A DNA stretch of 64,000 nucleotides, taken from NCBI GenBank assembly GCA_023954815.1, contig JAGSHB010000012.1:982-64981 (forward strand), read 5' to 3'. A program made the position numbers and the translations under genes. This document shows, in pieces, positions 1-64,000 of the stretch (the stretch's first letter is position 1; every line of letters starts with the position of its first letter). The notes under the pieces were generated by a model. That model saw nothing but the letters and a program-made list of their open reading frames with translations. It ran no database searches and was not told the DNA's origin. The stretch comes from Myxococcales bacterium (GTDB lineage: Bacteria; Myxococcota_A; UBA9042).

Positions 1-495
1 TACGTGAGCGGCCATCCAGAACTGGCCGATAATCAAAACCACAGCTAAGGAACGCAGACTGCTGATGTCCGTGACCAGTTGGCGCGCCATGATCACGGTC
101 AATGCCACGCCACCGAGGGCCATGGGCGTGTCAAACATCGGGAAGTCGCTCGCCAACTCCGATATCGCGACAAGCATGGTCGTCAGCAACAACGGTAAGG
201 CTAGCCAGCTATCCACGGCCCGCAGCTTGACGCCGCTGCCGACACGAAAAACACCGAGCCCAAGTAGCGCAATCAATCCGAGCTTGTAGGGCGTGAGCAT
301 CAAACCGCCGCCGCCAAGGGCCTTATTCCAGCCGCTGACGACCACCACTGCACCGAATGCGTAGATCGGACGCCGAATGGCGAGCCACAGGACTGGCGGG
401 CCGACCAGGGCGGCGGCGAGCAGCTTGGGCTGTCCGAAGGCGATGGCTGCCAAGCCACCGATGGCGAGCGCGATGGTGAGTAAGATAACGAGCAT
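1..495 (-). CDS. Polytopic membrane protein, 3'-truncated by the window edge (possibly O-antigen ligase/Wzy-like)
   Basis: Not in the ORF track; manual translation from ATG at 495 gives an open, highly hydrophobic frame (MLVILLTIALAIGGLAAIAFGQPKLLAAALVGPPVLWLAIRRP...) running off position 1. Confidence 0.6.
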   Translation of the reverse strand, partial: MLVILLTIALAIGGLAAIAFGQPKLLAAALVGPPVLWLAIRRPIYAFGAVVVVSGWNKALGGGGLMLTPYKLGLIALLGLGVFRVGSGVKLRAVDSWLALPLLLTTMLVAISELASDFPMFDTPMALGGVALTVIMARQLVTDISSLRSLAVVLIIGQFWMAAHV

Positions 496-551
496 GAATC
501 GTGTGGTGAAATGGTCCGCGAGGGTTCAGTTACCAAAGGGGAGTAAAACGA

Positions 552-2081
552 TCAATCATTCAATGAGGGTGCGCCGGCATAGGTCAGCGCGACAATCGTC
601 TCGACGTGCGCAGTCTGCGGAAAGTGATCGACAGGCGTCACCGAGTCGATGAGATAGCCGCCCGCCGTCAACTGGGCCAAATCTCGACCGAGCGCCGTCG
701 GATTGCAGCTCACATAGACCAGTCGATGAACCGCCAGCTGGATCAACTGAGCCGATGCTGTAGTGCCGAGCCCAGCGCGCGGCGGATCCACGACAACAGC
801 GTCAGCCACGCCGGCGACATCGAGCCCCTGGACCTTGAGCACTGTCGCCACATCTCCGCAATGGAACGTGATGTTCTCGATTTCGTTGCGCTGCGCATTG
901 GCCCGCGCGTTGTCTACCGCCTCTGGCGATAACTCGATTCCTGTGACCTTCCGTACACGCTGAGCCAAGCACAGCCCGATGGTGCCGGTGCCACAGTACA
1001 GATCCAGCACGTGCGCGCTGCCCTTCTGCTCGCCCAACGCCGCAAGCACGAGGCCATACAGCACCTCCGCCTGAAGTGTATTGGGCTGGAAAAAGGCGCG
1101 GGGATGAACTTCGAAGGCCAAGGGGCGACAGCCAGGCACATGTAGTTGCTCGCGGTAAAACGGCGTGCCGTGGAGCGGCGTGCTCGTCAGCTTGGTGCGT
1201 TCGCCGCGCCGAGCGCGGTGTACCGTCCACCAAAGCGAGCTGATGGTGATGCCCAACTCAGCCGCAGCGGCCAGCAAATCGGCCGAAAAGCGCTGAATCT
1301 CCTTGTCGGGCGTGGTCTGTCCGTCAGCGGTACTGACCTGCTCTCTATCGGCTGTGGTCACTTCGACGAGACGTTCCGCGGTCCGCTTACCTTCGCGGAT
1401 GGTCAGGGTTCGCAGCCAACCCGTATCGCGGCGCTGATCGTGGTGTTGCAGACCGCGCTCCTGGCGAATGCGGCGGGCCGCAGCGACGAGGTCCATCGCT
1501 TCTTTGGAGGCGAGTCTGCAGTCGTACAGATCCATCACCTCGTAGCGGAACCCCGCCGGGTGCATGCCGAGGGTCTCCTTGCGCTCGTCATCGTCACCGA
1601 AGCTAAACTCCATTTTGTTGCGGTAATACCAGGCGGTAGGAGCCTTCACGGTGTCGGCTATGAGCCCTTCGTCCACCGCTGACAACGCACGCGCCACCAT
1701 GCTGCGCTTGAGGGTGAGTTGAGAGGGGTAGTTCAGCGCCTGCAGGCTACAGCCACCGCAGCCGCGTCCCTGTCGATCGTAAGGACCGAAATGGGCGCAC
1801 GTCGGCGCGATTCGATCGTCGGACGGTCGCAACAGCGCGGTCAATTGGCCGTCGATCTTGCCCCGGCGCGGCTTTCCTACCGTGGTCTGTACGCGGTCGC
1901 CAATCACGGTCGTACGGATGGCGACGACATAGTCTCGCGGCAGCCGTTGCGGCCCCACCAAGAGCGATAAATGCCCGGTACCACGGCCCTTGTCATCGAC
2001 GCCCGTGATCTCAATGTCGAACTGCTCACCCCAGCGGGGAGCGTGTGGCCAAGCCATCCGGTCTGTCATAAAAATCACCAA
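552..2081 (-). CDS. rlmD: 23S rRNA (uracil-C5)-methyltransferase RlmD/TrmA family
   Basis: TRAM-like N-terminus, CAHFG...GCGGC Fe-S motif, YRNKMEFSF, AFFQPN, DLYCGTGTIG SAM motif, DPPRAG, YVSCNP, DHFPQTAHVE. Confidence 0.93.
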   Translation of the reverse strand: MVIFMTDRMAWPHAPRWGEQFDIEITGVDDKGRGTGHLSLLVGPQRLPRDYVVAIRTTVIGDRVQTTVGKPRRGKIDGQLTALLRPSDDRIAPTCAHFGPYDRQGRGCGGCSLQALNYPSQLTLKRSMVARALSAVDEGLIADTVKAPTAWYYRNKMEFSFGDDDERKETLGMHPAGFRYEVMDLYDCRLASKEAMDLVAAARRIRQERGLQHHDQRRDTGWLRTLTIREGKRTAERLVEVTTADREQVSTADGQTTPDKEIQRFSADLLAAAAELGITISSLWWTVHRARRGERTKLTSTPLHGTPFYREQLHVPGCRPLAFEVHPRAFFQPNTLQAEVLYGLVLAALGEQKGSAHVLDLYCGTGTIGLCLAQRVRKVTGIELSPEAVDNARANAQRNEIENITFHCGDVATVLKVQGLDVAGVADAVVVDPPRAGLGTTASAQLIQLAVHRLVYVSCNPTALGRDLAQLTAGGYLIDSVTPVDHFPQTAHVETIVALTYAGAPSLND

Positions 2082-2200
2082 CCTGGGGTACGTTCGACCT
2101 GCGACGGAGCCCTATGTGCATCCCCACAGGACGTCTGGCGAGCGAGAGTGCGCGTCTAGGGGAAGGCAAGCAAGGACCAAGGCTCCGGGTCGGGCTGGGA

Positions 2201-3442
2201 TCAATCGTCAGTCGAGGGCTCGATCAGGCAAAACCGTTCTTCATCGAGACCGTAGGGACCCACGCGCAGTTCGATGACGGTATGGAGTGGGATCTCAAGG
2301 TGCGGACACTCATGGCGTTCAACGCCCTTAAAGTAGCCGTAGAGCAGCCGAATCACCGCTTGGTGAGCGACAACCAATACCGGCTGTCGTTGCCGCTCAA
2401 TCTCCACCAAAACCGGCTCAAGGCGACCGATCACATCGACGTAACTTTCGCCAGACGGGTAGCGGTATCGCAGCTTATCTGCCTGTCTTGCGGCGAATTC
2501 GTCGGGAAACGTCGTTCGGATCTCGTCGTACGTCATGCCATCGCAAATCCCGGCGTCGATCTCATTGAGCAGGCGCCACGCCACTGTGCGCATGGTGCCC
2601 GCCGTCTGTCGGGTTCGCTTGAGCGTGGACGTAAACACGACTGGCGTTCGCCCTTTACCTACACGCAGTCGCACAAACTCCGCCAATGCCGCCGGATAGC
2701 GCCGCCCGCTCTCGCTGAGCACCGCATCTCCGCCGATCTGTCCACTCACGTTGAACTCACTTTCCCCGTGGCGGGTCAGCCATACTGGGCGCCCCTCCAG
2801 ATGTGTGTTCATCAAAAAGAAGAGGATCTTACTGGGCAGATAGCCGCTGACGCCCTCGACCTCGATACGCCGCCCCACATCGATGAACTTCACGTAACTC
2901 GTCTCTCCATCTCCCAACGGTTCATAGGCGCGCTCATAATGGGCGACACGTTTGCTAAAATCGGCCACGGCTTCATCTACCGGCACGCCTGCATAGTCGG
3001 GACTACGGAGCTTCGTCTGGCGAATGTTGGCAAGGACGAGGGCGGGATCTTCACAGATGGATTCGATGAACAGCATGTGCAGCCCCGCCTGACTCAAGCG
3101 CTCGCGGATTCGCGACCGACGACGCTTGGTCGTATTGGTGGCGTCGTAAATTCCGACCGCGCCGCCGGCATGCATCCACTGAATCAAGTCCTCCAGGGCC
3201 GCGTCGGCCATGGCCTCTCGCTGGCGTAGACCCTCTGCGTTGTCGGGCGCAAAGAACGACTCGCGGTGATGAGCCCCTAGTCGTGCCCGGCGATAGGCGC
3301 CGACGTTGAAGACCCGCGTGGTCCAGCCCAACCAGCGCAAAAATCGCCCAATTTTGCTAGCGACATAGCTTTTTCCCCGTGCCGGCAGGCCGACGAGCAC
3401 AACGACGAGTTGTTCGCCGTCAGGTCTGGAGGGGTCGGTCAT
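2201..3442 (-). CDS. Bifunctional 6-phosphofructo-2-kinase/fructose-2,6-bisphosphatase (PFKFB-like)
   Basis: Kinase motifs VGLPARGKS, FNVGAYRR, DATNTT, FIESICED, SPDY; histidine phosphatase motifs RHGESEFN, LNEIDAG, RYPSGESYxD, HQAVIR. Confidence 0.92.
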   Translation of the reverse strand: MTDPSRPDGEQLVVVLVGLPARGKSYVASKIGRFLRWLGWTTRVFNVGAYRRARLGAHHRESFFAPDNAEGLRQREAMADAALEDLIQWMHAGGAVGIYDATNTTKRRRSRIRERLSQAGLHMLFIESICEDPALVLANIRQTKLRSPDYAGVPVDEAVADFSKRVAHYERAYEPLGDGETSYVKFIDVGRRIEVEGVSGYLPSKILFFLMNTHLEGRPVWLTRHGESEFNVSGQIGGDAVLSESGRRYPAALAEFVRLRVGKGRTPVVFTSTLKRTRQTAGTMRTVAWRLLNEIDAGICDGMTYDEIRTTFPDEFAARQADKLRYRYPSGESYVDVIGRLEPVLVEIERQRQPVLVVAHQAVIRLLYGYFKGVERHECPHLEIPLHTVIELRVGPYGLDEERFCLIEPSTDD

Positions 3443-3573
3443 CTCGGATCTCCTGCGAGGACGATTGTCGTCTGAAATTCAAGGCAGACGGGCGCCGAGC
3501 TTGCCACGTTCGGTGCACCATGCCACAACGCGACCCCGTCAATGGACGAATGATTCTCGGATTGGAGAGCGCG

Positions 3574-4491
3574 ATGAGTGGCCCTGGACGTAACGACCCC
3601 TGCTGGTGTGGTAGCGGTCGCAAGTACAAGAAATGTCACCTTTCAAGCGATGACGCTGGCACGACCCAACCTACATTTGGTCGGGCCAGCTCCGCGTCGA
3701 AGGCGAACGCACACCTGATCTTGGATGCAGCCGCGCGTGACAAGATGCGGGCCGCCTGCAGCTTCAACGCGGAGCTGATGGATTTCATCCGACCGTACGT
3801 GCAGCCCGGTGTGCAGACCGAAAAGCTCGATCAACTGGTGCACGAATACACCCTCGATCATGGCCACACACCGGCCACGTTGGGGTATCACGGCTTCCCC
3901 AAGAGTTGCTGCACCAGCATCAACCACGTGGTTTGTCATGGCATCCCCGGCGCCCAGGTGCTGGAGGACGGCGACATCGTCAATGTGGACCTGACGACGA
4001 TCGTCGACGGTTGGTTCGGCGATCAGAGTGAGACGGTGCTCGTCGGCACCGTGGCCCCAGAGACGCGCAAGCTGGTGACCGAGACGATGGAGTGTATGTA
4101 CAAGGGTATCGACGCCATCGTGCCCGGCGGCCGCATCATCGACATCGGCCGGGCCATTCAGAGTCATGCCCACGCCAGCGGCTATTCGGTGGTTCGCGAC
4201 TACCAAGGCCACGGCATCGGACGCAGCTTCCACCAAGACCCTGGTGTACCGCACTTTCCCGACTACGAGATGGGCCAGTTCATTGTCGAGCCAGGGATGT
4301 GCTTCACCATCGAGCCGATGATCAACCTCGGCACCTACCGGACGGCCCTCGATCCCAAGGACGGATGGACGGTGCGCACAGCAGACGGAAAGCTGTCGGC
4401 GCAGTTCGAGCATACGATTTTGATGACGGAATCCGGACCAGAGATCCTCACGCTGACCACCAATGGGCCACAGCGCGGGTTTCGTTTCTAA
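3574..4491 (+). CDS. map: Type I methionine aminopeptidase with N-terminal SEC-C zinc motif
   Basis: GRNDPCWCGSGRKYKKCH; FPKSCCTSINHVVCHGIP, GHGIG, FTIEPMIN, SAQFEHT; ATG 3574 follows GGAGAG. Confidence 0.95.
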   Translation: MSGPGRNDPCWCGSGRKYKKCHLSSDDAGTTQPTFGRASSASKANAHLILDAAARDKMRAACSFNAELMDFIRPYVQPGVQTEKLDQLVHEYTLDHGHTPATLGYHGFPKSCCTSINHVVCHGIPGAQVLEDGDIVNVDLTTIVDGWFGDQSETVLVGTVAPETRKLVTETMECMYKGIDAIVPGGRIIDIGRAIQSHAHASGYSVVRDYQGHGIGRSFHQDPGVPHFPDYEMGQFIVEPGMCFTIEPMINLGTYRTALDPKDGWTVRTADGKLSAQFEHTILMTESGPEILTLTTNGPQRGFRF

Positions 4492-4498
4492 TTCCGCC

Positions 4499-5353
4499 CT
4501 ACCAGCCAGCGTAACCAGGAATCTCAGGCACGGACGAGAGCAGTTTCCCGCGAGGATGATCGCGCAGGAAATCCTTTTCCCAATGCGGGGTGAAGTCGTT
4601 GACGATGAGCCCGACGCGCGCACCCATCGCCAGGGGAAGGGCGAGATCCAGCTCGAAGATATCCCCGACCACCATCAACTCCGACCAATCCGCACCAGCC
4701 TCGTTGAGCAGCGCTTGTAGGCAGTCGGCATAGAGACGCCGACGCAGGAGCACAGGACGCCCCAGGCCCGGGAGCGCCATCGACTCGGGGACTTCGGTCC
4801 AATCCGGGTCGAGTACGTATTTCTGCGCCGAACCGTGCACGCGATCGATCAACCACTGCAGAGGATTGTTCGCCTCGGCCTCACCGCCGAGGACGCGAAT
4901 CTTGTTCTGCACGGCGTCGGTGTGACTGTTAGTGACCACGTGGACGGGCTTGTCTTCCATCGACAGCAGGGTCTCCCGCGCACCCTCGCGGAAGGCAACC
5001 AGGGTCTTGCGATAGTTGTATTTGTAGAGCAGCCCCTCGAGGAGGCGGTTACGCTCCTCCTGCACGAGGAACGCGCCCGCTTCGTCGAAGATATGACGGG
5101 CGATCGGCATGATGCGCAGGTAGGGATCGACTGTCGCCGGAGCGACGATATGCCCGCCGAAGACCCAGCCATGCTCCTGCGGGTTGGCCTGCACCTCGGC
5201 TTCGAACGCGTCTGCAAGTCGGGTGACCTCGGCCAACTCCAACCCGGACAACAGGGCCACATCCTCTAGGCAGCCCTGATGATAGGGCGCGCCCTCCGCT
5301 TCCGCGTCGGTGACGGTGCCGTCGAAGTCTAAAACGAGTAGTCGAGTGGTCAT
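4499..5353 (-). CDS. HAD-superfamily hydrolase
   Basis: Motif I LDFDGTV, motif II VVTNS, motif IV VGDIFELD; AAGGAG RBS upstream. Confidence 0.85.
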   Translation of the reverse strand: MTTRLLVLDFDGTVTDAEAEGAPYHQGCLEDVALLSGLELAEVTRLADAFEAEVQANPQEHGWVFGGHIVAPATVDPYLRIMPIARHIFDEAGAFLVQEERNRLLEGLLYKYNYRKTLVAFREGARETLLSMEDKPVHVVTNSHTDAVQNKIRVLGGEAEANNPLQWLIDRVHGSAQKYVLDPDWTEVPESMALPGLGRPVLLRRRLYADCLQALLNEAGADWSELMVVGDIFELDLALPLAMGARVGLIVNDFTPHWEKDFLRDHPRGKLLSSVPEIPGYAGW

Positions 5354-5423
5354 GAGATCTCCTCCTTAGCGGAGCATGCCTGCACATGCGCCCCTGGCAT
5401 AGGGGGAAAACACCAGAATTCAC

Positions 5424-5494
5424 GATCATCTCTGGCGATCGATTATGGATCAGATGTATGATCAATTTTGGATCACTATCGTGATATGCTGATC
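5424..5494. promoter_or_regulatory. AT-rich divergent promoter region with six GATC sites, mostly 11-13 bp apart
   Basis: GATC starts at 5424, 5437, 5448, 5460, 5471 and 5491, between the divergent HAD and regulator genes. Confidence 0.5.
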
Positions 5495-5629
5495 AATAAT
5501 CGTTCACACTAGGGAAGTCGTGGTTGCGCAGTATCACACCGGAGCGCGACGGTGCCCAACATGTAAAAGTCCTCTCCATTCGATTTGTGCGCGCCCCACT
5601 GGCACTCCCCCCCCCCTCTCGGAGCCTCC

Positions 5630-7234
5630 ATGTCGCTTTCGCAAGGTCCAGGCGACGGAAATCCGCCCGATGACCAACGGCCGCCGGGACAACTCTCGGC
5701 CAGCGATGCCCTCCTGTTTTCCTTGGGAGAGGCGGTCATCACCGAGATTTCGACGGGTGAGTTGCTGCGTCGCGTCGTGGATGTGCTCACTGAGTCCCTC
5801 GCTGCCGACCGCGGCACGATCTACGTATTCGACGAAAAGAAAGATGAACTTCGCTCCGTAGCGGCCCACCTACCAGAGCTACCCACGATTCGCGTCCCGA
5901 TTGGTCAGGGCGTCGCCGGCTTCGTGGCGCGCAGTCGACAACTGGTCAATATCGACCATGCCAATCGAGACCAACGCTTCTGGAACAACATCGACAAGCG
6001 CACCGGCTACGTCACGCGTTGCATGCTGGCGGCTCCTATCCAGCACAGAGACGGGACCCTGCTCGGTGTCCTACAGCTGCTCAACAAGCGCAACGGCACC
6101 TTTACCGGCGAGGATGAGGACACGCTCCGACTCTTGTCAGAACAGCTCGCGCAGCTGCTGGAAAAGAGTACGGTCACGGCGACCCTTAAGCGAAGCGCCC
6201 TTCCTGAGCTGAGCACCGGTAGCCGCAAATCCAAACGAGGAAAACTGTCGACCCCAGAAGTCGATGTGGCCGGCGGGTTCAACCACATTATCGGTGCTGG
6301 CGCTCAGATCCAGAACGTCTTTCGCAGCATTCGGCGCGTCGCGCCTACCGATGCCACCGTGCTCGTCACCGGCGATTCGGGTACGGGTAAGGGGCGTGTT
6401 GCGCGGGCGCTCCACCACAACTCACTGCGTGCGGACGGCACGTTCGTCCATGTTGACTGCGCGTCTTTGCCCGAAGGCGTCATGGAGCGCGAGCTTTTTG
6501 GCGCAGAACTGCGCTCAGACTCCAAGCCGCCAACGATCAAGCCTGGTCGGGTCGAGTTGGCTGATGGCGGTACCCTCCTGCTCGATGAGGTGGCCGATTT
6601 ACCCCTGTCGGCGCAGGGAAAATTGCTGGGTCTGCTCCAACACAAGACGTTCACGCGGGTGCGTGGCTCTACGACGTTGTCGGCTAATATTCGGGTGATT
6701 GCGACTACGAATCGCGACCTGCCGCGGCTCGTGAGCGATGGCCGGTTTCGCGAGGACCTCTACTATCGCCTGCGCGTCGTTCAGATCGAACTCCCGCCGC
6801 TGCGTAAACGCGGAATCCGTGACTTGCGGTTGCTGGTCGACCACTTCCTGGCCAATGCAGCGCGTCGCCATCGCCGGACAGCGCCTCAGATCAACGCTGA
6901 GGCGATGCGATGTCTCGTCAACTATTCCTGGCCCGGCAATGTTCGCGAGTTGGAAAACTGTATTGAATCAGCCGTGATTTTAGCCGACGAGGTCATCTAC
7001 GCGCACAATCTCCCGCTTCCTCGCAGCGCCAACCCCCACGCCGGTGCCGATGGTGGCGATCTGGGCAGGCAGGGTGATCTATTCGCACAACAACCCACCA
7101 TGAGCGAGCTTGAAGCGCGTTACATCAGCTACCTGCTGAGTCGTCACAAGGGTAATCGCTCGGCCATCGCCGGCGTGTTGGGCATCGGTCGCAACACCTT
7201 GCTTCGAAAGATTCGAGGCTACGGTCTGGAGTAG
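5630..7234 (+). CDS. GAF + AAA+ (sigma54-interaction type) + Fis-HTH transcriptional regulator, lacking GAFTGA
   Basis: GAF (GQGVAGFVA...GYVTRCMLAAPI...GVLQLLNK), Walker A GDSGTGK, LLLDEV, FREDLYYRL, WPGNVRELEN, C-terminal HTH LGIGRNTL. Confidence 0.9.
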   Translation: MSLSQGPGDGNPPDDQRPPGQLSASDALLFSLGEAVITEISTGELLRRVVDVLTESLAADRGTIYVFDEKKDELRSVAAHLPELPTIRVPIGQGVAGFVARSRQLVNIDHANRDQRFWNNIDKRTGYVTRCMLAAPIQHRDGTLLGVLQLLNKRNGTFTGEDEDTLRLLSEQLAQLLEKSTVTATLKRSALPELSTGSRKSKRGKLSTPEVDVAGGFNHIIGAGAQIQNVFRSIRRVAPTDATVLVTGDSGTGKGRVARALHHNSLRADGTFVHVDCASLPEGVMERELFGAELRSDSKPPTIKPGRVELADGGTLLLDEVADLPLSAQGKLLGLLQHKTFTRVRGSTTLSANIRVIATTNRDLPRLVSDGRFREDLYYRLRVVQIELPPLRKRGIRDLRLLVDHFLANAARRHRRTAPQINAEAMRCLVNYSWPGNVRELENCIESAVILADEVIYAHNLPLPRSANPHAGADGGDLGRQGDLFAQQPTMSELEARYISYLLSRHKGNRSAIAGVLGIGRNTLLRKIRGYGLE

Positions 7235-8085
7235 TGTGTAGAGCAGTCCTTTGATACCGCTTTCGGCGCCGCCCCTGCAACCGGGTCTGCTGCGTTGAGT
7301 TCGGCCAATGCACCGCGCACCCACGCCTCCGCCTGCTGACGCAGAACTTCGCCATTGTCGCCACGAAGCACGGGCCCCCATGCGGCATGTACGCGCACGC
7401 GCGTGCGTCGGAAAAGACCCAGAAAATGGGGCAAAAAGCTGTCATCACCGACGTAGGGCGCGGCCGTATCAGGATAGTGGAGGGCGACCGGCTGCACGGC
7501 GAGATTTGCCTGAACCGCTGCGTGGAAGATGCCGGGTCGAAAGGGGAGGCACCCAGGTTCAGCCGATGTCGTACCTTCAGGAAAGAGCGCGGCTCGGCCA
7601 CCGGCTAAAGCACGCTGGGTCAAGGCGTCACGTGCTGCGCTACGGCTGTCTTTGTCATCCCGGACGACAAATAGCGTGCCTCCTGCGCGAACGGCCCAGC
7701 CAATCAGCGGCCAATGCGCCACTTCCGCTTTGGCGAGCAAGCCGCAGGGTCCGCCGTGCAGCAGCGCCAGCACATCGATATAGGAGCGATGATTCGCTAC
7801 GACAATGTTGCTATGGTGAGCCATCTGACCGTGATGTACGATCTCCAATGGCAAAGCGCCGACCACCGCCCGCGCCCAACGGGCGGCATGGCGCTCACCG
7901 ATGGTGGAATCGTCATGGCGCACCCGAGCGACCAGGGCCAAGACGCCATGACCGAGCGTCAACGCGCCAAACTGTGAGAGCGCCAGAAAGCCGCGCAGGC
8001 GGGTTGGCAGTCGCCTCACCAGGGAAGACAGCCGAGCGGACGAGCGCTTAGGTTTTGGGGTGGCGGAAAGGCTGGTCGTGTTCAT
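7219..8085 (-). CDS. Lysophospholipid acyltransferase (PlsC family)
   Basis: NHRSYID (HxxxxD) and FPEGT motifs; ATG 8085 preceded by GGAGGT. Confidence 0.9.
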   Translation of the reverse strand: MNTTSLSATPKPKRSSARLSSLVRRLPTRLRGFLALSQFGALTLGHGVLALVARVRHDDSTIGERHAARWARAVVGALPLEIVHHGQMAHHSNIVVANHRSYIDVLALLHGGPCGLLAKAEVAHWPLIGWAVRAGGTLFVVRDDKDSRSAARDALTQRALAGGRAALFPEGTTSAEPGCLPFRPGIFHAAVQANLAVQPVALHYPDTAAPYVGDDSFLPHFLGLFRRTRVRVHAAWGPVLRGDNGEVLRQQAEAWVRGALAELNAADPVAGAAPKAVSKDCSTHYSRP

Positions 8086-8254
8086 CGCGGACCTCCATGT
8101 GTCCACGAGTTTCGCGTGCCCCTATGACTGCCAGGCGACCCTGAGTTGAAATTGGTATGACACCGACAGCCGGCTGCGCCGCAGACGAGCCGAATCGTGG
8201 CTTTCTACCCAGAACTTCGGGCATACCTCAGCATTTTCAGCCAATCGCGACCGG

Positions 8255-8869
8255 CTAGTCACTGATGCTTGGCGTGCGCACACATCGAACAAAGTGCGGT
8301 TCGGACTTGAGCGCGTGCCCGGTTCCTCCGTTTTCAAAGTCGACGCCAAAGGCTTCATGGGCTGCGTTCGGCGCGTAGAGCGTCCGTGTCCAGAATGGTT
8401 TGGCTGGGGTCTGGGGGAAGGCCAGCGTGTCGATGGACGGCGTCGTGGTGAGGCTCAACACAAGCGACTCCAGTTCGTCTTTGTGCGGCAACTTCCAGTC
8501 GTCGTACGCGCCCACCACCAAACTGTCACAGTAGTCGATGGCGTCCTGCCACTTGCGCTTGGTGCTGCTGACCTTGCGCTGCCACATGAGCCCTGTGGCG
8601 CTGTCGAAGACCGCATCGCCCCCATCCTCCCAAACGAAGGAGCCACTTCTCCTATCGCCATAGAGGCTGGAGATGGAGCCGTCGCCATTCGCCCCGCCAT
8701 CGCACCCCCCAGCACATTGCCCCGCCGCTTTTGCGCTGACGTCCTCGCCACATCCCGAGCCCCCGAGCCCACAGATGATGGCCAAACCCAACAACGTCGC
8801 CGTCGTCGCCGCGCGGCGGTGCGGGGTGAGCGTGCGTTGCGCCTTCCAAAGGCTCCATCCGATCGTCAT
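8255..8869 (-). CDS. DUF1566 (Lcl C-terminal) domain lipoprotein
   Basis: Lipobox-like GSGC; DSATGLMWQR...WQDAIDYC...DWKLP...EL...FW...VRCVR pattern. Confidence 0.85.
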   Translation of the reverse strand: MTIGWSLWKAQRTLTPHRRAATTATLLGLAIICGLGGSGCGEDVSAKAAGQCAGGCDGGANGDGSISSLYGDRRSGSFVWEDGGDAVFDSATGLMWQRKVSSTKRKWQDAIDYCDSLVVGAYDDWKLPHKDELESLVLSLTTTPSIDTLAFPQTPAKPFWTRTLYAPNAAHEAFGVDFENGGTGHALKSEPHFVRCVRTPSISD

Positions 8870-8995
8870 GCGTGTCTCCCAGCGCGTACAACATCACCCG
8901 CCTGTGCGACGAATTGGCGCGATCTACGAGACTAAAGGTACACTCCCGGGCCGCAACGCAAAGCCCCGTATTGTTAGGGCTGTCGGAGGAAGCAG

Positions 8996-9493
8996 GTGCA
9001 ACGTCAACTCATCGTCATGCGTCACGCAAAGAGTTCTTGGAAATCCAGTACGTTGTCCGATCACGACCGGCCGCTCAATGGCCGCGGGCGGCGGGATGCG
9101 CCGCGCATCGCGGAGGCGTTGGTCGCGCGTGATTGGTGGCCAGATGTGGTGATCAGCAGCGACTCCACCCGAACACGGGAGACGTGGGCGCTCATGGCGG
9201 CGGCAGCACATGGCGTCGAAGCGCCGGCCGTCTTTTTTAAGTCCAGCCTCTACCTCGCAGGGTTCAACGAGGTGCACGCCGAGGCGGCCGGGTGGCGCGA
9301 CGAATGGCGTCGCGTGTTGGTGCTCGGTCACAACCCGGGTTGGCAGCACCTGACCGGTCGACTTTCAGGCGTATTTGAGGAGATGACGACCGCCAATGCG
9401 GCGCTGCTCTCCGGCGCTGGTCGACAGTGGCGCAACGCACTGGAAGGCCCCTGGCAACTCGACGGGATCTTGCGCCCGCGCGAACTGGAGTGA
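8996..9493 (+). CDS. sixA: Phosphohistidine phosphatase SixA family
   Basis: LIVMRHAKS, DHDRPLN.RG, SS...RTRET, VLGHNPG. Confidence 0.9.
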   Translation: MQRQLIVMRHAKSSWKSSTLSDHDRPLNGRGRRDAPRIAEALVARDWWPDVVISSDSTRTRETWALMAAAAHGVEAPAVFFKSSLYLAGFNEVHAEAAGWRDEWRRVLVLGHNPGWQHLTGRLSGVFEEMTTANAALLSGAGRQWRNALEGPWQLDGILRPRELE

Positions 9494-9558
9494 GCCAACG
9501 CCATCCACGTAGGACATCGGCTGCGAGCCCGGAGATCCGACGTTTTAGGGAGACTGTG

Positions 9559-10887
9559 ATGCGCGAGATGTCGATCCTTGCTGCCACCCTGACAGTCATG
9601 CTGCTGTGCGGATGCGGCGGCCAGCAATATGTGACGTCCAGTGGCTGGATGAAGCAGAGCCAGCGCCGGAGCGGATCGGCCAGCGCCCAGCACTCGCGAG
9701 TCGTTCAGTCACTGAAGAAGCAGGCGGGCCGGCGCGGCGGGCACACACGCAGCTACTTTTCACGGGTGGAAACAGCGAGCGTGGACACGTCCGCCCAGCC
9801 AGTCCAGGCCACCAGCGCTCGTCCCGCTCCCAAACGTCCGACTTCCAAACGTCCCCCAAGCAAGCGGCGCAAAGCACGGCGACAGACGACACGGAAGGCC
9901 CCACCCCAGGTGTCCGCCCCCAAGCGCAAAGCACGGGCCTATCGGGTCGCGGCCAAAGAGGAGCAACGGACCCAACAGGTGGTCTATCTTGGCTACCTTC
10001 AACTGCGCGTTCGCCAGCGCATCAAGACTCTCGACGCGGTCACGAAGCTGGTTGAAGAGGCGAACGGCTACATCGAACGCGTCGGTCAGCGTACGGTGGT
10101 AGTTCGTATTCCCGCCAGCGATTTTGACGCTACGATGCGACGGTTTGAGGCGCTCGGCCGCGTGACAGCCCGGCGCATCCAAGCGCTCGATGTCAGCGCG
10201 CAATTCACCGATCTGGACGCGCGCCTCGCCGTGGCGGGTGAGTCTCAACGACGGTTGCTGGCGTTGCTGGCGCAAGAGCAAGACGTCAACGAGCGGCTGC
10301 GGATCGTCAAAGAGATCAAACGCCTGTCCGAGCAGATCGAGTCCATCGAATCCACTCTCGGCACGCTGAGAAATCTGGTCGCTTACTACACCATTACCCT
10401 CGATATCATCGGCACCGCACAGCACCGTCGCAGCGCCGATCACCGGTCGCCCTTTCCGTGGGTGCGCTCTCTCGTGGATCATCGCATCGTGCATGAGGCC
10501 GGCAAAGACACCCTGAGTCTGTCGGTCGCCAAAGGATTTGTGCGCTTCGAAACCGCCGACAGTTGGCACGCACGGGCCGCCGACACAGCAATCGTGCGCG
10601 CCGCGGTGCTGCCCAATGAGCCAGACGGGTCAACCACATTTTGGCATGCAGCGGTGGCCCATGAACTGAGCGGTCGCAGCGATGTCGCACACGAACAAGG
10701 CCAAAGCGGCGGCGTCATCTGGACGGCGTGGCGCAACCGGGACGTGGAGCCGCGCATCTGGCTGATTGGACTCAAAGTGGTCCGGGGTCAAATCGCCTTG
10801 GTAGAGGCATTCTTCCCGACCGTCGCCAGCTGGAAACGCCATCGGGCCGCGGTGATTGGGACATTGTCTAGCTTGGAGGTGCGCTGA
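9559..10887 (+). CDS. DUF4349-type lipoprotein with an extra C-terminal domain
   Basis: Lipobox LLCGC; basic low-complexity linker; VRIP...DVSAQFTDLDARL...coiled coil...VAYYTITL pattern. Confidence 0.75.
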   Translation: MREMSILAATLTVMLLCGCGGQQYVTSSGWMKQSQRRSGSASAQHSRVVQSLKKQAGRRGGHTRSYFSRVETASVDTSAQPVQATSARPAPKRPTSKRPPSKRRKARRQTTRKAPPQVSAPKRKARAYRVAAKEEQRTQQVVYLGYLQLRVRQRIKTLDAVTKLVEEANGYIERVGQRTVVVRIPASDFDATMRRFEALGRVTARRIQALDVSAQFTDLDARLAVAGESQRRLLALLAQEQDVNERLRIVKEIKRLSEQIESIESTLGTLRNLVAYYTITLDIIGTAQHRRSADHRSPFPWVRSLVDHRIVHEAGKDTLSLSVAKGFVRFETADSWHARAADTAIVRAAVLPNEPDGSTTFWHAAVAHELSGRSDVAHEQGQSGGVIWTAWRNRDVEPRIWLIGLKVVRGQIALVEAFFPTVASWKRHRAAVIGTLSSLEVR

Positions 10888-11591
10888 TGAACGTCCATCT
10901 TCGCTGGAACCTCCCCCCCGTCGCCGTCCTCAGTCTGCTCGTTCCCGGCTTGCTCGTTGTGCTCGCTTGCCCCGTGGAAGCTGGGCCTCCGACGACGTCT
11001 CCGCCTCTGCACAAAACGGCTAAATCGCCGAAGAACCAATCTAAAAGCCAATCGCAACGACAAGCTCGCCACACCGCGCTGAGTGCGTCTCTGGTCATCA
11101 AGGTGGCCGATCCGGCGAAGGTTCGACGCCGCATCCTCAAGCTCATCAAGAAAAGTGGTGGCCACCCCGCCCTGATGACCGACAGTCAACTCAACCTCAA
11201 GGTGCCGCCGAAGCAGCTCAGCGCAACACTGGCGGTGCTGGGCAAGGCAGGCCATGTGCTCGACAAGAAGATGAGCCGCGCTGACATGACCGAACAGATC
11301 GCTCGGTTGCGGGGTCGTCTTCGGAGCAAGACCGCGCTGCTGGCGCGATTGCGCGGTTTCTTGGACGACTCTGGGGTCGGCGCGACACTGAAGATCGAGC
11401 GGACCATGCAACAACTGGTTCGAGAGATAGAAGGGCTGAAAGGGCGGCTTCGCCTCGCGGTCAGCCGCAGCACCATGGCCGACGTGCGCATTCGTTTTCA
11501 GTACCGCAACCCCACGCAGCTGCGCTACGTACGCTCGCCGTTCGGGTGGATTAACTCGGTGGACGTTCACCGCTTCTTGCGGGAGTTCTGA
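10887..11591 (+). CDS. DUF4349-type exported protein
   Basis: Signal peptide; LKVP...DMTEQIARLRGRL...EIEGLKGRL pattern; TGATG overlap with the upstream gene. Confidence 0.75.
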   Translation: MNVHLRWNLPPVAVLSLLVPGLLVVLACPVEAGPPTTSPPLHKTAKSPKNQSKSQSQRQARHTALSASLVIKVADPAKVRRRILKLIKKSGGHPALMTDSQLNLKVPPKQLSATLAVLGKAGHVLDKKMSRADMTEQIARLRGRLRSKTALLARLRGFLDDSGVGATLKIERTMQQLVREIEGLKGRLRLAVSRSTMADVRIRFQYRNPTQLRYVRSPFGWINSVDVHRFLREF

Positions 11592-11592
11592 G

Positions 11593-12045
11593 ATGAACAA
11601 AGCCCTCTTGGCGGCCCTATTGGTCGTCCTGCCGCTCGCTTGCTCGCCGGTCTACCAGCTTAAAGCTCCGGCGGCGTTCGCTCGCTTCACCACAGGCGAT
11701 ACCAATCGCTGGATCACCGCCGATGGCGTGCGGATGCGGGTGCGCGAGGTCGACAACGACCCCAAAGCCAAGCTGCCTTTTTGGAAAGAAGCCCTCGGCG
11801 GCCACCTCAAGAAGCGAGGCTACAAACCCAAAGGCAGTCAGGACTTCCAAACGGCGTCACAGCTACCGGCCAGCACGCTCACCTTCCTCCTGCCCCGCGG
11901 CAATGGCGACTGGGTCATGAGCGTCACCCTACTGGTCGCTGGCGATCGCATCATCGTCGTAGAAGTGGTGGGCCTGTGGCAGCGATGGAAGCCCCACGAG
12001 GCGGCCCTTCATCAAGCAATCGTCGCGTTTTCACCGAGCGAATAG
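11593..12045 (+). CDS. Hypothetical lipoprotein
   Basis: Lipobox PLAC; starts 1 nt after the upstream stop; resembles the C-terminal domain of 9559..10887. Confidence 0.75.
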   Translation: MNKALLAALLVVLPLACSPVYQLKAPAAFARFTTGDTNRWITADGVRMRVREVDNDPKAKLPFWKEALGGHLKKRGYKPKGSQDFQTASQLPASTLTFLLPRGNGDWVMSVTLLVAGDRIIVVEVVGLWQRWKPHEAALHQAIVAFSPSE

Positions 12046-12069
12046 CGCGATCCAACTTCCGGAGTTTTC

Positions 12070-14133
12070 ATGACCAACCCTCTGCTTCACCCCCTCCCTT
12101 TGCCAGATTTTGCCGCCGTCGAGGCTGCGCACGTCGCTCCGGCGATGGCGACTGTGCTCAATGAGGTGCGCACCGCGATGGCGTCATTGGAGGAGCGCGC
12201 CGCACTGGCCGAGAGTTGGGAACAGTTGGCGGCGCCGCTCGAAGCCCTCGTCGATCGCCTTCAGACCACCTGGGGCGTGGTGAATCACCTGCTCGGCGTG
12301 CGTAATACCGACGCGCTGCGCACGGCCCACGCGGCGCTGCAGCCAGAAGTTGTTCAGGTGTCCATGGGCATCGCCCAAAGCCTACCGCTGTACGACGCGT
12401 GTGTTCGGCTGCGGAAAGAGGCGACGGATCCGGTCGAGCAACGCCTTCTCGACTGCCATATCCGCGACGCGGCTCACGCGGGTGTAGCCCTGACGGGCGA
12501 GAAGAAGGAACGCTTCAACGCCATCGCGATGCGCCTCGCAGAGTTGTCGACCCAGTTTTCGAATCACGTGCTTGATGCGACCAAGGCCTGGTCGTTGACC
12601 CTGCGCGAACAAGCAGAAGTAGATGGCCTTCCGACGTCGCTGCGCGCGATGACGGCTCAAGCTGCGAGAGGCGCCGGAGAGGAAGACGCCTCCGCCGAGG
12701 CTGGCCCGTGGCGACTGACCCTCGATTTCCCGTGTTTCGGCCCCTTTCTCAAGCACAGCAAACGCCGAGACCTGAGGGAGAAGCTCTATCGCGCGTTCAT
12801 CTCACGAGCCTCCGAGGGACAAGGGGACAACGCGCCGCTGATCGCAGAAATCCTGCAACTGCGGCGCGAAAAGGCCCAAATTCTAGGCTTTGAGACGTTT
12901 GCCGAGCTGAGCCTTGGTTCAAAAATGGCTGCAAATGTGGCCGACGTTCGTGGGCTACTGGAGCAACTTCGCGGCAAGAGTATTGATGCGGCGACCGAAG
13001 ACCTGGCGGAGCTCAACGCCCTGGCGGCGTCCGAGGGTGCGCCGACTCCCTTGCGCCACTGGGACATTGCCTACTGGTCGGAGCGTCTGCGCGAGCAACG
13101 CTTCTCCATCGAAGAGGAGGCCCTACGCCCGTGGTTGCCCTTCCCGACGGTTCTCAATGGGCTGTTTGCCCTGGCGGGAGAGCTGTTTGACGTTCGTTTT
13201 GTCGACGCGACCGCCGAAGTCAGCCGTTGGCACGACGACGTACGTTATTACCGGGTGTTGAACGCCAGCAATGACGCTGAAATCGCTGGCTTCTACCTCG
13301 ACCCCTACTCCCGGCCGTCCGAAAAGCGCGGTGGTGCATGGATGGACGAATGTGTCGGTCGGAGCGCGCGTCTCGGCAGCGGCGGACGGGTGCGATTGCC
13401 CGTCGCCTACTTGGTCTGCAATGGCACGCCGCCAGTGGACGGCGCCCCGTCGCTCATGCGCTTCCGAGAGGTCGAGACCCTCTTTCACGAGTTCGGCCAT
13501 GGCCTGCAGCACATGCTGTCGACAGTCGATGATGGCTTGGCGAGTGGCATTCGCAACGTCGAGTGGGACGCAGTCGAGCTGCCCAGTCAATTCATGGAGA
13601 ACTGGTGCTATCACGGTGCGACCATGCGGAAATTCAGTGGCCACGTGGACTCTGGAGAGCCGATGCCAGACGAACTCTTCGCGAGTCTCGTCGCTGCGCG
13701 GAGCTTTCGTGCAGGTAGCGCCATGCTCAGGCAGCTCAACTTCGCCCTGACAGACCTCGCCCTGCACCACGAGCATGACCCATCCGGCGCAGAGACAGCG
13801 TTCGATGTGCAAGCCACCATCTCAGAGACCACATCTATCCTGGCGCCCCTCCCCGAAGACCGCTTCTTGTGCGCATTTGGTCACATTTTCGCGGGCGGCT
13901 ACGCAGCTGGCTACTACAGCTACAAGTGGGCAGAGGTCCTCAGCGCCGACGCATTCTCGGCATTTGAGGACGCCGGCTTGGATGACCCAGCAGCCGTGAG
14001 AGCGGTAGGCCAACGCTTCCGCGACACGGTGCTGTCCCTCGGAGGCTCCGTTCACCCGATGGACGTCTTTTCGTCCTTCCGTGGGCGCAACCCGACGACG
14101 GATGCTTTGTTGCGACACAACGGCTTGGCGTAG
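12070..14133 (+). CDS. prlC: Oligopeptidase A (M3A metallopeptidase)
   Basis: NPLL start, KRGGAWM, FHEFGHGLQH, VELPSQFMENW, HIFAGGYAAGYYSYKWAE. Confidence 0.96.
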   Translation: MTNPLLHPLPLPDFAAVEAAHVAPAMATVLNEVRTAMASLEERAALAESWEQLAAPLEALVDRLQTTWGVVNHLLGVRNTDALRTAHAALQPEVVQVSMGIAQSLPLYDACVRLRKEATDPVEQRLLDCHIRDAAHAGVALTGEKKERFNAIAMRLAELSTQFSNHVLDATKAWSLTLREQAEVDGLPTSLRAMTAQAARGAGEEDASAEAGPWRLTLDFPCFGPFLKHSKRRDLREKLYRAFISRASEGQGDNAPLIAEILQLRREKAQILGFETFAELSLGSKMAANVADVRGLLEQLRGKSIDAATEDLAELNALAASEGAPTPLRHWDIAYWSERLREQRFSIEEEALRPWLPFPTVLNGLFALAGELFDVRFVDATAEVSRWHDDVRYYRVLNASNDAEIAGFYLDPYSRPSEKRGGAWMDECVGRSARLGSGGRVRLPVAYLVCNGTPPVDGAPSLMRFREVETLFHEFGHGLQHMLSTVDDGLASGIRNVEWDAVELPSQFMENWCYHGATMRKFSGHVDSGEPMPDELFASLVAARSFRAGSAMLRQLNFALTDLALHHEHDPSGAETAFDVQATISETTSILAPLPEDRFLCAFGHIFAGGYAAGYYSYKWAEVLSADAFSAFEDAGLDDPAAVRAVGQRFRDTVLSLGGSVHPMDVFSSFRGRNPTTDALLRHNGLA

Positions 14134-14501
14134 GCGCCGTGGTGGCGGACAGCAGGCGTCAAAGACCTGTCAGGGCGTCGGAATGGCGACATTGTTCGGG
14201 CTAGTATTTCCCGACACTTAGATCAAGCGATCCATACTTCACGAATAATTACAAAAGATTCCGTCAGCCGCCCTCTTTCGGCTGGCGAATGTGATCAGGT
14301 TCAAGCCAGGAGAGGGGTCACTTCTTTGGGTGAGGCCGACGGCTCGCCAAACGTCGAGTCGCTCATGGCGAAACCCATCCTAACCCTTGTGTTTCACGTC
14401 ATTATCTGTCAACCAACCGCGCCGGCGGGCCGTCCGATCGTGATACTGAACGGTGCTCAATCCTCACACCCCGCTCGCCCCCCACAGCACGGGTGATTGC
14501 C

Positions 14502-14519
14502 TGTGGATACAGATCCACA
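14502..14519. promoter_or_regulatory. Inverted pair of DnaA-box-like sites
   Basis: TGTGGATAC-AGATCCACA; the halves differ by 1 and 2 nt from TTATCCACA or its complement; upstream of nrdAB. Confidence 0.45.
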
Positions 14520-14625
14520 ACCCTCCGAAAATAAGCATAGAACTCGGAGGCGAACGAGGGGTCATTTCAGCCAAACCAAAAGTCAGGATCTGGCCCGATC
14601 TCAAGGAGTTGGCGCTGAGGGGTCG

Positions 14626-14673
14626 ACACAACATCTTGTGTTGACACCCCCACCCTCGCCCCAATATCTGTTG
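14626..14673 (+). promoter_or_regulatory. Tandem NrdR-box-like sites flanking a TTGACA -35 element (nrdAB promoter)
   Basis: ACACAACATCTTGTG (14626-14640), TTGACA (14641-14646), weaker CCCCAATATCTGTTG (14659-14673). Confidence 0.7.
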
Positions 14674-14966
14674 TTCTTGTCGGTTATCACCAAAGGCGCC
14701 CACGGGTGTCTCGGTCCGCACAAATAGAAAGCCCAACTCTGGGCCGTAGGTTTGTGCGCGCTAAAATCGAGAACATGGATCGCTTGTCGGTCCCCCACAT
14801 GGAGTCGCCGACAACGTCATCGTGATTCGCCCTCGGCAACGAGGTCGATCCAAAGCAACCCTCTAGTGACCCGCCCTGAGGGGGCAAGCAACGGAATGCT
14901 TCGCGCAATTCCGTAACGGTCGCGCTCGCTCTACGGACAGCCGCACTGAGTGACAGTAGAACAACA
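14669..14966 (+). ncRNA. Putative structured cis-regulatory leader RNA of nrdAB (family unrecognised)
   Basis: About ten nested helices, including a 5'/3' closing stem TGTTGTTCT/AGAACAACA and a GCAA tetraloop hairpin; no credible ORF. Confidence 0.55.
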
Positions 14967-14971
14967 ACCTA

Positions 14972-17452
14972 ATGAGATCCCTTGAGATTCAGGAGCCTAG
15001 TTTATCGATGGAAGGCATGATCGCGATCCCCCAAGTCCCCGGAGCCGCTGGCGACATCATCAACAATGAAGGACAGGAGCTGCTCGCAGCCGCCAAGGCA
15101 GCGCCCCCCCTACGCAGCGTCAAAATCCGGTCAGCGGATGGCGACCTGTTGCTCCTCAAAGGTGAAGACCTCCTCAACCGCGTCGAGCAACTCTTTGACG
15201 GCCTCGAGTCGGTCAGCGCCGATCGCATCGTCCGCCAGACTCTTCGCGGCCTGTACGACGGTTGCCCCGAGAACGAAGTCGAGCAGCTACTCATTCGCAA
15301 TTCGGCCGCTTTGGTGCCGGAAGAGCCGGAATACAGCTTCGCCGCCGCGCGCATTTTGGACCAGGTCATCGTCGCCGAAGTGCTGCAGCAGAACATCATC
15401 ACCTTTGGCGATTGTATCCGCGTGGCCCACGAAAACGGGCTCATCGCCGACCACGTCGCCGCCTTTGTTGCGGGACACGCCGAAGAGTTGGACGCGACCT
15501 TGCGGCCCATGCGTGGGCGCCTCTTTGGCTACTTCGGCCTGCAGACGGTGTACGACCGCTACCTGCTCAAGCACCCGCAGACCCGCGCTGTCATCGAGAT
15601 GCCGCAGTACTTCTTCATGCGCGTCGCTTGTGGTCTCGCCCGCAATATCGGCGAAGCCATCGAGATGTACGACCTCATCAGTAAGCTGGACTACCTGCCC
15701 AGCTCGCCGACTCTGTTCAACTCGGGGACCCGGCACATGCAGATGTCGAGCTGCTACCTGCTCGACTCGCCAGCCGATGAGCTCGACGCCATCTACAGCC
15801 GCTACATGGACATCGCGCAGCTATCGAAGTTCTCCGGCGGCATCGGTGTCGCCTACCACCGGGTGCGCTCGCGCGGCTCGCTGATTCGCGGCACCAATGG
15901 CCACTCCAACGGCATCGTCCCGTGGCTGAAGACCCTCGATAGCTCCGTCGCGGCGGTCAATCAGGGCGGCCGTCGCAAGGGCGCTTGCTGCGTCTACTTG
16001 GAGACCTGGCACGCCGACATCGAGGAGTTCCTGGAGCTGCGTGAAAACACGGGCGACGAAGCGCGTCGTACCCACAACCTCAACCTGGCCAACTGGATCC
16101 CCGATCTGTTCATGAAGCGGGTCGAAGAAGGCGGTACGTGGTCGCTGTTTTCCCCGGACGCCGTGCCGACATTGACCGATCTGTGGGGCGAGCGCTTCGA
16201 GGCTGCCTACGAAGCCGCCGAGGCCGAAGGGTTGTTCGATCGTCAGGTGCCCGCGCGCGAGCTGTACGGCCGCATGATGCGTGCCTTGGCGCAGACCGGC
16301 CAGGGCTGGATGACCTTCAAGGACGCCTGCAATCGCACGGCGAACCAGACGGCCAACCCGGAGAACGTGGTCCACAGCTCGAATCTCTGCACCGAGATCA
16401 TCGAAGTGACCAACGACGGTGAAACGGCGGTCTGCAACCTCGGTTCGCTCAACTTGTCGCGCTTTGTGACAATGGATGGCGAACTCGACTACGAGCGTTT
16501 GGCCGATCGCGTCGCCGTCGCGGTGAAGTACCTCGATCGCGTCGTCGACATTAACTACTACCCCACGGATGCAGCGAAGAACTCCAACCTGCGTTGGCGC
16601 CCGGTCGGTCTCGGTGTCATGGGCCTGCAGGACGTGCTGTTCAAGCTGCGTCTGCCCTTCGATAGCAGCAAAGCCAAGGACATCTCGACCCGTCTGCAGG
16701 AAGAGGTCTACTACAACGCCCTGAGCACCTCGTGTGACCTGGCCGCGAAGTACGGCGCCCACACGTCGTTCTCGGAGACCCGTGCGGCTCGCGGCGAGTT
16801 GCAGTTCGATTCGTGGGGCATCACCCCCACCGATGAAGCCCGTTGGGACCTGCTCCGTCAGCGCATCGTGCGTCACGGCCTGCGCAACAGCCTGCTCATC
16901 GCCATCGCACCGACCGCAACCATCGCGTCCATCTCGGGCTGCTATGAGTGCATCGAGCCCATGGTCAGCAACCTGTTCAAGCGCGAGACGCTGTCGGGTG
17001 ACTTCCTCCAGATCAACACCTACCTCGTCGCTGATCTCAAGCGGATGGGGCTGTGGACGGATGAGGTTCGCGAGGCCATCAAGCGCGGCAACGGGTCGAT
17101 CCAGCACATCGAGGAGATCCCAGCGGAGGTGCGTCACCTGTACCGCACGGCCTGGGAGCTTTCGCAGAAGTACCTCATCGACATGGCTGCCGCGCGCGGA
17201 GCCTTCATCGACCAGAGTCAGTCCCTGAATCTGTTCATGGAGACGCCGACCATCGGCAAAGTCAGCTCGATGTACATGTACGCCTGGAAGCAGGGTCTGA
17301 AGACGACCTACTACCTGCGCTCGCGGCCGGCGACCCGCATCCGTCAGACCACCAGCGATCACAAGCTGCCTGGCGTCAAAAAGACCTATACGGCGGAAGA
17401 AGCGCTCGTTTGCAGCTTGGAAAATCCCGAGTACTGCGAAGCCTGCCAGTAG
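14972..17452 (+). CDS. nrdA: Ribonucleoside-diphosphate reductase class Ia, alpha subunit
   Basis: ATP-cone-like N-terminus, SPTLFNSG, MSSCYL, NQGGRRKG, SNLCTEI, VCNLGS, APTAT, KTTYYLR, C-terminal CEAC; true start may be 15008. Confidence 0.97.
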   Translation: MRSLEIQEPSLSMEGMIAIPQVPGAAGDIINNEGQELLAAAKAAPPLRSVKIRSADGDLLLLKGEDLLNRVEQLFDGLESVSADRIVRQTLRGLYDGCPENEVEQLLIRNSAALVPEEPEYSFAAARILDQVIVAEVLQQNIITFGDCIRVAHENGLIADHVAAFVAGHAEELDATLRPMRGRLFGYFGLQTVYDRYLLKHPQTRAVIEMPQYFFMRVACGLARNIGEAIEMYDLISKLDYLPSSPTLFNSGTRHMQMSSCYLLDSPADELDAIYSRYMDIAQLSKFSGGIGVAYHRVRSRGSLIRGTNGHSNGIVPWLKTLDSSVAAVNQGGRRKGACCVYLETWHADIEEFLELRENTGDEARRTHNLNLANWIPDLFMKRVEEGGTWSLFSPDAVPTLTDLWGERFEAAYEAAEAEGLFDRQVPARELYGRMMRALAQTGQGWMTFKDACNRTANQTANPENVVHSSNLCTEIIEVTNDGETAVCNLGSLNLSRFVTMDGELDYERLADRVAVAVKYLDRVVDINYYPTDAAKNSNLRWRPVGLGVMGLQDVLFKLRLPFDSSKAKDISTRLQEEVYYNALSTSCDLAAKYGAHTSFSETRAARGELQFDSWGITPTDEARWDLLRQRIVRHGLRNSLLIAIAPTATIASISGCYECIEPMVSNLFKRETLSGDFLQINTYLVADLKRMGLWTDEVREAIKRGNGSIQHIEEIPAEVRHLYRTAWELSQKYLIDMAAARGAFIDQSQSLNLFMETPTIGKVSSMYMYAWKQGLKTTYYLRSRPATRIRQTTSDHKLPGVKKTYTAEEALVCSLENPEYCEACQ

Positions 17453-17559
17453 CACCCCTGCGGCACCGCATTCCCTGGTGAGTGCGGTGCCGGTGCGTGC
17501 CCCTGCGGCATCCCGCCTATCGACCCAAACCCCACGTGACCCTCGAAGGAGCCCCGCTC

Positions 17560-18558
17560 ATGCTGCTCGATCCCGGATTTGATCTCACCCTGCGCCCGAT
17601 GAAGTACCCGGCGTTCTACGAGATGTACAAGAACGCCATCAAGAACACGTGGACCGTAGAAGAGGTCGACTTCTCGACGGACGTCATGGACATCCGGGAC
17701 AAGCTGCTGCCGTCTGAGCAGCACATGCTCAATCGCCTGGTGACGTTTTTCGCGACGGGAGACTCCATCGTCTCGAACAACCTCGTGCTCAACCTCTACC
17801 AGCACATCAACTCCCCCGAGGGGCGGATGTACCTGTCCCGGCAGCTGTATGAAGAGGCGTTGCACGTGCAGTTCTACCTGACGCTGCTCGACACCTACCT
17901 GCCCGACATCGAAGAGCGCGAGGCGGCGTTCGCGGCTGTACACAACATCCCCTCGGTGAAGAAGAAGGCCGACTTCTGCTTTAAGTGGATCGACAGCATC
18001 CACGAGCTGTCGGTGCTGCGGACCAAGGAGGATCGCAAAGAGTTCCTTTTGAACGTGATCTGCTTTGCAGCCTGCATCGAAGGCCTGTTCTTCTTCGGCG
18101 CGTTCGCCTACGTCTACTTCCTGCGGACCAAGGGCCTGCTCAACGGTCTGGCCGCCGGTACCAATTGGGTGTTCCGCGACGAGAGCTGCCACATGGGCTT
18201 TGCCTTTGAGGTTGTGCGAACGGTGCGCGAAGAGGAGCCGGACCTCTTCGATGTGGACCTGCAGCTGCGGATTCGCGAGATGATCCAAGAGGCCGTGGCT
18301 TGCGAGCTGCAGTTCGCAGAGGATTTGCTCGGTCAGGGCGTGCCTGGTCTGTCTTTGGTGGACATGCACACCTACCTGCAGTTCGTCGCCGATCAGCGTC
18401 TGGTCGATCTCGGCCTCAAGCCGCTCTACGGCGCCAAGAACCCCTTCCCCTTCATGGAGCAGCAGGACGTGCAGGAGTTGACCAACTTCTTCGAGCGTCG
18501 TGTGAGCGCTTACCAGGTCGGTGTGAGCGGTGAGGTCAGCTTCGACGAGGCATTCTAG
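17560..18558 (+). CDS. nrdB: Ribonucleotide reductase class I beta subunit
   Basis: W..EEVDF, FFATGD, EEALHVQFY (radical Tyr), IEGLFF, RDESCH, NFFERRVSAY; AAGGAG RBS. Confidence 0.96.
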   Translation: MLLDPGFDLTLRPMKYPAFYEMYKNAIKNTWTVEEVDFSTDVMDIRDKLLPSEQHMLNRLVTFFATGDSIVSNNLVLNLYQHINSPEGRMYLSRQLYEEALHVQFYLTLLDTYLPDIEEREAAFAAVHNIPSVKKKADFCFKWIDSIHELSVLRTKEDRKEFLLNVICFAACIEGLFFFGAFAYVYFLRTKGLLNGLAAGTNWVFRDESCHMGFAFEVVRTVREEEPDLFDVDLQLRIREMIQEAVACELQFAEDLLGQGVPGLSLVDMHTYLQFVADQRLVDLGLKPLYGAKNPFPFMEQQDVQELTNFFERRVSAYQVGVSGEVSFDEAF

Positions 18559-18561
18559 CCC

Positions 18562-19497
18562 GTGGCGAGCGCTCTGCGGCCTTCTACGGCCCCTTCAAGC
18601 CGGACTGGGCATCCTTGGCTCTCCCTGATGGTGATGACAGTGCTGGCGGGCACCAGCGTGGCTTGCCAAGAGCAGCCGCTGGACGCCGCAGCCCCCAAAT
18701 TGCCTATCCCCAATACCCTTCCCGCGCTCAATCCGACACCGGTCGCATGGTCGGTGGCGAGGCGCGCACGCATGCTGCACGAAGACGGCGAGAAGGCGTT
18801 GTTGACAGGGCAGTTCAAAGACGCGCTCAGCCACCTGACGGGTGCCGTTCAATTGGACCCCAGTCGCATTGAAGCCCGGCTTGCCCTGGCGCGGCTGTAC
18901 GCAAAAGCCGGGCGGAGCAGCGTGTCGCTCACTTTGTTGGAGTCCATGGTCGCCAAGGACTGCGGCGGCTGCGTCGAGGCGCTGCAATTTGCGAAAGCCG
19001 ATCCGCTCTTTGTACCCATTTGGCAACATCGAAGAGGTCAGGCGCTGGCAGAGAAGCTGCCCACCGCGGCGCTGCCGTGGGAGCGCTGGGTTGAGCAGAC
19101 CAGCCATAGCTTTGCCGATGGCATTGGGCGTGAGCTGCCCAAGGTCGTTCATGCGCAGATCGGCTTCGAGTTGGTGCGCTCCTGCCCGGACTGTTCCAAC
19201 CCCGATCGCCGCAAGCCGGAGCGACGTCGCCTCTTCGGTGCCCGTATTGCCGTCAAGCTGGCCAGTCGCTTCAACACGACGCAGAAGCGTTTCGGTGGGG
19301 TCAACTTGATTGTGGGCGCAGCGCATACGCGCAAAGGACGCTGCGTCATTTGGTCCGTTCCGAGCCCCGTTCCTGTCGGGCAAGCCGCGCTCAGAGAGCT
19401 CTGTTTTCGCCCGCTGACGCCGACCCGAGCAGCGCTGACGAAGATCGACGTGGTCTACGGCCAGAGCGTCGTGGACGCAGCTAAGAAATCTCCCTAA
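18562..19497 (+). CDS. TPR-containing putative lipoprotein
   Basis: Lipobox SVAC; TPR-like GEKALLTGQFKDA...AVQLDP...ARLALARLY; CxxC motifs. Confidence 0.65.
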   Translation: MASALRPSTAPSSRTGHPWLSLMVMTVLAGTSVACQEQPLDAAAPKLPIPNTLPALNPTPVAWSVARRARMLHEDGEKALLTGQFKDALSHLTGAVQLDPSRIEARLALARLYAKAGRSSVSLTLLESMVAKDCGGCVEALQFAKADPLFVPIWQHRRGQALAEKLPTAALPWERWVEQTSHSFADGIGRELPKVVHAQIGFELVRSCPDCSNPDRRKPERRRLFGARIAVKLASRFNTTQKRFGGVNLIVGAAHTRKGRCVIWSVPSPVPVGQAALRELCFRPLTPTRAALTKIDVVYGQSVVDAAKKSP

Positions 19498-19524
19498 ACG
19501 CCAAATATTCTAGCGGAAGACGCG

Positions 19525-20076
19525 CTACTCGCCTGGATTGACGGCCCGAAAGGTCGGATGCGTCTCGAGGACGCAGTTGTCCTTCGTCGCCTTTGGGTCG
19601 CCGCGTCCTTCGTAAACGTACGTCGAATAGACGCCGTCGCAGTCCAGGTCACCGATGGCAGTGACCTTGTAGCGTGCATCACCGAAACTACCGCTGCCTT
19701 CGTAGCTATAGACAAAGCCTTGCGGCTCCTTGACCTCAATCTCCAGGGCGCGCCAGAGCAGGCGTTCCCAGTCTGTTTTGGCCGGGTCGCAGTGATTGCT
19801 CCCCTCGGCTCGGACGCGTTCATCACAGCAGCTCAGCGCTGGAGTTGAGCGGATCTCGCCGATTGGAAACTGGCATGGCGCCCGCTCAGCGCCGGTGCCC
19901 TGGCGTGGCTTGACGTAGTAGACGTGTGCGCGCTTCGCGATTCGGCCCAAGATGCTCATCGCGTCGGCGCTCTGACGCCTGCGCATCAACGCCGGCCATC
20001 CATAAGCAGCCGTAGCGAGCACCAGGACAAGCAACCCTGCAGCGGCAACCATCCATGTCTTGTTGTCACCCTTCAC
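19525..20076 (-). CDS. Type IV pilin-like protein lacking a canonical class III signal
   Basis: N-terminal hydrophobic helix followed by P..RRRQSADA..L.RI...A..YY; C-terminal TAIGDLDCDGVYSTY resembling myxobacterial pilins. Confidence 0.6.
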   Translation of the reverse strand: MKGDNKTWMVAAAGLLVLVLATAAYGWPALMRRRQSADAMSILGRIAKRAHVYYVKPRQGTGAERAPCQFPIGEIRSTPALSCCDERVRAEGSNHCDPAKTDWERLLWRALEIEVKEPQGFVYSYEGSGSFGDARYKVTAIGDLDCDGVYSTYVYEGRGDPKATKDNCVLETHPTFRAVNPGE

Positions 20077-20143
20077 CTTGGCTCCTCTTCATCGCACATC
20101 AACTGGGCAGTGCACTGACTCCGCTATCCTAGAGACCCGGCCC

Positions 20144-20190
20144 AAAACGACAAGCGCCGCACCCGAAAGTCCGGATGCGGCGCTTGCCTG
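20144..20190 (-). terminator. Rho-independent terminator of the repeat lipoprotein gene
   Basis: CAAGCGCCGCA...TGCGGCGCTTG stem with a T-run on the minus strand. Confidence 0.7.
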
Positions 20191-20221
20191 TTCGGCTGCT
20201 GCGGCGAACCACAGCGACGGA

Positions 20222-21862
20222 CTATTTGCCGGCGTACACGGCGATCAGCGTGCTGTAGGCGGCGCCCACAACTTTCAGCTTGATCTTGGCGCCGCGCTTG
20301 AGCTTGGCGAGCTCACCCTCGTTGGCCTTGGTGAAGTAGGCCTCGACGCGCGTGCCGCCGAAGCCAGCGGTCGCATCCTTGCAGGTGATGACGCCATGCT
20401 TGTCGCCGAGGTTCTTCTCGGTGCGAAGCAGCGCTTTTTTCTGCGAGCCGATGATCTTCAGCTTCGACACGAATGGCTTGAGGTTGATCTGGCAGGCGAT
20501 GGCCTTGCCAGCGTACTTCTTAGGCGACAGGGCGATACGACGCCAATCGCTCTCGCCGCCGGGCTCCACGCCACCACCTTCGATACCGGTGTACACACCC
20601 ACGAGGCGGTTCGAAACCACGCCCCAGATGTTGAACTTGACCTTGGTGTGCGAGGCGATCTTGAGCAGCTCTTCCTTCTTGCCCTTTTCGAAGAACAGCT
20701 TGACCGTGACGCTACCGCCCGAGGCCTGCTTGCACATGAGCGACGCCTTGTAGTCGTCGGTCTTGGGCTTGATGAGTGCGATTGCCTTGCGGTCGAGCAT
20801 GCCGATGGCGCTGGGCGTGGGCGATGTCAGGCTCTCGCAGGAGACCTCCTTGCCGATGTGGGGCTTGGGGTCGAGCAGGACGGCTTTCAGATCGCCAGCA
20901 CCACCACCCTCGATGGCGCCGCTCTTGACCTCGCCGAACACGCCGACGAGCTGGTTACGCTGGAAACCCTTGATGGTTGCGGTGAACTTGGTCTCACGAC
21001 CGAGCTTGAGCACCTCGCCAGCCTTGTCTTTCGGGAAGAAGAGGATGATGCCGACGCTGCCGCCGCGCTTGTCCTCGCAGCGCACGAGCGCCTTCTTGTC
21101 AGCCATGCCATCGCCAGCCTGCTCTGCGGCCTTCTTGTCGAAGCGCTGAACGGCCTTCGGCGTGACCGAGAGCTTGGAGTTGCAGGTGATGGTCTTGCCC
21201 TTGAGCTTCTCGGGCCAGATGAGGCCGCTCATCAGATCCGGCGCATCCTTGTCGAACATGGATTTGCGCGGCGCCTTCACGATGCCTTTGTACAGACCGA
21301 CAACCTGGCTGTAGTTCTTGCCCTTGATCTCGACGTTGACCTGCGTCTCACGGTCGATGTGCAGCAAGTCGCCCTTCGTGCCCTTGGGGAAGAAGGTCTG
21401 AACCGGCGTGCTCTTGAGGCCACCCTCTTTGGTGCGGCAGAAGAACGTCGTCCGACGATCGTCGACATCACCCGTGATCATCGCCAGGGCTTTCTTGTCG
21501 GAGAACGCGCTGATGGCCATCGGGGCAGGCGACAGCAAGTTGCGGCAGAGCAAGGTCTTGCCCTTGAATGACTCGACGTCCTTCTTCACCGCGGCGAAGT
21601 CAGCAGCCTCTCCGGCCTTGACCAGCTTGGGCGGCGGCGGGGCGTCGTCGGCTTTGTCAGCTGCCTTGTCAGCGGTCTTGTCTGCGACCTTGTCAGCTGC
21701 CTTTTCGGCTGCTTTTGCGGCCTCCTTGGCACCTTCGGCCACTTTCTCTTTGATGTTCTCGACGCTCTCTTTGGCCTTACCGCAACCCGTCGAAAGGGCT
21801 GCCGCGGCACAGAGGGCCATGGCGGGCGCGACGACACGGCGCCAACGCGAATAGTTCAGCAT
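20222..21862 (-). CDS. Lys-rich lipoprotein with four tandem ~110-aa two-Cys repeats
   Basis: Lipobox STGC; AEKA/ADK linker; four GKx3C...C...(F/Y)F.K....L......K......G....L(V/I)(G/A)(V/L)(Y/F) units. Confidence 0.85.
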   Translation of the reverse strand: MLNYSRWRRVVAPAMALCAAAALSTGCGKAKESVENIKEKVAEGAKEAAKAAEKAADKVADKTADKAADKADDAPPPPKLVKAGEAADFAAVKKDVESFKGKTLLCRNLLSPAPMAISAFSDKKALAMITGDVDDRRTTFFCRTKEGGLKSTPVQTFFPKGTKGDLLHIDRETQVNVEIKGKNYSQVVGLYKGIVKAPRKSMFDKDAPDLMSGLIWPEKLKGKTITCNSKLSVTPKAVQRFDKKAAEQAGDGMADKKALVRCEDKRGGSVGIILFFPKDKAGEVLKLGRETKFTATIKGFQRNQLVGVFGEVKSGAIEGGGAGDLKAVLLDPKPHIGKEVSCESLTSPTPSAIGMLDRKAIALIKPKTDDYKASLMCKQASGGSVTVKLFFEKGKKEELLKIASHTKVKFNIWGVVSNRLVGVYTGIEGGGVEPGGESDWRRIALSPKKYAGKAIACQINLKPFVSKLKIIGSQKKALLRTEKNLGDKHGVITCKDATAGFGGTRVEAYFTKANEGELAKLKRGAKIKLKVVGAAYSTLIAVYAGK

Positions 21863-22260
21863 GGGATATCCTCATTAGGGGCTCGGCCAGTGGCGCCGGG
21901 CTGGTGAATTCGAGACGGGCGACAGGTACACCTGGGACCGGCTGAGACGTATGGACGGGCGGATGGTTCAACTCTGCAACAATGCTTGTCAAGTCAAGGT
22001 TTCGTTGAAAGAGCGAAGTGAACTAGGAAATCGCCCCAAAATGGATCAATTCGCCGACTGGGAGCGCACTGCAACCGCCCGCCTGCATTCGAAGAGCGTC
22101 CGCCTGACCGAATTCACCCATCGTTGACGCAGTGTGTCAAAGTTTCTAGGCTCGCGCTCCGAATGGTGGCGAATGGCGCCAACGACGACATGCAGGGCGA
22201 TCTGGTCACCGTGGCTTTTCCTACAGCCGCGCGTGAACCGAGACGCCCCAGGAGCGCAAC

Positions 22261-23424
22261 ATGGGTGAGCGGGCGAGTGCGTGGATCCTTCCCAACTCGG
22301 AGAAGGAAAATAAGGGCGGCAACGACATTCAGATCCAAGAGATCACCCTGCCAGATGTCGGCGAGGACGAGTGCCTTGTCGAGCCGATTTACGGCTGCTG
22401 GGAAGGCAACATGTCCCACGCCATCGACCGTAAGCCTGTCGATGTAGCGCAGCAACGGGGCGAAGACTTCGTCGTCTTGGGCAACGCCGGCGTCGTTCGC
22501 GTGCTGCGGACCGGTGCAAACGTGTCGACCGTGACCGAGGGCCAGCACGCGCTGCTGTTCTGCAATGGTGTCTGGGATAAGTGGGGCTACCCTATCAAGA
22601 TCTTCGGCTATGACGCACCGGGCTCCATCGGCCTGCTCTCGAAACGGACGGTGTTGCACGAAAAGCAGGTCATCCCGATCCCCGACAACAGCCGCTACAC
22701 CCTCAAGCAGTGGGCGGCGTTCTCCTTGCGCTACATCACGGCTTGGTCCAACTGGCAGCAGGCTTACGGCTGCTGGCGCGTGCAAATGACCCAAGAGGAC
22801 TGCCCTTCCCCCTACGTCTGGGGGTGGGGTGGCGGCGTCAGCTGGGCGGAGTTGACCCTCGCGCGCTTCTCCGGTGCCAAAGTCACGATGATCAGTGGTA
22901 ATCCCAAACGCTTGCGCGCCATCCGTCGTGCCGGCATGAACGCCGTTGACCGTCGCGCGTTCCCCGATTTGGACTATGACTCAGCGCGCTACCGCGGCGA
23001 CAAGGAGTTCAAGACGCGCTACCTGGAGAGCGAGCGCGTCTTCCTGCGGACCATTGAAGAGCAGACCGACGGCTTGGGGGTCAGCATCTTCCTCGACTAT
23101 GTCGGCTCACCGGTGACCCGGGCGACGATCAAGGCCCTGTCTCGCCAGGGTGTCGTCGCCACAGCTGGCTGGAAGGAGGGCATGAAGATCCAGCATATTC
23201 GTGCCATTGAGTGCATCGAGCGGCACACCCACGTGCACACGCACTACGCACGCTATACCCAAGGCCGAGCGGCGGTGCAATTCGCCGAGAACACCGGGTG
23301 GATGCCGGACGATACCGTCGACATGGACGTGTACGACTTCCAGGAGATCCCCAAGTTGCACGAGGACTACAACTCGGGCCACACCCACTCCTACTTTCCG
23401 ATTTTCGAGATCAACAAGCCTTGA
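22261..23424 (+). CDS. Medium-chain dehydrogenase/reductase (MDR) superfamily protein, divergent
   Basis: GroES-like N-domain (LPDVGEDECLVE...VVLGNAGVVRV), Rossmann VWGWGGGVS, IFLDYVG, ATAGW. Confidence 0.8.
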   Translation: MGERASAWILPNSEKENKGGNDIQIQEITLPDVGEDECLVEPIYGCWEGNMSHAIDRKPVDVAQQRGEDFVVLGNAGVVRVLRTGANVSTVTEGQHALLFCNGVWDKWGYPIKIFGYDAPGSIGLLSKRTVLHEKQVIPIPDNSRYTLKQWAAFSLRYITAWSNWQQAYGCWRVQMTQEDCPSPYVWGWGGGVSWAELTLARFSGAKVTMISGNPKRLRAIRRAGMNAVDRRAFPDLDYDSARYRGDKEFKTRYLESERVFLRTIEEQTDGLGVSIFLDYVGSPVTRATIKALSRQGVVATAGWKEGMKIQHIRAIECIERHTHVHTHYARYTQGRAAVQFAENTGWMPDDTVDMDVYDFQEIPKLHEDYNSGHTHSYFPIFEINKP

Positions 23425-23441
23425 TTGAGACCGCAGTCGTT

Positions 23442-23473
23442 GGTCACCGCCCCTCATCAGTGGGGCGGTGACC
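23442..23473. other. Perfect 12-bp GC hairpin between the MDR gene and mcd (terminator or mRNA stabiliser)
   Basis: GGTCACCGCCCC-N8-GGGGCGGTGACC; no U-tract. Confidence 0.5.
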
Positions 23474-23544
23474 CCTGCTCGCCGCAAGCGGTGCCCTGAG
23501 CGCCAATATTCGCATCACAATCTGCTGTCATGGAGTGCCAACCG

Positions 23545-25194
23545 ATGTCTACCGACTCCGCCATCCACGCGGCGCTCAGCCAATGCGAAAGGGCCACCCG
23601 CCAACTCATCACGCAGCTCGCCAAAGCGGTCGAAGACCCCGCAAAACCGGGCCGTCCGTCGACTGCGCTGCTCCATGGGCTCGGTGAAGAGGCCTTCATC
23701 CTGGCGCGATTGGTCGCCGAGGTGCAGGCCGCAGAGATCGTCCTCGGTGCCTTTGCCAAACTGCCGGGCGATGCGCCGCAACGACGCTTGGCTCGCTATG
23801 CGGCAGCGCGGGTAGTGCGCTCTGTGGAGGCGACGCTGGTGCTGGAGTGCCCGACCTGGTGCGGCGGCTCTGACACACGGGTGGAGTTGGATGCGGACAC
23901 GCGTGCGGCGGTCCTCGCAGCCAGTGATTCCGCCGTTGTCGCTGGGCTGTCGGACTGGCTCCTGGAGGGCGGCGCCTCTGCCCCGACCTCGTACGCACTC
24001 AGCGATGATCATGAGGATATTCGCTCCCTGTTTCGTGATTTCGCCGACGGCCAAGTGGCGCCGCTGGCCGAACATATCCACCGCCACGATGCGCTGATCC
24101 CGGAAGATCTCATCGCAGCCTACGGTGAACTGGGCGCGCTAGGCATCACCATCCCCGACGACTACGGCGGCCAGTTCATCGACCATCGCTCCATGGCGCT
24201 GGCCACCGAGGAGCTGTCACGGGCATCGCTAGGGGCGGGCGGCTCGGTCATCACGCGGCCCGAGATCGCGAGCAAGGCCCTGCTGAAAGGCGGCACGGAA
24301 GCGCAAAAGAAGTACTGGCTTCCCAAGATCGCGAGCGGCAAGGAGATCGTCTCCATCGCTGTCACCGAACCCAACGCGGGCTCCGATGTGGCACGGCTGC
24401 GCGTCACGGCCAAACAGGTCGACGGCGGGTGGGTCATCAACGGCGAAAAGACGTGGTGCACCTTCGCCGGCCGGGCATCCGTCATGCTGGTGCTCGCGCG
24501 CACTGGGTCCGTCGAAGATCGTGCTCGTGGCCTCACGTTGTTCCTGGTGCCCAAACCAGCGACCAAAGCGCCCGACGACGACCACGCTTTTTCCCACACA
24601 GACGGTAAGGGCGGCAGCATCTCAGGGCGCGCCATCCCGACGGTCGGCTACCGCGGCATGCACAGCTTCACCGTGTTCTTTGAGAATTGGTTCGTCGCCG
24701 ACGACCTGCGCATCGGCGAGCCCGGCGCCGGATTTGGCCTGCAGATGGCTGGCTTCGCAGGCGGCCGAATTCAGACGGCTGCCCGTGCTGTTGGCGTCAT
24801 GGAGGCAGCCCTGCGCAGCGCCGTCGCCTACTGCATTGAACGCAAGGTGTTCGGCAGCGCCCTGGCCGACCTGCCGCTGGTACGACGCAAGCTGGTCGAC
24901 ATGGCCGCACGCATCGCGCTGAGCCGGCAGATGACGTACGCCGTATGCGATGAGATGGACGAAGGCGCCGGCCAAATGGAAGCCAGTTTGGTGAAGCTGC
25001 TGGCCTGCCGCGATGCCGAGACCGTGACCAGAGAAGCCATGCAGCTGCACGGCGGCATGGGCTACAGCGAGGAGTATGCGGTCAGCCGCTACTGGCAAGA
25101 CGCGCGCGTGTTGTCGATCTTCGAGGGAGCCGAGGAAGTGCTCGCCATCTTGGTCATCACCCGCAGCCTGCTCCGCGACGCCCTGGCTGGGTAG
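23545..25194 (+). CDS. mcd: Long-form acyl-CoA dehydrogenase, (2S)-methylsuccinyl-CoA dehydrogenase-like
   Basis: ~150-aa N-terminal extension; TEELSRASLGAGGSVITRPEI, TEPNAGSD, GYRGMHS, GRIQTAARAVG, LSIFEGAEE; adjacent to an ecm-like gene. Confidence 0.75.
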   Translation: MSTDSAIHAALSQCERATRQLITQLAKAVEDPAKPGRPSTALLHGLGEEAFILARLVAEVQAAEIVLGAFAKLPGDAPQRRLARYAAARVVRSVEATLVLECPTWCGGSDTRVELDADTRAAVLAASDSAVVAGLSDWLLEGGASAPTSYALSDDHEDIRSLFRDFADGQVAPLAEHIHRHDALIPEDLIAAYGELGALGITIPDDYGGQFIDHRSMALATEELSRASLGAGGSVITRPEIASKALLKGGTEAQKKYWLPKIASGKEIVSIAVTEPNAGSDVARLRVTAKQVDGGWVINGEKTWCTFAGRASVMLVLARTGSVEDRARGLTLFLVPKPATKAPDDDHAFSHTDGKGGSISGRAIPTVGYRGMHSFTVFFENWFVADDLRIGEPGAGFGLQMAGFAGGRIQTAARAVGVMEAALRSAVAYCIERKVFGSALADLPLVRRKLVDMAARIALSRQMTYAVCDEMDEGAGQMEASLVKLLACRDAETVTREAMQLHGGMGYSEEYAVSRYWQDARVLSIFEGAEEVLAILVITRSLLRDALAG

Positions 25195-25222
25195 CGCTCC
25201 CGTCCCCCATCCGGAGAATCGA

Positions 25223-27142
25223 ATGACCGCTATGAAAAAGCGCAGCCCGTGGATCATTCGCACGTACGCTGGTTTTGGCGATGCGACTGAGAGTAATCAG
25301 CGTTTTCGCGACAATCTGGCTCGTGGTCAGCGCGGATTGTCAGTCGCTTTTGACCTACCGACCCAATGCGGCTTGGACGCAGATGATCCGCTCGCACGCG
25401 GTGAGGTCGGTCAGACGGGCGTGTCCGTCGCTCACCTGGGTGACATGCGGGACTTGTTCGACGAATTGGACCTGTCGGCCGTCAACACCTCGCTGACCAT
25501 TAACGCCACGGCCCCCTGGCTCTACGCGATGTATCTGGCCCTGGCCGACGAACGCGGTGTGCCGCGGCAGGTGCTGCGCGGCACCACGCAAAACGACCTG
25601 CTCAAGGAATTCGTCGCGCGTGGGACCTACGTCTTTAGCCCCGACGTGTCTTTTCGACTGAGCACCGACTTGGTCGTCGCCGCCATGACCCACACGCCCA
25701 AGTGGAATCCGACCAATTGCTGCGGTTACCACCTGATGGAATCAGGCGCTGGCCCCGAAGAAGAGGTCGGCTACGCCTTGCTCGGTGCGCTCTTTGTCTT
25801 GGAAGCGGTGCGGCCCAAGCTCGACGACGCGGCCTTCGAACGGGTCGTCAACGCTATCAGCTTCTTCATCAACAGCGGCATCGAGCTCGTGCCCGAGATC
25901 GCCAAGGTCCGGGCCTACGCCAAGCTGTGGCCCGACCTCTGTGAGGAGCGCTATGGTCTGCGCCCCAGATGGCGGGCGGGCTGCCAGGTACGGTCGCTGT
26001 CGCTCGCCGCCAAGCAGCCAGAGATCAACATCGTTCGCATCGCGCTATCGGCTATGCCGGTGCTAATCAGCGCCAATGCCCGCGTGGGCGCTTTGCAACT
26101 GCCAGGATTCCGCGAGGCGCTGGGGCTGCCCGACGAGGCCGAGCAGGTCCTGTCGCTGCGTACCCAACAGGTGTGGATGCATGAGACGGGGATCGCGGAC
26201 TACCCGGATATTTTCGAAGGTAGCGTGGTCATCGAGGGGGAGACGTCGCGGATCGAACAGGCTGCCCGCGACATCATCGACGCTGGCCTGACCCAGGGAT
26301 ACACGGCCACCATCGAAGGCCTCGCTGGCTTGCTGAGTGAACGGATGGCCCAATGGCAGCAAGGGATCGAGTCCGGTACGCAGGTCATGGTCGGGGTCAA
26401 CCGCTTTGGTGAGGCGCTTCCGGTGGCGAGAGAGTCCGCCGCCGCCATGCCAACTCCCTCGGACGAAATCGAGCGCGCACGCATAGCTGAGCTGCAATCC
26501 TGGCGCGCAGCCCGAGACGAAAGCGCCTGGTCGGCTGCCCGGGAGACCCTCATCGCCGCCGCCCGCGACGGCAGCAGCCTCATCGAACCCTCCGTGCAGT
26601 TCGCCAAAGCAGGTGGCACCACCGGTGAGTGGACCAAGGCCTTGCATACCGTGTTTGGCCCCAGATATGCGGCGCCGTTGGGCGTCAGCGGAAGCTCGCT
26701 CGGCAGCGCACCGACCCGTGGCCATGAAGCCGGGCGACGTCGGCGCGTTCTACTCGCCAAGGCTGGCCTCGATGGTCACGTCAACGCACTCCGCCTGCTC
26801 GCGGTCGCGCTACGTCAGGCTGGTTTTGAGGTCGTCTACGCTGGCCCAGCCCAAACACCGGACGCCATCGCTCACGCAGCCGTCTCTGAAGCCGTCGACG
26901 TTATTGGCGTGTCGAGTCTCTCCGGCGCGCATCTGTGGGTCGCCGGCGCCCTGCAGGCCGCCCTGTCAGCGCGCAATGCCGAGGACATTCCGGTCGTCAT
27001 GGGGGGAATTTTGCCGCCAGACGACCACGCTGCCCTGACGGATAGCGGCGTTCGCGCCCTCTTTGGCCCTGGGACGCCGCTCCCGGAGATCATCGCTGCC
27101 CTCACCGAGCTCTCAGGCGCAGCGACCAGCCCGATCGGGTAG
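25223..27142 (+). CDS. ecm: B12-dependent ethylmalonyl-CoA mutase-like protein (MeaA/Ecm)
   Basis: Short N-terminus PWIIRTYAG, GLSVAFDLPTQ, GTTQND; Ecm-type Gly (RAGCQV) and Pro (LQLP); C-terminal B12 domain GLDGH, SSLSGAH. Confidence 0.8.
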   Translation: MTAMKKRSPWIIRTYAGFGDATESNQRFRDNLARGQRGLSVAFDLPTQCGLDADDPLARGEVGQTGVSVAHLGDMRDLFDELDLSAVNTSLTINATAPWLYAMYLALADERGVPRQVLRGTTQNDLLKEFVARGTYVFSPDVSFRLSTDLVVAAMTHTPKWNPTNCCGYHLMESGAGPEEEVGYALLGALFVLEAVRPKLDDAAFERVVNAISFFINSGIELVPEIAKVRAYAKLWPDLCEERYGLRPRWRAGCQVRSLSLAAKQPEINIVRIALSAMPVLISANARVGALQLPGFREALGLPDEAEQVLSLRTQQVWMHETGIADYPDIFEGSVVIEGETSRIEQAARDIIDAGLTQGYTATIEGLAGLLSERMAQWQQGIESGTQVMVGVNRFGEALPVARESAAAMPTPSDEIERARIAELQSWRAARDESAWSAARETLIAAARDGSSLIEPSVQFAKAGGTTGEWTKALHTVFGPRYAAPLGVSGSSLGSAPTRGHEAGRRRRVLLAKAGLDGHVNALRLLAVALRQAGFEVVYAGPAQTPDAIAHAAVSEAVDVIGVSSLSGAHLWVAGALQAALSARNAEDIPVVMGGILPPDDHAALTDSGVRALFGPGTPLPEIIAALTELSGAATSPIG

Positions 27143-27264
27143 ACCGCACAGACGAGGTGCGCGCCGCGACTGTTTGGGAAAATGGCGTTTGTCGGCTATT
27201 GCTATGACTCGCATCGAGCCCCGCCCTGCTCGATCCGCACCGCCAAGCTGGCTCGGAGTTATAG

Positions 27265-28191
27265 ATGAGCGAGATCATCATCCCCCCGCCGACCGGTGAC
27301 TTATCGCAGTCCGATCACGACTATCTGGCTGAAGCAGCGGCCTATTTGGAGCGTCCCGGCTTCCTCGTTCGACTCACCAATAAGGTCGGTCGTCCTGCCG
27401 AAGCGCTGATCAAACGTCTGCCCGGACCGGCGAGCAAAATAGTCCTCAGGTCGACGGACAAGGCGCTGCGTGTGGCACTGCGCGCCGCGCTCTTCAGCCT
27501 CCCGCGCGGCCAGATCGACGTGTCCGACCAGCACGTGCGCGCCCTGCATGCGGCGACCTTCCAATCGGGCGGTCTACACAGCGCAGCGACGTACGTCACA
27601 GGATTTACCGGCGGCATGCTCGGCGCGCCGGCGCTGCCCATCGAACTTCCCGCGACAACGGCCATCATGCTGCGCTCCATCGCCGATATCGCCCGCACCA
27701 TGGGCGCTGACCTGTCGACTGAGGAAGCCCGCCTAGAGTGCTTGGCCGTGTTTGGCCTGGGCAGCTCGGAGGCGCCAGGGGCGGAGATGCGCGCAGCGAT
27801 GGACGATGGCCAAAACGGGATTGAGACCGGCTACTACGCTGTTCGCAGCAGTCTCGCTTCGGCCACGCAAGCAGCTGCGGCCTGGGCGACAACGGCCTCC
27901 CCGCAGCAGGTGGCAGCGGCACTTTCGAAGGGGCGCTCTTCCGCAATTTCAAGATTGGTCGCGGTCATCGCGAGTCGCTTTTCCGTGGTGGTCTCGCAAA
28001 AAACGGTGCTGCAGCTGCTGCCCGTGCTCGGCGCCGCCACAGGAACGGCGACCAACCTCGCGTTCATCGATCATTTCAACCACGTCGCACGCTACCACTT
28101 CGGTCTCCGTCTCCTCGAGCAGCGCTACGGCGCCGACGTTGTGCGCGGGGCCTATCAGCGGCACGCCCTGGCGCTGCCCGCCCCTGAGTAG
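27265..28191 (+). CDS. EcsC family protein
   Basis: LERP...RL...VG.P.E, ELPATTAIMLRSIADIAR..G.DL....RLECL.VF.LG, YYAVR, LPVLGA..G...N..F..HF...A..HF. Confidence 0.85.
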   Translation: MSEIIIPPPTGDLSQSDHDYLAEAAAYLERPGFLVRLTNKVGRPAEALIKRLPGPASKIVLRSTDKALRVALRAALFSLPRGQIDVSDQHVRALHAATFQSGGLHSAATYVTGFTGGMLGAPALPIELPATTAIMLRSIADIARTMGADLSTEEARLECLAVFGLGSSEAPGAEMRAAMDDGQNGIETGYYAVRSSLASATQAAAAWATTASPQQVAAALSKGRSSAISRLVAVIASRFSVVVSQKTVLQLLPVLGAATGTATNLAFIDHFNHVARYHFGLRLLEQRYGADVVRGAYQRHALALPAPE

Positions 28192-28208
28192 ACCGAACGC
28201 GGCCCGAG

Positions 28209-28378
28209 CAGCGTGCGGCGTAATTAGAATTACTGCCCGTGCACACTGCTCGTTTTCTTCATCATTGGGGGGCTAAGAGCGCCCCCAGTCGCGGCGAGCC
28301 GCGACTGCCCCATCCCAGCAGACTGCGATGCAAGTGCGTCCTTCTCCGAAAAATCGAGAACAAGCGCAGTCTGCTAGG
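28209..28378. repeat. 170-bp multi-hairpin dispersed repeat, copy A
   Basis: Aligns end to end with the reverse complement of 31433-31602; four internal palindromes. Confidence 0.9.
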
Positions 28379-28415
28379 CGACACCCACCCGACAAACCGA
28401 TCCAGGGAGCATTCC

Positions 28416-28743
28416 ATGCCCGACAAGGCCATCCAGCTGGCGCCTACACGGTGAATTTGAGCAGCCCTACATGGTGAAGTTGCGGCGCTTTCTGCTTGAG
28501 GAGAAGCGTACGCACACTGTCTACCCGCCCGGCAAGGACGTCTTCTTCGCGCGCAACAGCACGCCCTTTGAGCAGGATCGTGTGGTGATTTTGGGCCAAG
28601 CCCCCTATCACGGCGACAATCAGGCCCACGAGCTCTGTTTTTCCGTCCGTCGCGGCTTTTGGGGATGCGGCCACATCAGCACCATCAACGACCGGCTCGT
28701 CGCCCGCGGTCCAGCGCCGATTCAGTGGGAACTCCCGAAATGA
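28416..28743 (+). pseudogene. ung: Uracil-DNA glycosylase pseudogene
   Basis: EFEQPYM..L..FL, VYPP...[21 protein letters not shown] joined directly to a C-terminal RGFWGCGH...PIQW; N-terminal frameshift (stop at 28454); catalytic Asp replaced by Ala. Confidence 0.88.
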
Positions 28744-28863
28744 CGGGGCTCTGGCGCAGATTCAACACGGACCTCCCCCTCACTCCTCGCACCAAACGAG
28801 GGCGCCAGATCGCCGTAGTGCAAGCACCCCGGGCCTGTGGCATCGTCTCGCCTGGAGGTCCTG

Positions 28864-30633
28864 ATGTCTGATGCCCCGACCATTCGATTTTGTCCGCAAT
28901 GCGGCACCGAATCGACTGCGGCGTATTGCGACAACGACGGCACACGCACCGTTGCGCGGCGTGACTTGGCCGCTGGCACCGCCAAACTCGAAATCGGCCA
29001 GGTCGTCAGCGAGCGCTATCGCATCACCGGCATGTTGGGGCGTGGAGGCTTCGGTGCGGTCTACGCCGCGGAGCACACGGGCACCGGCCAAGCGATCGCC
29101 TTGAAGGTGATGGTGGTGGGCGACGGCGGCGCGCCAGACGTCGGGGCAGTCCGGCGATTTTATAAAGAAGCGCAGGTCACAGCCCAACTGCGCCACCCCA
29201 ACACGGTGCGCGTCTTCGACGTGGGCCAGACCCACACAGGCGCCCTGTATATCGCAATGGAGCTGCTGCACGGCGACACATTAGAAGAGCGTTTGGTCGC
29301 CCAGGCTGCACAAGGCCAGGTCCTTGGGCAGTGGCCGGCTATCGACATGGCCATCGCCGTGTTGCGCAGTCTCGGCGAGGCCCATAGCCGCGAGTTGGTG
29401 CACCGCGACCTCAAGCCCGCCAACATCATTCTCAGTGAGGTCACGGCGGACGAGGAACCCATTCCGAAAGTGCTCGATTTTGGCATCGCACGGACCCAGG
29501 ATTCATCGCTGACCGGGCAAGGTACCGCCCTCGGCACCCCTGCCTACATGAGCCCCGAACAATGCATGGGCGGCAAGATCGATGGCCGCAGTGACGTCTA
29601 CTCGCTTGGGGTCATCCTCTACCGATGTGTCACCGGCCGGCTGCCCTTCGACGACAGAAACCCGCTCACCATCATGTACAAACACGCCCACGCGGCGCCG
29701 CCGCCCGTCTCAGAAGCGTCCCGAGTAGCGCTGCAGCCGGGGTTTGTCGCTGTCGTCGAGCGCGCACTCGCCAAGGCGCCGGATGACCGCTTTGCGACCG
29801 CGAAGTCTATGCGCAGTGCCCTGGAGGCCCTCCAGCGGGGGCCGCAGGCCGTCGACTCCTCTCGCACCGAAAAGTACGCCGTGGACCAGCAGCCCGACGC
29901 GCTTCCCGCGGGCTCAGAGATCGATCATTTTGGCGACACCGTAGCGAGTGACGTCCTGCAAACGAAGAACAAGACGGCACTAACCGCACCGCGCGCGCCC
30001 GTCGCAAACCCAGCGACTGCCCGGGTCGCACCGGTAGCATTGCCCCTGCCCAAGGCCGCCGGCAACACCGAATCTGGTCGCCCGCGAACCAGTACAGGAA
30101 AGTGGATCGCGCTGGTATTCGTCGCTGCAATCATCAGCGCGACAGCCGCCTGGATGGTGTCGGACGGACGCAAGGGCGCCGCGGTGACACCGGTCGCCAA
30201 GACCGAGCCGACCACGCCAAACATTGCTATTGCCGGTGTAGATGCTGGCACAGCGGCTCGGGGCCGCCCCGCTGCAGCCAATGCGCAAGCCGATGCGCAA
30301 GCCAATGCAGGCCCGTCATCGGATGCAGCCCAGCGTAGCGCGGCGGGCGATGCAGGAAGCGTCAGCGTGGACGCACAGGCGAGCGCAGATGCCGGCGCCG
30401 TAGCGCCCAAGAAGCCGGCATCTCCGAAGCCAAAGTCGCGCAAAAACGCCAGAAAACTACGCCGACCGCGCGCCAAGCGGATTCGTGTCTCTCCGAAAGA
30501 GGCTGCCCCAACACCCAAGGCCGCGCCGGCTGTCGCCAGACCGACCGTTCCAAAGGCCCCGCCCATTCAGCGCGCCCCTGCGCCTTCGCGAAAGCCTGTC
30601 AAAAAGGTGGAGCGCCCCATGGAGTTGGATTGA
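28864..30633 (+). CDS. Membrane Ser/Thr protein kinase (Hanks type)
   Basis: CPQC N-terminus, LGRGGFGAVY, ALK, HRDLKPAN, DFG, GTPAYMSPE; TM helix and Pro/Lys/Ala-rich tail; GGAGG RBS. Confidence 0.95.
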   Translation: MSDAPTIRFCPQCGTESTAAYCDNDGTRTVARRDLAAGTAKLEIGQVVSERYRITGMLGRGGFGAVYAAEHTGTGQAIALKVMVVGDGGAPDVGAVRRFYKEAQVTAQLRHPNTVRVFDVGQTHTGALYIAMELLHGDTLEERLVAQAAQGQVLGQWPAIDMAIAVLRSLGEAHSRELVHRDLKPANIILSEVTADEEPIPKVLDFGIARTQDSSLTGQGTALGTPAYMSPEQCMGGKIDGRSDVYSLGVILYRCVTGRLPFDDRNPLTIMYKHAHAAPPPVSEASRVALQPGFVAVVERALAKAPDDRFATAKSMRSALEALQRGPQAVDSSRTEKYAVDQQPDALPAGSEIDHFGDTVASDVLQTKNKTALTAPRAPVANPATARVAPVALPLPKAAGNTESGRPRTSTGKWIALVFVAAIISATAAWMVSDGRKGAAVTPVAKTEPTTPNIAIAGVDAGTAARGRPAAANAQADAQANAGPSSDAAQRSAAGDAGSVSVDAQASADAGAVAPKKPASPKPKSRKNARKLRRPRAKRIRVSPKEAAPTPKAAPAVARPTVPKAPPIQRAPAPSRKPVKKVERPMELD

Positions 30634-31403
30634 ACGTCTCCCCTTGGTCCACCGGTGATCTGCAAGATCTGGTCATCGACGACGACGAAGCCCTGGTCGC
30701 CTTGCCGGGGGTCCCATGGTTAGCGCTCCGCGACGCGCTCACGAACATCGTGTTCTGCTGGCCAGCTGACGTCGATGCCATGGCCGCCGCCTGGGAAGAC
30801 CTGACGCGGCAGTCGAACCTCCTCAACTGGCATCCGGCCGACATGCACGAGCTGGTCCGTGGCCCGATCGTGGGCGCCGACGAGCTCTGCCATCTGGCGG
30901 TTCATAAGCTGATTTTTCAGCAGCTCGGCGCTCCGGAAGACTGGCGGAGCTGGCTCTTCGCCGAAGCTGCAGCCTCGGCGACAGACGTGCTGGTACTGGG
31001 CGCGCTGCTGGCCGGTCGGCGCGAAGCGGAGTTTGTGCCCATGCAGCTCGATGTGCTGGGCACCTGTTGGGAGGACGCGGGCCGCTCCCGTGAAGCGCTG
31101 GCCGATCAACTGGCCGCATTGGCTGTGGACCCGGTGGCTGCGTGGCGTGAGATCGTGGCGCTCATCGAGGACCACATCACCGAACAACTGCCCCTGACAG
31201 ATTCGCGACGGTCAGCTGCGGCTTTCGCCGAACGAATTCAATCGCCGTGGGGTCCGGTTCTGCTGCACTTTCAAACGGCTTGGTGGGTCGCTGCCCTGCG
31301 CTCGCCAAATCGACAAGGCCCCGCGCCAAATGGGCTAGCCATCCTCAGAACCACGCTGATGAGCGCCGACTCGCCGCTCGACGCGCTGATCGGCAGCGTC
31401 TAA
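30630..31403 (+). CDS. Hypothetical protein overlapping the kinase stop
   Basis: 257-aa acidic ORF with a TTGA start/stop overlap; ELCHLAVH...FAEA motif. Confidence 0.65.
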   Translation: MNVSPWSTGDLQDLVIDDDEALVALPGVPWLALRDALTNIVFCWPADVDAMAAAWEDLTRQSNLLNWHPADMHELVRGPIVGADELCHLAVHKLIFQQLGAPEDWRSWLFAEAAASATDVLVLGALLAGRREAEFVPMQLDVLGTCWEDAGRSREALADQLAALAVDPVAAWREIVALIEDHITEQLPLTDSRRSAAAFAERIQSPWGPVLLHFQTAWWVAALRSPNRQGPAPNGLAILRTTLMSADSPLDALIGSV

Positions 31404-31432
31404 ACGTCAGCGCCCAATCGCCAGCGTTTGAA

Positions 31433-31602
31433 CCTAGCAGACTGCGCTTGTTCTCGATTTCTTCGGAGACACGCTCCATGGGGCGCAGTCTGCGGGGATG
31501 GGGAAGTCGCGGCTTGCCGCGACTGGGGGCGCTCGTAGCCCCCCAATTGAAAAGGGAACTAGCAGCGTGCTGCGATAGTAATTTTAATTACGCCGCGCGC
31601 TG
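31433..31602. repeat. 170-bp multi-hairpin dispersed repeat, copy B (inverted relative to A)
   Basis: Reverse complement matches 28209-28378 with stems conserved and loops/linkers diverged. Confidence 0.9.
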
Positions 31603-31608
31603 ATAGAC

Positions 31609-32346
31609 CTACAGCTGGTCGCGCCCTTCCAGCACCATGCGCGCAAACCGATAGAGCAGGTTCGTCGCGTGGGGAGACGGACGCAGACTGGTGAGTACCG
31701 GGTCTTCTGACTCCGGTCCGACCAACCCACCGTAGTTCTCGATGTAGCGCATGTAGCGCAGCCGGTTGCCGTGAATGTCGAGCTCTGGGTGAAACTGGGT
31801 CGCCCAAACTGGCTTGTCTTCGACCACAAGCGCCTGCACTTCGGCCAAAGCACTCTCGGCCAGCTTCTTCGTGCCGACGGGGGTGTTCAAGATGCGATCG
31901 TTGTGACCCTGCTGGGCAAAAAACGATGGCGGTAAGACACCAAAAAGCTCGCATTCCTGCGCTTCGGCGGTCACAACCACCTCATAGGTGCCGACCTCTC
32001 GGTTCTCGGGGTCGTGGATCACGTCCTCACCGAGCGCGCGCCCCATGAGCTGCAGCCCAAAGCACACCCCAAAGGTCTTGCGGCCACGACCGACGAGCTC
32101 TTCGCGAATCAACTGAGCGGCGTCGTGCACCCACTGCTGCTCACCGCTGGCGGAGTAGGCGCCCGATCCACCGATCAACACCGCCGCGTGACGGTTGAGG
32201 GTGTCCGCATCAGGGGAGCCTTCAATCAAGTTCCACGTGTGGATTTCGTCGCGGGTCACGCCCATGGCGCGGGCGAAACTCTGCCACTCGTGTTCAGCCA
32301 TCGGATCGTCGTGATCCCTGGCCTGCAGCAACAAGAATGGCTTCAT
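31609..32346 (-). CDS. Class I glutamine amidotransferase-like protein
   Basis: GGSG, GVCFGLQ, QFHPE triad. Confidence 0.9.
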   Translation of the reverse strand: MKPFLLLQARDHDDPMAEHEWQSFARAMGVTRDEIHTWNLIEGSPDADTLNRHAAVLIGGSGAYSASGEQQWVHDAAQLIREELVGRGRKTFGVCFGLQLMGRALGEDVIHDPENREVGTYEVVVTAEAQECELFGVLPPSFFAQQGHNDRILNTPVGTKKLAESALAEVQALVVEDKPVWATQFHPELDIHGNRLRYMRYIENYGGLVGPESEDPVLTSLRPSPHATNLLYRFARMVLEGRDQL

Positions 32347-32424
32347 CGATGGCCCCTATCTCATAGTGGCGGCGCCCGCCTGCGTGGGGGCTGTCGCGCC
32401 TTCATGGTCGTTGTCGCGACGCCC

Positions 32425-33261
32425 TCACAGGCCCAGCGACTCCAACTCTCGTTCGTGTGCCTCAACCCAGCGCGCGAACAGCGCGAGGAGAAGTGAGGCT
32501 TCATCGGAAGGCCGGAGCCCCTTCAGAAACGGGTCATCATCGACGCTGACGTCAACCCAGCCGGGTGCATAGAGCGCCCGGTAGTGAACGTATCGCGTCC
32601 GAAGATCATCGATCCCAAGCTCCGGGTGAAACTGCGTCGCCCAGATTGGCAAATGACCGACCCGGAAGGCGTGTACAGGGCAATCCGGTGTCGACGCAAG
32701 CAATCTTGCACCCAAAGGCAACGCTGCGGCCCGATCGTGGTGGCCAACTTGGGCACTAAATAGCGCCGGCAGATGAGAGAAGAGCGGATCGTCCCGGCCC
32801 GATTCGCCCAGCTTGAGGTCGTAGGTGCCCATCTCAGTGTTGGCGTAGTCGCGAATCATGCGGCCGCCGATCGCGAGCACCAGGATCTGAAAACCGAAGC
32901 ACGAAGCAAACGTCGCTTTGCCTGGCAGCACCAATTCACGGCGCACCCACTCGACCAATCGACCGATCCACGGATCGCGATCGAGGACAGAGTAGTCGCC
33001 CGAACCGCCCATCAACACTGCGCTGACGCCTTTGAGTTCGTCGCGCGTAGGCAACCTATCGGTTGCGTTGACCACGACCAGATCATCCGCGCCCAGCCCG
33101 ATCGCCCCCCGAAAACAGGCGATTTCGTGCTCGAGCATGGGATCGTCTTGATTCCGGGCCTGCAGGAGCAGAAAGGGGCGGCGCAAAGATCCTCCTCGCC
33201 CGTATGCCGGGCTCTGCTCATCATGGAGCCCCTGCGAGGCAGCGTCCACCCCGTGGCTCAC
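32425..33261 (-). CDS. Class I glutamine amidotransferase-like protein (tandem paralogue)
   Basis: GGSG, SCFGFQ, QFHPE; shares PFLLLQAR..DDPM.EHE with the neighbouring gene. Confidence 0.9.
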   Translation of the reverse strand: MSHGVDAASQGLHDEQSPAYGRGGSLRRPFLLLQARNQDDPMLEHEIACFRGAIGLGADDLVVVNATDRLPTRDELKGVSAVLMGGSGDYSVLDRDPWIGRLVEWVRRELVLPGKATFASCFGFQILVLAIGGRMIRDYANTEMGTYDLKLGESGRDDPLFSHLPALFSAQVGHHDRAAALPLGARLLASTPDCPVHAFRVGHLPIWATQFHPELGIDDLRTRYVHYRALYAPGWVDVSVDDDPFLKGLRPSDEASLLLALFARWVEAHERELESLGL

Positions 33262-33408
33262 ACCGAATCACTTCCCCGTGCGTCGGAACAAAACGGAGGG
33301 CCAGGTTATTTGCTCACGTGAGCGGTTATGGCCATGGCTCTTGCTTGCAGGCACACTCACCAGACTTCGGCGGCAATCCCACTGTTCGCACGCCCCATCG
33401 GAGGCCCA

Positions 33409-35295
33409 ATGAATCCACGTTCTCGGCTGCGCGTCGCCGCATGTGCCGCCCTGTTGTGTTCCCTGGTCGCGACCTCCGCGTGGGCTGCCAAGGGCATGCC
33501 ACCGAACATCGACTCGCGTGACCTGCGCCCCGGCATGAAGGGGTACGGGCTCACGGTGATGCGCGGGCAAAAGATCGAGCGCTTCCAGATCGAAGTTATC
33601 GGCGTGCTCTACAACAAGCTGCCCGGCCAAGACATGATCTTGGTGCGGTGTGCGGGCTTGAACTTGGAGCATTCCGGGGTCATCGCTGGCATGAGCGGCA
33701 GCCCGGTGTTCATCAAGGGTCCACGCGGCAAGGATCTGCTGGTCGGCGCGGTCTCCTATGCCTTTCCGTTCAACAAGGACCCTGTGGCGGGGGTCACGCC
33801 GATCAAGAACATGTGGCCGGAGCTCGATCGCCCGCTGCGCCCTGTTCCGAAACCTCAGCAGATTTTGATGCCGGGGTCGCGGCGCGGCAAGCGCAGCAAA
33901 CGGCGGCGGCGGCGGCGACGGCGCTCCTCGCTCTATCCGAACCTGAACATCGAGGCGGCGCCTGTGAGTGAGCAGCCGCAGCGCACCACGCAGCTGCCGG
34001 GCGGGCTCGATCCCTCACGCATGCAGCCGATCGCGATGCCCCTGTCTGCGTCTGGCTTTCACCCCGATCTGATGAAGGAAATGCAGACGGCGTTCAACCC
34101 GCTGGGCTTTGGTCCGGTTCAGGCTGCTGCGGTTGGAGCGACAGCCGCCGGCGGGGCTATCAACCCGAAAAGTGAGCCTTTTCGTCCGGGATCAGCGATT
34201 TCTCTGAGCCTCGTGCGCGGTGATATGAACATCGCTGGCGTGGGGACGGTGACCTGGGTTCGCAAGAATAAGTTCATCGCGTTTGGCCATCCCTTCCGCG
34301 GCGCTGGCCAAATTCACTTGCCTGTCGGCGGCGCGCACATCGTGTGGGTGACGGCATCCCAGGTGAACTCGTTCAAGATGGGCGTGCCCCTAAGCCCGCT
34401 CGGCGTGCTCGATCAAGATCGCCTGCCCGCCGTCGCCGGGCGCATCGGGCCGAAAGCGGCGATGATACCGATGCAGGTTCGCGTGCGCGGTAAGGGCGGC
34501 GGCACGGACCGCACTTGGAAAGTGGAGATCGTGGACCAGCCCAAGTTCTTCCCGCTGGCCGTTTCGATGGTCCTAGGCAACGCGCTGCGGGTCAGTGAGC
34601 CGATCGCGCAAAATGCCTGGGCGACCATGAAGCTGACGTTTGAGCTGGAGGGCGGCTACAAACCGCTGGTCTTCGAAGACAAGTTCGTCAGCCTCGGCGG
34701 CAGCGCGGGCCTGTACCGGGTCCGTGGCCTCGCCAAACGCGTCGCTAAGGCGCTGGTGAGCAATGGTTTCAAGCGGATCCGCACCAAGTCCATCAAGGCT
34801 GAGTTTCAGGTCGAACAAGGTCGGCCCATGGCATTCCTGGAGGCGGTGAAGGTCGACAGCGACACCGTCCACGTGGGCGATTCACCGACCCTGCGGGTGC
34901 AATTCCTACGGCCCAACAAAAAGTCGGTGACAGTGAAGCTGAAGCTGCCCAAGATTCCAAAGGAGCTCGCTGGCGGCAAGATTCGCGTCTGGATCGGATC
35001 GGCGAACCGCAAGCCGCTAGAGCGCCCGCAACCTCAGGATGAAAACGACATCTTGGACTCCATGCGGGCGTACCAACCCAGCAATCGGTTGGTGGCTGTG
35101 CTGACGCTCCCCGGTCGCAGCTGGATGACCCGGGGCGAGCGCCTCGTTGATGTGCCGCCCGGTGTGATGACAGAGATCACGGGTCATCGGCGCAAGATTC
35201 GCTTGGGTCGAACGACGCTACGCACGACGAAGGACCTCGATTGGGCCATTACGGGATCGGGAACGATCTCGCTGATGGTCGCTGACGATCCGTAG
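33409..35295 (+). CDS. Secreted SpoIVB peptidase S55 domain protein
   Basis: Signal peptide AWA; PGMKGYGLTV..G, GVIAGMSGSPV, GVTPI, AFGHPF; GGAGG RBS. Confidence 0.88.
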   Translation: MNPRSRLRVAACAALLCSLVATSAWAAKGMPPNIDSRDLRPGMKGYGLTVMRGQKIERFQIEVIGVLYNKLPGQDMILVRCAGLNLEHSGVIAGMSGSPVFIKGPRGKDLLVGAVSYAFPFNKDPVAGVTPIKNMWPELDRPLRPVPKPQQILMPGSRRGKRSKRRRRRRRRSSLYPNLNIEAAPVSEQPQRTTQLPGGLDPSRMQPIAMPLSASGFHPDLMKEMQTAFNPLGFGPVQAAAVGATAAGGAINPKSEPFRPGSAISLSLVRGDMNIAGVGTVTWVRKNKFIAFGHPFRGAGQIHLPVGGAHIVWVTASQVNSFKMGVPLSPLGVLDQDRLPAVAGRIGPKAAMIPMQVRVRGKGGGTDRTWKVEIVDQPKFFPLAVSMVLGNALRVSEPIAQNAWATMKLTFELEGGYKPLVFEDKFVSLGGSAGLYRVRGLAKRVAKALVSNGFKRIRTKSIKAEFQVEQGRPMAFLEAVKVDSDTVHVGDSPTLRVQFLRPNKKSVTVKLKLPKIPKELAGGKIRVWIGSANRKPLERPQPQDENDILDSMRAYQPSNRLVAVLTLPGRSWMTRGERLVDVPPGVMTEITGHRRKIRLGRTTLRTTKDLDWAITGSGTISLMVADDP

Positions 35296-35400
35296 ACCGA
35301 CTTGGCGTGCACGCGCCTGTGAGTGGCGACAACGCCAGAACTCACCTCGCAAACACTCCCCTGCCCACTGCGGCCAATGGCGCCGCGACAGGAACGACAG

Positions 35401-37395
35401 ATGACAGCAAGCAAGCTCTCACGCCGAGGCCAAATCTCCATCGCGCTATTGGTATTGGCGGCGCTCTTTGGTGCTTCCGTGGCCATGGCCGCCCTCCCCC
35501 GCGATTGGCACTTCGCCAGCGGCCGTGACTTTGCCCGCGGCAAGCTCAGCGGCCTCGCGCTCCACCAAGAGACGGGGCTCACCGTCGCCCCAGGGGTCAA
35601 ACGCACCGGCGTCGACGCCGAGCTGATCCATTGCTGGGCAAGGGATGGTCGCAAGCTGTGGCTGGGAACGGGTCTGTCAGCCAAAGTCTTCGTCGTCCAG
35701 GGCGGCAAGGCCAAGATGGTGGCGAAACTCCCCGGCGTCCTGGTCGGAAGTTTGGTGCCGGACGGCAAAGGTGGCGTGTTCGCGGGCACGGTCGGCCGCG
35801 GCAAGGTCATGCGGGTCAGTGCCAGCGGCAAAGTCGAGGAAGTTGTGCGCCTCAAGGGCGTCCGGCACATCTGGTCGCTGCTCATCAAGGACGGCACGCT
35901 CTACGCAGGCACCGGTCGTGGCGGCGGCGTTTTCGCCATCGATCCAGCTGCCAAGACGGCGAAATTGTATGCAGAGACCGGCGCCGAGCACGTCATGACC
36001 CTCATCGCTGATGGGGACGCCATCATCGCCGGCACGAGCGACGCCGCTACCCTGGTGCGCATCACCGGTGAGAAAAAGGCGCAGGCCATCGCAGGCTTTC
36101 CTGGCGTTGAAGTCCGCAGCGTGACCCGTCTGGGCAAGGCCCTGTACGTCGCGGTCAACGGCGGCAATACGGCAGCGGCGCTTTCGCGCTTGCGGGCGAC
36201 GCGGCGGCGGCCAGGCGGCAAAGGCAAGATCGCTGTGCGTCGGAAAAAGCGGAAAAAGCGCGCGATTCGTGGCGGCAAGGGCGCGGTCTGGGTTCGTCAT
36301 GACGACGGTCGCATCAACCGACTGTTCATCTCGCCCAATGGCATGCTGACGGACATCGGCGCCTCCGGACAGGGCGTCGTCGCGGGCACCATCGCTGGCG
36401 GCCGTGTGGTGATTGGCGACCTGCAGGGCAACGTCATGAGCCTATTCGATCTCGACGAGACCCAAGTGCTCGGCATCGAGATGGGCGCCAAGGGGCCGAA
36501 AACCCTCATGACCGGCAAGGGCGCGGCGGTCTACAGCGTCGGTGGCGCTGCGAAGAACCCCACGTACACCACCGAGGTCTTGCGGGCCGGCGGGGTGACG
36601 CGCTGGGGCCGTATCGCGGCTGGCGGCAGCGGTAGCCTCATTGTGGAGACCCGCAGCGGCTACTCCAATCCCCCGAGTGACACCTGGAGCCCTTGGCAAC
36701 CCTTGGCCAACGAGCGCAGCCAGAGCCCAGCGGCGAGCTACCTGCAGGTCCGCGTGCGCTTTGCCAGCCCGGACGCGCGTCTGTGGGAGCTGCGCATCTT
36801 TCGTCGGCCCTTCAACCGGGCGCCGTCCATCAAGCGCCTGACCATCAAGCCCAACAAGAAGCTGCGTACCCTGCGGGTGACTTGGAGCGCGAAAGACCCG
36901 GATGGCGGCCGCCTTGGCTACATCCTGACCTACCGTAAGCGCGGATCGACCCAGTGGCTGATGCTGCACGACCGCTTCTACGCCAAGACCTCGATGACTC
37001 TGTCGCCAAGGGACATGCCCGATGGCTGGTACGAGCTCCGTGTCGAGGCCACCGACGCCCCCAACAACACGCCGTCGGAGGCGTTGCGCACAGCTCTGAT
37101 CAGCAAGCCCTTCTTGGTCGATCAGGGCCGTCCCGACGTCAGCGCCCAGGTGCGCGACGGCATGCTGACGGGCGTAGCGGCCGACCGGGTGTCAAACATC
37201 GTGCGCGTGGTGGTGTCGTTCGACGGCGAGCCGGCGGTGCTGGCCCGTTGTGGTGACAACATCTGCGACGGTCGGCAGGAGGCCTTCGAGCTGAAGCTGC
37301 CGCCGGACCTGCTCAAGGGTCGTCATACGCTGCTGATCCAGGCGACTGATGAGGCCGGCAACACGGGCGTTCAGCGCTTGGTCATCGGTAAGTAG
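35401..37395 (+). CDS. Secreted beta-propeller plus FN3/Ig-like domain protein
   Basis: Signal peptide; repeated GTG..GKV/YAGTG blades; ETRSG...WSPW, W.A.DPDG..L.Y, DG.Y..RV.ATD. Confidence 0.8.
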   Translation: MTASKLSRRGQISIALLVLAALFGASVAMAALPRDWHFASGRDFARGKLSGLALHQETGLTVAPGVKRTGVDAELIHCWARDGRKLWLGTGLSAKVFVVQGGKAKMVAKLPGVLVGSLVPDGKGGVFAGTVGRGKVMRVSASGKVEEVVRLKGVRHIWSLLIKDGTLYAGTGRGGGVFAIDPAAKTAKLYAETGAEHVMTLIADGDAIIAGTSDAATLVRITGEKKAQAIAGFPGVEVRSVTRLGKALYVAVNGGNTAAALSRLRATRRRPGGKGKIAVRRKKRKKRAIRGGKGAVWVRHDDGRINRLFISPNGMLTDIGASGQGVVAGTIAGGRVVIGDLQGNVMSLFDLDETQVLGIEMGAKGPKTLMTGKGAAVYSVGGAAKNPTYTTEVLRAGGVTRWGRIAAGGSGSLIVETRSGYSNPPSDTWSPWQPLANERSQSPAASYLQVRVRFASPDARLWELRIFRRPFNRAPSIKRLTIKPNKKLRTLRVTWSAKDPDGGRLGYILTYRKRGSTQWLMLHDRFYAKTSMTLSPRDMPDGWYELRVEATDAPNNTPSEALRTALISKPFLVDQGRPDVSAQVRDGMLTGVAADRVSNIVRVVVSFDGEPAVLARCGDNICDGRQEAFELKLPPDLLKGRHTLLIQATDEAGNTGVQRLVIGK

Positions 37396-37581
37396 CGCGA
37401 CCTGGGCCACTTGCTGTAGTGGCCGCCAGCAGGCCGCCTAGAGGCCGCCAGCAAGCCGATGGGGCGCAGCCCCCACTAGTATGCCTTCATGCCTGTCGAA
37501 CGTGCCTACGGGCCGTAGAGGGCCCAATCCGGCCGTTTGGGGTCCCCAAAATGAGCAAATATGCCCCGGCGCGACGGGCTG

Positions 37582-39132
37582 CTAGTTCAACCCCAACAGG
37601 GCGGTGATACCGACCGTAATCGTGGGAATCAGGATCGCCGCCGCGACGATGGCGAATAAGCCGCGCTTGGCCAGCTGCATCCGAGTCAGCTTGCTCACGG
37701 CGAAGACGATGGCGCTGGAGTCAGTCGATTGCGGCAAAAGCACAGCCACCGACGAGGCCATGCCGACGCTCAGACAGGACGCGACTGGCGAGACGTTGAT
37801 CTGCTGGGCGGAGACCACGGCCAGGGGGCACAGCACGGCGGCGGTCACAGTGTCGCTGGCAAACTGCGTCATCACTAACGCTGTCACCGTCATCAGCATC
37901 GTCAACCCGATCTGTGACTCGACGCCCAGGCCCTTCACCGCGAGGTGTCCCAGCCACTGCGACAGCCCGGTATCGATGCTCTGGTGGCCCAGGGCGAGAC
38001 CACAGCCGAGCAGGAGCACCACGTCCCAGTTGATGGTCTTGGCCTCATCCCAGGTCAGCAGCGGCTCAGAACGATGTTTCGTCAGTGGATTGCGCTTGCG
38101 ACCGGCCGGCGCCGCAAAGAGCAGCGCGGCCCCCAGCAAGGCGATGACACCGGGCGGCAGCGCTGTGGTCACCGCTCTGGTCGTTGGGCTGTTGAGCCCG
38201 GTAGCGAGCGCCACCAAGCCGGGCAACCACCAGAGCAGCAAGCACAGGGCGATCACCAGGGCTAGCACGGCCTGCCCTCGATCGAGCCCCCACAGCGCGG
38301 GGACGGTATCGGGTAGCCGCAACGCCTTGGTCGTCGGGGAGCGCCGATCCGCTTGCGGCGAGGTACGCAAGTCACCGTGCACGACCTTGACGCCATCGGG
38401 CCCCAGCACCATGCCCGAGAGCGCGAGCCAGAGGCCCATCATCGCAGCCGTCACGGGCAGGGCGACCAGGGTCCAGTGCAGCAGCGGCACGGAGCGGCCG
38501 TCGTACTGTGAAATAGCGGCCAGCGCCACGAGATTGGCTGGCACGCCGACGGCCGTAATCATCCCGCCAATATTGGTACTCCAAGACACCGCCAGCAGCG
38601 CCAAGCGCTCAAAACGCAGACCGAAGCGCTCGGCTTGGTCGCGCACCACAGGCACCAGCATCGACGCCACCGAGCGGTTCGGTGCAAACGACGACAGGAC
38701 GTAGGCCACCACAGAAAAGGCGCGCACCAGGGTCGTGAGGGTCGTGCGACCACGGGGAAAGAGCGCTGCGGCAACGGCGCGGTCGAGTCGGCGACGACTT
38801 GCACCCTCATTGAGAAAGGCCGCACCCAGAAAAAGAAACACCACGGGATTGGCGAAGGGCGCGAACATCTCGTGGGGCGTCGCAACGCCGAGCATCACAC
38901 CGACGGCAGGAGCGGCGAGCGCGGTGATACCGAGCGGCAAAGCTTCGGTCAGCCAGAGGATGAGGGTGCCCGTGATCAGGGCCATGAGCGCCGCGGCCGG
39001 ATGCGACATATTGTCGGGGCGCAGGAGCCACACCACAGCAGCCAAAGCGGGCGCCAAAACCAGGCCAACTCGCCGCCAGCGGGCAGCCAGTTTGAGCTGT
39101 GCAGGGCTCAGAAAACCCTCGATCGCTGGCAT
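37582..39132 (-). CDS. DASS/SLC13 family anion symporter
   Basis: WLTEALP...TAL, PFANPVVFLFLG, IGG..T.VG.P.N, W.....INW.V.LL.G.G.ALG; many TM helices. Confidence 0.85.
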   Translation of the reverse strand: MPAIEGFLSPAQLKLAARWRRVGLVLAPALAAVVWLLRPDNMSHPAAALMALITGTLILWLTEALPLGITALAAPAVGVMLGVATPHEMFAPFANPVVFLFLGAAFLNEGASRRRLDRAVAAALFPRGRTTLTTLVRAFSVVAYVLSSFAPNRSVASMLVPVVRDQAERFGLRFERLALLAVSWSTNIGGMITAVGVPANLVALAAISQYDGRSVPLLHWTLVALPVTAAMMGLWLALSGMVLGPDGVKVVHGDLRTSPQADRRSPTTKALRLPDTVPALWGLDRGQAVLALVIALCLLLWWLPGLVALATGLNSPTTRAVTTALPPGVIALLGAALLFAAPAGRKRNPLTKHRSEPLLTWDEAKTINWDVVLLLGCGLALGHQSIDTGLSQWLGHLAVKGLGVESQIGLTMLMTVTALVMTQFASDTVTAAVLCPLAVVSAQQINVSPVASCLSVGMASSVAVLLPQSTDSSAIVFAVSKLTRMQLAKRGLFAIVAAAILIPTITVGITALLGLN

Positions 39133-39279
39133 GGTGACAACCTCCAGCGGCAGGGTACGGGAGCGGAGATCGGGCGTCGAGATGGGGGGAGAGCGGCGAA
39201 GGTGCTGATGCGGGGCCAGGCGATTGTGATCCCTGTGATGGCGCTATTGCACGCTAACGTGACAGTGCCTACGCGATAG

Positions 39280-39717
39280 CTATGGCGTGTCGAAGCCGCA
39301 CATCTGACAGGGCTTGGGTCCCAGACGATTGGCGTGCAGCCACTCAGGCGGCCGCGGCAACTCACAACGCTCACACGTGAAGAACCGGGCCTTGCGCGCC
39401 ACGATGGCTGCATCGATCAGGTGCTGCATCATGATTTTGGCGGCGCCGAGATCGTCGGGCAGACGGGCCCACGGCAGCGCCACGAGGGTCTCGTCGACGA
39501 GCACGGGCTTGGCACCCCACCACTTCTGCGCGTACAGACCGACGCGCACCGCCGCTGAATTGAGCCGCAACGCCACTAGGCCCGGGTCGCCACCGACCAG
39601 CAGCACACTGCCGCCAGCCGCCGCGATCCGTTCGACAGGCATAGGCAGCAGCGCCTGAATCCAGGGCTCAGCGTTGTCTTGGCCCCACTTCGGCGGATCC
39701 GGCTCGGCGCGTACCAC
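39280..39717 (-). CDS. Hypothetical protein with C-terminal Zn-finger-like motif
   Basis: CERC...PPEWLH...CQMC; GTG start 3 nt after the fadJ stop. Confidence 0.65.
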   Translation of the reverse strand: MVRAEPDPPKWGQDNAEPWIQALLPMPVERIAAAGGSVLLVGGDPGLVALRLNSAAVRVGLYAQKWWGAKPVLVDETLVALPWARLPDDLGAAKIMMQHLIDAAIVARKARFFTCERCELPRPPEWLHANRLGPKPCQMCGFDTP

Positions 39718-39720
39718 CGA

Positions 39721-41931
39721 CTAGCCCTCGTTGCCGTAGAACGTGGCGCCACTGTCGGCCATATCAGCCAAGATCTTCGCCGGGGCGAAACGCTTGCCGT
39801 AGCGCAGCTCGAGCGCACGCAGGCGAGCGGCGACATTGCGCGCGCCGTGACGGTCGACGTAGCGGAAAGGCCCACCTTCGAAGGGCGGGAAGCCGATGCC
39901 GAACACCGCGCCGAGGTCACCGGACTCTGCGTCCATCAAGATGCCTTCTTCCTTGCAGCGCGCTGCCTCATTGGCCAAGGCCAACACCAGGCGCTCTCCC
40001 ATCTCATCGAGATTGGCGACCCGCGTCTCGCGACCGTTGGGCATGTGGTCGTAGACCGACTCGTCGATGACCTTGTGGCCCTTGACCGTCTTCGACTTGC
40101 CGTCCTCGTAGATGAAAAAGCCCTTGTCAGCCTTGCGACCGAGACGCCCCTCTTCCAAGAACTTGGCGATGTTGTCCGGCGGGAACTCCATGTGGCCGCT
40201 GTAGTGCGCCTGCATGGTATCGAGCACCTTCTGGCCGACATCGATGCCCACTTCGTCCATGAGCGTGATGGGTCCGACGGGGAAACCAACACGCGTCGCC
40301 GCTTCGTCGATGTCCTCAATCGCGTAGCCCTCGATCAGCATGAAGGTGGCTTCGACCATGTACGGCGCCAGGACACGCGTGGTGTAAAAACCGGCGCAAT
40401 CCCGCACAACGATGACGTGCTTGCCCATCTTCCGCGACAGCTTGCAGATGGTCTTGGTGACCTCCGGGGACGTCTTGTCGGTGATGATGACCTCGACCAG
40501 CGGCATCTTCTCAACGGGGCTGAAAAAGTGCATGCCGATGACCCGCTCGGGGTGCTTGGCCTTCGCCGCGATCTCTCCGATGGGTAGCGCAGAAGTGTTG
40601 GTCGCGAAGATGGCGTCTTTGCGGGTCACACGCTCGATGTCCGCGATCATCTGATGCTTCAGACCGACCTTTTCGAGCACCGCTTCGATGACCACATCCG
40701 CCTGACCGAAGCCGGCGTAGTCGATGCCGCCGGAGAGCCTGCCCATGCGCTGCTGCACACCACCGGCGTTGTAGCGCTTCCGACGACGGGCCTTGCCGTA
40801 GACCTTCTTGGCGTAACCGAGACTCGTACCGATCGCCTCGTGGCGCAGGTCCTTGAGACGCACGGTCACGCCCTTGTCGGCCAGCACGGTCGCGATGCCG
40901 CTGCCCATGAGCCCCGCGCCGAGCATGCCCACGTGCTGCACATCGCGCGCTTTGACGTCAGCGGTATCGGGACCATCGTTCTTCTTCAGGGTGGTGATGC
41001 AGTGAAACAGGTGCCGCAAGCCCTTGGACTCTGGGGTCAACAGCAGCGAACCAAATGCTTTGGACTCGGCCTCGTAGGTGCCAGCAGCGACCACGTCGAG
41101 GATCTTCAATGGCGCGGGGTAGAGCCCCTTGCTCTGCGACATGACCTTCTTGCGGGCTTCCCGCAGCACAACCATACGACCCAGGGCGTTGCGCTCGAGC
41201 AGCAGCTCCTGCACCTCGGCCTGCATGTCCTGCTTCTTCTCTTTGGGGCCTTTGCCAGCTGCGAGATCGGCGGCCAACTTCTTGGCGGCGCTCATCAGCT
41301 GATTGTGGGGCACCGCGAGATCGGCGAGGCCGAGCTTCACAGCCTTTGCCGGACGGATGTTCTTGCCGGTGAGCATCATGTCGAGCGCACCAGTCAAGCC
41401 GATGAGCTCGGGCAGACGCACCGTACCGCCAGCGCCAGGCAACAGACCCAGCTGCACTTCGGGGAGCGCCAGCTTGGTCTTCGGGTGCAAGCTCACTACG
41501 CGGGCCGTGCAGGCCAACGCCAACTCCAGACCGCCACCGAGGCAATCACCGAAGATCGCGGCGACAGTGGGCACGCCAAAGCTCGCGATACGGTCCATGG
41601 CCTGCTGGCCCTGATGACTCAGCTCGGCGCCGCGCTCCGACGAGGTCACGCCGTTGAGGTCACCGATGTCGGCACCTGCGATGAACCCAGCCTCTTTTCC
41701 AGAGGTGATCACCAGCGAGCGCAGGTTGGCGTCCGCACGGGCTGCCTCAAACACCGTCTCGAACTTGGGCATCAGGTCGACGCTCAACGTGTTGACCTTC
41801 TGGCCAGGCACATCGATGACGATGACGCCAACGCCGTCTGCATCGCTGCCCTCGTAACGCAGGGCCGGGGCCGGCTGCTGAGGAAGTTCCATCTGTTTCG
41901 GGGCTGTGGGCGTGGCCGATTGCAAAGTCAT
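39721..41931 (-). CDS. fadJ: Fatty acid oxidation complex subunit alpha (enoyl-CoA hydratase/3-hydroxyacyl-CoA dehydrogenase)
   Basis: FIAGADI, CLGGGLELALAC, LPEVQLGLLPGAGGT, GAGLMG, ATNTS, GMHFFSPV, GIGFPPF.GGP; GGAGG RBS. Confidence 0.93.
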   Translation of the reverse strand: MTLQSATPTAPKQMELPQQPAPALRYEGSDADGVGVIVIDVPGQKVNTLSVDLMPKFETVFEAARADANLRSLVITSGKEAGFIAGADIGDLNGVTSSERGAELSHQGQQAMDRIASFGVPTVAAIFGDCLGGGLELALACTARVVSLHPKTKLALPEVQLGLLPGAGGTVRLPELIGLTGALDMMLTGKNIRPAKAVKLGLADLAVPHNQLMSAAKKLAADLAAGKGPKEKKQDMQAEVQELLLERNALGRMVVLREARKKVMSQSKGLYPAPLKILDVVAAGTYEAESKAFGSLLLTPESKGLRHLFHCITTLKKNDGPDTADVKARDVQHVGMLGAGLMGSGIATVLADKGVTVRLKDLRHEAIGTSLGYAKKVYGKARRRKRYNAGGVQQRMGRLSGGIDYAGFGQADVVIEAVLEKVGLKHQMIADIERVTRKDAIFATNTSALPIGEIAAKAKHPERVIGMHFFSPVEKMPLVEVIITDKTSPEVTKTICKLSRKMGKHVIVVRDCAGFYTTRVLAPYMVEATFMLIEGYAIEDIDEAATRVGFPVGPITLMDEVGIDVGQKVLDTMQAHYSGHMEFPPDNIAKFLEEGRLGRKADKGFFIYEDGKSKTVKGHKVIDESVYDHMPNGRETRVANLDEMGERLVLALANEAARCKEEGILMDAESGDLGAVFGIGFPPFEGGPFRYVDRHGARNVAARLRALELRYGKRFAPAKILADMADSGATFYGNEG

Positions 41932-42033
41932 GGCAATTCCTCCGTGCGCAAGGTGCGCAGTGGCATCATGTGGGCAGGGCTCGCAGCGCTCATCGTCCGA
42001 AAAATCGGGGCGCTGGCGGGCCAACAGCTACGG

Positions 42034-43494
42034 CTAGCGCGCGCGCTCAAGCACCATGGAGGCACCAAGGCCGCCGGCAGCGCAGACACTCGCGAGACCC
42101 AGCTCTCCGTCCGTGTGCGCCAGGATGTCGAGCATCTGGGTCAGGATGCGGCCGCCAGTAGCGGCGAAAGGATGGCCGTACGCCAACGAACCGCCCCAGA
42201 TATTGAGCTTGCTGCGATCGACTTCACCAACCGCACCGGACAGTCCCAGCTCATCTGAGCAGAACTTGGCGCTGTTCATGAGCTTGATGTTGCTCAGCAC
42301 CTGAGCCGCGAAGGCCTCGTGAATCTCGACCGTGTCGATGTCGCCCAGGGTCACACCGGCTTTCTTGAGCGCACCCGGCACCGAGTAGACGTTGCCGAGC
42401 AGCAGGTTGACCCGTGGGTCGAGCGCGGCGAACTCCCAGCTGCGCACAAAGCCCATCGGCTTGAGACCGAGCTCTTTGGCCTTGGACTCCTTCATCAGCA
42501 ACACGCAGGCAGCACCATCGGTGAGCGCGCTAGACGTCGCGGCGGTGATCGAGCCGTTCTTCCGATCGAACGCCGGCCGCAGACGGGCGAGCTTCGCCGG
42601 ATCCATGCTGCTGCGGATGAGGTTGTCTTCCGTCGCGATGCCCTTCGGCGTCTGCACCGACATCATCTCGCCGGCAACCCAGCCTTCCGTGGTCGCCTTG
42701 TGGGCGTTGGCGTGACTCGCCAGGGCGAATTCTTCCTGATCAGCACGCGCGATCTCGAAGTTCTGCGCCATCAACTCGGCGTGCTGCCCCATGGTCTTGC
42801 CGGTGTAGCGCTCGGCGATCGCAGGCGGCGAGGGCAGCAGATCCAGCGGATTGAGCTGCGCCAACGTCTGGACCATGCTCAGGCCCTTGGCCTTCTGCGC
42901 CTTCTTGAGCACGTCGATGACACGCTTCTTGTGCACCACGGGCGCGTGACTGGTGACATCCACACCGCCGGCCAAAACGACCTCGCGCTCACCCGTTAGG
43001 ATCATCTGCGTAGCGCTGGCGACCGACTGGAGCCCCGTCGCGCAGGCACGGCTGACGGTAAATCCAGGGATCCGGTACTGCGAGAGGTTCAGCGCGATCT
43101 CGCGGGCGACGTTGGGCGCCGTCGGGACCGAAATCACCGTGCCCCAGACGATCTCGTCGAGCTGATCCATCGGAAAATCGAGTCGGAACAGCAGCTCGCG
43201 AGCCACCTGGGTGGAGAGCTCGACCGGATCGACGTCGTTGAGGGTCGACCACGACTTCGCGAATGGAGAGCGCAGACCCGCCACGATCGCCACGCGATCT
43301 ACTTTTGCGGTCGTCTTACGCGTCGCGCGGGGCTTGGTCGCTTTCTTCGGCGCAGCGGCCTTCTTTGGCGCAGCCTTCTTCGGCGCAGCCTTCTTCGGCG
43401 CAGCGGCTTTCTTCTTCGGCGCAGCCTTCTTCTTGGGAGCGGCGGCCTTCGCAGATGCGGCCGGGGTTTCGGTCTTGTCGGTTGGCGTAGCCAT
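42034..43494 (-). CDS. fadI: 3-ketoacyl-CoA thiolase with N-terminal AAPKK-repeat tail
   Basis: NVAREIAL, SRACATG, LTDGA, HEAFAAQ, GHPFAATG, CAAGGLG; GGAGG RBS. Confidence 0.92.
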   Translation of the reverse strand: MATPTDKTETPAASAKAAAPKKKAAPKKKAAAPKKAAPKKAAPKKAAAPKKATKPRATRKTTAKVDRVAIVAGLRSPFAKSWSTLNDVDPVELSTQVARELLFRLDFPMDQLDEIVWGTVISVPTAPNVAREIALNLSQYRIPGFTVSRACATGLQSVASATQMILTGEREVVLAGGVDVTSHAPVVHKKRVIDVLKKAQKAKGLSMVQTLAQLNPLDLLPSPPAIAERYTGKTMGQHAELMAQNFEIARADQEEFALASHANAHKATTEGWVAGEMMSVQTPKGIATEDNLIRSSMDPAKLARLRPAFDRKNGSITAATSSALTDGAACVLLMKESKAKELGLKPMGFVRSWEFAALDPRVNLLLGNVYSVPGALKKAGVTLGDIDTVEIHEAFAAQVLSNIKLMNSAKFCSDELGLSGAVGEVDRSKLNIWGGSLAYGHPFAATGGRILTQMLDILAHTDGELGLASVCAAGGLGASMVLERAR

Positions 43495-43723
43495 CAGAAC
43501 CTCCAGCACGGAAATCTCGTGCGCAGGTGGTTCTGACGTTTTTGACGCACTGTGTCAAGACGCGTTAGAGCCGTGCCTTCCTAAGGTTGCGAGCCCTCAG
43601 CGACTATCGGTTCGCGATCGCGTCATCATTTTGTGTCGACAGCGGCCAGAACCACCCCAAAACGACCAACGGGCCCGGGACTTGAAAAGGTCCACGGGCC
43701 CGCCAGTTCGTTGTCAATTGCGA

Positions 43724-45274
43724 CTACCGACCCGGACGGGGTGGCGCGGTCGCGATCTTGAAGAGCACGCGCTCATTGGCCTTCTTGGCCTTGCGACCAC
43801 GACCCTTCGCGACGGGCTCCTCGCCACCGTGCGGCACGATGACGAAGCGATTCGCGTCGATGCCAGCGTCCACGTAGAAGGCAACGATCGCCTTGGCGCG
43901 CTTCTCGGACAGCTTCTTCAACTTCTTCGCCCTGCCACGTGTGTGCGTGTGCACGTGGACCTCGATCTTCAGATCTTCGCGCTCGAGCAACAACTCCAAC
44001 AGCGACTCGAGGACCTTGTTGGCCGACTTATTGAGCTTGGCGCGGCGGAACTTCAGCCCCTTGACCGGACCACTGAACATCGGAGCGATGTGCGCTGGCA
44101 TGTTCTCGGGGCAGCCGTCGTCGTCCTTGAAGTTGTTCTTGTCTTCAGCCTTGTTCGGGCATTTGTCCTTCGCATCGGGGATGCCGTCGCCGTCGTTGTC
44201 GGGGTCGGGGCAACCATCGGTGTCCTGGTAGCGATCGCGATCTTCAGCCTTGTTCGGGCAGCGATCTTTCGCGTCCGGCACACCATCGCGATCGTTATCC
44301 AGATCGGGGCAACCGTCTGAGTCCTTGAAGCCGTCCTTGTCCTCGGCCTTGTTCGGGCACTTGTCCTTCGCGTCAGGGACGCCGTCACCGTCATTGTCGA
44401 GGTCGGGGCAGCCATCGTTGTCCTTGAAGCCGTCCTTGTCTTCTTTGGCGTTCGGGCAACGATCGGCGTTGTCCGGTACGCCATCGGCGTCGTTGTCGAT
44501 CTCTGGGCAACCGTCAGTGTCCTGGAAGCCGTCACGATCTTCTGGGCGCTTGGGGCATTTATCCTTGTCGTCTGGTACGCCGTCGCCATCCGTGTCTTGG
44601 TCCGGTCCACCAAATGCGTAGGACAAGCCAATGGATACTTCGAAGTTCTGTGCAGCGCCGTGCTCGATCTTGGGCTGGTCTTCAAGGGGCTTGCCGGCAG
44701 CGTCACGCTCGAATTCATCCGGCCGAGCGGAGCTGACGATCCAGCGTGCGTCGAGGCGGGCGAAGAGGCGAAATCCAAGCTGATACTGCGCGCCCACACC
44801 GACCAACAAAGCGTCGTCGGTGTCGACTGGCTCAACGTATTTCTTGGCGGCCTTGAGCTCCTTTGCCGTCTTGCCTGTCGACAGGCGCATCTGGCCGTAG
44901 CCAGCCGTCACGAAGGGGCGGAGCGCCTGCCCTGGCATCAGGGTGTAGCGCGCGAGCAGGCGGTAGTTGTGCAGGGTCGCTTCCTGGACTGGCGCCCGCG
45001 GCAGCTCGGTCGAGGTCATGGCGTATTCGGCGTCGAGCGACACGGTCTCGATCAGCGGGTAGCTCACCCGTAATCCCATGAGCAGACCGCCCTTTGGAAT
45101 GTCGTCGGGGAAGTGGGCGTTGCCGAGGCCGTTGACCTCATCGAGGCTCAGGAAGCCCAAGGTGACGCCGACCTGCGCCCGACGGGCCCAAGGCTGTTTC
45201 GCCTCGGCGAATCCAGGCGCGATGAGCACGACCACCGCGAGTGCGGCGAGCAGCGATTTGGTGGCGTGAATCAT
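43724..45274 (-). CDS. OmpA-family outer membrane protein with TSP3-like Ca-binding repeats
   Basis: Signal peptide, beta-barrel region, five 33-aa DxDxDGVPD..D.CP...ED.D...D.DGCP units, OmpA-C-like LS.KRA...N.RV. Confidence 0.9.
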   Translation of the reverse strand: MIHATKSLLAALAVVVLIAPGFAEAKQPWARRAQVGVTLGFLSLDEVNGLGNAHFPDDIPKGGLLMGLRVSYPLIETVSLDAEYAMTSTELPRAPVQEATLHNYRLLARYTLMPGQALRPFVTAGYGQMRLSTGKTAKELKAAKKYVEPVDTDDALLVGVGAQYQLGFRLFARLDARWIVSSARPDEFERDAAGKPLEDQPKIEHGAAQNFEVSIGLSYAFGGPDQDTDGDGVPDDKDKCPKRPEDRDGFQDTDGCPEIDNDADGVPDNADRCPNAKEDKDGFKDNDGCPDLDNDGDGVPDAKDKCPNKAEDKDGFKDSDGCPDLDNDRDGVPDAKDRCPNKAEDRDRYQDTDGCPDPDNDGDGIPDAKDKCPNKAEDKNNFKDDDGCPENMPAHIAPMFSGPVKGLKFRRAKLNKSANKVLESLLELLLEREDLKIEVHVHTHTRGRAKKLKKLSEKRAKAIVAFYVDAGIDANRFVIVPHGGEEPVAKGRGRKAKKANERVLFKIATAPPRPGR

Positions 45275-45657
45275 GCGGCGAACTCCAGCGATGAGGTTTC
45301 CGCGACAGGACTGCATCTGAGATGAGCAGAGACGTTCGCGGTGGCCTACCGTACCCCACCTTCACGGGACCAGCCAAGCCCCCCCCGAGTCGTCGTTCAA
45401 CGACCTAATTTTCCAGCCAGACCGGCGAGCGCTTCGTAGACGTGCAGGTGTCGGGTGTCCATGCGACATGCGTCACCGACCCCATCGCGCAGCATCTGTG
45501 ACGAGCGCGCCGTGTGAGGTCAAACGGGATGACCGCAATCATGAAGATAGGTGAGGTCCGCGTTTACCGAGCCCATCGAACCGAGCGCTCGATCGCTTGT
45601 GGCCCGCGCGTCATCTGCCCTTCCTGTCGGTCTGTTGGTTCTGGTAGCTTCTGGGCT

Positions 45658-48600
45658 ATGAATCGGCCCCGTTCCAACACCGTGCACAAATCTATGAGCT
45701 GCCGGCTCGCTGTATCGCGGCTGTGTTGGCTGCTGCTGCTGCTGGGCATCATGTCAGGTTGTGCGTCTCCGGGCTCGGAGGAGGTGGCCAGAGACGCTGG
45801 CGCCGCCGACGCAGCTGCCACAGATGCAGCCGGTGGGCTCGACGCAGATCAACCCCCCGGGGGCGACGCCGTTGGTGACCAATCAGACGGCACCGCGACA
45901 CCTGTCGTCAGCAAGCCGTTGATTCTGACCGTCGCCCCGGAGACAGGCTCCTCGTCTGGATTGACCGAGGTCGAGATCACTGGGATCGGCCTGGGCACCG
46001 CTATCGGGGTCTATTTCGACGAATCCCCAGGCATCGATCTGCAAGTGCTCGATGACTACACGCTGCGTGTACAGAGTCCGCCTCGGAAACCGGGATTTGT
46101 CGATGTGACGGTGCGGATTACCGATCTCGAGGGCAACGCCTCGGAGATCTCGCTGCCACTGAGCTTTCGCTACCTGGCCGATGTGCAAGTTCATAGCGTC
46201 TCGCCCAAGGCGGGCCCCCACAACGGCGGCTCCCTGGTGACGGTGACCGGCAACGGGTTCACGCCGACAACGGCCTTCATTTTCGGTGACCGCCTCGCGA
46301 TCGACCCCCTAGTGCTCGACGAGTTCACGGCATCGATGCACACGCCGCCAGGTCCGGTGGGCAGGGTCGCGGTGAGCGCAGGCAACGCAGACGGCGCCGC
46401 GACCTTGAAGAACGCGTATGAGTATACCGGCGCATCGACCTTGAAGTGGGTGGCGCCAGCCACGAGTCCAATCGGTGGCGGAACGACCTTGCGTGTCCAT
46501 GGCACGGCGCTGGGTGGTACCGGCAGCGCGGTGAGCATTATGGCCCCGTCAAAAACCGACCAGAACAAGCTAAAACCCTACAACGCTGGGATTTTGGCTG
46601 TCGCAAAGGATGGTTCGTGGCTCGACATCAAGGCGCCAGCGATCATGAGTTCCGGCGCATTCGATCTGGTCTACACGCGCAAGGGCAAAGCGCTGACACT
46701 GGCCAAGGGGGTCACGTATATCGGCGCGACCGACCCAGCCACGGGCAAGCAATGGAACAATGCCGTGGTGGGCCTGTCGCCCGCGAGCGCCCCGGTTAAT
46801 GTGGCCAAGGACGTCGCTATTGTCGTTGTGGGCCCAATCGCACGGCAGACCAACGGCCAAGTCGAAGTCCGGTTGTCGAGTTCCAAGGTTCCGGTGCTCT
46901 GGCATGACGTGGGCACCCAGGGACCGGGGCAGCAAAGCGCGACCATTGTGGTGCGGCTCGGCCCTGCCACTTGGACGGTCCTACCCACCAAGGCCAGCAT
47001 TCGCGTGGACGTAGGCTACGAAGACGCGACAGGTGTGGGTGCGTTCACATGGCTGCCGCCTATCCCGAAGATCGTCAAGGTGACCCCGAGCCTACTGAGT
47101 ACGGCTGGCGGCAGTCCGTTCACGGTGCATTGGGGGCCCAAAGCTGTCGGTTTTGGGGCCGTGGTTGGCGTCCGCATCGGCGCGCTGTTTGCGACCAGCA
47201 TCAACCCGGGCCTGCCGAGCAAACACGCCGCAATGACGGTCTCCGGCCTGGCACCCAAGGGCAGTCCTGGGCCTGCCGATGTGCAGCTGATCTTGGGCAA
47301 TGGCACCGCGATTGCGGCCAATGCCGTCCAATTTGGCGGCGGTGTTCCCAAGGTGGCGGCGATCACGCCCGGGCGCGGTGCGGTCGCTGGCGGCAGTTTG
47401 GTCGATCTCATCGGTTCGGGGCTGAGCGACCTCGATCGCGTGTTCATCGGCGACAAGCAGGTCAAAGACTTGAAGGTCATCCATCCGGGACTAGCGCGAT
47501 TTCGGACGCCGCCCGGCAAGCCAGGGCCCGCGACTCTGATGGCGCGGTACACCAATGGAAACCAGCAGACGCTCGCGCAGGCCTACATCTACTTCGATCC
47601 GGTGGCAGGCAACTACGGCACTTGGGGTGAGCCCATCGACCGGGACGTCAATGTCACGGTGATGCAGAGCAATATGGGCGGCGGACGGGTGCCCGATGCG
47701 ACGGTCGTGGTCGAGCGCGGGGAACAGGTCTGGACAGGTGTGACCGACAAGAACGGCCAAGTGGTGATCAGCGCACCGAATCTGACGGGCCCGGTCACCG
47801 TCTCGGCAGCCAAGCCCGGCTACACGGCCGCCTCCGTCGTCAAGGTCGGCGTGCGCAACGTCACGGTGCGCTTGCGCAAAGCGACAGCGCCCCCGCCGAG
47901 CAGCGGGACTGGGGAGCCCCCGCCGGGAAACAAGCCCGATCCGTTCCCAGACGGTGTGATCAACGGCACGGTCAGCAATTCAGCCAAGTACACTCAGCTA
48001 CCAATGGGCGACTGCAAGACACAGCCCGCGGTCGGCGGCAACTGCAAACCCTGCACCACGGCAAAGGAGTGTTTCGCCGGACAAACCTGCGAGTTGCTCC
48101 GGGACCCCCTGCAAGGGTTCGACCTCGGGGCAGGCGGCAACGCCATTCCAGGCGCGACCCCGGTCACACAGACAAACGCCGATCCGCAGCGCTATTGCAT
48201 GAGCGACTGCCTCAAAGACACGGATTGTCCTGGTGATTTCGAATGCCGCGCAATCGGTCTGACCACCGGCGCGCCCCTGTATCGCTGTACGCCGCGCATC
48301 GGCTTTGCTCAGACGCGATGTGAGACTAGCTCGCCGTCCATGTGGGGTGGAAACCCAAAGCCAGGAGCGGGATTCATCGCCAATGACGCGGGCAAGTTTA
48401 GTATCGCCAGCCGTCTCGGAGATGTCGCCGTCTATTGCCGGTCGGGCTACGTCGAGAAGGGCTCTGGGCAGTTCATCCCTCTGATGTTGGGCGTCACGCG
48501 GGGCATCCACGTGCTGCCCGGCGCGACCGTCAACGATGTGAAAGTCACCCTAACGACCCCGATGACCCGAACAGTTCGCGTACGTCTCGACCGCATCCCC

Positions 48601-50217
48601 ATGGGCGACGATGTCATCGGGTTTAAGCGCTACATGGTCGCTGCGCTCTATCTCGAGACGGAAGGCTACATTCAAATGGCCGATGTCGAGACCACGCTGC
48701 GCACCGATGTGATCTCGCTGCCGCGGCAACCCTGGTCCCTCAAGGGTGCGCTGTCGACGATTCGCTACGATATGTACGGCGGCCTATCCAACCCCTTGGG
48801 CGGCTCGCCAGTATCCATCGCAGCGAGGGAAGACGTTCGCCCAGCAGACGCCGACCACTTGGCGTGGTGGCCAAAGAAGGAAGGAAAGCCGCTCAAATCT
48901 GACGCTTGGTCCGTGCCCACCAACGCCATGGCAACGGACGGCTACACGACGGTCGCCGTCGGAGATCGCGGCTGGATCGGCGTGTGGGGTGGCACCGCAT
49001 TCACGCAGCAAGCGACACCGACGCAACACGATCTGTATTCGGTGTGGATGGCGCCGGGCGCCAGTGGGGACGGATGGGCTGGCGGCGAGCGCCAGACCTT
49101 GTTGCGCCGAAACAACGTCACGGGGTGGCAAGCGTACCCGTCTCCCGTAGCGCAACCACCAGCGGGATCGCCGCCAGATGCCGGAAGAATCAGGGCGATC
49201 GCGGGTCGATCAGCGGATGATGTGTGGCTGCTGACAGGCCGTAACGAGCTGTACCACTGGGACGGGAAGGCGTGGTCGAGCGCCTTTGCGGGCCCGCTCG
49301 CCCCGCCGAAGTCCAAACCCAATACGTGGGGGGCATGGCAGGAGCTGCCACGCTTGCGCGCGATGCACCACATGGCCGACGGGGCGCTGATCGTCGTCGG
49401 AGATGGCGGCTATCTCGTGCGGGGCTACTTCAAGAACGGCAAGCTGTCCTGGCAACTGATTGCAAGCGGCACGAAACATGCACTCTACGCCGTGTGGGGT
49501 ATCTCCAGCGCGGACTTCTGGTTCTGTGGCGATGCCGGCACGCTGCGTCGGTACAGCGGCGGAACCACGACCCCGGTGGATACTGGCACGCTGCTCCCGT
49601 TATATGACGTGACCGGCACACCGAACGGCGTTCAGGCGGTCGGCGGCCTCGGCGCCTGGGTAGAAGTGGCGCTGGACGGCAAAGTCACCAACGTGTCGAT
49701 CGACAAGCTCTCGGTCGATCTGATGGCGGTCGCGCCCTTCCCGGGCGGAGTGGTGGCGGCAGGGCAGCCGATGGTGGTGATGGGGCCCTACTTGGAGCTT
49801 CCCTACATCGTCCTGCCAAAAATCAACGGTCCTATGGGCGACAAGCTCAAGTGGACCGCCAAACCTGGCGTGACACCGACCCTGCACCTCGTCCGCATCA
49901 CCGACTATTCGTACCGCACGCTGTGGGAGCTGTACGTCAAAGGCGATGTGACCGAGGTCGACCTGCCCGACTTTGAAAAGCTGGCCGCATTCAACCCCCT
50001 GCCCGGCGGCAAGATGCGTGTGCGACTGTGGCGAATTTACGCGCCCGGCCTGACGATTGATCACTACAATCACAAGCAGCTAAGTGTGTGGAAGTGGGTC
50101 AGCTATGCCTACAATTGGGTGATGACGAGCCAAGTCACCGATCTGTCGGGTACGAAACTGCCGCCTCCTGGGGTGCCGGGTGGTGGCAATCCGCAAAAAC
50201 TGCCGGCGTTCCCGTAG
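45658..50217 (+). CDS. Very large lipoprotein with IPT/TIG repeats, Cys-rich module and propeller-like region
   Basis: Lipobox MSGC; repeated (V/I).P..G...GG..V...G IPT motifs; C..D.DCP..F.C; L..VW...D.W..G..G repeats; start codon uncertain. Confidence 0.85.
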   Translation: MNRPRSNTVHKSMSCRLAVSRLCWLLLLLGIMSGCASPGSEEVARDAGAADAAATDAAGGLDADQPPGGDAVGDQSDGTATPVVSKPLILTVAPETGSSSGLTEVEITGIGLGTAIGVYFDESPGIDLQVLDDYTLRVQSPPRKPGFVDVTVRITDLEGNASEISLPLSFRYLADVQVHSVSPKAGPHNGGSLVTVTGNGFTPTTAFIFGDRLAIDPLVLDEFTASMHTPPGPVGRVAVSAGNADGAATLKNAYEYTGASTLKWVAPATSPIGGGTTLRVHGTALGGTGSAVSIMAPSKTDQNKLKPYNAGILAVAKDGSWLDIKAPAIMSSGAFDLVYTRKGKALTLAKGVTYIGATDPATGKQWNNAVVGLSPASAPVNVAKDVAIVVVGPIARQTNGQVEVRLSSSKVPVLWHDVGTQGPGQQSATIVVRLGPATWTVLPTKASIRVDVGYEDATGVGAFTWLPPIPKIVKVTPSLLSTAGGSPFTVHWGPKAVGFGAVVGVRIGALFATSINPGLPSKHAAMTVSGLAPKGSPGPADVQLILGNGTAIAANAVQFGGGVPKVAAITPGRGAVAGGSLVDLIGSGLSDLDRVFIGDKQVKDLKVIHPGLARFRTPPGKPGPATLMARYTNGNQQTLAQAYIYFDPVAGNYGTWGEPIDRDVNVTVMQSNMGGGRVPDATVVVERGEQVWTGVTDKNGQVVISAPNLTGPVTVSAAKPGYTAASVVKVGVRNVTVRLRKATAPPPSSGTGEPPPGNKPDPFPDGVINGTVSNSAKYTQLPMGDCKTQPAVGGNCKPCTTAKECFAGQTCELLRDPLQGFDLGAGGNAIPGATPVTQTNADPQRYCMSDCLKDTDCPGDFECRAIGLTTGAPLYRCTPRIGFAQTRCETSSPSMWGGNPKPGAGFIANDAGKFSIASRLGDVAVYCRSGYVEKGSGQFIPLMLGVTRGIHVLPGATVNDVKVTLTTPMTRTVRVRLDRIPMGDDVIGFKRYMVAALYLETEGYIQMADVETTLRTDVISLPRQPWSLKGALSTIRYDMYGGLSNPLGGSPVSIAAREDVRPADADHLAWWPKKEGKPLKSDAWSVPTNAMATDGYTTVAVGDRGWIGVWGGTAFTQQATPTQHDLYSVWMAPGASGDGWAGGERQTLLRRNNVTGWQAYPSPVAQPPAGSPPDAGRIRAIAGRSADDVWLLTGRNELYHWDGKAWSSAFAGPLAPPKSKPNTWGAWQELPRLRAMHHMADGALIVVGDGGYLVRGYFKNGKLSWQLIASGTKHALYAVWGISSADFWFCGDAGTLRRYSGGTTTPVDTGTLLPLYDVTGTPNGVQAVGGLGAWVEVALDGKVTNVSIDKLSVDLMAVAPFPGGVVAAGQPMVVMGPYLELPYIVLPKINGPMGDKLKWTAKPGVTPTLHLVRITDYSYRTLWELYVKGDVTEVDLPDFEKLAAFNPLPGGKMRVRLWRIYAPGLTIDHYNHKQLSVWKWVSYAYNWVMTSQVTDLSGTKLPPPGVPGGGNPQKLPAFP

Positions 50218-50272
50218 GATCGCGTACCCCAATCCCCTGTGCGGCGGCCTGTACTCGCCCTCTGGACTCCCC

Positions 50273-51709
50273 ATGACCTCGCCCTTGCGCCACCCGTTGG
50301 TCTTCTTGCTGAGCTTCGTCTGGCTTGTCCCCGCCGCGTGTTTCGCAGCGCAGAGCCAGCCAATTCCCCGGAAAAACGGGAGTGTTGCGAAAAAACAGCT
50401 GACGGGGAAACGTCCCACGTCTGAGCAAACAGGAAAGGAGGCGGACGCAACGGAAGGCAAACCCGTCGACTGGCGCGGTCTCGATCGGATGGATGCCGAC
50501 GGGCGCACCAAACGCAAAGACAAGCCGCCGCCCAATCCGGTGCAGCAGCTGGTGCAAAATGCCCCGTACCGGGTCCATGTGGCGACGACGAACGGCAAGA
50601 AAGTCACGATTACCGACGCCTATACCTTGGAGCGGCGGCGAATCTTCGTTGCGGACGCGATCGTGGGCTACGCATTTTCCTGGGATGGTCACTGGCTCTA
50701 CATCGTCTCAGGGACGGCCAATCTCCGAACGGTCCACGCGGTGGCGGTCAACACGGCGAAGGCGCGATCCCTGGGGCGCGTCACCCTGCGCAAGGGAGAG
50801 CACGTGGTCGAAGTGCTGGGGCGCGGCAAAGCCGACGGTGTGTCCGTGGCGGTTGTGATCGCCAGAGGGAAGCCGTGGCAGCTGGGTACCGGTTGCAAGA
50901 AAGCACGTAGGGTCCGCCGCGTTCGCTTTGTGCAGCGGCGGGGAAAATTGGTACGCGAGGCGCTCGAAGGGCCCCATGAACGCAAGTTTCCCTATCGATC
51001 ACGTCGGGTATCGCCCAACACGCGCTACACGGTTGAGCTGGCGGGCACGTTGAACATTCACGGGCGCTTTGGCGGTGGCGGAAAGGTCGAGCGACTCAAT
51101 AAGAAGGGTCTGCCTGCCAACAGCGGCTCGGTGCGCTGGATGCGGGATAGCCGCGGTGTGTTCGTGATTCATCGTCGCAAGGGTGCTTGCCCGCACCTGC
51201 GTGGGCTCGCGACCTTTCGGCAGCCGCTCAGTCAGTACGCGAGCTGGCGCAGGCAGCGCAATTGGGCGGATTGGCGTGTGCCCGGCGATGTGCAGCTCAC
51301 CCGCGGCGACCTCGCCCATCAGGATCTGTCTTGGTCGCCCGATGGGATGCGCTTGGTGGGCGTGACGGCCAAGGGGGTAGTGCTTGTTGAGCCGGTGATT
51401 CGGTACGGCAAGCGAGTCGCGCTCATCGCGCCGCCATCGACGCTTTGGCCAGCTGTGCGCCCTGGTGTGCGAAGTTTGGTCACAGGTGCGAGTGCGCTAC
51501 GGCATAGCGAGATCTTGTTGGAGCAGGGCAATCTCACAGCCGCGAAGGAGCGATTGGCGAAGGCCCCCAAGGGGGTCGAACAAGCGCGTCTGCTCAAGCG
51601 GCTGGCGAAATTGCAGCGCGTGCGTCTGCGCCGTTTGCGTGAATTTGGCCTCGCCCGGCCCCCTGCCCCGATCGCGCCGAGCCCCACCCCTGCGACCCGA
51701 GCACCCTAA
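50273..51709 (+). CDS. Secreted basic hypothetical protein, TolB/PD40-like propeller motifs
   Basis: Signal peptide; FSWDGHWLY, VSPNTRY, WSPDGMRL. Confidence 0.65.
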   Translation: MTSPLRHPLVFLLSFVWLVPAACFAAQSQPIPRKNGSVAKKQLTGKRPTSEQTGKEADATEGKPVDWRGLDRMDADGRTKRKDKPPPNPVQQLVQNAPYRVHVATTNGKKVTITDAYTLERRRIFVADAIVGYAFSWDGHWLYIVSGTANLRTVHAVAVNTAKARSLGRVTLRKGEHVVEVLGRGKADGVSVAVVIARGKPWQLGTGCKKARRVRRVRFVQRRGKLVREALEGPHERKFPYRSRRVSPNTRYTVELAGTLNIHGRFGGGGKVERLNKKGLPANSGSVRWMRDSRGVFVIHRRKGACPHLRGLATFRQPLSQYASWRRQRNWADWRVPGDVQLTRGDLAHQDLSWSPDGMRLVGVTAKGVVLVEPVIRYGKRVALIAPPSTLWPAVRPGVRSLVTGASALRHSEILLEQGNLTAAKERLAKAPKGVEQARLLKRLAKLQRVRLRRLREFGLARPPAPIAPSPTPATRAP

Positions 51710-51876
51710 CCCCGAGATTGCTGCAGCGCCTTGGACGGCAGAAGTTGTGCAACGTCAGATTTGCGGTGCGACTTGCCCGTCGCTTGGTTGACCGAAACCC
51801 ACCCCTGGGCTAGACCATTCGCGACGCGAGCCGGGTTCCCGACCGCGAACATGCAGCCCAATTTGGAGGACCACGC

Positions 51877-53187
51877 ATGAGCACGCTAAAGAGCCGTCTA
51901 GCCGAAAAAATCCCAGCCTGGCGCGACGATGTTCGCTTTCTCGCTAAAGAGCACGGCGATGTCGCGCTCGGAGAAGCCACCATTGGCAAGGCCTTGACCG
52001 GCATGCGCGGCCTCAAGGGACTGGTTTGCGACACGTCATACCTCGATCCGATGGAGGGCATCCGCTTTCGCGGTTACACCATCCCCCAGGCGCGCGCGGC
52101 GCTGCCGGCCCCGGCTGAAGGCTTGGAGGCCTACCCCACAGGGCTGTGGTTTCTCCTGCTGACGGGCGATCTGCCCACCGCCGACGAGGTCAACGAGCTT
52201 GAGGCCGATCTCAAGGCCCGCGCGAACGTGCCCGCCTACGTCTTCTCTGCCCTGGATGCGCTCCCAAGCGACACCCATCCGATGGTGCAGTTCTCGACCG
52301 CCATCACCGTGATGAGCAACGAGTCCAAGTTCGCCGCCGCCTACCACGATGGTCTCGGCAAGGGCGACTACTGGGAGCCGACCCTCGAAGACGCGCTCGA
52401 CCTCATCGCTCGTCTGCCCGTCGTCGCAGCCTACATCTACCGCCGTACCTACAAAGGTGGTGACCGCATCGACGCCAATCCCGATCTGGATTGGGGCGCC
52501 AACTTCGCCCACATGATGGGTATCGACTCGAAAGAGTACGAAAACCTGATGCGCTTGTACTTGCTCATCCACACGGACCACGAAGGCGGCAACGTCAGCG
52601 CGCACACGTCGCACGTGGTGAGCTCGGCCCTGTCGGACGTCTACCTCTCGGTGGCCGCAGGCATCAACGGTCTCGCTGGTCCGCTGCACGGCCTCGCCAA
52701 CCAGGAGTGCCTCAAGTGGATCAACACGCTGATGGACCACTTCGACGGCAACGTGCCGACCGAAGAGCAGGCCCGCAAGTACGCGTGGGATACCCTCAAC
52801 GCACGCCGCGTCATCCCGGGCTTCGGTCACGCCGTGCTGCGCAACACCGACCCGCGCTACGTCGCTCAGCGTGAGTTCAGCCTCGCCAAGGGCATGGGCG
52901 ACCACCCGGTCGTGGCGACTGTCCACCGTCTGTTCGACGTGGTGCCCGGCGTGCTCAAAGAGCATGGCAAGGCCAAGAGCCCGTGGCCCAACGTGGACGC
53001 CCACTCCGGCGCGCTACAGGTCTACTACGGCGTGACGGAAGCTGACTTTTACACCGTATTGTTCGGGGTTTCGCGCGCAATGGGCATCACAGCGCAGATC
53101 GTCTGGGACCGCGCGATGGGCATGAGCCTGGAGCGGCCGAAGTCGGTCACCGTGGCGATGCTGAAGGCTGCGGCTGGCGTCGCGTAA
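51877..53187 (+). CDS. gltA: Citrate synthase, eukaryotic/mitochondrial type
   Basis: GMRGLKGLVCDTS.LDP.EGIRFRG, HPM.QFS, DHEGGNVSAH, GLAGPLHGLANQE, GHAVLR.TDPRY, WPNVDAHSG, ERPKS. Confidence 0.95.
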   Translation: MSTLKSRLAEKIPAWRDDVRFLAKEHGDVALGEATIGKALTGMRGLKGLVCDTSYLDPMEGIRFRGYTIPQARAALPAPAEGLEAYPTGLWFLLLTGDLPTADEVNELEADLKARANVPAYVFSALDALPSDTHPMVQFSTAITVMSNESKFAAAYHDGLGKGDYWEPTLEDALDLIARLPVVAAYIYRRTYKGGDRIDANPDLDWGANFAHMMGIDSKEYENLMRLYLLIHTDHEGGNVSAHTSHVVSSALSDVYLSVAAGINGLAGPLHGLANQECLKWINTLMDHFDGNVPTEEQARKYAWDTLNARRVIPGFGHAVLRNTDPRYVAQREFSLAKGMGDHPVVATVHRLFDVVPGVLKEHGKAKSPWPNVDAHSGALQVYYGVTEADFYTVLFGVSRAMGITAQIVWDRAMGMSLERPKSVTVAMLKAAAGVA

Positions 53188-53222
53188 CACCGCGAGTGGG
53201 TCAACCGCCTACTAGTGACACG

Positions 53223-53264
53223 AACCCGGCTGAGCCTGAGCGCTCGGCCGGGTTTGTCCCTTTT
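53223..53264 (+). terminator. Rho-independent terminator after gltA
   Basis: AACCCGGCTGAGC...GCTCGGCCGGGTT followed by TGTCCCTTTT. Confidence 0.7.
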
Positions 53265-53301
53265 GTAGTGACGCTTTGACAGAGGGACCGGCCTGGACAA
53301 C

Positions 53302-55176
53302 TCACTTCGCCGCGGCGCTGCCCTCTGCGCGGCCATCGCTGACAGCTTCGACGCTGGTAATCACGCCCTTATTTCGGACAATGCGCACCGCCTGCACGTC
53401 GCACCAGGGCACCTTGGCCACGACCTTGTGACCGCGTTTCTCCAGCGCTTTCCGCCACAGGGCCTCGCCCTTGCCCTCTTCGACCCACACCTCGTCTGGG
53501 AACGTCTGGTGGTGCATCCGCGGCGCGTCGATGGCCGCTAGCAGGGGCTGTTTGGCGATCAGGGTACGCCACGCGACTTGAAACACAGCCGTAGGGATCC
53601 GCGTACCGCCGGGAGAACCAACGATGAGGACCGGCTGGTTGTCTTTGAGGAAGATGGTTGGGGTCATCGACGAGACCGGGCGCGCCCCCGGCCGGAAGAG
53701 ATTGGCGCGGCTGCCCGCGAGGCCAAAGGCGTTACTCTCCGTCAGCGTGAAAGAGAAATCGTCGAGCTCGTTGTTAAGCCAGACGCCGCTCTTGGCCGCC
53801 AAGATACCGCTGCCAAAGAGCAGGTTCACCGTGTGGGTCGACGCGATCGCCATGCCATTTCGGTCGATGATCGACACGTGACTGGTGTTGTTGTGGCGCT
53901 CCAGTTTGCCGATGGAAGTCTTGGCGCTCGGGGTCGCACGCTTGGGGTCGAAGGTCTTGCTCAGCTTCTTGCGGACGGCGGCGGGATAGACGTCATCGAG
54001 CTTTTCAGCCGGCGTCTCCGTGTCGCCGCTGAAGGCCAGTCGCAGCTGAAACCCACGGCGCATGGTCTCCGCGAGGGCGTGGGCTGTGTCGGCGCTCTCA
54101 CTGGGGTTGGGCGCAGCCTTAGGGGCGAACCGGGCCATGAACTCCGCCATGGCGACCAGCTGCGGTCCACCGGCCGACGGCTGAGGCATGGTGAGGACGG
54201 ACAGACCGAGGGCGGTGCCGGTCAATGGCTTACGCCACCTAGGCTTGTAGGCCTTCAAGTCGGCCGCACTCACGTGCCCACCAGCTGCCTTCACCGTGGC
54301 GACGATATCGGCCGCAACCTGTCCCTCGTAGAGCCCCTTTGGCCCTTTTCGTGCGATCTTCTCGAGTGTTTTGGCTAAAGCGGGCTGGCGCAGCACGGCC
54401 CCCTTTGTCGGCGCCTTGTCATGGGCGCCGATGACGGCGCGCGCACTCGGCGATAGCACTTCCCAGGTCTGCTGCGCCGCATCGACGAGCACATCGCCCA
54501 TCACAAAGCCCTTCGCGGCGACGCGAACAGCGGGTGCCACCAACTCCTTCCACGGGCGCTTGCCCCAACGCTTGTGCACTTCCCACAGCCCCGCGACATA
54601 GCCCGGCACTCCGATGGCGAGCCCGTGACGTTGGGAGCGTTTAGCCACCGCTTTTCCCTTGTCGTCGAGGTATTGCTTGAGCCGCCCATCTGCCGGTGCC
54701 TGCTCGCGAAAGTCGACCGCATGAGGCGCTTTGCCCGTCCCAGGCCACACGATGGCGAAACCTCCGCCACCGATTCCGGTCGATTGGGGGGTGACGACGG
54801 TGAGCATGAAGCTCGCGGCGACCCAGGCATCCACCGCCGTACCGCCTTTGTCGAGCGCAGCCATGGCTGCAGCGGTTGCCAGAGGATGGGCCGTGGCGAC
54901 CCCTGCGTTTTTGCCCACGGCCCGGCGCACAACGGCTGGGGTTGGAACAGGTCGCAGGGCGCTGGCGATCGCGGCGCTCACCGTTGCATTGCTGGCCAAG
55001 GCGAGCGCCACCGCTGCGGCCGTGGCAGCGCTGGGCAGCGGTGCTGCCTCTCCCTTCGAAGACGGCTCTGCGCGCTGGACTGCTACGGGCTCTGTGCCTG
55101 CCTGAGTTGGCTTCGGCGCGCCGCGACAGGAAGCCAGGCCCACAATCAGGAGCGGGACAAGAAGGTGGCGTTGCAT
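53302..55176 (-). CDS. ggt: Gamma-glutamyltransferase (lipoprotein)
   Basis: Lipobox LASC; GIGGGGF, DFRE.AP, TSHVSIID (Thr nucleophile), NNELDDF, RPVSSMTP, GSPGG.RI. Confidence 0.95.
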   Translation of the reverse strand: MQRHLLVPLLIVGLASCRGAPKPTQAGTEPVAVQRAEPSSKGEAAPLPSAATAAAVALALASNATVSAAIASALRPVPTPAVVRRAVGKNAGVATAHPLATAAAMAALDKGGTAVDAWVAASFMLTVVTPQSTGIGGGGFAIVWPGTGKAPHAVDFREQAPADGRLKQYLDDKGKAVAKRSQRHGLAIGVPGYVAGLWEVHKRWGKRPWKELVAPAVRVAAKGFVMGDVLVDAAQQTWEVLSPSARAVIGAHDKAPTKGAVLRQPALAKTLEKIARKGPKGLYEGQVAADIVATVKAAGGHVSAADLKAYKPRWRKPLTGTALGLSVLTMPQPSAGGPQLVAMAEFMARFAPKAAPNPSESADTAHALAETMRRGFQLRLAFSGDTETPAEKLDDVYPAAVRKKLSKTFDPKRATPSAKTSIGKLERHNNTSHVSIIDRNGMAIASTHTVNLLFGSGILAAKSGVWLNNELDDFSFTLTESNAFGLAGSRANLFRPGARPVSSMTPTIFLKDNQPVLIVGSPGGTRIPTAVFQVAWRTLIAKQPLLAAIDAPRMHHQTFPDEVWVEEGKGEALWRKALEKRGHKVVAKVPWCDVQAVRIVRNKGVITSVEAVSDGRAEGSAAAK

Positions 55177-55223
55177 GAAAAGCTCCGAAAAACCGGCCTA
55201 AAAGCGCACAAGTAGCTGCGCAC

Positions 55224-56888
55224 TCATGGTGAAGGGCTGGGTGTGGATTTCAACCGATAAAGCCCAACTTTTAGACGCGTCTGTTGCGGCCACCAGGGAA
55301 AGTGGACGTCGCCATGGTGGGCAAGGTCACGCTCGAACACGGGGTCGATGTCGCCGCGCGCCCACGCCCGCGCGCAAGCTGGCTGCACAAAGGCAACAGG
55401 CGGCGCGGCATCCACCGGGCGATGCTGGGCGTAACAACGGACGCCAAGCAAGACCCAGATGGGCGACTCATCGCTCGCCGTGCCGTCCGGCGGCAGCCGC
55501 TTGAGAGCGCGAAGGGACAGCTGAGCTACGGGGCGTTGAAATCGCCAAAGGGGGTAGTGTCGGCTGACCTTATCAGCGCCCGCGTCGTCGTAGTTCAACC
55601 AGTGAAGCGTGCCCCGTTTGCCAGCCAATTTCGCGGCAGCATCCGCCAGGAGACGGTCCTCGAGATCTGCATTTTCCGGCTGATAGAGCCACGGAACCGT
55701 AGCGGCAGCGCTGAGCACCACAGCGGCGATCACCCACTTGCGCGGAGCGGCGGGCGCCACCCACACAGCAGCAGCGCAGGCCGCCCACAACGCCAGCCAA
55801 GGAGCTTGTAGGCGCGCCATGGACACCACGACGGGGTCTGCCATGCCGGGGAGGATGGCGAGCAATCCGAGGGTCAGCGTGAACTTGAGGAGGTTGACCT
55901 CGGGCGTGGCCTGCCGGCGAACCCGCCAAGCAGCGAGCAGCCCGACGCCTGTGAGCACCACCGGAAAAACATGTGGCCAGAGCGCCGCGTTCATCCCCGC
56001 GAGCATGGGCGGGACCCGCAGCACGAACCACGGCGACCATCCCGAGGGCAAGTCTCCCCGGCCGCCGCGCATCATCGCGCCAGTCAACAGCCAGACTATC
56101 TGCGGAAGCACGCCCCACAGCAAAGCCACCAACGGCCCCCTCGCTCGGCGGACCGGCGCGGCCGCGGGGCCGAATGGGCTGCGATGGGCATCGTCAGTAT
56201 CGCCAGCGACCTCATCGGCTCTCTGCTGAGAAAACCAGCGTGAAAGGGCCCACGGCGTGATGAGAGACACCAACACGAGCGCGGGCCGAGTGTGGCTCGC
56301 AGCGATCCAAGGCGCGACCGCCAACCAAGCGTAGCCATGGCGCCCAGTGGATAGCCAGCGTGCCCAAAGTCCGGAGCCGATGATCCAGGCCGCAAAGGCG
56401 ACGACCAACGCTGCCTCACTGCGATGATGGCGAATCAGAACGGGGAGTAGCGCAAGCGCCCACGCCACTGCGGGCAACACGCGCGGTTTCGGCAGCCAGG
56501 CACGCGCCGCCACTGCGAGCCCTCCGACAGTGAGCACCCCGACCGTGCCGTTGACGACGGCGATCGCCCGCCCAGGAGACAGCCCCGTCAGCAGATGAAA
56601 TGGGCGCAACAACCCGATGAGACCGGCGCCATATTTCGGAATGGGCTGGCCGGCGGCAATGCGACCCACCAGATCCCAGCCTGTGAAGACACGCACCCAA
56701 TCAAATGGGACCACGAAGCGGATGAGCGCTGCGACGAGCACAGCAGCGAACCACCAGCGCACCTCCCACTTGGGAGTCGATCGCAAGAGCGCTCGCACAT
56801 CCGGCAATAGCGTCGCAGCACCGACGAAGGTGAAGAACCAGGCGATTGCGCAGACGGCGAGCAGCACATCCTCAATGCTGGCCTCCAT
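55224..56888 (-). CDS. Polytopic membrane protein, possible GT-C glycosyltransferase
   Basis: Many TM helices, LALLP.....RSEA motif reminiscent of GT-C/ArnT-like proteins, soluble C-terminal domain. Confidence 0.55.
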   Translation of the reverse strand: MEASIEDVLLAVCAIAWFFTFVGAATLLPDVRALLRSTPKWEVRWWFAAVLVAALIRFVVPFDWVRVFTGWDLVGRIAAGQPIPKYGAGLIGLLRPFHLLTGLSPGRAIAVVNGTVGVLTVGGLAVAARAWLPKPRVLPAVAWALALLPVLIRHHRSEAALVVAFAAWIIGSGLWARWLSTGRHGYAWLAVAPWIAASHTRPALVLVSLITPWALSRWFSQQRADEVAGDTDDAHRSPFGPAAAPVRRARGPLVALLWGVLPQIVWLLTGAMMRGGRGDLPSGWSPWFVLRVPPMLAGMNAALWPHVFPVVLTGVGLLAAWRVRRQATPEVNLLKFTLTLGLLAILPGMADPVVVSMARLQAPWLALWAACAAAVWVAPAAPRKWVIAAVVLSAAATVPWLYQPENADLEDRLLADAAAKLAGKRGTLHWLNYDDAGADKVSRHYPLWRFQRPVAQLSLRALKRLPPDGTASDESPIWVLLGVRCYAQHRPVDAAPPVAFVQPACARAWARGDIDPVFERDLAHHGDVHFPWWPQQTRLKVGLYRLKSTPSPSP

Positions 56889-56892
56889 GCTG

Positions 56893-58530
56893 CTAGTCCT
56901 GTCGGCGGCGCCAACGCACCGTGAGGAAGGCGATGGTGGCGAGCAGCAACCCTGCCAGCCCCATCAATGAGAAGCGAAGCCAGTCTGGCAGCAGATCAAA
57001 CGCATTCGGCAGGCGACCCGAGCGCATCACCTCGAGCTCCCGATGCATCTTGAACACCTTGGCCGCGCTGTTTTGCCGCCCCTTGGACAGACGCACAAAG
57101 GTCTCCAGATCGCGCAAACTGCCTTCAAAATCGGTGTTTCGGCGCATCACCGAGCGACAGTAGTAGTAGTCAGGGTCGTTGTGACCGAATGTCTGAAGGG
57201 TCTCCAGGCGCGCCTCGGCTGCCTTCTTGTGGCCGAGATGAAAGTGAGCCATGGCGGTGTACAGGTGGACCCTCGGTTCGCGCGGGAGAACGCTGCGCAA
57301 TGGGTCGAGATAGCGGATCACCGCCCGGAAATCGTCGCGATAATAGCTCGCAGTGCCGACAATGTAGCGAGTCACGACGTCTTTGGGATCACGCCCGAGA
57401 CGCTCGTGGAACGGGTCGAGGAAGTCGTCGTCCAGCACTTCTGGTAGCTGCGTCCAAGCCGTGGCCAGCATACCCATGACGCCGGGGAACTGGAGGTCAC
57501 GCCGGGCGACCTGCTCCCACAGTTCCGCTGCCTCGCGATTGCGGAATCCCGCGTGCAGCGCGCCTGCCTTCACGTTGAGTAGCGGCAAGCTCTCGGGCAG
57601 CTGCTTGAGAGCCTCATTGGCGACCTTCAGGGTCTCGGGCCACCTCGAAAGCGCCTCGTTTCCGGCCAGCGCTCGGGTGATCCAAGCTGGCTCACACTTC
57701 GGGTCCTTTGCCAGCACCGCCGAGGCTGTCGCCTGCGCCAGTGAAACCGCCTTCTGCTGACGCAAGACCTCGGCAACCTCAGCCCAGCGACACGGCGCCT
57801 TATCCTTTTTCAACCCATCACTTGCGGCAGCCTGCGCCGCCTTGGGGTCGAGTCGCGCCAGCGCAATCGCCCAGTCTGGACGGCGTTCTGGCTGTTTTTG
57901 GGCTGTAATTTCCAGATCCGCGATGGCCTTTGCCAGCACCTTCTTACCGCCTTCATCATCACCAGCACGGCGCATCAGGGCGCCCAATCTTGCGCGACGC
58001 CCCGGGCCCAACTCCTTGTCCTTTGCAATCCCAGCGAGCAGGCGCTTGGCCTTGTCCAGCTCTCCGATACCGACGGCATCCCGAACCTGATGCAGCTGGT
58101 CGTCCGTGCGCAGGGCCCGCTTTGATGGCGCCCCGGACTTTCGACGCCGTTCTTTGCCGTCCGACCTCGCCGCCGATCGCCACATGGGCGGCTTTGCTGC
58201 GGAGATGTGCTTGGCGATGAGAGCCAGCTCCGTCTCCTTCCACTCGACCTTTCCGCGGATGACGACGAGCGTCGACGAGCGGGTCACCGCTGGGCCCTTG
58301 GCACTGGTGGGATGGCGCACGAAGAGTTGACGACCGTCCGCCCAGGTCGCCACGATTTCGGCCTTGTTGATGCGGATGGTCTTGGGAGGCGTCACGCCTG
58401 GCGCTTGAAAGAGTTGGGTCGCGAGCGCCTCTTGGCCAGCGGGCAGAATCAGTTTCGCCGTGTCAGCGATCGCCAGCTGAGGAGCGAGGGTGGTGCACAG
58501 CCACAGGGCAACCGCGGGCAGCAGGGCCAT
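56893..58530 (-). CDS. Exported TPR protein with C-terminal membrane anchor
   Basis: Signal peptide ending AIA; many TPR-like helices; terminal LMGLAGLLLATIAFLTV-RWRRRQD. Confidence 0.75.
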   Translation of the reverse strand: MALLPAVALWLCTTLAPQLAIADTAKLILPAGQEALATQLFQAPGVTPPKTIRINKAEIVATWADGRQLFVRHPTSAKGPAVTRSSTLVVIRGKVEWKETELALIAKHISAAKPPMWRSAARSDGKERRRKSGAPSKRALRTDDQLHQVRDAVGIGELDKAKRLLAGIAKDKELGPGRRARLGALMRRAGDDEGGKKVLAKAIADLEITAQKQPERRPDWAIALARLDPKAAQAAASDGLKKDKAPCRWAEVAEVLRQQKAVSLAQATASAVLAKDPKCEPAWITRALAGNEALSRWPETLKVANEALKQLPESLPLLNVKAGALHAGFRNREAAELWEQVARRDLQFPGVMGMLATAWTQLPEVLDDDFLDPFHERLGRDPKDVVTRYIVGTASYYRDDFRAVIRYLDPLRSVLPREPRVHLYTAMAHFHLGHKKAAEARLETLQTFGHNDPDYYYCRSVMRRNTDFEGSLRDLETFVRLSKGRQNSAAKVFKMHRELEVMRSGRLPNAFDLLPDWLRFSLMGLAGLLLATIAFLTVRWRRRQD

Positions 58531-58881
58531 GGAGTTGCGGCGCGGCGCGGACTGCAGCAGCAGAGCTTGATTCACGTGTGGGTCCTGGATTCGCCGTAGC
58601 GAGTATTTACCGACGGCCAGGTGCGGCGCCACAACGACCGGTGTCAGCAGCGTCGCGCGGATCTGGCTCGTGCGCAAGATCGCCCGGAAACTCGGCCGTG
58701 ACGCCGACCGCCCCCTGCTTCAGAGCGTGTCGAGGCCGGACCGAAGCCCTACCAGAACCCCGCCCACCGTCTTGTAAACACAACAAGTCGAGCGTAGCCT
58801 GCGCGCCCTCATTTCAGCCGTCAGGGCCAAGCGCTCTGCGTCATGAGGCAGACCCAACACCCGACCTGCGAGGAGTTCTCC

Positions 58882-60663
58882 ATGGCCAACACCAGCACAA
58901 CCGTAGCCGCCGGCGGCGCGTTCTTGCTCGAGCCAGCCGGCACGCGCCAGATGTTCACCCCCGAGAACTTCGACGAAATTCAGCTGTCGATCGCCGAGCA
59001 GGCTGGTCGTTTCATGGAAAAAGAAGTGATCCCGCAGGAGCGCTACCTCGAGAGCAAGGAAGGCAAAGAAGCTGGCGCGATGGTCGACGTTTTGCGCAAA
59101 TGCTGCGAGCTCGGTTTTGCCCTCGTGGAGGTCCCCGAGAAGTTTGGAGGACTCGGTGCCGACAAGCGCACAGCCCTACTTCTATGCGAGAAGCTCGGCT
59201 CAAACGGCGATTTTTCCGTCACGTACGGCGCCCACTCAGGCATCGGCCTGGCCCCCATCTTGCTGTTCGGAACACCGGCGCAAAAGAAGAAATACGCCGA
59301 GAAGATCGGCAGCGGCGAGATGGTCTCCTGCTACGCGCTATCGGAGCCGGGTTCAGGTTCTGATGCGCTCGCCGCGCGCACAACCGCCGTACTCAATGAG
59401 GCCGGCACTCACTACATCTTCAACGGTACCAAGCAGTGGATCACCAACGCGGCTTGGGCTGACGTCGGCATCGTCTTCGCCAAGGTGGACGGGGACAAAT
59501 TCACCGCTTTCATCGTCGATCGGGAGACGGAAGGCTTCACCACGGGCACCGAAGAGCACAAAATGGGCCTCCGCGGCTCGTCGACCCGACAGTTGATCTT
59601 CAATGATGCGGCGATTCCGGTTGAGAACGTGCTAGGTCAGGTCGGCAAGGGCCATCACGTCGCGTTCAATACGCTCAACCTCGGTCGCTTCAAGCTCGGA
59701 GGCAGCACGGTCGGTGGCGCCAAGCGCGCGCTCGCCGAATCGTTGGCCTACGCGTCGGACCGCAAGCAGTTCCGCACCCGCATTGTCGACTTCGGCACGA
59801 TCCGCGAGATGGTCGCTGACAGCGTGGTGCAGATCTACCTCTGCGAAGCACTCAACTACCGCATCGCCGGTATGATCGACGAGCGCCTCGAAGGCCAGGA
59901 CCACAGCGATCCACAAGTGTTGATGAAGGCTGTCGAGGAGTACGTCATCGAGGCGTCCATCTCGAAAGTGTACTCATCGGAGACGTTGGATCGCGTGCTG
60001 GACCGGTGCCTGCAGTGGCACGGCGGCTACGGTTTCGTCGAGGATTACGCCATCGAGAAGTTCGTCCGTGACGCTCGGGTCAATCGCATCTTCGAGGGCA
60101 CCAACGAGATCAACCGCCTCCTGGTGCCGGGCACCTTGATGAAGCGCGTGATGACGGGCCGGCTCGACGCGGAGCAGGGCATCGGCGAGCTCGAAAAACG
60201 GCTCGCGACAGGCGACATGCCTCAGATGCCGGCGGATGAGGGCTTGGCACGCGCCGAGTTTGCGTTGCAGCGGCTCAAGTGGCTTGCGCTGACGGTCTTC
60301 CAGGCTGCGACCAGCCACTACGGCATCAGCCTCAATGAGCAGCAGGAGGTCCTCGTTGGCCTGTCGAATCTCATCATCGATTGCTACGCCGTGGATTCTG
60401 CGATTGGTCGCGCCAAACAGCAGTCTGGCGGCACCGACGCCGAGGCGGTCTGCAAGATCGCGGCTTTCGAAGCACTCGACCGTGGCGTGGTGGCGTCCTG
60501 GCGCCTGATCGAGTCGATCTTCGACGGCTCCGACGACTTGGAGGCGTGGGCCAATAAGCTCAACCAACTCAGTGCGCACGTGCCGGGTAACCTGATCAAG
60601 CTCAAGCGTCAGGTCGCCAAGGGCACCGTCGACGCGGGCAAGTTCCACCTGTCGAGCTACTAA
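58882..60663 (+). CDS. Acyl-CoA dehydrogenase (long, VLCAD/FadE-like)
   Basis: GGAFLL...FTPE.F, AHSGIG, YALSEPGSGSDA, EEHKMG.RGSST, RIFEGTNEINR; AGGAG RBS. Confidence 0.93.
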   Translation: MANTSTTVAAGGAFLLEPAGTRQMFTPENFDEIQLSIAEQAGRFMEKEVIPQERYLESKEGKEAGAMVDVLRKCCELGFALVEVPEKFGGLGADKRTALLLCEKLGSNGDFSVTYGAHSGIGLAPILLFGTPAQKKKYAEKIGSGEMVSCYALSEPGSGSDALAARTTAVLNEAGTHYIFNGTKQWITNAAWADVGIVFAKVDGDKFTAFIVDRETEGFTTGTEEHKMGLRGSSTRQLIFNDAAIPVENVLGQVGKGHHVAFNTLNLGRFKLGGSTVGGAKRALAESLAYASDRKQFRTRIVDFGTIREMVADSVVQIYLCEALNYRIAGMIDERLEGQDHSDPQVLMKAVEEYVIEASISKVYSSETLDRVLDRCLQWHGGYGFVEDYAIEKFVRDARVNRIFEGTNEINRLLVPGTLMKRVMTGRLDAEQGIGELEKRLATGDMPQMPADEGLARAEFALQRLKWLALTVFQAATSHYGISLNEQQEVLVGLSNLIIDCYAVDSAIGRAKQQSGGTDAEAVCKIAAFEALDRGVVASWRLIESIFDGSDDLEAWANKLNQLSAHVPGNLIKLKRQVAKGTVDAGKFHLSSY

Positions 60664-60675
60664 TCTACGGATTTC

Positions 60676-60718
60676 ACGGTGCGGCGCGTCGAGCAATCGG
60701 CGCGCCGCGCGTGGTTTT
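60676..60718 (+). terminator. Terminator hairpin between the convergent acyl-CoA dehydrogenase and gluQ genes
   Basis: GCGGCGCGTCGA-GCAA-TCGGCGCGCCGC followed by GTGGTTTT. Confidence 0.65.
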
Positions 60719-60750
60719 GAGGCAGGCTTCGGTTGGGTTCGGCTTGGCGT

Positions 60751-61809
60751 TCAGCCGCGCAACAGTTCCGGCACGAAGGTCACGGGCTGTCGCGACCCAG
60801 CAGCGGGGATCCCCTCCCGAGCCGCGTCGACAAGTGCGTCAAGGTCGCCGGTCGCAGGAAGGCCCATGGATTCGGCCAACCACCGCCGCAGCCGCGCAGG
60901 ATCGACGCCATCGGCCGCCAGCTGCTGCACATGAATGGACCGGTTGCGCTTGGCCAACCGCCGGCCGTCGTCTCCCAACACCAGCGGCACATGCGACCAA
61001 GTGGGTATGCCGCCCGACAGCCCGCCATGAGTCAAAATCGCGTCGTACAACGCGATTTGTTGGCCGGTACAGTCGAGCAAATCGTCGCCCCGAATGACCT
61101 CGGTCACCCCCATGGCGAGGTCATCGACCACCACGGCGAACATATAGGCGTAGTGGCCGTCCTTCTTGCGCACCACGAAATCGCCGCTGTCTGAGGGCAA
61201 GTGCACCGCTTGCGGCCCGCAAATTCGGTCCGAGAAGCGGATCGTCTCGCTAGGAACCCGGATTCTCAAGGCGCAACCGAGTCGCCGGCGCTCGAGCCGT
61301 AGGGCCTGGGCCCCCTCCCACCGAATCGCCGCGCCCTCACCAGCGAACCTGCCCCGACACGTGCCTGGATACGCCCTGCCCTTGTCTTCGGCATGGGGTG
61401 CACGGCTCGCCAGCGCAATGTCCTTACGTGTGCAAACGCACGGATACACCAGCCCCGCATCAACCAGCTTGCCCATCACTTCGATGTAGAGCTCGCTCCG
61501 CGCGCTCTGCAGCACCACGGCGGGTCGCCCACCAGCGGCCGGCAGGAGCTCGCCTGGGTCCATGCTGCCCAACGTGCCTTCGTCTGGTTCATCCCAGTCG
61601 AGTCCCAGCCACAACAGGTCGGACAACATCGAGGCGAGGTGAGCAGGTGCCCCGGGAAGTAGATCTTCAATACGCAGCAAAACGCGCCCGCCAGCCGCTC
61701 GCACCGACAGCCACGCCCACAGCAGACTCCGCGCATTGCCAACGTGCAATACACCGGTCGGGCTTGGCGCGAGACGACCGACGACCGTCCCCGCTACGGC
61801 GTCCATCAT
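60751..61809 (-). CDS. gluQ: Glutamyl-Q tRNA(Asp) synthetase
   Basis: GRLAPSPTG.LHVGN, RIED, YPCVCTR, YPGTCR, VVVDD, IRGDDLL, RLAKR; no anticodon-binding domain. Confidence 0.9.
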   Translation of the reverse strand: MMDAVAGTVVGRLAPSPTGVLHVGNARSLLWAWLSVRAAGGRVLLRIEDLLPGAPAHLASMLSDLLWLGLDWDEPDEGTLGSMDPGELLPAAGGRPAVVLQSARSELYIEVMGKLVDAGLVYPCVCTRKDIALASRAPHAEDKGRAYPGTCRGRFAGEGAAIRWEGAQALRLERRRLGCALRIRVPSETIRFSDRICGPQAVHLPSDSGDFVVRKKDGHYAYMFAVVVDDLAMGVTEVIRGDDLLDCTGQQIALYDAILTHGGLSGGIPTWSHVPLVLGDDGRRLAKRNRSIHVQQLAADGVDPARLRRWLAESMGLPATGDLDALVDAAREGIPAAGSRQPVTFVPELLRG

Positions 61810-64000
61810 CAACGGCACTCTTGTTTGCGGTCCGATGTCGCCTTATTGCACTTGAAGAAGCCAACTGAGCACTTGTCGAGCCAGCTCGCTGTCCCGCCGC
61901 AGCTAGGCGGAGCTCCGGACCAGCCCTCGTTAGTGGTGAAGCACAAGTTCTTGCACTGACCCGTCGCCCCCCAGCGTTTGTCGGCCTTGGTGTCGCAGTT
62001 GTAGTCGTAGCTATTGTCTCCGCGATGAACCGAGAAGTAGGTGGTCTGGCCGGGGAAGGCCTTCTTGTTCTTGTCGTAGCAATCGCCACCCTTTGTCGCG
62101 GTCAACAGGTCCTTTTGGGCACACAAGCAGACCGCTTTGCCAACGCCCCAGCCGTCCTTGTCCTCGTCTTTGTAGTACGACTTGCAGCCCTGGGCATTGG
62201 CTTCGTCTTTGGTGCCGTCGCAGTTGTTGTCTTCGCCGTCACAGACCTCCTTGGCGCCGGGAAAAATCGCCTTGTTGTTGGGCTTGCAGTCGACTTTGGC
62301 GATGGATTTGACGCTCCACACCCCGTCCGGCTTGCACAAGCAACGTGACTTCCCGGCGACCGCGAACCCGTCCTTGTCCGTGTCTTCGTAGTACTTCTCA
62401 CACCCGGTCGCTCCCTCCGGGTCCTTGTTCTTGTCGCAGTTGTTGTCTTGGCCGTCGCAGACCTCTTTAGCCCCTTTGTGCACGGTCTTGTCGAGCGGCG
62501 CGCAGTCAGTGCTATCCGGATCGCCGTCGCCGTCGTCGTCGTCGTCGCAGGCATCGCCCTTCTTGTCACCGTCGGTGTCGGTCTGCTTGTTGTTCTTGGC
62601 GAGCGGGCAGTTGTCGGTCGAATCCATGATCTCGTCGTTGTCGTCATCGGGATCACAGAGGTTGCCCTTGCCGTCTTTGTCGGTGTCGGTCTGATCTTTG
62701 CCAGCCTTCAATGGGCAGTTGTCCTTCGTGTCAGCGATACCGTCGTCATCGTCGTCTGGATCACAGTCGTCGCCCTTGCCGTCTTTGTCGTAGTCCGCCT
62801 GTCCGGGGTTGGCGATCAGCGGGCAGTTGTCCTTTCCGTCTGGTTTGCCATCGCCGTCGTCATCGTCATCGCAGGCGTCTCCGAGCCCATCTTTGTCGGT
62901 GTTTTCCTGGTTCTTGTTGGCGGTCAGCGTGCAGTTATCAGCCAAGTCCAAGACGCCGTCGCCATCGTCATCTGCGTCACACGCGTCGCCACTTTTGTCT
63001 TTGTCGGTGTCGGTCTGCTTGGGATTAACGACTAGCGGGCAGTTGTCCTTCGTATCTAGGACCTTGTCGCCATCGTCGTCGGTGTCACAGGCGTCGCCGG
63101 CCTTGTCCTTGTCGGTATCGAGCTGGTCTTTGTTGGCCGCGAGCGGGCAGTTGTCCTTCGTATCGATGACCCCGTCGCCGTCGTCGTCGTTGTCGCAAGC
63201 GTTGCCCTTTCCGTCCTTGTCGGAGTCAAGTTGGTCCTTATTGGCCTCAAATCCGCAGTTATCCTGTGCATCAGGGACGCCATCGTTGTCGTCGTCGGGA
63301 TCGCACAAGTCGCCAAACTCATCGCTGTCGTTGTTGCTCTGGTTGGGGTTCACGACCAACGTGCAGGAATCGGCAGCGTCAGGTACGCCATCGCCGTCAT
63401 CGTCATCGTCGCAGGCGTCTCCTAGCCCGTTTTTATCGGTATCTAGCTGATCTTTGTTGGCGGTCAGGGTGCAGTTGTCCGGCCCATCCACGACGCCGTC
63501 ATTGTCGTCATCTGGGTCGATACAGTCGGCCTTGTCGTCCTCGTCTGTGTCGACAAACCCCTCGTCGGTTTTGCTGTCGCAGTCGTTGTCCTTGCCGTCG
63601 CACACCTCTTTGCCGGGCGTCGTTGCATCACAGGTCAACTTGCCACCCGTGCACACTTCCTTGCCGTAGCAAATACCCGCGCCACTTTTCTGTGAGCACT
63701 CAGCCAACGTGACCTCCTCGTCGGTCGCGCCATCACAGTCGTTATCTGTGCCATCGCAAAGTTCAGCGGTCGGCGTGGTTCCGCCGCACGCCGGCAGGCC
63801 GTTGTCGCCACAGGCCCGCGTTCCCGGGCATGCGCCCTGGGCGTTGATGACCTTGCACAGGGTCTCCGCCTTGGCGTGCGTCGCATAGGCCGAGCACAGG
63901 CACTCACCCGCGGTCGGGATGCAGTGCTTGTCATCACAGGTGAAGCCCTTGGGGCAGTCTCCAGCGGCCTCGCACCCACTCCCACAAAAACTGCCGCTGC
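61809..64000 (-). CDS. Large Cys-rich extracellular protein with TSP3 repeats and E.CDG.DN.CD (MopE-like) motifs; 5' end outside the window
   Basis: Frame stays open from 63707 to the window end by manual translation; nine 36-aa TSP3-type units; several EVCDGxDNxCD motifs. Confidence 0.88.
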   Translation of the reverse strand, partial: SGSFCGSGCEAAGDCPKGFTCDDKHCIPTAGECLCSAYATHAKAETLCKVINAQGACPGTRACGDNGLPACGGTTPTAELCDGTDNDCDGATDEEVTLAECSQKSGAGICYGKEVCTGGKLTCDATTPGKEVCDGKDNDCDSKTDEGFVDTDEDDKADCIDPDDDNDGVVDGPDNCTLTANKDQLDTDKNGLGDACDDDDDGDGVPDAADSCTLVVNPNQSNNDSDEFGDLCDPDDDNDGVPDAQDNCGFEANKDQLDSDKDGKGNACDNDDDGDGVIDTKDNCPLAANKDQLDTDKDKAGDACDTDDDGDKVLDTKDNCPLVVNPKQTDTDKDKSGDACDADDDGDGVLDLADNCTLTANKNQENTDKDGLGDACDDDDDGDGKPDGKDNCPLIANPGQADYDKDGKGDDCDPDDDDDGIADTKDNCPLKAGKDQTDTDKDGKGNLCDPDDDNDEIMDSTDNCPLAKNNKQTDTDGDKKGDACDDDDDGDGDPDSTDCAPLDKTVHKGAKEVCDGQDNNCDKNKDPEGATGCEKYYEDTDKDGFAVAGKSRCLCKPDGVWSVKSIAKVDCKPNNKAIFPGAKEVCDGEDNNCDGTKDEANAQGCKSYYKDEDKDGWGVGKAVCLCAQKDLLTATKGGDCYDKNKKAFPGQTTYFSVHRGDNSYDYNCDTKADKRWGATGQCKNLCFTTNEGWSGAPPSCGGTASWLDKCSVGFFKCNKATSDRKQECR

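Follow-up and report, generated by a model that had tools for sequence, protein, structure and literature searches.

The window, by which is meant the whole 64-kb stretch of DNA from a marine myxobacterium that was analysed, carries about 2 kb from its start, amid typical bacterial genes, an open reading frame on the minus strand (2201..3442) which begins with ATG and encodes a predicted 6-phosphofructo-2-kinase/fructose-2,6-bisphosphatase (PFK-2/FBPase-2) of 413 amino acids. The initial annotation had described a kinase followed by a phosphatase in a single protein of this length, and the domain architecture is present as described. The reading frame is uninterrupted, and the Pfam search that had been suggested as a check places a 6PF2K kinase domain at residues 9-215 (2798..3418, minus strand; PF01591, E 1.1e-74) ahead of a His_Phos_1 bisphosphatase domain at residues 220-399 (2246..2785, minus strand; PF00300, E 3e-36), both of them well above cut-off (250.9 bits against 27, and 125.4 bits against 21.7). 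The kinase match takes in positions 11-221 of the 223 in the profile. The start codon is credible, since the N-terminus MTDPSRPDGEQL lines up with the N-termini of the closest homologues.

Downstream of the gene lies an RlmD/TrmA-like RNA uracil-5 methyltransferase (552..2081, minus strand; Pfam tRNA_U5-meth_tr, E 4e-27), which is not linked to it functionally. On the other side, transcribed divergently, is a methionine aminopeptidase of the M24 type with an N-terminal SEC-C motif (3379..4491, plus strand; Peptidase_M24 E 5e-46, SEC-C E 2e-10), the true start of which is probably downstream of 3379. The other neighbours assigned by Pfam in the window are a HAD hydrolase, a GAF/sigma-54 activator and an acyltransferase. 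The order RlmD-like gene, PFK-2, methionine aminopeptidase (Map), HAD hydrolase, sigma-54 activator is shared with the closest kin only (loci L015, L016, L018, L030 and L043); among 90 related loci, ten of which carry only about 1.5 kb of flank, the gene found adjacent to PFK-2 was RlmD in 4, Map in 7, the HAD hydrolase in 5, the sigma-54 activator in 5, the acyltransferase in 1 and a SixA-like gene in 3. De novo clustering of the flanks of the 74 loci of at least 7 kb did not reveal a conserved operon partner, no family being present in more than 22 loci. Because no family is kept beside PFK-2 across the clade, gene context offers no functional link. The largest flank cluster consists of a Ser/Thr-kinase-like reading frame (its motifs were judged by eye) of variable position and strand, from a family that is abundant in myxobacteria, and the other clusters come mainly from about 10 near-identical Sorangium genomes or from spurious high-GC reading frames. 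A scan of positions 1900-3900 for promoters and terminators was uninformative, with no promoter-like sites and 3 terminator-like sites where 1.5 were expected.

The comparison with proteins of known structure places the predicted protein firmly within one family. When PDB sequences were searched with phmmer, the 12 best distinct sequences were all PFKFB1-4 chains (E 2e-114 to 6e-106; best E 2.1e-114), and not the unrelated kinase-phosphatase fusion that the initial annotation had allowed for. Each of these matches forms one colinear stretch over about residues 10-404 of the query, and structures of the isolated FBPase-2 domain (1c7z, 1fbt) match residues 218-402 with E 1e-53. The resemblance to PFKFB1-4 is, by these sequence scores, far beyond what chance could produce. 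Given the high identity to solved dimers, the protein is likely to form a head-to-head homodimer through its kinase domains.

The catalytic motifs had also been reported as intact, and they are: GLPARGKS occupies residues 18-25, DATN 100-103, RHGES 224-228, (N)EID 293-296 and HQA 360-362. For a finer evaluation, 24 functional positions were mapped by hand onto the query through an alignment with PFKFB3, the catalytic and substrate-binding roles of these positions being those given in the structural literature on PFKFB enzymes and in database annotation. All 12 kinase positions are present. They comprise what we take to be the catalytic set, namely K24 and S25 of Walker A, D100 of Walker B (in DATN) and the catalytic K144, all four of which align with the corresponding PFKFB3 residues; the presumed fructose 6-phosphate (Fru-6-P) contacts R51, R75, T102, R108, R165 and Y169; and C130 and N139. 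All 12 phosphatase positions are likewise present, and comprise the presumed triad of H225 (the RHG phosphohistidine), the proton donor E294 and the second histidine H360; the residues R224, N231, Y305, R319, K323, Y334, Q361 and R365, which we take to bind fructose 2,6-bisphosphate (Fru-2,6-P2); and G237.

Most of the 24 positions are invariant columns in a mixed bacterial and eukaryotic alignment (A1) of 16 bacterial sequences and nine representatives from the exhaustive search described below, two of which (P0127 and P0166) fell with the bacteria in the trees. Conservation was also evaluated over 210 bacterial sequences, made up of the query, 90 reading frames from related loci and the proteins P0002-P0120. 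Here K24, R51, D100, K144 and R165 of the kinase domain are present in every sequence, as are R224, H225, N231, G237, E294, R319, K323, Y334, H360 and R365 of the phosphatase domain, the triad H225, E294 and H360 being invariant in alignment A1 as well. T102, R108, Y169 and Y305 are each found in 209 of the 210, C130 in 207 and N139 in 202, while R75 and Q361 are each found in 190, the former being replaced by Leu and the latter by another residue in about 10% of sequences, a figure to which the alignment may contribute; the Fru-6-P-binding set of the kinase as a whole is thus conserved in 190-210 of the 210. The final residue of Walker A, at position 25, is Thr in 172 sequences and Ser in 38, and it is Ser in the query, whereas vertebrate PFKFB enzymes have Thr. 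The near-invariance of both sites in these 210 sequences indicates that both active sites have been kept by selection across the bacterial clade. At position 276 the query has Arg, the residue of isoforms with an active phosphatase, whereas PFKFB3 has a Ser at the equivalent position which presumably weakens its phosphatase; on this ground an active phosphatase would be expected in the query.

The residues retained make it probable that the protein is competent both as a Fru-6-P 2-kinase and as a Fru-2,6-P2 phosphatase, and their conservation suggests that the lineage may make Fru-2,6-P2. In the mechanism proposed here, the N-terminal P-loop kinase would phosphorylate fructose 6-phosphate on O2, with the gamma-phosphate of ATP, to give fructose 2,6-bisphosphate, and the C-terminal histidine phosphatase would remove the 2-phosphate by way of a phosphorylated His225, Glu294 serving as the proton donor, so that the enzyme would set the level of Fru-2,6-P2, a dead-end signal metabolite. 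As the protein has no phosphorylation-switch tails, the balance between kinase and phosphatase would presumably be set by metabolites or by expression.

A rival reading is that the fold and the motifs have been kept but the enzyme phosphorylates or dephosphorylates another sugar phosphate, or works in vivo only as a kinase or only as a phosphatase, in the manner of yeast Pfk26 and Fbp26 and some protist isoforms. Consistent with such a divergence, the gene has no conserved glycolytic neighbour, a characterised bacterial member was not found in the literature searched (most subscription journals lay outside the search), and NCBIfam holds no equivalog model for PFK-2/FBPase-2, its only matches being generic histidine phosphatases below their cut-offs. 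These generic enzymes, which include cofactor-dependent phosphoglycerate mutase, PhoE/PspA and CobC, have the RHG fold of the C-terminal half of the query, but they are single-domain proteins without 6PF2K, and their NCBIfam scores fall far under the cut-offs (CobC, for example, 92 against 162.9 bits). Against this reading, monofunctional eukaryotic forms are known to be substituted at exactly the positions that contact Fru-6-P or Fru-2,6-P2, and the query has no substitution at the positions altered in those forms: it keeps R51, R75, T102, R108, R165 and Y169 in the kinase and N231, Y305, R319, K323, Y334, Q361 and R365 in the phosphatase, together with both catalytic sets. We therefore regard another substrate or a single activity as improbable.

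For a bifunctional enzyme that sets the level of Fru-2,6-P2, the question of what would receive the signal is a separate one, and the answer is much less firm. The genome has one class I fructose-1,6-bisphosphatase (FBPase), which scores 429 bits with NF006778 against a cut-off of 368, and two phosphofructokinases (PFKs) above the cut-off of the ATP-PFK subfamily; the signature of the PPi-type enzymes was not seen in either PFK, both having Gly at the diagnostic position where, as we understand it, PPi enzymes have Asp. In trypanosomatids Fru-2,6-P2 activates pyruvate kinase, and the FBPase of E. coli, too, is inhibited by it. To our knowledge, single-domain bacterial PFKs do not have the Fru-2,6-P2 site of eukaryotic PFK-1. 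According to PMC5639204, Fru-2,6-P2 competes at the active site of the class I FBPases of mammals (Ki 0.2-0.5 uM) and Leishmania (Ki 1.9 uM), and the class I active site is conserved in E. coli. In the window's genome Fru-2,6-P2 would on this model competitively block the active site of the single class I FBPase and so act as a brake on gluconeogenesis. We put the class I FBPase forward as the main target only tentatively, at somewhat less than even chances; that a PFK is a target seems unlikely, and activation of a PFK or of pyruvate kinase, while possible, is less likely than inhibition of the class I FBPase.

In a hand cross-tabulation over the phylum sample, for which no statistical weight is claimed since its genomes are kin and not independent, a class I FBPase is present in 60 of the 65 genomes with PFK-2 and in 105 of the 236 without it. 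The five carriers without a class I FBPase are three genomes of one genus (g5, 94-95% complete) and two others (G251, 96% complete, and G295, 93%), and because of them the class I FBPase cannot be the sole target, if it is a target at all. The enzyme is also found without PFK-2 in many families (for example, in 10 of 10 genomes of family f28 and 18 of 18 of family f30). The PFK family is present in 291 of the 301 phylum genomes and in 64 of the 65 PFK-2 carriers, and since it is nearly universal its co-occurrence with PFK-2 is uninformative. The second PFK of the genome was considered as a eukaryote-like receiver or obligatory partner and was rejected, having turned up in no more than 10 of the family's 25 genomes; its top PDB scores against human PFK-1 are sums of two half-matches (198 and 131 bits), and its match to a Bacillus PFK is a single one of 218 bits.

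The gene itself is widespread in one part of the bacteria. When 301 genomes were sampled evenly across the phylum, 65 gave a PFK-2/FBPase-2 match above cut-off, and these fall in at least 10 coded families; none of 14 well-known control genomes has such a match. A pattern scan of prokaryotes, using one genome per species, gave at least 598 candidate stretches, of which at least 571 were confirmed by tblastn. The best 80 of these at least 571 genome matches are 52-76% identical to the query and almost all belong by record title to Myxococcota, the titles including Polyangiaceae, Sandaracinaceae, and MAGs (metagenome-assembled genomes) labelled "Myxococcales" or "Deltaproteobacteria". The same 80 include complete genomes (Sorangium cellulosum So ce56, So0157-2 and So ce26, and Minicystis rosea DSM 24000), further Sorangium strains and the draft genome of Chondromyces apiculatus DSM 436. 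In a collection of 5.8 billion proteins, 2709 of 8000 scored candidates had E <= 1e-3; the 119 best listed proteins other than the query are 55-77% identical to it and 392-520 residues long, the bacterial relatives among the proteins listed being mostly of 392-445 residues with few exceptions, and several of those listed are already named in NCBI as 6-phosphofructo-2-kinase/fructose-2,6-bisphosphatase (Polyangiaceae, Myxococcales or Myxococcota bacterium). Bacterial homologues had been expected to be sporadic and largely uncharacterised. The second part of this expectation stands, insofar as a characterised member was not found in the literature searched, and the first part does not: within part of one phylum PFK-2/FBPase-2 is a common trait, and one that automatic annotation already recognises.

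Within the family of the query the gene is nearly constant. Among 40 relatives, the 24 genomes of the same family include 22 with the gene, distributed over 14 genera (in one of the 22, G012, it is a 70-residue fragment), and the two without it are 67% and 84% complete; the class's other families, represented by 16 genomes, gave no match above cut-off. A single copy is present in the assembly (314 contigs, 97.1% complete, 2.71% contamination), and GC content is flat at 0.59-0.63 over the first 12 kb of the window, with no step at the gene. The initial judgement that the composition is native and does not indicate contamination accordingly agrees with the flat GC, the bacterial neighbours and the presence of the gene in 22 of the 24 same-family genomes, and these features, together with the single copy, exclude both contamination and a recent import of the gene into the genome.

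How the bacterial sequences relate to the eukaryotic ones was evaluated from an exhaustive search, which gave 1229 clusters at E <= 1e-30. Its best representatives other than the query are 45-53% identical to it and mostly longer (450-1100 residues), and those with names include Amoebozoa (Acytostelium, Flabellula, Dermamoeba), Archaeplastida (Stylosanthes, Chlorokybus, Rhodelphis), the ichthyosporean Amoebidium, the fungi Sodiomyces and Smittium, and, among vertebrates, duck PFKFB3. A FastTree analysis of 169 rows used 71 bacterial sequences (drawn from the 210 at less than 72% identity) and 98 of 150 representatives, the remaining 52 having several matched stretches or fewer than 370 aligned residues. 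In this tree a branch with support 98 separates all bacterial rows, together with P0127 and P0166, from the rest. An IQ-TREE analysis of 87 rows under LG+C20+F+G4 by PMSF, with 26 bacterial sequences (less than 62% identity), P0127, P0166 and 59 manually selected representatives that span the FastTree clades, again recovered a single bacterial group (98/86), which occurs in 98% of bootstrap trees. The trees thus indicate a single origin of the bacterial clade.

The phylogeny with eukaryotic homologues that the initial annotation had called for therefore gives a definite result on one point, the single bacterial clade, and allows more than one place for that clade among the eukaryotes. In the IQ-TREE analysis it lies outside the green-plant clade (99/97) and beside Archaeplastida-type sequences with moderate support (82/90), in a run whose bootstrap correlation of 0.943 is not fully settled. 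An alternative tree grouping the bacteria with Amoebozoa was 6.7 log-likelihood units better than the free search in the AU test (p-AU 0.60), for which reason no donor lineage is claimed, nor, the trees being unrooted, a direction of transfer. It is conceivable, and in our judgement a long shot, that an ancient Fru-2,6-P2 circuit is genuine in Myxococcota and that the eukaryotic enzyme was derived from, or is sister to, their core-only form. The data are compatible with such a history because the bacterial clade is not nested with significant support in any labelled eukaryotic supergroup, and because the bacterial sequences, spread across many families of the phylum, do not have the lineage-specific eukaryotic extensions. 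If it were true, the fused enzyme would predate the last eukaryotic common ancestor, having originated in a myxobacterium-like lineage or been handed on through one, and the master switch of glycolysis in eukaryotes would be counted with sterol synthesis among the traits that connect myxobacteria with eukaryogenesis. Whatever the direction, the single bacterial clade bears on how the PFK-2/FBPase-2 regulator originated.

The interpretation that we consider probable is that the gene encodes a native, vertically inherited, minimal PFK-2/FBPase-2 which would set the level of Fru-2,6-P2, with the class I FBPase as the likeliest receiver. A gene that came from a eukaryote and is expressed and active, while having no dedicated receiver, could instead persist as a tolerated or weakly useful passenger; its patchy occurrence in the phylum (65 of 301 genomes) is what such a passenger might show, as are the want of a partner gene conserved across the clade and the existence of carriers without a class I FBPase. 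A passenger would be expected to decay, yet the gene is kept in 22 of 24 family genomes and in many other families, its active sites are nearly invariant while overall identity among bacterial copies is 52-77%, and the bacterial clade is one old group and not the product of repeated recent imports, all of which makes this explanation quite unlikely. That the gene is eukaryotic DNA which wrong binning or a chimeric assembly has put into a bacterial MAG, as the fragmentation into 314 contigs and implausible taxon labels on several related contigs (Enterobacteriaceae, Methylomirabilota, Verrucomicrobiia) might suggest, is a vanishingly small prospect and is effectively refuted by the uninterrupted reading frame, the uniform GC, the flanking RlmD-like methyltransferase, Map, sigma-54 activator and acyltransferase, and the same gene on complete chromosomes of cultured Sorangium and Minicystis. 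Those of the few oddly titled contigs that were put in the tree fall among Myxococcota, and their titles are suspected to be binning or label errors.

The reading of the gene as a native minimal PFK-2/FBPase-2 runs against a view that is still current. Fru-2,6-P2 had been described to us as a signal regarded as eukaryotic, and recent papers do say so: PMC12873801, citing Michels & Rigden 2006, states of the control of PFK by F26BP that it "appears to be a eukaryote-specific mechanism", and PMC9721465 describes Fru-2,6-P2 as absent from bacteria, with one PFK-2/FBPase-2-like sequence of Desulfovibrio desulfuricans (Rider et al. 2004) as the sole exception. Desulfovibrio is not among the best 80 of the at least 571 genome matches obtained here. 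No literature on PFK-2/FBPase-2 in myxobacteria, Myxococcota or Sorangium was found in a search that lay mostly outside the subscription journals. The assignment as such is already known through the automatic annotation by NCBI. The gene itself stands against the eukaryote-only view as worded in PMC9721465 and PMC12873801. The reading frame at 2201..3442 is one ordinary member of a large myxobacterial clade of core-only enzymes, and taken by itself it adds just one further member to that clade; what matters more is that an intact core-only PFK-2/FBPase-2 is a stable and conserved feature across a large part of one bacterial phylum, and that its carriers include cultured strains with complete genomes, in which bacterial Fru-2,6-P2 signalling and its target are directly testable.

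Comparison with known members of the family brings out what is peculiar to the bacterial form. The other Myxococcota enzymes, such as those of So ce56 (NC_010162.1), Minicystis rosea (CP016211.1) and Chondromyces apiculatus, are likewise core-only proteins of about 400-445 residues, 52-77% identical to the query and in the same clade, although their hosts come from another class or family within the phylum and the gene neighbourhoods are unlike that of the query. The plant F2KP and algal homologues (P0125 from Stylosanthes and P0128 from Chlorokybus) have the catalytic core in common with the query at 51-52% identity, but they are proteins of 714-753 residues with a long N-terminal extension that the query does not have, P0125 being named a CBM20 domain-containing protein; this group adjoins the bacterial clade in the IQ-TREE analysis (82/90), an adjacency which is not robust given the Amoebozoa alternative. 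The vertebrate enzymes PFKFB1-4 (human PFKFB3, 6ic0 and 2axn; the rat testis enzyme, 1bif) have the same two domains in the same order, their catalytic positions and those that bind Fru-6-P and Fru-2,6-P2 are all kept in the query, and the bird PFKFB3 cluster representative (P0156) is 48% identical to it. The animal tails at both ends are regulatory and carry phosphorylation sites, and both are missing from the query, which has 413 residues against the 520 of PFKFB3 and matches only chain positions 35-432 of the latter, so that the myxobacterial enzyme represents a minimal form free of regulatory tails which should be useful for mechanistic work.

The second of the two phosphofructokinase paralogues of the source genome, which lies outside the window on contig C172 (L013:1297-2589, +), departs from the usual phosphofructokinase sequence in two motifs. 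It reads GGNGS where GGDGS is usual, with the loss of an Asp that is a Mg-binding residue, and PASIDND where PGTIDND or PKTIDND is usual. Orthologues of this paralogue were found in 10 of the 25 genomes of the family, and both changes are kept in every one of the ten. The second paralogue may be a phosphofructokinase of altered function or altered regulation.

The three genomes of genus g5, which belongs to the same family as the window (G007, G017 and G022; 94-95% complete), all carry PFK-2/FBPase-2, and class I FBPase, the likeliest proposed target of Fru-2,6-P2, was not detected in any of the three. These genomes are natural test cases for a target that is not FBPase I.

Core-only PFK-2/FBPase-2 proteins, those that are without regulatory tails, also occur outside the myxobacterial clade. 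The proteins represented by P0231 and P0242 (see also L106:2661-3869) form a distinct group of about 410 aa which is placed outside that clade in the trees, and whose letter make-up differs from that of the remainder of the alignment. Marine-metagenome contigs, the longest of 64 kb, carry the 28 members of the P0231 cluster, and a 64%-identical relative is encoded on a contig to which IMG/VR gives the label of a giant-virus MAG. The group may represent a viral or picoeukaryotic lineage of PFK-2/FBPase-2. The top match of the exhaustive search, P0121 (E 5e-170), is a 1069-aa marine-eukaryote transcript (MMETSP) that was matched in three stretches, and it is possibly a tandem or fused double PFK-2/FBPase-2.

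Eight loci (L016, L029, L071, L044, L062, L052, L059 and L065) come from MAGs titled Enterobacteriaceae, Methylomirabilota, Verrucomicrobiia, Limnocylindria or Rhodobacterales. Their PFK-2/FBPase-2 copies resemble Myxococcota sequences, and four of them (L016, L044, L065 and L071) fall among Myxococcota sequences in the tree; the eight are probably binning or label errors, and not transfers.

In all ten complete Sorangium chromosomes among the matches listed (L068, L070, L076, L080, L082-L085, L089 and L090), the locus lies about 43-58 kb from the record start, and the position of the gene is therefore strictly conserved across these chromosomes. An RpoN-like ORF downstream and a YfiH-like ORF upstream of the Sorangium loci were identified by eye.

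Within the window, the PFK-2 gene (2201-3442, -) is divergent to a methionine aminopeptidase gene (M24; 3379-4491, +) whose product has an N-terminal SEC-C zinc-binding motif. With the listed GTG start, the first 64 bases of this ORF lie over the beginning of the PFK-2 gene, so its true start is probably farther downstream. A small SixA-like histidine phosphatase of 165 aa is encoded at 8996-9493 (+), at a distance of about 5.5 kb from PFK-2; its His_Phos_1 match is limited to the first 67 residues (profile positions 1-67 of 194), and the gene is retained near PFK-2 in 3 of 90 related loci.
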